In this document: positions 1 to 10,075 of the stretch, piece by piece | Layout: each line of letters begins with the position of its first letter | Position numbering within the stretch: position 1 is the first letter of the stretch | Source: Candidatus Thorarchaeota archaeon | GTDB lineage: Archaea > Asgardarchaeota > Thorarchaeia > Thorarchaeales > Thorarchaeaceae | Reading direction: 5' to 3' | Length of the DNA: 10,075 nucleotides | Assembly: GCA_029858305.1 (NCBI GenBank) | Contig: JAOUFI010000084.1 | Span: forward strand, 1 to 10,075 | Made by a program: the position numbers and the translations under genes | Notes under the pieces: generated by a model | Databases searched by the model: none | What the model saw: the letters and a program-made list of their open reading frames with translations, nothing else | Told to the model about the DNA's origin: nothing

Positions 1-138
1 AAACGAAATTAGTCCACTATGAGCCCCCAGACCGTGAAATCCTAGGATAATCGCACGTGGCTTTTCGATAGGTTTCCATACTCTGAGGAGCATGATTGTC
101 CCATCATAACCTGAATATTGTTCATCTTCAGTAGACAT
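1..138 (-). CDS. Alpha/beta-hydrolase (lysophospholipase/monoacylglycerol lipase-like, Hydrolase_4), 5' part only; runs off the window edge
   Basis: Manual translation from ATG at 138: MSTEDEQYSGYDGTIMLLRVWKPIEKPRAIILGFHGLGAHSGLISF. The 'W-P---P-A-I---HGLGxHSG' N-terminus is typical of this family. An alternative in-frame ATG lies at 156. Not in the ORF track. Confidence 0.85.
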   Translation of the reverse strand, partial: MSTEDEQYSGYDGTIMLLRVWKPIEKPRAIILGFHGLGAHSGLISF

Positions 139-187
139 TGAAATCGTTGATAACATGAAACAAGCTTGCCTAAGTGTTTTGCTGACG

Positions 188-1018
188 CTACGAATTGTGT
201 TCTAGAATGAATGCAAGTCTTTTACGTGGATAATCGATTACCAATTCCAACTGTCTTAAGATATCATATCCAATAATTCCATGTTCTATGAGCTTTCCCC
301 GCGGTGAAACAGAACCAAGATCTATCACTGCAATCTGCATTTTCTCTTGCTTGAATGATTCGAACGAAAACTGGTCAAGGAAAGCGAATTCTAACTTGAC
401 ATCACCACCAATACCACGAGCAATGCCATCGACAGGTTGTGTTTGGAGACTCAACAACTTGGCAAGGTCTGGAGTAATCACACTGCTTCCAGCTCCTGTA
501 TCAATGACAAAGTCAAATGGACCTTGATGATTGATATAAACAGGAACCTGAATCAGGTGAGTGTCCTCAATGTAGTCGAATTGTTTCCAAGAAAACTCTG
601 GTTCTTTCTCTGCCTTCGACGAATTTCCTTTACGAAGCTTGAAACGCCGTTTATGATAACTCAAAGAAAGGATGCAGTGTTGCAAAGTGCTATGACCAAG
701 AACTCCGTCACGTGCTCCACACCCTCCCAGCATCGAGTTCAGGTCCAGTACATACACTTCCTCCCCGTCGAATGTGAGAGAGCCCACAGCAAGACGATTT
801 ATACTCGTAAATCTGGTTGAAACACTTCCACCAACCCCTCTTGCATCATTCTTGGAATTCTGATAGGTTTGGAGGCCAAGACTCTCTGCGAGATTGCTTG
901 AGAGAGTGGTTCTGGATGCGCCAGTATCCAAATTAAATGTGAAGGGGCCCTGGTCATTAACATAGACCGGGACCTTAACAAGATTTGTGTTTCCTTCTAT
1001 TTGTATTTCTACTTCCAT
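188..1018 (-). CDS. Retropepsin-like (clan AA) aspartic protease with two tandem protease domains
   Basis: Two repeats, each with VPVY(V/I)NxQGPFxFxxDTGA, a flap-like ARG(V/I)GG and a G(V/I)(L/I)G motif (LDTGAS...GVLGHS; IDTGAG...GIIGYD). No signal peptide is visible. Confidence 0.9.
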   Translation of the reverse strand: MEVEIQIEGNTNLVKVPVYVNDQGPFTFNLDTGASRTTLSSNLAESLGLQTYQNSKNDARGVGGSVSTRFTSINRLAVGSLTFDGEEVYVLDLNSMLGGCGARDGVLGHSTLQHCILSLSYHKRRFKLRKGNSSKAEKEPEFSWKQFDYIEDTHLIQVPVYINHQGPFDFVIDTGAGSSVITPDLAKLLSLQTQPVDGIARGIGGDVKLEFAFLDQFSFESFKQEKMQIAVIDLGSVSPRGKLIEHGIIGYDILRQLELVIDYPRKRLAFILEHNS

Positions 1019-1050
1019 GATGACCAGACTCTGCTAATTCATAAAACAGC

Positions 1051-1884
1051 TCACTTTGGCTTTAGTGCAGCGATATAGGCGCTGTATGCGCCGTAGAGAC
1101 TATTACCCGCTTTCCCGGTGATCTCTACATCTACAAATCCAGCATTACGAATGTGAGCAAGATACTCTTCATCGAGAATAGCTCCTCCAATGCATCCTGT
1201 ATATGTAATAACCTCATCACGTACTTCTTTTGGCAATGGTTTTGAAAGGACTATATCAGACACCATAATCCTGCCGCCAGGACGCAACACTCTATATGCC
1301 TCTTGGAAGACCTTAGACTTGTTTGGAGCCAAGTTGATGACACAATTGCTGATTATCGCATCGACAGAGTCATCATCTACAGGCATATTCTCTATGTCTC
1401 CAAATCGGAAATCCACATTTGTGATTCCAAGTTCTTCAGCATTTTTCTTTGCTTTCTCAATCATTGCGGGAGTCATATCGACTCCAATCACCTTTCCGGT
1501 TGCTCCAACTTTCTTGCTGGCTACAAACATGTCAAGGCCAGCTCCACTACCAAGATCAAGAACGACCTCACCCTCTTTGAGGCTAGCAAGCGCAACTGGA
1601 TTTCCACACCCAGCAAAAGATTCGGTAGCACCCGTCGGCATACCCTCAATATCATAACCTAGAGCTTCCGCAATGTTTACCCTTGTGACTTTGACTTTCT
1701 GTTGAGAACCACAGCAACTCGAGGATGTCTGAGCTGATGCAGAATCACCGCAACTTGCATCGCTGCAACTTGGTGTCTGTTCATCTGCAGTCCAAGTCCC
1801 TTTTGCTACGCGAGAGTAGGCATTTCTCACTGCGTCCTTTATCTCATCAGGTTTCATTTCACTTACTTTTTTCAATTCCGTCAT
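1051..1884 (-). CDS. arsM: Arsenite S-adenosylmethionine methyltransferase
   Basis: Motifs SFAGCGNP, SAM-binding VLDLGSGAG(L)D, GVDMT, ISNCVINL and GCIGGA, plus the N-terminal 'IKDAVRNAYS' helix and a Cys/Ser-rich segment. Start moved from TTG 1899 to ATG 1884 because GGTGAT lies 3 nt upstream of it. Confidence 0.92.
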   Translation of the reverse strand: MTELKKVSEMKPDEIKDAVRNAYSRVAKGTWTADEQTPSCSDASCGDSASAQTSSSCCGSQQKVKVTRVNIAEALGYDIEGMPTGATESFAGCGNPVALASLKEGEVVLDLGSGAGLDMFVASKKVGATGKVIGVDMTPAMIEKAKKNAEELGITNVDFRFGDIENMPVDDDSVDAIISNCVINLAPNKSKVFQEAYRVLRPGGRIMVSDIVLSKPLPKEVRDEVITYTGCIGGAILDEEYLAHIRNAGFVDVEITGKAGNSLYGAYSAYIAALKPK

Positions 1885-1916
1885 ATTATCACCATTCAAT
1901 CCATTCTTTTAAAATC

Positions 1917-2087
1917 CTAAACAGATTCTATCATATCAGAGTTATATTTTCGCGATTGCGATCCGCAGCACCCAGATGTGATCCTTTTATCAGTTATATT
2001 ACATGAAGATACTTTGGAGTAGGCTTCCTTAATGGCTTTCTTTATTTCCTCAGATTCCATTTCGCTGACTTCTTTTCCTTCAGTCAT
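1917..2087 (-). CDS. 56-aa microprotein paralogous to the ArsM N-terminus (C-x10-CC)
   Basis: Manual translation MTEGKEVSEMESEEIKKAIKEAYSKVSSCNITDKRITSGCCGSQSRKYNSDMIESV*. 16 of the first 26 residues are identical to ArsM and CCGSQ is shared. GGTGAT SD 3 nt upstream. Could instead be a duplication remnant. Confidence 0.75.
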   Translation of the reverse strand: MTEGKEVSEMESEEIKKAIKEAYSKVSSCNITDKRITSGCCGSQSRKYNSDMIESV

Positions 2088-2227
2088 ATGATCACCACTT
2101 TCAATGGATTTTCTTCTGATAAATCATAGTCACAGCATAGTGATTGTGAATATGAGCTTCTAGTATTCATTCGATCCATGATTCCACATTTCAGAACTAT
2201 GTTTGTATGAATTCCATTTTCAGTCAT
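2084..2227 (-). CDS. 47-aa hypothetical microprotein (C-x16-CC)
   Basis: Manual translation MTENGIHTNIVLKCGIMDRMNTRSSYSQSLCCDYDLSEENPLKVVII*. AGGTGAT SD 3 nt upstream. Its TGA overlaps the next ATG (ATGA, 2084-2087). It is the first ORF after the divergent promoter. Confidence 0.6.
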   Translation of the reverse strand: MTENGIHTNIVLKCGIMDRMNTRSSYSQSLCCDYDLSEENPLKVVII

Positions 2228-2241
2228 TCAATCACCTTCTG

Positions 2242-2301
2242 TATTGGATGTCCAATATTGGGCATCCTATATATACATTTAAATGTATCGGACGTGCAAT
2301 A
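2242..2301. promoter_or_regulatory. Divergent promoter with three palindromic operator boxes (TATTGGA-NN-TCCAATA) and TATA elements
   Basis: Box 1 2242-2257 TATTGGATGTCCAATA (perfect arms). Box 2 2256-2271 TATTGGGCATCCTATA. Box 3 2286-2301 TATCGGACGTGCAATA. TATATATA at 2268-2275, and TTTAAA at 2278-2283 inside the perfect palindrome ATACATTTAAATGTAT (2273-2288). Confidence 0.8.
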
Positions 2302-2307
2302 CATCAT

Positions 2308-2679
2308 ATGGAAGACCCTTCGGAATCTGCTCCCTGTTGTCCACCTGAGTGTTGTGATATGAGGGGACTTCTTACCTTCCAGATTCTTTGGGAACTTGAT
2401 AAAGAAGAGATGAATGGGCAAGAGATAGCTGAGAAGATATCCAGGAGAAGGGGAACCAAACCAACTCCAGGAACGATCTATCCTGCGTTGAAAGAGCTGA
2501 AGAAGGAGAAGCTGATTAAAGGGCGAAAGGATGGTCGACAAATCGTCTACTCTTTGACGGAAGCAGGAAAGAAAGGATTAGTTGACGCCTCAAGATATTT
2601 TCTCCAAGCATTTGGAGACATTGCGGAAGATGTCAAGATCAAGGTTGTAGTCATTAGGCGTGACGATTGCAGCTGCTAA
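2308..2679 (+). CDS. PadR-family winged-helix transcriptional regulator with Cys-rich termini
   Basis: RGLLTFQILWEL...MNGQEI...PTPGTIYPALKELKKEKLI...YSLTEAGK is a PadR wHTH signature. N-terminal CCPPECC and C-terminal CSC. Start placed at ATG 2308, about 25 nt after TTTAAA (probably leaderless); the track's 2203 start would run through the promoter. Confidence 0.88.
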   Translation: MEDPSESAPCCPPECCDMRGLLTFQILWELDKEEMNGQEIAEKISRRRGTKPTPGTIYPALKELKKEKLIKGRKDGRQIVYSLTEAGKKGLVDASRYFLQAFGDIAEDVKIKVVVIRRDDCSC

Positions 2680-2804
2680 TTCGTTATTGTACTTCATCCT
2701 TGTTCATAGCATGCCTACATGTCTAGAAGTCAATCTTTTGCATTTTATCTATGGCTTGCATATGGCTCAAATTTAAAAGGATACTACAGTACAAGACCCA
2801 AGTT

Positions 2805-2823
2805 CCTTATATACTATATAAGG
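2805..2823. promoter_or_regulatory. Palindromic double TATA element, probable tbp promoter
   Basis: CCTTATATA-C-TATATAAGG, perfect 9-bp arms. The TATATAAG half lies about 27-34 nt upstream of the tbp ATG. Confidence 0.65.
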
Positions 2824-2848
2824 CAAATGAGAAGGCAGGTTAGAATAG

Positions 2849-3460
2849 ATGCCACGTCCCGACCCAATAACAAAGATTGAGAACGTTGTTGCCTCAGTTA
2901 TTCTGAATCAGCGGTTAGATCTCGATGAGATTGCGGCTACAATGCCCAACGTTGAATTTGATCCCGAGCAATTCCCTGGTCTTGTATATCGGCTCAAGAC
3001 ACCAAAGACTGCAACTCTGATTTTCAACTCAGGGAAGATGGTATGCACTGGTGCCAAGTCAGAGAAGGAATCGAAACGAGCAGTACACAAGATCGTCAAG
3101 AATGTTAAAGAAGCTGGAATAGAAATCACAGGCAAACCGATTATCACCGTCCAAAATATTGTGGCTAGTGCGAATCTGGGTGCAGAACTGAACCTTGAAC
3201 TAGCCGCAATGAAACTTGAAAATACTCTCTATGAGCCCGAACAGTTCCCTGGTCTGATCTACAGAATGAGAGACCCCAAAGTAGTAATTCTCTTGTTTGG
3301 CTCTGGAAAACTTGTCATAACAGGTGCCAAGTTTGAACCTCAGATTCAAGAGGCGGCAGTGAAGGTAATGGACCGTCTTTTGGAGCTTGGTGTTATGAGA
3401 ATTCCTGAGGGCGAAGACTGGGGCCAAGTAAAAACAGATGATGAAAACGAGGACTGGTAA
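2849..3460 (+). CDS. tbp: TATA-box-binding protein
   Basis: Two TBP repeats: ENVVAS...PEQFPGLVYR...LIFNSGKMVCTGAKS and QNIVAS...YEPEQFPGLIYR...LLFGSGKLVITGAK. Acidic C-terminal tail as in archaeal TBPs. Confidence 0.98.
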   Translation: MPRPDPITKIENVVASVILNQRLDLDEIAATMPNVEFDPEQFPGLVYRLKTPKTATLIFNSGKMVCTGAKSEKESKRAVHKIVKNVKEAGIEITGKPIITVQNIVASANLGAELNLELAAMKLENTLYEPEQFPGLIYRMRDPKVVILLFGSGKLVITGAKFEPQIQEAAVKVMDRLLELGVMRIPEGEDWGQVKTDDENEDW

Positions 3461-3478
3461 TTCTTTAAAATGTGGTTG

Positions 3479-3516
3479 GGCTCTCGACGCAGCGGAAGAG
3501 CCTCGAGAGCCTTTTT
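3479..3516 (+). terminator. Stem-loop followed by T-run downstream of tbp (putative terminator or 3' stabilising hairpin)
   Basis: GGCTCTCGA (3479-3487) pairs with TCGAGAGCC (3503-3511), 15-nt loop, then TTTTT (3512-3516). Lies between convergent genes. Confidence 0.6.
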
Positions 3517-3579
3517 GCCGGGGATAGTGGGATAACATCGATGAATAGTGTAATTCGTATTGGGCGGGCACCTGACTTT

Positions 3580-3888
3580 CTAGAATAAATTACTCCATCG
3601 TACACGACGTTCAGAACCCAAACCACTCCAATTGTCTACAAGACCAGTCGTTATAAGCCGGGGATAGTTCTTGCTTGATCTAATACACGAGGAACATGGA
3701 CTTGGTTTCCAGTATGCAAGATTGCTTAGGTTGTGGGAACAACTAATGCAATTCTTGACTTCTGTTTTCTTTTCTGACGCATTACGATTTCTGTATTTCT
3801 TAGCAAACCAGCCTCTGAAATTGGAATGTGGCACCACTTTCTGAGTTTCCTTTACAGAATTGACCAGAGACCCTACTCGAATCATCAT
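3580..3888 (-). CDS. Small basic hypothetical protein with putative zinc-binding CxxC...CxxC motif
   Basis: CISC-x14-CSSC in a 102-aa Lys/Arg-rich ORF. It fills the gap between tbp and the RHH gene and has an upstream TATA-like element. Confidence 0.65.
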   Translation of the reverse strand: MMIRVGSLVNSVKETQKVVPHSNFRGWFAKKYRNRNASEKKTEVKNCISCSHNLSNLAYWKPSPCSSCIRSSKNYPRLITTGLVDNWSGLGSERRVRWSNLF

Positions 3889-3937
3889 TGTATACCACTG
3901 TATAACAACTGTATACGAAATGTTATAAAGTTATTTA
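3889..3937 (-). promoter_or_regulatory. Helically phased TGTATA direct repeats plus BRE/TATA-like element (candidate RHH operator/promoter)
   Basis: TGTATA at 3889, 3899 and 3910 and TGTTATA at 3921 (spacing 10, 11, 11). The minus strand reads AAATAAC-TTTATAAC over about 3936-3922. Confidence 0.6.
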
Positions 3938-3987
3938 CATTTCTAATAAGGCTAGCGATTGAATAAAGAGCAGTGAGAGGATTGCTG

Positions 3988-4170
3988 TTGGCAAAACGGA
4001 AAAATGAAGTGAAAATTGATGATATCATGGTTCGTGTACCAAGAGCTCTTCAGAAGAGATACGAAGGTCTCCTAAAGCGGGATTCGTGGAGATCCTTTCC
4101 TGCATTTGTGAGAGAAGCAGTGAGAGCATCTCTTGAAAAATATGAAACCCTTGAACGAGAGCGCGATTAA
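3988..4170 (+). CDS. Ribbon-helix-helix (CopG/Arc/MetJ-like) DNA-binding protein
   Basis: IMVRVPRALQKRYEGLLKRDSWRSFPAFVREAVRASLEKY shows the alternating beta strand, helix, S-x-x-x-F-V-R-E-A-V helix pattern. Start is either TTG 3988 (after GAGAGGA) or GTG 3973. Confidence 0.75.
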   Translation: MAKRKNEVKIDDIMVRVPRALQKRYEGLLKRDSWRSFPAFVREAVRASLEKYETLERERD

Positions 4171-4230
4171 TCGCAGATTCCACTTCCTTGATGCACGAAC
4201 TTTTGGAATTCTAACGACAAAGATGGCGAT

Positions 4231-5334
4231 TCATTTCTTCTTAGATTTCTTTGTATCTTTCTTTGATTCTTTTTTCTTGGTCGATTTCTTTGCTACATTA
4301 TTACTCTTGATCTTCGTATCAGACATCTTGATCTTCTTTGATGACATAACGATCTCTTGATTCTGTGCTTTTGCCCAGAGATCTACAGTCGCTGTTTGAT
4401 CTTCAATAATCTTGAGATTTGGTCTCTTTATTTCAGTAATCTGTTCCTTCTTAATGATTTTCGCGCCCAGGCGCTGTGCAAGGCGTAGAATTCTGACAGT
4501 AGATCTTGTCTGAAGAGCTTCATTAAACATGATAACAGGCAAGATATAGGCCATTACAAAGAATGGAAGACCAAGTGTCCAAAGAAGACCAAGTGTCCCC
4601 TGATAGATGACTAGTCCTGTTAGTTCGTTTGGTGGGATGGTTCCCTGGAGTATAGGTAGAATCAAGGGATTATAGAATTGGCTCAGAAACATTGTGATTG
4701 GGTAAGCTAGCAGAGCATATCCTCCAAGCATATTCGCAATCCATCGACCCACACCCTGAGTATCAGGAGTTTGTCGCAATTCCAAACTATCAGACTTAAG
4801 ATGGGTCACAACGCCCGCATCATTTAGTATCCAGGTGGGCATGAAAAGAATTAGTGCAATCGGAACAAAGAGTAGAGCACTCATTAATGAAAGCCCAGCC
4901 TCGTGCAAAGGCGCTATTTCCGCAATAGGAGCATAACCAAATGGAAATAATATGTTCTTAATGACATCACGAAACAGCTGGGATGATGCCACACTGAATA
5001 AAGCTGGAGCAGCCGCCCTTCGGATAATCTGGGTTCCATTAAAGTCCCTCCCTATGTTCATAATGTCCATTTCGTAGCGGGCGGACTTGACAATTCTGGT
5101 GATGACAAGAAGCACAACAGCCGCAGGGACTGCAAGAATAACATATTCAATCATGAAGATTGGGAATGCGATGATCATGATAGTAACAATATCATTTCCA
5201 AGAGTTTCGCTTAGCATTGTGGGAAAAAGAGATGTGGGTGGGACTGGCTCTGTTATTGTCATGATAAGTTGCACGGCAACAGCCATGCCTGCTACAAACA
5301 TGAAAGTCGGGAGTATGAACCTTGCTTTTCCCAT
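4231..5334 (-). CDS. Hypothetical polytopic membrane protein with Lys-rich C-terminal tail
   Basis: Long ORF with about 6 hydrophobic segments. The last 38 aa contain 17 Lys. ATG 5334 preferred over the track start at 5346. Confidence 0.8.
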   Translation of the reverse strand: MGKARFILPTFMFVAGMAVAVQLIMTITEPVPPTSLFPTMLSETLGNDIVTIMIIAFPIFMIEYVILAVPAAVVLLVITRIVKSARYEMDIMNIGRDFNGTQIIRRAAAPALFSVASSQLFRDVIKNILFPFGYAPIAEIAPLHEAGLSLMSALLFVPIALILFMPTWILNDAGVVTHLKSDSLELRQTPDTQGVGRWIANMLGGYALLAYPITMFLSQFYNPLILPILQGTIPPNELTGLVIYQGTLGLLWTLGLPFFVMAYILPVIMFNEALQTRSTVRILRLAQRLGAKIIKKEQITEIKRPNLKIIEDQTATVDLWAKAQNQEIVMSSKKIKMSDTKIKSNNVAKKSTKKKESKKDTKKSKKK

Positions 5335-5422
5335 GCTACAAACCAAAGTTCTGGCATTGCAATGGTATTGTTAAGGTTTACGAGAAACCAATACAACGTA
5401 TTTTTGGTCTGCTTTTGTTTGA

Positions 5423-6598
5423 CTAGAAGATGCTAAAAATCTGCCCGAGTGGCGGAATGCAAATTATGAGAATCACCATGGAGATTGCGAATAGTGCAAT
5501 ACGACCTTTTGTGACCTTTACAGTATCATTTAGCGGACCAGGATGACCACCCCCACCAGACATTAAAAGAATCAGAAGTGCCATCGTAATGTAACCTATC
5601 AGGACCATGGCTATTATTGCAGCCCAACCAATGCGCTTGTGCCAAGTTGAATCTATAAGTGCTCTTAGGGCATGACCTCCATCAAGCTGCGCTACTGGGA
5701 AGAGATTGAGTGCTGTTACAAGCATTCCCACCCAAGCAGCAAAGGCAACTGGATGTAGATAGATTGTTCCGCCTGCAGGTATGAAATCTATGAAGAGGTA
5801 CTCCATTAATATAAAGAGGTATGGAACTGGTAGTGAGCCAGACTGATTGGGGAAAGCTTGTTCAATCGCAGCAAGTTGCTCAGCTGTGACAGGAATCGAC
5901 ATGAAGAATCCAAAAATCAAGACGACCATTGTCACCATAAATCCAGCAAGTGGCCCAGCAAGACCTAAATCAAGTAGATCAGAACGGTTTTCTGTGGGGC
6001 TCTTCTGTGATATGAACGCTCCAAATGTCCCTCCAATTTGAGGAATACCTGGAATGAAGTATGGAAGTGATGATTCAATTCTCAGGCGCTGAGCAGTCTT
6101 GTAATGACCCATTTCGTGTGTAAAGATAATTCCCATGAGAGCTGCCATGAAAATAATAGTCGTAAATGCGATATCCCAGATACTGTATCCAGATGGATAG
6201 AAGAGAGAGAGGAAAATCGGACTTGTTGCTTGAAGAAAGCCCCCAATTGCAATCGTAGATAGGGTGACAATGAAAAGAATATAGTTGATTCGATTATTGC
6301 CCTTTCCAGCCCTTTGCTCGGGAACAAACCGAATAATATACTCGCCTTCCTGTTGATTACGCCATCGCACGACAGGCCAAACCTTTAGAGACTTGGTTAA
6401 TCTTGATATCTCTTTGAAAGTTGCATCTTGTTCGTCATTCGATGGAATAAAGCCATCAGCCCACTGAATGACGAATGTTGGCAGACCATGTTCAAGGACA
6501 CTCATCTTGATAATGAATTTCCGTGATAGAATCTCATTTAATTCCGCAAATGTCGGATAAGAAATCACAGTGCTTGTAGGATCTTCATCAATGGACAA
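5423..6598 (-). CDS. Site-2 protease family (M50) intramembrane zinc metalloprotease
   Basis: HEMGH (HExxH), GTFGAFI, AGPLAG and LNLFPVAQLDGGH (NxxPxxxLDG) motifs with multiple TM helices and a soluble N-terminal domain. TTG start with GGAG upstream. Confidence 0.93.
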   Translation of the reverse strand: MSIDEDPTSTVISYPTFAELNEILSRKFIIKMSVLEHGLPTFVIQWADGFIPSNDEQDATFKEISRLTKSLKVWPVVRWRNQQEGEYIIRFVPEQRAGKGNNRINYILFIVTLSTIAIGGFLQATSPIFLSLFYPSGYSIWDIAFTTIIFMAALMGIIFTHEMGHYKTAQRLRIESSLPYFIPGIPQIGGTFGAFISQKSPTENRSDLLDLGLAGPLAGFMVTMVVLIFGFFMSIPVTAEQLAAIEQAFPNQSGSLPVPYLFILMEYLFIDFIPAGGTIYLHPVAFAAWVGMLVTALNLFPVAQLDGGHALRALIDSTWHKRIGWAAIIAMVLIGYITMALLILLMSGGGGHPGPLNDTVKVTKGRIALFAISMVILIICIPPLGQIFSIF

Positions 6599-6769
6599 TC
6601 AATTCTGGTCTCCAATTCATTCAGGACTTAGAAAAGGCTTCATTCGAACCATTATAAGAATATCCGCTAAGGCAGTTCGAGGCTTTACCTTCTGGATTCA
6701 AAAAATAGATTAATGTAGAAAGTGGGATTATAGGTTAGTGAGCATGTAACTGCAAACAACACCTCTGGG

Positions 6770-8725
6770 ATGGGATTCGTTGTGACTCGGAAAAGACTCA
6801 TTGTGTGTGAGATCTTAATTCTGGCAATGCTAGTTCTAATCATACCTCCCGCTACAGTCTTCTGCCATGATATAGCGAACCATCAAGACACTCATGATAG
6901 ATACATCAGTGCTAGTGACGTGATAATCATAAGTGATAATGATTGGATATCACAAGCATGGCCGGGTAACGGGACAATTGAATCACCGTATATAATCGAT
7001 GGGATTAACGAGGATTATGTAAAGATCTCTAATTCGACGAAATGGTTTGTCATTCAATTTTCAATGGTTCATGAACTAATACAATTTATCAATGTTACAA
7101 ATGGAAGGATTGAGTTCTCAATATTTCGAAGCTTGAGTGTTTATCAGTCAACGAATGTAACAATAGTTGGCAACACACAAGATGTCATTAGCCTGGACTT
7201 TGACTCATGCAATCACATTCTTATCGCAAACAATTCATTAAATGGAGTAGGTGTGCGCTATGATGGGGACAAAGGAATCACTACATCGTTCTCCTGTGAT
7301 GTTAGATTCCTAAACAACACGATAGGAGATTTTTACACTGGAATTGACATAGTCAATTCTTCGGACTGCTACATCCAAAAGAACTACATCACAATGTGTG
7401 GAATCTACACAGCAGTTACACCAACCCAACCACCAGTTCCTTTAAACGAGCGCGCATTCTCGCTCTCACAATCAGAATTTGCAACAATTGAAGGTGGAGG
7501 GATTAGGCTAGAGAATTGCACTAATTCGAAAATCACTAACAACACCATCGAAGAAAACGAAGGTAGTAACATTTTCGTGGGTACTAGCACTGACATTCTA
7601 ATCTACGATAATAGCATGACCAAGAATCGAAAGGGAATGATACTTCAAGAATGTACATCATTTAATATAACCTCAAATCTCATTGACCTTGGATTAACTC
7701 TATACTCATGTTTGTCTGGTGTTGTCACACACAACAGACTCCTATACAATGGACTTTTGCTTGAGGGAGCTTTAGAATGCCTAGTTCATTCGATTTCCAA
7801 TAATACTGTGGATGAGTCCCCAATAATCTACCTTGCTAATGTCAATTCTTACGCTATGGTATCTTCGACAGTAGCACAAGTGATTATTATCAATTGCACA
7901 CAGGTCATCCTTCAAGATGTAGCAACTGAAAACACCTTGGGTGTTCAGGTGATGTTTTCGGAGGCTTGTAGATTTCGATATGTTTCAAGTGGATATTTCC
8001 TCATTAGAGGTTGCTACGATGTGATGCTTGAAGATTCGCGTATTTATGGCTGGTCCGGATATGGTGTCGCAATTGATTCGTCTCTAACGGTGTTCATTCT
8101 AGAGAATTACATATCCTGTGGCATTCTAGTTCGGAATTACTCAAATAAGGTGTTTGTTAGAAATAATACACAGAGCGGAGCAAGAAGTAGTGCAATTAGA
8201 GTAGAGAGTGATTCTTCAGAGGTATTTATTGAACGCAATGATATAAGGATGTGCGGAAGGAACTCAGAATATTACTGGTACTATTCATACTATCCAGCTA
8301 TCCTTGTTATGGGCACAGACGGTTCTATAACAGAGAATACAGTTGTGGATAATTATGGGATTGGAATAGCTCTTCATGGTTCGAACATAACAGTTTGCTA
8401 CAATATCATCGCCAGGAATGGTCAAGGAAATGCTCTTGACCATGGTTCAGGTAACTTCTGGGATGATGGTGAAAGCCGTGGAAATACGTGGGGAGATTAT
8501 ATTGGATTTGGATATTATTACATTCCTGGAAGCGCGGGAAGTATCGATAGATATCCAAGTCTCAGCTCAGAGTTTATGGAACCCTATGTGATCATCACGT
8601 GGGCAGTCATTATTGGCACTCCATTGACATTGATTATCTTGGTTGGAATTCTTATCATCCTTCGACGGCGTAATAGAATACAAGCTAATAAACCGGTCCA
8701 AATCAAGAGAGTGGGATTGGGATGA
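6770..8725 (+). CDS. Secreted, C-terminally membrane-anchored right-handed parallel beta-helix (NosD/CASH-like) surface protein
   Basis: Signal-peptide-like N-terminus, WPGNGTIESPYII cap, many 'I.NN.I/T' beta-helix repeats, NFWDDG..GNTWGDY...IPGSAGSIDRYP C-cap, then a TM helix and RRRNR stop-transfer. Many N-x-S/T sequons. Confidence 0.85.
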   Translation: MGFVVTRKRLIVCEILILAMLVLIIPPATVFCHDIANHQDTHDRYISASDVIIISDNDWISQAWPGNGTIESPYIIDGINEDYVKISNSTKWFVIQFSMVHELIQFINVTNGRIEFSIFRSLSVYQSTNVTIVGNTQDVISLDFDSCNHILIANNSLNGVGVRYDGDKGITTSFSCDVRFLNNTIGDFYTGIDIVNSSDCYIQKNYITMCGIYTAVTPTQPPVPLNERAFSLSQSEFATIEGGGIRLENCTNSKITNNTIEENEGSNIFVGTSTDILIYDNSMTKNRKGMILQECTSFNITSNLIDLGLTLYSCLSGVVTHNRLLYNGLLLEGALECLVHSISNNTVDESPIIYLANVNSYAMVSSTVAQVIIINCTQVILQDVATENTLGVQVMFSEACRFRYVSSGYFLIRGCYDVMLEDSRIYGWSGYGVAIDSSLTVFILENYISCGILVRNYSNKVFVRNNTQSGARSSAIRVESDSSEVFIERNDIRMCGRNSEYYWYYSYYPAILVMGTDGSITENTVVDNYGIGIALHGSNITVCYNIIARNGQGNALDHGSGNFWDDGESRGNTWGDYIGFGYYYIPGSAGSIDRYPSLSSEFMEPYVIITWAVIIGTPLTLIILVGILIILRRRNRIQANKPVQIKRVGLG

Positions 8726-8795
8726 TATAGGCTTTTAGAGCCAAATGGAGTACGATGAAATCATCAAATACTCAATAATACTCTTCTGGGGTTAG

Positions 8796-10075
8796 CTAGA
8801 GTTCAAACTTGCTTGCGAACAAGAATGAACTGTGGATCACCTCAAGAAGATTCATGGGCTTCGTCATGGAGCCGATAGTTTCACTTCGAATACCTTTTTT
8901 TCTCAATTGTATAGCTAGCCGGTCTCTGGATTGAGGTTTTGTAGCTAGAACGACTGTGTCTGCATTAATATGACTATACTTCCCATCCTGAAGGACTGTG
9001 ATGTATTTCGTATCTATTTCTTCAACACGTGAATTTGGATTAAGTTCAACGCCTTTTTCTTTCAAATGTTTAAGAACGACCCACCTTGAGGTTCTTCCTA
9101 GGTCAACTCCTATCATCTCATCGGAATCAAATACTTTGACCTTGTCTGCTTTTGATGCAAGAGAAAGAGCAGTATAGCATCCGAGAGCTCCACCTCCAAT
9201 AACCAGAACGGTTCCAAGATCGTCTAGATCTAGTGACAATGCATCATATGCAGTGGTCACATGAGAACCCTCAACACCATCGATTGGCGGAGCTCCTGCA
9301 ACAGTTCCCGTTGCGCAAATCACACAATCATAATTTCCAGCAGAAAGAATCTTAACAGTCGCTAGCACATTCAGTTTAATCTCGACATTTAGATTCGCAA
9401 GTTCTCGTTCCATATAGCTAACGAATGCTGCAAACTCACCCCGGCCAGGAACCTTTGCCGCCAAATTTAGGAGACCACCAAGTCGATTCTGTTCTTCATA
9501 TATTGTCACATGAAAACCACGAAGGGCTAGTACTCGTGAGGCCTCCATACCGGCAGGGCCACCACCAATAACTGCTATATTTCCCGTTCCTGCAGGATTA
9601 AGGAATCTCTCGCTCTCATAACCAGCAAGAGGATTTATTGCACATGTGACTGGTTCCATCATGAACACATGATCCAAGCAACCTTGATTGCATGCAATAC
9701 ATGGGCGAGTTAGGTTTTGTTTGTCCCCTCTTGCCTTTTCAGGAAGTGTTGGATCTGCGATGAAGCCTCGAGACATTCCAATGAGTTGGACCTTCCCTTT
9801 AGCAAGAATGTGTTCTGCAACAGATACACTGTTGATTCTGTTACAAGCAATAACCGGAACACTAACTACCTCAGCGACACCTTCAGCGAGATAGGAATAA
9901 TACCCACGAGGGACGTCCATAGTTATTTGGGGGACGCGGGTTTCATGCCAACCTCCAGTTACATTTAGACAATCAACACCTGCTCTGACTAGTTTTGGTG
10001 CCAAAATTTTGTTATCATCAAGTACGAGCCCGTCAGGGATAAAATCCTCTCCACTCATTCGATACAGAATTGGAA
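8796..10075 (-). CDS. fadH: NADH:flavin oxidoreductase / 2,4-dienoyl-CoA reductase (FadH-like), 5' end outside the window
   Basis: The frame is open to the window edge (PILYRMSGEDF). GWHETRVPQI, the 4Fe-4S motif CIACNQGC-x11-C (CAINP), FAD-binding IAVIGGGPAG and second Rossmann VLVIGGGALG are present. Substrate specificity is inferred. Confidence 0.85.
   Translation of the reverse strand, partial: PILYRMSGEDFIPDGLVLDDNKILAPKLVRAGVDCLNVTGGWHETRVPQITMDVPRGYYSYLAEGVAEVVSVPVIACNRINSVSVAEHILAKGKVQLIGMSRGFIADPTLPEKARGDKQNLTRPCIACNQGCLDHVFMMEPVTCAINPLAGYESERFLNPAGTGNIAVIGGGPAGMEASRVLALRGFHVTIYEEQNRLGGLLNLAAKVPGRGEFAAFVSYMERELANLNVEIKLNVLATVKILSAGNYDCVICATGTVAGAPPIDGVEGSHVTTAYDALSLDLDDLGTVLVIGGGALGCYTALSLASKADKVKVFDSDEMIGVDLGRTSRWVVLKHLKEKGVELNPNSRVEEIDTKYITVLQDGKYSHINADTVVLATKPQSRDRLAIQLRKKGIRSETIGSMTKPMNLLEVIHSSFLFASKFEL

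Follow-up and report, generated by a model that had tools for sequence, protein, structure and literature searches.

A divergent PadR–arsM gene pair with conserved operators in archaea: a candidate arsenic switch on a PadR scaffold

The As(III)-responsive repressors R773 ArsR, AfArsR and CgArsR and the MAs(III)-selective SpArsR belong to the ArsR/SmtB family. As(III) prefers coordination by three thiolates, vicinal cysteine pairs are used by ArsR proteins, AfArsR and CgArsR among them, and cysteine clusters in flexible tails are the typical way in which As(III) sites have arisen repeatedly. The arsenic metallochaperone ArsD likewise has vicinal cysteine pairs. The effectors of the small PadR proteins with solved structures are drugs, Cd and oxidants. 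A PadR-family regulator, ChrI, is encoded beside the chromate transporter gene chrA in Bacillus cereus SJ1, and its authors propose that chromate is recognised by basic residues, not cysteines (PMC2936356). It is now recognised that arsenic methylation is widespread among anaerobic archaea in sediments. In 2023, a survey of cold seeps reported arsM from Asgardarchaeota, Hydrothermarchaeota and Thermoproteota; its main text does not contain the word 'regulator' (PMC10060404). Our literature searches found no description of arsenic sensing in arsM-bearing sediment archaea, no described PadR–arsM system and no free-standing paralogue of the ArsM N-terminal tail upstream of arsM.

In the window (the whole stretch of DNA analysed, 10,075 nucleotides, from an Asgard archaeon of Thorarchaeota type), a PadR-family gene lies head to head with arsM:

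188..1018, minus strand: two-domain retropepsin-like aspartic protease (276 aa; Pfam Asp_protease_2, PF13650)
1051..1884, minus strand: ArsM, As(III) S-adenosylmethionine methyltransferase (277 aa; NF008823)
1917..2087, minus strand: microORF-B (56 aa; Cys29, Cys40 and Cys41)
2084..2227, minus strand: microORF-A (47 aa; Cys14, Cys31 and Cys32), first ORF of the arsM-side transcript
2228..2307, unstranded: divergent control region, 80 bp between microORF-A and the PadR gene
2308..2679, plus strand: PadR-family regulator (123 aa; Pfam PF03551)

All features listed in an initial annotation of this DNA were present, including the vicinal cysteine pairs described for PadR, both microORFs and ArsM, and only two start sites needed small corrections. 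The listed PadR ORF began at a TTG (2203–2679). Its start was moved to ATG 2308, since the 123-aa homologues begin there and the operators and the TATA element lie inside the longer ORF. The listed arsM ORF (1051–1899, also from a TTG) was shortened to ATG 1884, giving a protein that begins MTELKK, on the basis of its homologues and the GGTGAT ribosome-binding motif at 1888–1893.

The arsM product scored 308.8 bits against the NCBIfam model NF008823 'arsenite methyltransferase' (cut-off 263) and contained a class I SAM-binding domain (Methyltransf_31, 137.6 bits). Its best PDB relatives were the arsenite methyltransferases 5EVJ (1.3e-38) and 4FR0/4KW7, with whose motifs its FAGCGNP, ISNCVINL and YTGCIGGA segments aligned, the As-binding cysteines being retained. 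In CmArsM these are Cys72, Cys174 and Cys224 together with an N-terminal Cys. The N-terminal tail of the window enzyme reads SSSCCGS, with a vicinal pair at C57–C58. In 71 full-length partner ArsMs, SNCV, C-x-GGA and an N-terminal CC were present in every protein, and the GCG cysteine, read by eye, in 70. The N-terminal tail also bears a PadR-type CC-x(n)-CC motif, with at least two CC pairs in 36 of the 71.

PadR matched Pfam PF03551 over residues 26–91 (47.6 bits, cut-off 27). Its score against the ArsR/SmtB model NF033788 (29.6 bits) lay below the cut-off of 55, and Pfam HTH_5 was not reported. The protein carries CCPPECC at residues 10–16 and ends in DCSC. The CC...CC motif pointed out in the initial annotation is a hallmark of this PadR family: within the N-terminal CCPPxCC, C10, C11, C15 and C16 were invariant in 30/30 aligned homologues, and CC-x(3-7)-CC occurred in 75 of 80 PadRs and C-x(3-5)-CC in three. 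Two Methanocellales PadRs, which lack arsM, had CC only, and in more distant relatives a single Cys precedes DMRG, ahead of helix 1. The C-terminal C-x-C was found in only 44 of the 80 proteins.

An AF2 model placed an N-terminal tail with CCPPECC before a core (residues 19–109; winged helix and C-terminal dimerisation helix) and a C-terminal tail. The core had a pLDDT > 90, with helices at 19–32, 37–48, 54–66 and 85–109 and strands at 70–75 and 78–83; both tails were below 50, that is, flexible or disordered in the model. The top Foldseek matches were all small PadR proteins (probability 1.00, TM 0.6–0.8), the best being TA0346, RosR, Rv3488 and LmrR. Solved PadR relatives were also recovered by sequence (E 1.9e-08 to 1e-05), with matches starting at query residue 15–22, and none of them covered the cysteine tail. 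ChrI was not among the sequence matches and is thus not closely related in sequence. A homodimer model scored 0.57, compared with 0.00 for the best of three controls, and passed a mark that 20 of 30 proteins solved as one-chain pairs and 1 of 23 solved as single chains had reached; since PadR dimers of this kind have already been solved, the pass may reflect likeness to them. Contact agreement between runs was at least 55% and partner pLDDT at least 74. The predicted interface runs via the C-terminal helix and takes in residues 19–28, directly after the cysteine motif.

The PadR–arsM linkage seen in the window proved to be conserved. A genome scan found a divergent arsM adjoining PadR in 75 of 80 related archaeal loci; PadR stood without arsM at four, and one of the five exceptional loci does not allow assessment. 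By record title, the loci comprised 44 Thorarchaeota, 7 Hermodarchaeota, 7 'Promethearchaeota', 10 Bathyarchaeota/-ia, 1 Hydrothermarchaeota, 2 Methanocellales/-aceae and 9 'uncultured archaeon'. No gene clusters other than ArsM and PadR were common to different lineages, all flanking genes being variable, and the pairwise distances of these two were correlated (Mantel r 0.78; 0/999 permutations as high). DinB-family genes were frequent neighbours of the pair. As stated in the initial annotation, the window lacks arsR, arsB/acr3, arsC and arsD: a Pfam scan of its 13 ORFs found no ArsR, ArsB/Acr3, ArsC or ArsD domain. An efflux pump, reductase or other ars gene was found beside the pair at none of the loci, so that a role in resistance is not self-evident.

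In the control region, the 16-bp palindrome TATYGG-N4-CCRATA occurs three times, grouped around a TATA element that is itself palindromic:

2242..2257, unstranded: operator box 1, TATTGGATGTCCAATA, on the arsM side (0 mismatches; perfect 7-2-7 palindrome)
2256..2271, unstranded: operator box 2, TATTGGGCATCCTATA (1 mismatch; 2-nt overlap with box 1)
2273..2288, unstranded: perfect 16-nt palindrome, ATACATTTAAATGTAT (100% complementary; TTTAAAT on both strands)
2286..2301, unstranded: operator box 3, TATCGGACGTGCAATA (1 mismatch), between the TATA element and the PadR ATG

Archaeal promoter geometry leads us to propose that ATACATTTAAATGTAT is a bidirectional TATA element common to two divergent promoters. 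In most close loci, a homologue of box 1 lay at about −66/−67 relative to the PadR ATG; those of box 2 lay at about −52/−53. The box at −22/−23 was the most constant site across loci, and at most of them ACATTTAAATG was a conserved element immediately 5' of the proximal box; box 3 has the position expected for autorepression. With up to 2 mismatches allowed, the whole window contained 6 matches to the palindrome versus 1.14 expected (1 of 200 shuffles reached 6); with up to 1 mismatch there were only three, all in the gap. Across the loci, 176 boxes (up to 1 mismatch) were counted in 11,016 nt upstream of PadR genes (130 nt each, starts approximate) versus 27 in the other 741,223 nt, an approximately 440-fold enrichment, with 2–3 copies per gene. 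Seven of the 27 lay at −8 to −5 of an approximate start and so belong to the same PadR promoter, 15 formed a second triple-box promoter at five loci, and 5 were isolated. The palindromes recorded in the initial annotation are therefore well supported, by sequence conservation, as a conserved operator that probably ties PadR to arsM.

These observations led us to hypothesize that the core of the locus is a two-gene unit, in which an autoregulated PadR repressor of arsM is released by As(III) or methylarsenite on its cysteine tail. We consider this account probable. From the arrangement we infer the repression, its effector, the role of the tails and any function of the micropeptides as follows. 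PadR would act as a small homodimeric repressor transcribed divergently from arsM, with two promoters back to back around the palindromic TATA element. The 16-bp boxes would separate the TATA element from each transcription start, and bound repressor would consequently block both directions: towards its own gene, which is leaderless, and towards the transcript on the arsM side (microORF-A, microORF-B, arsM and perhaps the protease). The presumed sensor is the disordered N-terminal CC-x3-CC tail directly before helix 1, which in Thorarchaeota the C-terminal C-x-C tail may assist. As(III), or its product methylarsenite, would bind two or three tail thiolates and rigidify the tail at the dimer interface. 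The DNA affinity of PadR would then fall, arsM would be induced and arsenic methylated.

The first ORFs of the arsM-side transcript may be translationally coupled to arsM. A GGTGAT (2231–2236) lies 3 nt before the microORF-A ATG, and the microORF-A stop overlaps the start of microORF-B (ATGA, 2084–2087). Besides the window, 22 loci had microORF-A at the corresponding place, and its frame contained no internal stop in the 23 sequences, compared with 65 and 114 stops in the other sense frames and 45–66 in the antisense frames. Its dN/dS was about 0.3–1.5. Cys31 was invariant in 22/22 and was its only invariant Cys, and the CC pair occurred in 2/22. By these comparisons microORF-A appears to be a real conserved ORF with a weakly constrained peptide and a non-conserved CC pair, perhaps a fast-evolving leader ORF. 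Searches with microORF-A against Pfam and NCBIfam gave no family match and detected no relation to any Cys-chaperone family. MicroORF-B, with its GGTGAT at 2091–2096, matched ArsM residues 1–63 (23/63 identical, BLASTP E 1e-09) and is by this alignment a free-standing paralogue of the ArsM N-terminal helix and CCG motif/CC tail, probably a duplicated copy of that cysteine-bearing tail. It belonged to no Pfam family and matched the N-terminus of the NCBIfam ArsM models only below threshold (16.2 bits). Relatives were found in 7 loci besides the window, with CC invariant in 8/8.

Not all that had been claimed for the microORFs held. Both had been described as three-cysteine microproteins with a CC pair that gene callers would miss. 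The conserved CC stands for microORF-B, not for microORF-A, in which three cysteines with such a pair are a peculiarity of the window's copy. The statement about gene callers is half borne out: relatives of microORF-B are annotated (19 database proteins; 'hypothetical protein' in several NCBI Thorarchaeota assemblies), and relatives of microORF-A are rarer, at 8 database proteins. They had also been counted as parts of the module, but about 50 of the 75 PadR–arsM pairs have a gap of 32–127 bp or an apparent overlap and thus no room for them, which makes them accessory. The close relatives L001, L020 and L021 lack them, and related genomes have 0, 1 or 2 units.

It is a serious possibility, somewhat short of an even chance, that the microORFs have no peptide function and are by-products left as the 5' end of arsM, with its ribosome-binding site and MTE... 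start, was repeatedly duplicated and deleted, their frames being preserved solely by the coupling of their translation to that of arsM. MicroORF-A, microORF-B and arsM all begin with MTE and have a GGTGAT-N3-ATG unit in common, seen as the direct repeats D1 and D2; the arsM 5' end is clearly copied in microORF-B, unit number varies, and the conserved C-terminal K-x-V-V-I codons of the weakly constrained microORF-A encode the ribosome-binding site of the next gene. However, the open frame and invariant Cys31 of microORF-A and the invariant CC of microORF-B are not readily accounted for in this way, similarity between microORF-A and arsM was not found beyond the first codons, and an unrelated two-Cys microORF (33–38 aa, Hermodarchaeota-type) heads the second PadR-box transcript at 5/5 loci.

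PadR might instead sense thiol redox, electrophiles or soft metals (Cd, Hg, Cu), with the ArsM-type enzyme one member of a broader detoxification regulon and possibly acting on Sb, Se, Te or thiols. At the five loci with a second promoter, the same boxes precede a nitroreductase (4 loci) or a small methyltransferase (1 locus), and in that lineage a flavin reductase follows arsM; the DinB-family neighbours also fit. The nearest solved relatives respond to other signals, RosR being linked to oxidative stress and Rv3488 to cadmium, and the single Cys before helix 1 in distant relatives suits redox sensing as well as metalloid binding. We nevertheless regard such a regulon as rather unlikely. The one constant partner, at 75/80 loci, is an ArsM above the NF008823 cut-off with all As-binding cysteines kept, and the arsM-linked PadRs have 3–4 Cys including vicinal pairs, whereas two compared PadRs without arsM have only 2. 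The same type of motif also recurs in the substrate-side tail of ArsM.

A more elaborate reading, which we consider unlikely, combines the cysteine microproteins (microORF-A, microORF-B and the second-promoter ORF) with the PadR tail into a system for sensing and trafficking arsenic that depends on neither ArsR nor ArsD, hosted by Asgard archaea and Bathyarchaeia. The microproteins would capture As(III) or MAs(III) and pass it to ArsM or the PadR tail, or alternatively couple translation to metalloid load, and the CC-x3-CC tail of PadR would mimic the substrate-capturing tail of ArsM.

The protease gene shares its strand with arsM, follows it after 32 nt and may be co-transcribed with it. Its product matched PF13650 in 2 stretches (121 bits) and RVP on its second half, with DTGAS and DTGAG motifs. 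The protease directly followed arsM at about 23 loci; 22 of these belong to a single clade, whose members also have the next gene (an alpha/beta-hydrolase) and TBP in common. Its cluster occurred in 24/80 loci, and tblastn alone revealed one more, partial copy, at the end of a contig (L047). Other lineages lack it, and L052 has the protease without arsM. The protease, earlier counted as a module member, represents one clade's synteny and not the core. A full unit in which As(III) is sensed by PadR, bound or chaperoned by both three-Cys micropeptides and methylated by ArsM, with the protease serving the same function, is improbable: in the window the five genes are all co-oriented and their junctions short or overlapping, L012 keeps the microA–microB–arsM–protease order and both microORFs have GGTGAT and conserved open frames, but most pairs lack room for the microORFs, microORF-A has one invariant Cys and no detected chaperone relation, and the protease tracks one clade's block with the hydrolase. 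The initial proposal of a self-contained sensing, binding and methylation unit was overstated, in that the As(III) effector and the peptide binding were conjectural.

The position of PadR next to arsM points to an arsenic sensor on a scaffold other than ArsR, with ArsR-like logic on PadR. If PadR is the sensor, it would be a second scaffold on which an As(III) thiolate switch evolved, and a defined 16-bp operator with a 123-aa protein would be directly testable and a possible orthogonal arsenic biosensor part. The CC-x3-CC PadR with its box would then serve as a genomic marker of truly arsenic-regulated arsM in uncultured archaea, and microORF-B, as a free-standing ArsM cysteine tail, would allow the role of this poorly understood tail to be tested.

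Compared with known systems, the window enzyme is a member of the ArsM/AS3MT family (CmArsM 4FR0/4FS8, CrArsM 5EVJ), although it is short (277 aa) and lacks the C-terminal domain of the algal enzymes. The likeness of the microORFs to ArsD lies in the idea only, a small Cys-pair protein from an ars operon passing As(III) to a partner; the microORFs (47 and 56 aa) have no sequence relation to it, and the proposed partner is ArsM, not the ArsA ATPase. PadR shares its fold and length class with TA0346 (3ELK), Rv3488 (5ZHC), RosR (6EZ1/6QFD) and LmrR (3F8F), in which the CC-x3-CC N-terminal tail is neither covered nor present. Like ChrI, it is a PadR-type regulator coupled to a gene for handling a toxic oxyanion; the ChrI system is toxicant-induced, bacterial and partnered with a transporter, not a methyltransferase (PMC2936356). 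The closest parallel in logic is with ArsR/SmtB repressors, which are small, homodimeric, autoregulated winged-helix proteins with a palindromic operator, an ars target and a cluster of cysteines with vicinal pairs in a flexible tail, as PadR would be. In contrast to these, the window protein belongs to the PadR family, its cysteine motif is N-terminal and directly before helix 1, and its target would be arsM alone, with no efflux pump, expressed from an archaeal TATA promoter.

The window PadR gene faced, across an 80-bp gap, a minus-strand run of microORF-A, microORF-B, arsM (encoding ArsM, the arsenite (As(III)) S-adenosylmethionine methyltransferase) and a protease gene. The features assigned here were:

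188–1018, minus strand: two-domain retropepsin-like protease (Pfam)
1051–1884, minus strand: ArsM (NCBI arsenite-methyltransferase model)
1888–1893, minus strand: GGTGAT ribosome-binding motif of arsM
1917–2087, minus strand: microORF-B, 56 aa
2084–2227, minus strand: microORF-A, 47 aa
2091–2096, minus strand: GGTGAT ribosome-binding motif of microORF-B
2231–2236, minus strand: GGTGAT ribosome-binding motif of microORF-A
2308–2679, plus strand: PadR-family protein, 123 aa, from ATG 2308 (Pfam and homologue starts)
2849–3460: TATA-binding protein (TBP; Pfam TBP, 206.8 bits)

ArsM was assigned to ATG 1884 (MTELKK), replacing TTG 1899. The PadR start was moved from TTG 2203 to ATG 2308 because the 123-aa homologues begin there; the operators and the TATA element fall within the longer ORF. 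MicroORF-A, microORF-B and arsM all started with MTE and carried GGTGAT, a motif that can pair with the conserved 3' terminus of 16S rRNA, 3 nt upstream. The microORF-A stop overlapped the microORF-B start (ATGA, 2084–2087). Judging from the TBP gene, the window DNA is archaeal. Where the source of close PadR homologues was named, it was always a Candidatus Thorarchaeota or Promethearchaeota assembly.

The initial annotation had read 188–2679, protease included, as a candidate self-contained arsenic sensing, binding and methylation unit. The PadR search returned 797 proteins at E ≤0.001 (804 candidates). A scan of genome contigs matched 146 stretches, 88 of which encoded relatives, and 80 loci (L001–L080) were retained in a census of one genome per species. 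These were labelled Thorarchaeota (44), Bathyarchaeota/-ia (10), Hermodarchaeota (7), 'Promethearchaeota' (7), Methanocellales/-aceae (2), Hydrothermarchaeota (1) and 'uncultured archaeon' (9). The PadR–arsM linkage was conserved: in tblastn with the window proteins, 75 of the 80 loci had an arsM immediately 5' of PadR and divergent from it. Four loci (L052, L064, L079, L080) encoded PadR without arsM and had unrelated neighbours (Pfam); in L077 the contig ends 254 nt upstream of PadR, so the presence of arsM cannot be judged there. When ORFs of at least 70 aa from the 80 loci were clustered, ArsM and PadR formed the only clusters common to different lineages (71 loci each as full ORFs), and the next most frequent, the protease, occurred in 24. 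The flanks were otherwise lineage-specific (flavin reductase, DHODH-like, GH3, CbiQ, DinB, nitroreductase and others). As the initial annotation had noted for the window, no other ars genes accompanied the pair: Pfam searches of the window ORFs and of 15 and 28 neighbour proteins detected no arsB/acr3, arsC, arsA or arsD. PadR and ArsM distances were correlated (Mantel r 0.78; 0 of 999 permutations as high), which shows joint inheritance of the two proteins and is no independent proof of their interaction. The unit of PadR, boxes and arsM is real and conserved, and it probably serves in regulation; the wider module reading was supported in part, for this unit but not for the protease.

The repeated palindromes reported for the gap were found there as three copies of a 16-bp box (TATYGG-N4-CCRATA) and a perfect palindrome:

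2228–2307: gap between microORF-A and the PadR gene
2242: start of box 1
2256: start of box 2
2286: start of box 3
2273–2288: perfect 16-nt palindrome ATACATTTAAATGTAT

At up to two mismatches the box pattern matched six times in the whole window, against 1.14 expected (1 of 200 shuffles reached six), and the matches with at most one mismatch were exactly the three gap boxes. Across the 80 loci and the window, 176 boxes (at most one mismatch) lay in the 130 nt upstream of PadR starts (11,016 nt in total) and 27 in the other 741,223 nt, so that boxes were about 440 times as dense upstream of PadR. Seven of these 27 belong to the PadR promoter, since they were located at −8 to −5 of the approximate PadR start; 15 lay in a second three-box promoter in five loci and 5 were isolated. 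The 130-nt interval held two boxes in 34 sequences, three in 32, one in 12 and none in 3, two of which had a box just beyond it. The most constant box began 22–23 nt before the PadR ATG, directly 3' of ACATTTAAATG. In archaeal promoters transcription starts about 25 nt past the TATA box. Given this spacing, PadR would be translated from a leaderless mRNA, with the proximal box lying between TATA and the transcription start, where repressors classically bind. The opposite strand of the palindrome reads TTTAAAT. Boxes 1 and 2 were flanked on one side by this element and on the other by the ribosome-binding motif that precedes the first ORF towards arsM. Where microORFs were missing, about 10 nt separated the distal box from the arsM ATG. 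A search for a structured leader RNA or riboswitch found no Rfam family at gathering score anywhere in the window.

All motifs listed in the initial annotation were found in the sequence, among them PadR CCPPECC (residues 10–16) and C-terminal DCSC, and ArsM SSSCCGS. In an alignment of 30 PadR homologues, down to 59% identity, C10, C11, C15 and C16 were invariant and C121 was at least 90% conserved. Over the 80 loci the N-terminal motif was CC-x(3–7)-CC in 75 and C-x(3–5)-CC in 3; CC alone occurred in two Methanocellales PadRs, both without arsM. The C-terminal C-x-C is not essential to the family, since only 44 of the 80 PadRs have it. Clustered at 50%, the PadRs make a compact family, with 8 clusters at ≤1e-30 and 177 at ≤1e-10. 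Because one Cys in front of DMRG is frequent among more distant relatives, the Cys before helix 1 looks ancestral and the version with three to four Cys looks like an arsM-linked elaboration. A wider small PadR-like family (proteins P0148–P0296) had the single Cys in the context xCDMRGxLSF. Among the best 150 cluster representatives, many of them N-terminally truncated entries, CC..CC was present in 6, C..CC in 3 and CC only in 9.

The structure model predicted with confidence a core (residues 19–109) of a winged helix and a single long C-terminal helix, and gave the Cys-bearing residues 1–18 and 110–123 a pLDDT below 50. Sequence and fold searches led to the small single-domain PadR group (TA0346, Rv3488, RosR, LmrR), no member of which covers the N-terminal tail. 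A homodimer model scored 0.57, compared with 0.00 for the best of three controls, a result that may reflect likeness to PadR dimers already solved. Among proteins of known structure, 20 of 30 same-chain pairs and 1 of 23 single chains came up to the mark used. Contact agreement among the homodimer runs was at least 55% and partner pLDDT at least 74, and the modelling supports but does not prove a PadR homodimer. In the modelled interface the C-terminal helix (95–113) packed against residues 19–28 and 47–49 of the other copy, so the Cys tail of one subunit would emerge beside the C-terminal end of the other.

ArsM scored 308.8 bits against the cut-off of 263 of the NCBI arsenite-methyltransferase model. 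Its best solved relatives were algal ArsM structures, with which the three catalytic-site Cys motifs aligned. All 71 full-length partner ArsMs contained SNCV, C-x-GGA and an N-terminal CC, and 36 had at least two CC pairs in the N-terminal tail. The GCG cysteine was present in 70 of the 71 (counted by eye); the sole exception, L043, has ...ESFTEYANP in its place and retains the other motifs. In several Bathyarchaeia and Hydrothermarchaeota loci the ArsM tail reads CC-x-PE-CC, the motif type of the PadR tail. Mainly because of this parallel and the constant partnership, we favour As(III) or methylarsenite (MAs(III)) as effector, and arsenic is likely to be what PadR senses.

Five loci had, just 3' of the PadR gene, a second promoter arranged as box, TATA ACATTTAAATA, box, box:

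L050, 6419–6615: second promoter stretch
L058, 2399–2579: second promoter stretch
L060, 5707–5887: second promoter stretch
L063, 6410–6590: second promoter stretch
L065, 2686–2865: second promoter stretch

The first ORF behind it, of 33–38 aa, had a strong GGAGGT-type ribosome-binding site and two Cys, spaced as CxxC, CC or C-x5-C; it was followed by a nitroreductase gene in four loci and by a gene for a 208-aa methyltransferase in L050. With PadR boxes before these transcripts the regulon is wider than arsM, which lends some weight to a broader thiol-stress role. The theme of a small ORF with Cys opening a PadR-box transcript recurs here.

The microORFs of the window had the listed Cys residues (microORF-A Cys14/31/32; microORF-B Cys29/40/41). 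MicroORF-B is, by BLASTP, paralogous to ArsM residues 1–63 (23 of 63 identical, E 1e-09). Free-standing relatives lay upstream of arsM in seven loci, all with the CC and most with the helix VSEMxxxEIKxAVRxxYSxVA; the database matches were 19 proteins, the named ones all Thorarchaeota 'hypothetical protein'. MicroORF-A had relatives by position and sequence in 22 loci and only eight database matches. Its frame was free of internal stops in 23 sequences, compared with 65 and 114 stops in the other sense frames and 45–66 in the antisense frames; both GGTGAT-N3-ATG at its start and the ATGA shared with the following ORF were conserved. In shared genome pairs dN/dS was 0.3–1.5 for microORF-A, 0.03–0.11 for ArsM and 0.03–0.09 for PadR, and the codons for the K-x-V-V-I conserved at the microORF-A C-terminus double as the ribosome-binding site of the gene that follows. 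By these measures the microORF-A peptide is weakly constrained.

The idea that microORF-A derives by divergence from microORF-B or from the N-terminus of ArsM was rejected. BLASTP gave no alignment and hhalign probabilities of 0.6% and 2.5%; its DNA, aligned locally to the arsM 5' end (first four codons skipped), scored no higher than shuffles in seven of nine loci, the remaining two giving p about 0.05 and 0.003. What the three have in common is limited to the MTE start and the ribosome-binding site. Since this unit recurs as direct repeats (D1, D2), the sequences suggest that microORF units are gained and lost by recombination. The close relatives L001, L020 and L021 had no microORFs. Both microORFs are, by sequence, real and conserved ORFs with uncertain peptide function, but the proposed CC pair of microORF-A was found in only 2 of 22 relatives, which share one invariant Cys, and about 50 of the 75 pairs had a gap of at most 127 bp, without room for microORFs.

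Within genome pairs dS was often lower for microORF-A (2084–2227; homologous stretches in 18 loci) than for neighbouring arsM, e.g., 0.19 and 1.14 for the window and L005, a noisy estimate from few sites. The nucleotide sequence itself may thus be constrained. An alternative-frame ORF (MVIEWLK...), with its ATG within the ribosome-binding region, overlapped microORF-A and was open for 23–47 codons in some loci (L003, 5788–5931; L011, 5724–5867; also L005, L014 and L028).

The locus survey ruled out the protease, which has two clan-AA domains (DTGAS and DTGAG), as a core part of the module. It followed arsM by 17–32 nt in the close Thorarchaeota clade, where the alpha/beta-hydrolase encoded next and TBP were syntenic too; beyond that clade it was adjacent once (L049), 2.2 kb away in L047 and without arsM in L052. 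It may be co-transcribed with arsM in the window; nothing links it to arsenic, and it is outside the PadR–arsM unit.

The TBP gene immediately 3' of PadR kept this place in close Thorarchaeota loci (cluster of 18 full ORFs). Seven loci had one additional gene between the two, for a DUF4256 protein in L011, L012 and L017 and for others in L005, L014, L016 and L045. Further along, the window encoded a 65-aa ORF (3973–4170) and a multi-pass membrane protein of 371 aa whose C-terminus is rich in lysine (4231–5346), both without Pfam match, an M50 site-2-type peptidase (5423–6598), a NosD/beta-helix repeat protein of 651 aa that has a hydrophobic stretch at its C-terminus (6770–8725) and a truncated FMN/FAD oxidoreductase (8796–10073; Oxidored_FMN and Pyr_redox_2). 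The five loci with the second promoter carried a Flavin_Reduct-domain protein of about 193 aa behind arsM on the minus strand. A shorter second methyltransferase (about 230 aa) was encoded on the plus strand 3' of PadR in 11 loci (L026, L027, L030, L032, L035–L039, L041, L043); the one scanned, from L030, was of the UbiE/COQ5 type (163 bits). The box scan of these 11 loci found no separate PadR box before this gene.

The proposed mode of action, drawn from sequence and model, resembles that of ArsR: a winged-helix protein, small and dimeric, that represses its own gene and is switched through thiolates. Unlike ArsR/SmtB proteins, the window PadR reached 29.6 bits against that model's cut-off of 55, and it passed Pfam PadR. 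Rv3488, its match by sequence and fold, has a link to cadmium and is a precedent for a PadR-type regulator with a metal link. Another, beside a metal/oxyanion gene, is ChrI, a PadR-type regulator that adjoins a chromate pump gene according to PMC2936356. PMC6016940 reports a STRING-predicted PadR link in Exiguobacterium, and PMC10060404 reports arsM in Asgard and related archaea without regulators. A full-text literature search (main texts, few subscription journals) returned no description of a PadR–arsM pairing; most hits for PadR were author names or words with no bearing on it, and PMC12652892 and PMC13732558 contained nothing on the subject. The logic would be the one known from ArsR, and the new part would be a PadR scaffold paired with arsM.

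Follow-up and report, generated by a model that had tools for sequence, protein, structure and literature searches.

The window that we analysed is a stretch of 10,075 nucleotides from a Candidatus Thorarchaeota genome (assembly GCA_029858305.1, contig JAOUFI010000084.1). On its minus strand, a leader ORF of 47 codons (‘orf47’, 2084-2227) is followed by a small ORF (1917-2087), by arsM (1051-1884), which encodes an As(III) S-adenosylmethionine methyltransferase, and by the gene for a two-domain retropepsin-like aspartyl protease (188-1018) that begins 32 nt downstream of arsM. The protease gene is kept downstream of arsM in 21 related loci. On the plus strand, and divergent from the arsM operon, lie the gene for a PadR-family regulator (2308-2679; PF03551 at 1.7e-12) and the TBP gene (2849-3460), which reaches up to 96.6% identity to related loci. 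In one of these loci, L017, the TBP (4686-5293) and protease (6831-7659) genes each match as two overlapping pieces, which points to frameshifts or to errors in the assembly of this contig.

For comparison we aligned the window with 22 related loci, giving 23 in all, and listed the ORFs between the PadR gene and arsM in each. The regulator gene is divergent in every one of the 23 loci, and in its 23 aligned orthologues the N-terminal motif CC-[PA]-P-[DE]-CC-D never varies, while a C-terminal DCxC is conserved in most; we regard the PadR-type protein as a candidate thiol- or arsenite-sensing repressor. Alignment of the 23 loci also delineates a putative divergent promoter/operator region (2240-2305), where two to three imperfect conserved palindromes of the type TATTGGAYRYCCRATA surround an A/T-rich core and TATA-like boxes occur on both strands. 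This region would serve as promoter and operator, and the cysteine-rich PadR-type regulator probably controls the divergent promoter of the arsM operon. A search of the window against Rfam returned no family, and the spacer between the small ORF and arsM shows no unusual RNA fold (z = 0.33).

The gene next to the small ORF is a bona fide arsM. Its product scores 308.7 bits against the NCBIfam model NF008823 (cut-off 263) and matches Pfam Methyltransf_31 at 3.3e-40, the top ten matches in a Foldseek structural search are ArsM structures, and C45, C58, C93, C181 and C231 are invariant across 30 sequences, C58 being a member of the CC pair. The protein is 74-85% identical to its counterparts in about 20 Candidatus Thorarchaeota loci. 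Translation most likely begins at ATG 1884 (277 aa) rather than at the TTG 1899 of the ORF list, since the 22 orthologues all have their start at this point, preceded by the same motif. In the window, this motif is a GGTGAT of arsM’s own at 1888-1893; in 22 of the 23 loci, arsM follows either this hexamer or a version that differs by one base, L005 being the one where it is absent.

The N-terminus of ArsM is of particular interest here. In CmArsM, the conserved cysteines are residues 44, 72, 174 and 224; Cys44 and Cys72 are described as needed for the first methylation and as forming a disulfide, part of a relay that holds arsenic reduced and for which thioredoxin is the proposed reductant (PMC6138428). 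AlphaFold2 predicts for the window’s ArsM a helix at residues 12-28 (block-mean pLDDT 76-87) and disorder for residues 36-92, that is, a flexible arm. Most ArsM N-termini among these loci carry two cysteine clusters (CC..P.Q..SSCC), and the SSSCC motif is present twice in the arms of L014 (from 1462) and L015 (from 1336); small in-frame repeats of the cysteine motif seem common in the ArsM arm.

Immediately upstream of arsM lies the small ORF, which a preliminary description, made from the DNA letters of the window, had singled out as a 56-aa reading frame at 1917-2087. The ORF list gives the identical sequence on the minus strand, with an ATG start, 56 intact codons and a stop. Its start overlaps the stop of orf47 as ATGA, and a Shine-Dalgarno-like GGTGAT (2091-2096, minus strand), which that description had likewise read as intact, stands 3 nt before the ATG, within the last codons of orf47. 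Both the motif at this distance and the ATGA overlap recur in all six loci that carry a small ORF. The encoded protein can be divided into a helix (residues ~12-27), a variable linker, an invariant CCG at 40-42 and a variable tail. AlphaFold2 models the helix at residues 12-27 with a pLDDT of about 83 and leaves the remainder disordered, including the CC pair.

Judged by alignment, the similarity between the small ORF and the ArsM N-terminus is far above chance. BLASTP aligns the two at 38.1 bits and an E-value of 1e-9, with 23 of 63 columns identical and one 17-residue gap, and a profile-to-profile comparison of six small ORFs with 22 ArsM N-termini (hhalign) gives 99.7% with an E-value of 5e-26 over 46 columns. 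Both the helix motif and the CCG motif of the small ORF can be aligned to ArsM N-termini. The alignment offered in the preliminary description stands as well: we counted by hand 16 identities over the first 26 residues, with ArsM read from MTELKK, and both sequences reach S-x-CCGSQ. Pfam finds no family in the small ORF at E<=0.01, and residues 10-49 fall on positions 2-40 of NF008823 with 16.2 bits against a cut-off of 263; these searches detect no methyltransferase domain. When we looked in the small ORF for the four conserved cysteines of CmArsM, a counterpart was present for the first only, namely the CC pair. This equivalence to Cys44 is positional, because the solved ArsM sequences align from residue 79 onward only. 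What the small protein retains of ArsM is the Cys44-like pair and the helix, and nothing else. A predicted complex of the small protein (A2) with the ArsM core (residues 67-277; A5), for which controls were not folded, scored 0.15 and 0.02 against a mark of 0.32, values that carry no weight for or against contact.

The DNA around the small ORF points to how it arose. Alignment of 1900-2110 with 1690-1905 identifies two units on the minus strand, an upstream one (1906-2110) comprising the 3' end of orf47, the Shine-Dalgarno-like motif, the small ORF and the spacer, and a downstream one (1700-1905) comprising the arsM motif at 1888-1893 and the first ~60 arsM codons. The similarity begins about 26 nt upstream of the small ORF’s ATG and takes in GGTGAT and the last codons of orf47, and the repeat period, from start to start, is 203 nt. 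On this alignment, the small ORF is a copy of the first helix and CCG motif of ArsM, left by a tandem duplication of about 203 nt. Because 203 is not a multiple of three, the copy terminates after CCG rather than fusing to or extending ArsM. A younger case is found in L008, where the units are still 85% identical over ~200 nt and a 1-nt deletion after CCG results in a short tail; this locus displays the mechanism of birth directly. The BLASTP match, the DNA alignment, the profile comparison and the L008 case all support the birth by partial gene duplication that had been proposed earlier.

Six of the 23 loci (the window, L002, L003, L005, L008 and L009) have an intact small ORF, 48-56 codons long, between orf47 and arsM. 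In the remaining 17 we found no remnant of a small ORF, and orf47 or the promoter region directly adjoins arsM. Since these 17 loci do without it, among them the nearest relatives both in the 5' part of arsM (L001) and in the flanks (L039, L017 and L019), the small gene is dispensable. The preliminary description had held that absence or frameshifts in close relatives would mark a decaying remnant; the gene is indeed absent from the closest relatives, but its frame is intact wherever it is present.

Beyond these loci, a search of 1.84 billion representative proteins returned three matches other than the query at E<=1e-3, all of 51-54 aa, and a profile search retrieved 17 short proteins of 28-98 aa, a few of which resemble contig-end fragments of ArsM. 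Several of the database equivalents are annotated as ‘hypothetical protein’ in NCBI records of Thorarchaeota or Promethearchaeota. A look-up in the ESM Atlas gave unnamed clusters only, and a near-length word search with the single small protein returned the query alone. With the seven further small ORFs contributed by the database searches, the family comprises 13 sequences. In their alignment, E14, C40 and C41 are invariant and V7, E9, A18, Y23 and G42 are conserved in at least 90%, Y23 being kept in 12 of the 13. The window copy does contain all three cysteines listed in the preliminary description (Cys29, Cys40 and Cys41); their conservation, loss of which was to count against a function, holds for the C40/C41 pair (13/13) but not for C29, a column in which the window copy alone has a cysteine.

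The small ORFs show two sub-groups. Group A, of 54-56 residues with a ..QTV-like tail, contains the window, L002, P0007, P0008 and P0003. In group B, the tail ..EESK corresponds to the arsM start region read in another frame; L005, P0002, P0005, P0015 and P0016 make up the sub-group with this tail. In L005, the small ORF (4116-4274) overlaps the ATG of arsM by 20 nt, and arsM has no GGTGAT of its own there, an arrangement that suggests coupling by termination and reinitiation. In the copy of L009, most of the helix is missing.

The leader ORF has a much wider distribution, with equivalents of 39-47 codons in 20 of the 23 loci (L001-L013, L017-L020, L023 and L039 in addition to the window); it is absent from L014, L015 and L016 and truncated in L006. 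It nearly always terminates in ..NPxKxVIx and overlaps the following start as ATGA. It also has one invariant cysteine and, commonly, a motif resembling S-C-Q-S-S-x-C-G-D. The peptide has no Pfam or NCBIfam match, and its database matches are ‘hypothetical proteins’ of Thorarchaeota or Promethearchaeota, or unnamed entries. With an omega of 0.8-1.1 in three of four pairs, and with differences at the three codon positions of 14/13/9, that is, no third-position excess, orf47 is a frame that is kept around a peptide that evolves near neutrality. We also considered orf47 as an older, decayed copy of the ArsM arm, an idea whose sole basis is a common MTE.K start and identical upstream sequence, and rejected it, as an hhalign comparison between 20 orf47 sequences and 22 ArsM N-termini gave a probability of 1%.

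Upon comparison along its length, the window proves to be a mosaic. From 3460 to ~2281 it is nearest to L039 (82-90% in 120-nt windows), apart from the poorly aligned spacer between TBP and PadR (~2748-2683; 61-62% to L039). From ~2260 to ~1450 it is nearest to L001 and L002, with 75-92% identity outside the small ORF and 63-71% to L002 across it; L017, L019 and L039 reach only 31-63% over orf47 and the arsM N-terminus. Downstream of ~1450, over the 3' part of arsM and the protease gene, L017 and L019 are nearest again. A tree of ArsM residues 71 to the end places the window with L017 and L019 (98/97), L021, another contig from the genome bin that also contains L039, matches the C-terminal part of ArsM at 91% identity, and the 5' part of arsM has a low dS to L002. 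Sliding-window identities, the ArsM tree and dS together outline an approximate recombination tract of ~800 nt (1450-2260) that covers orf47, the small ORF and the 5' part of arsM. Given the mosaic identities and the ArsM tree, this cassette seems to have entered the lineage by recombination with an L002-like donor, and the small ORF would therefore travel with the cassette.

A tree of the 13 small ORFs and 23 ArsM N-termini, which is weak because it rests on 55 columns, bears on whether they had one origin or several. The copies of the window, L002, P0007 and P0008 group together (95/88), apart from all 23 ArsM N-termini, and L008, L009 and P0012 fall across a 99/95 split, beside ArsM arms of their own type; the copy of L008 pairs with the arsM of that locus (73/87). 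The best tree unites ten of the small ORFs in a clade (72/95, which is not firm), and forcing all 13 together lowers the log-likelihood by 22.1 (AU p 0.058). At least two births, or gene conversion, appear likelier than a single origin, and the small ORF probably had more than one birth. The length of 56 codons, the stop position, the length of the spacer, the 203-nt period and a 17-residue deletion relative to ArsM are common to the copies of the window and L002, which hence look like descendants of one small ORF.

This pair allowed us to ask how the small ORF evolves. Over 56 ungapped codons, the NG86 method gives a dN of 0.338 and a dS of 1.435 between the window and L002, a ratio of 0.235 with a bootstrap range of 0.12-0.63, and pairwise maximum likelihood under GY94 gives an omega of 0.216 and rejects an omega of 1 (LRT 10.55, p 0.0012). 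Differences are distributed over the codon positions as 15/16/27; in the helix and CCGSQS block they fall 8/4/14, and in the linker and tail 7/12/13. When fitted apart, the linker and tail have an omega of 0.81 (p 0.76), and for the helix and CC block an omega of 1 is rejected at p 2e-5, in a partition picked after seeing the data and with dS saturated. The constraint appears to sit on the helix and the CC pair, while the linker and tail, which make up half of the peptide, look neutral. In neutral simulations, in which 58 random substitutions were placed on either sequence, the frame stayed open in 6-11% of runs, and frame and CC were both kept in 0.6-1.2%. These results bear out the preliminary description, which had taken divergence with an intact frame as a hint of selection and had proposed dN/dS as the check: for this pair, it is not near 1.

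The other comparisons point in the same direction. Between L003 and L005, an omega of 1 is rejected at p 3e-9, again with a saturated dS. For five small ORFs, IQ-TREE estimates an omega of 0.074-0.076 (lnL -835.25 versus -882.57 with omega fixed at 1 and kappa at 2), a value that is supportive only, since the five may lack a common origin and kappa was fixed too. Several related archaea thus appear to keep the small ORF by selection, a case carried mainly by one 56-codon pair whose dS is near saturation. The small ORF is also the fastest-evolving piece of the tract, with 29 of 56 residues identical to L002 as against 85% for ArsM. Its dS to L002 is 1.44 (window 1917-2087 versus L002:4151-4321), as against 0.34 for orf47 and 0.39 for the 5' part of arsM. 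This fourfold difference from the flanks implies that the window and L002 copies coalesce deeper and are perhaps not strict orthologues; unequal exchange among the repeats is a possible cause. Copies that resemble their own arsM, namely L008 and perhaps L005, may owe their conservation to gene conversion.

On balance, we lean towards regarding the small ORF as a real, translated small-protein gene that encodes a free copy of the ArsM thiol arm. Duplication, the anatomy of the operon and purifying selection can all be read from the DNA, and the reading that fits them best is that of a young, lineage-restricted small protein that would act with ArsM through thiol chemistry. Its history began with the tandem duplication of ~200 nt spanning the ribosome-binding site of arsM and its first ~60 codons. 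The operon of orf47, the small ORF and arsM would be expressed from the divergent promoter in response to arsenic, and translation of the small ORF would be coupled to that of orf47 through the ATGA overlap. Selection preserves the amphipathic N-terminal helix together with the vicinal cysteine pair, which by its position corresponds to the catalytic cysteine in the N-terminus of ArsM (CmArsM Cys44). The product, a free-floating thiol arm, could then capture As(III) by its CC pair and, in contact with ArsM, hand it over to the enzyme. Because each chain offers two thiols, the third ligand of a three-coordinate As(III) site would have to come from a second chain in a dimer, from glutathione or from a cysteine of ArsM, and capture may accordingly involve a helix-mediated dimer or take place together with glutathione. 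As an alternative to hand-over, the small protein may join the disulfide relay of ArsM. The roles put forward in the preliminary description, an As(III) chaperone or buffer for ArsM or a competitive modulator, are hypothetical. More tentative is the proposal, which we consider possible but on the doubtful side, that the thiol arm can work as a polypeptide of its own and that Thorarchaeota have repeatedly (at least twice) recruited partial duplications of the arsM 5' end as a peptide that acts in trans, either carrying As(III) or serving in the disulfide relay, and so tunes the first methylation.

The pattern of presence and absence could also be explained if the copy were a functionless by-product of duplication, which persists because it is young or because it permits translational read-through to arsM, in which case translation itself would count and not the peptide. 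The patchy distribution over six of 23 loci, the degenerate L009 copy and the omega of 0.81 in the linker and tail would all be expected of such a remnant, and orf47, whose frame is kept in 20 of the 23 loci although its peptide has an omega of 0.8-1.1, illustrates that a frame can be maintained here irrespective of its product. In L005, moreover, translation of arsM seems to depend on the small ORF. The window’s arsM, however, has its own GGTGAT behind a 32-nt spacer, so that coupling is not required there. A by-product would likewise not be expected to show an omega of 0.22 with neutrality rejected, a third-position excess concentrated in the helix and CC block, a CC pair invariant in 13 of 13 copies and Y23 in 12 of 13, or a frame and CC pair that survive together in only about 1% of neutral simulations. 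We therefore consider this explanation unlikely, if still to be reckoned with.

A different challenge is that the constraint might be borrowed, through repeated gene conversion from the 5' end of arsM and with no selection on the small protein itself. The tract is demonstrably recombinogenic, and conversion would suit the L008 copy, whose DNA matches the arsM of its locus at 85% identity and which groups with it (73/87), and the L005 copy, which agrees with the ArsM encoded beside it at 36 of 52 residues. It suits the pair that carries the selection argument poorly: the paralogue dS between copy and own arsM is 2.4 in the window and 1.1 in L002, both copies have a 17-residue deletion in common, as well as a tail that is absent from ArsM, and together with P0007 and P0008 they stand apart from the 23 ArsM N-termini (95/88), which makes conversion an improbable account. 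More improbable still is the ArsD-like metallochaperone suggested by the preliminary description, with an As(III) site made of C29, C40 and C41. The three cysteines of the window copy recall those that ArsD is reported to use (Cys12, Cys13 and Cys18; PMC12415280), but with C40 and C41 alone invariant and C29 found in one of the 13 family members, such a site would be peculiar to the window. Pfam gives no match for the small ORF, ArsD included, and none to ArsA among the 11 ORFs of the window that were scanned with it.

Current descriptions of arsenic biomethylation present a cycle run by a single enzyme, which depends on thioredoxin or glutathione (PMC6138428), and arsM genes of Asgard archaea are noted as a recent observation (bioRxiv 10.1101/2022.11.20.517286). 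Our literature search, the scope of which left most subscription journals outside, returned nothing on a stand-alone ArsM N-terminal peptide, an arsM leader ORF or an arsenic regulator of the PadR type. Were the peptide to work with ArsM, arsenic biomethylation would gain an accessory factor, and the disordered N-terminal cysteine arm of ArsM would be a separable module. Should it act as a carrier or in the relay, the locus would document the birth of a functional small protein from the flexible arm of an enzyme. The scope of these implications is limited to a lineage-restricted and dispensable gene. Whatever its function, the locus offers a natural series for the birth of a small gene, from the young copy in L008 through the selected ones in the window, L002, P0007 and P0008 to the decaying one in L009, and the whole series sits in uncultured Asgard archaea.

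Among known systems, the closest likeness is to the prokaryotic ArsM arm itself (NF008823, the region of CmArsM Cys44), an N-terminal arm that bacterial ArsMs bear as well and with which the small ORF shares the helix motif ..EIK.AV...YS.VA and SSCCG. Unlike that arm, it is a separate polypeptide of 56 residues with no methyltransferase domain; equivalents of Cys72, Cys174 and Cys224 are lacking, and most copies also lack the first cysteine cluster (the C45 equivalent). With ArsD it has in common that it is a small protein with a vicinal cysteine pair, encoded in an arsenic operon and proposed to capture and hand over As(III). The partner would here be ArsM, not ArsA, and the small ORF has no match to the ArsD family in Pfam (E<=0.01) or NCBIfam (E<=1). 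Its short length, its position upstream of the main gene and its ATGA overlap resemble those of coupled upstream or leader ORFs such as orf47; unlike orf47, it encodes a peptide under purifying selection (omega 0.22, p 0.0012), which sets it apart from leader ORFs and uORFs. Finally, microproteins are domain-only paralogues that act on their parent protein. Like them, the small ORF, as known here from its sequence, is a truncated paralogue that has kept one module of its parent and is encoded beside it.
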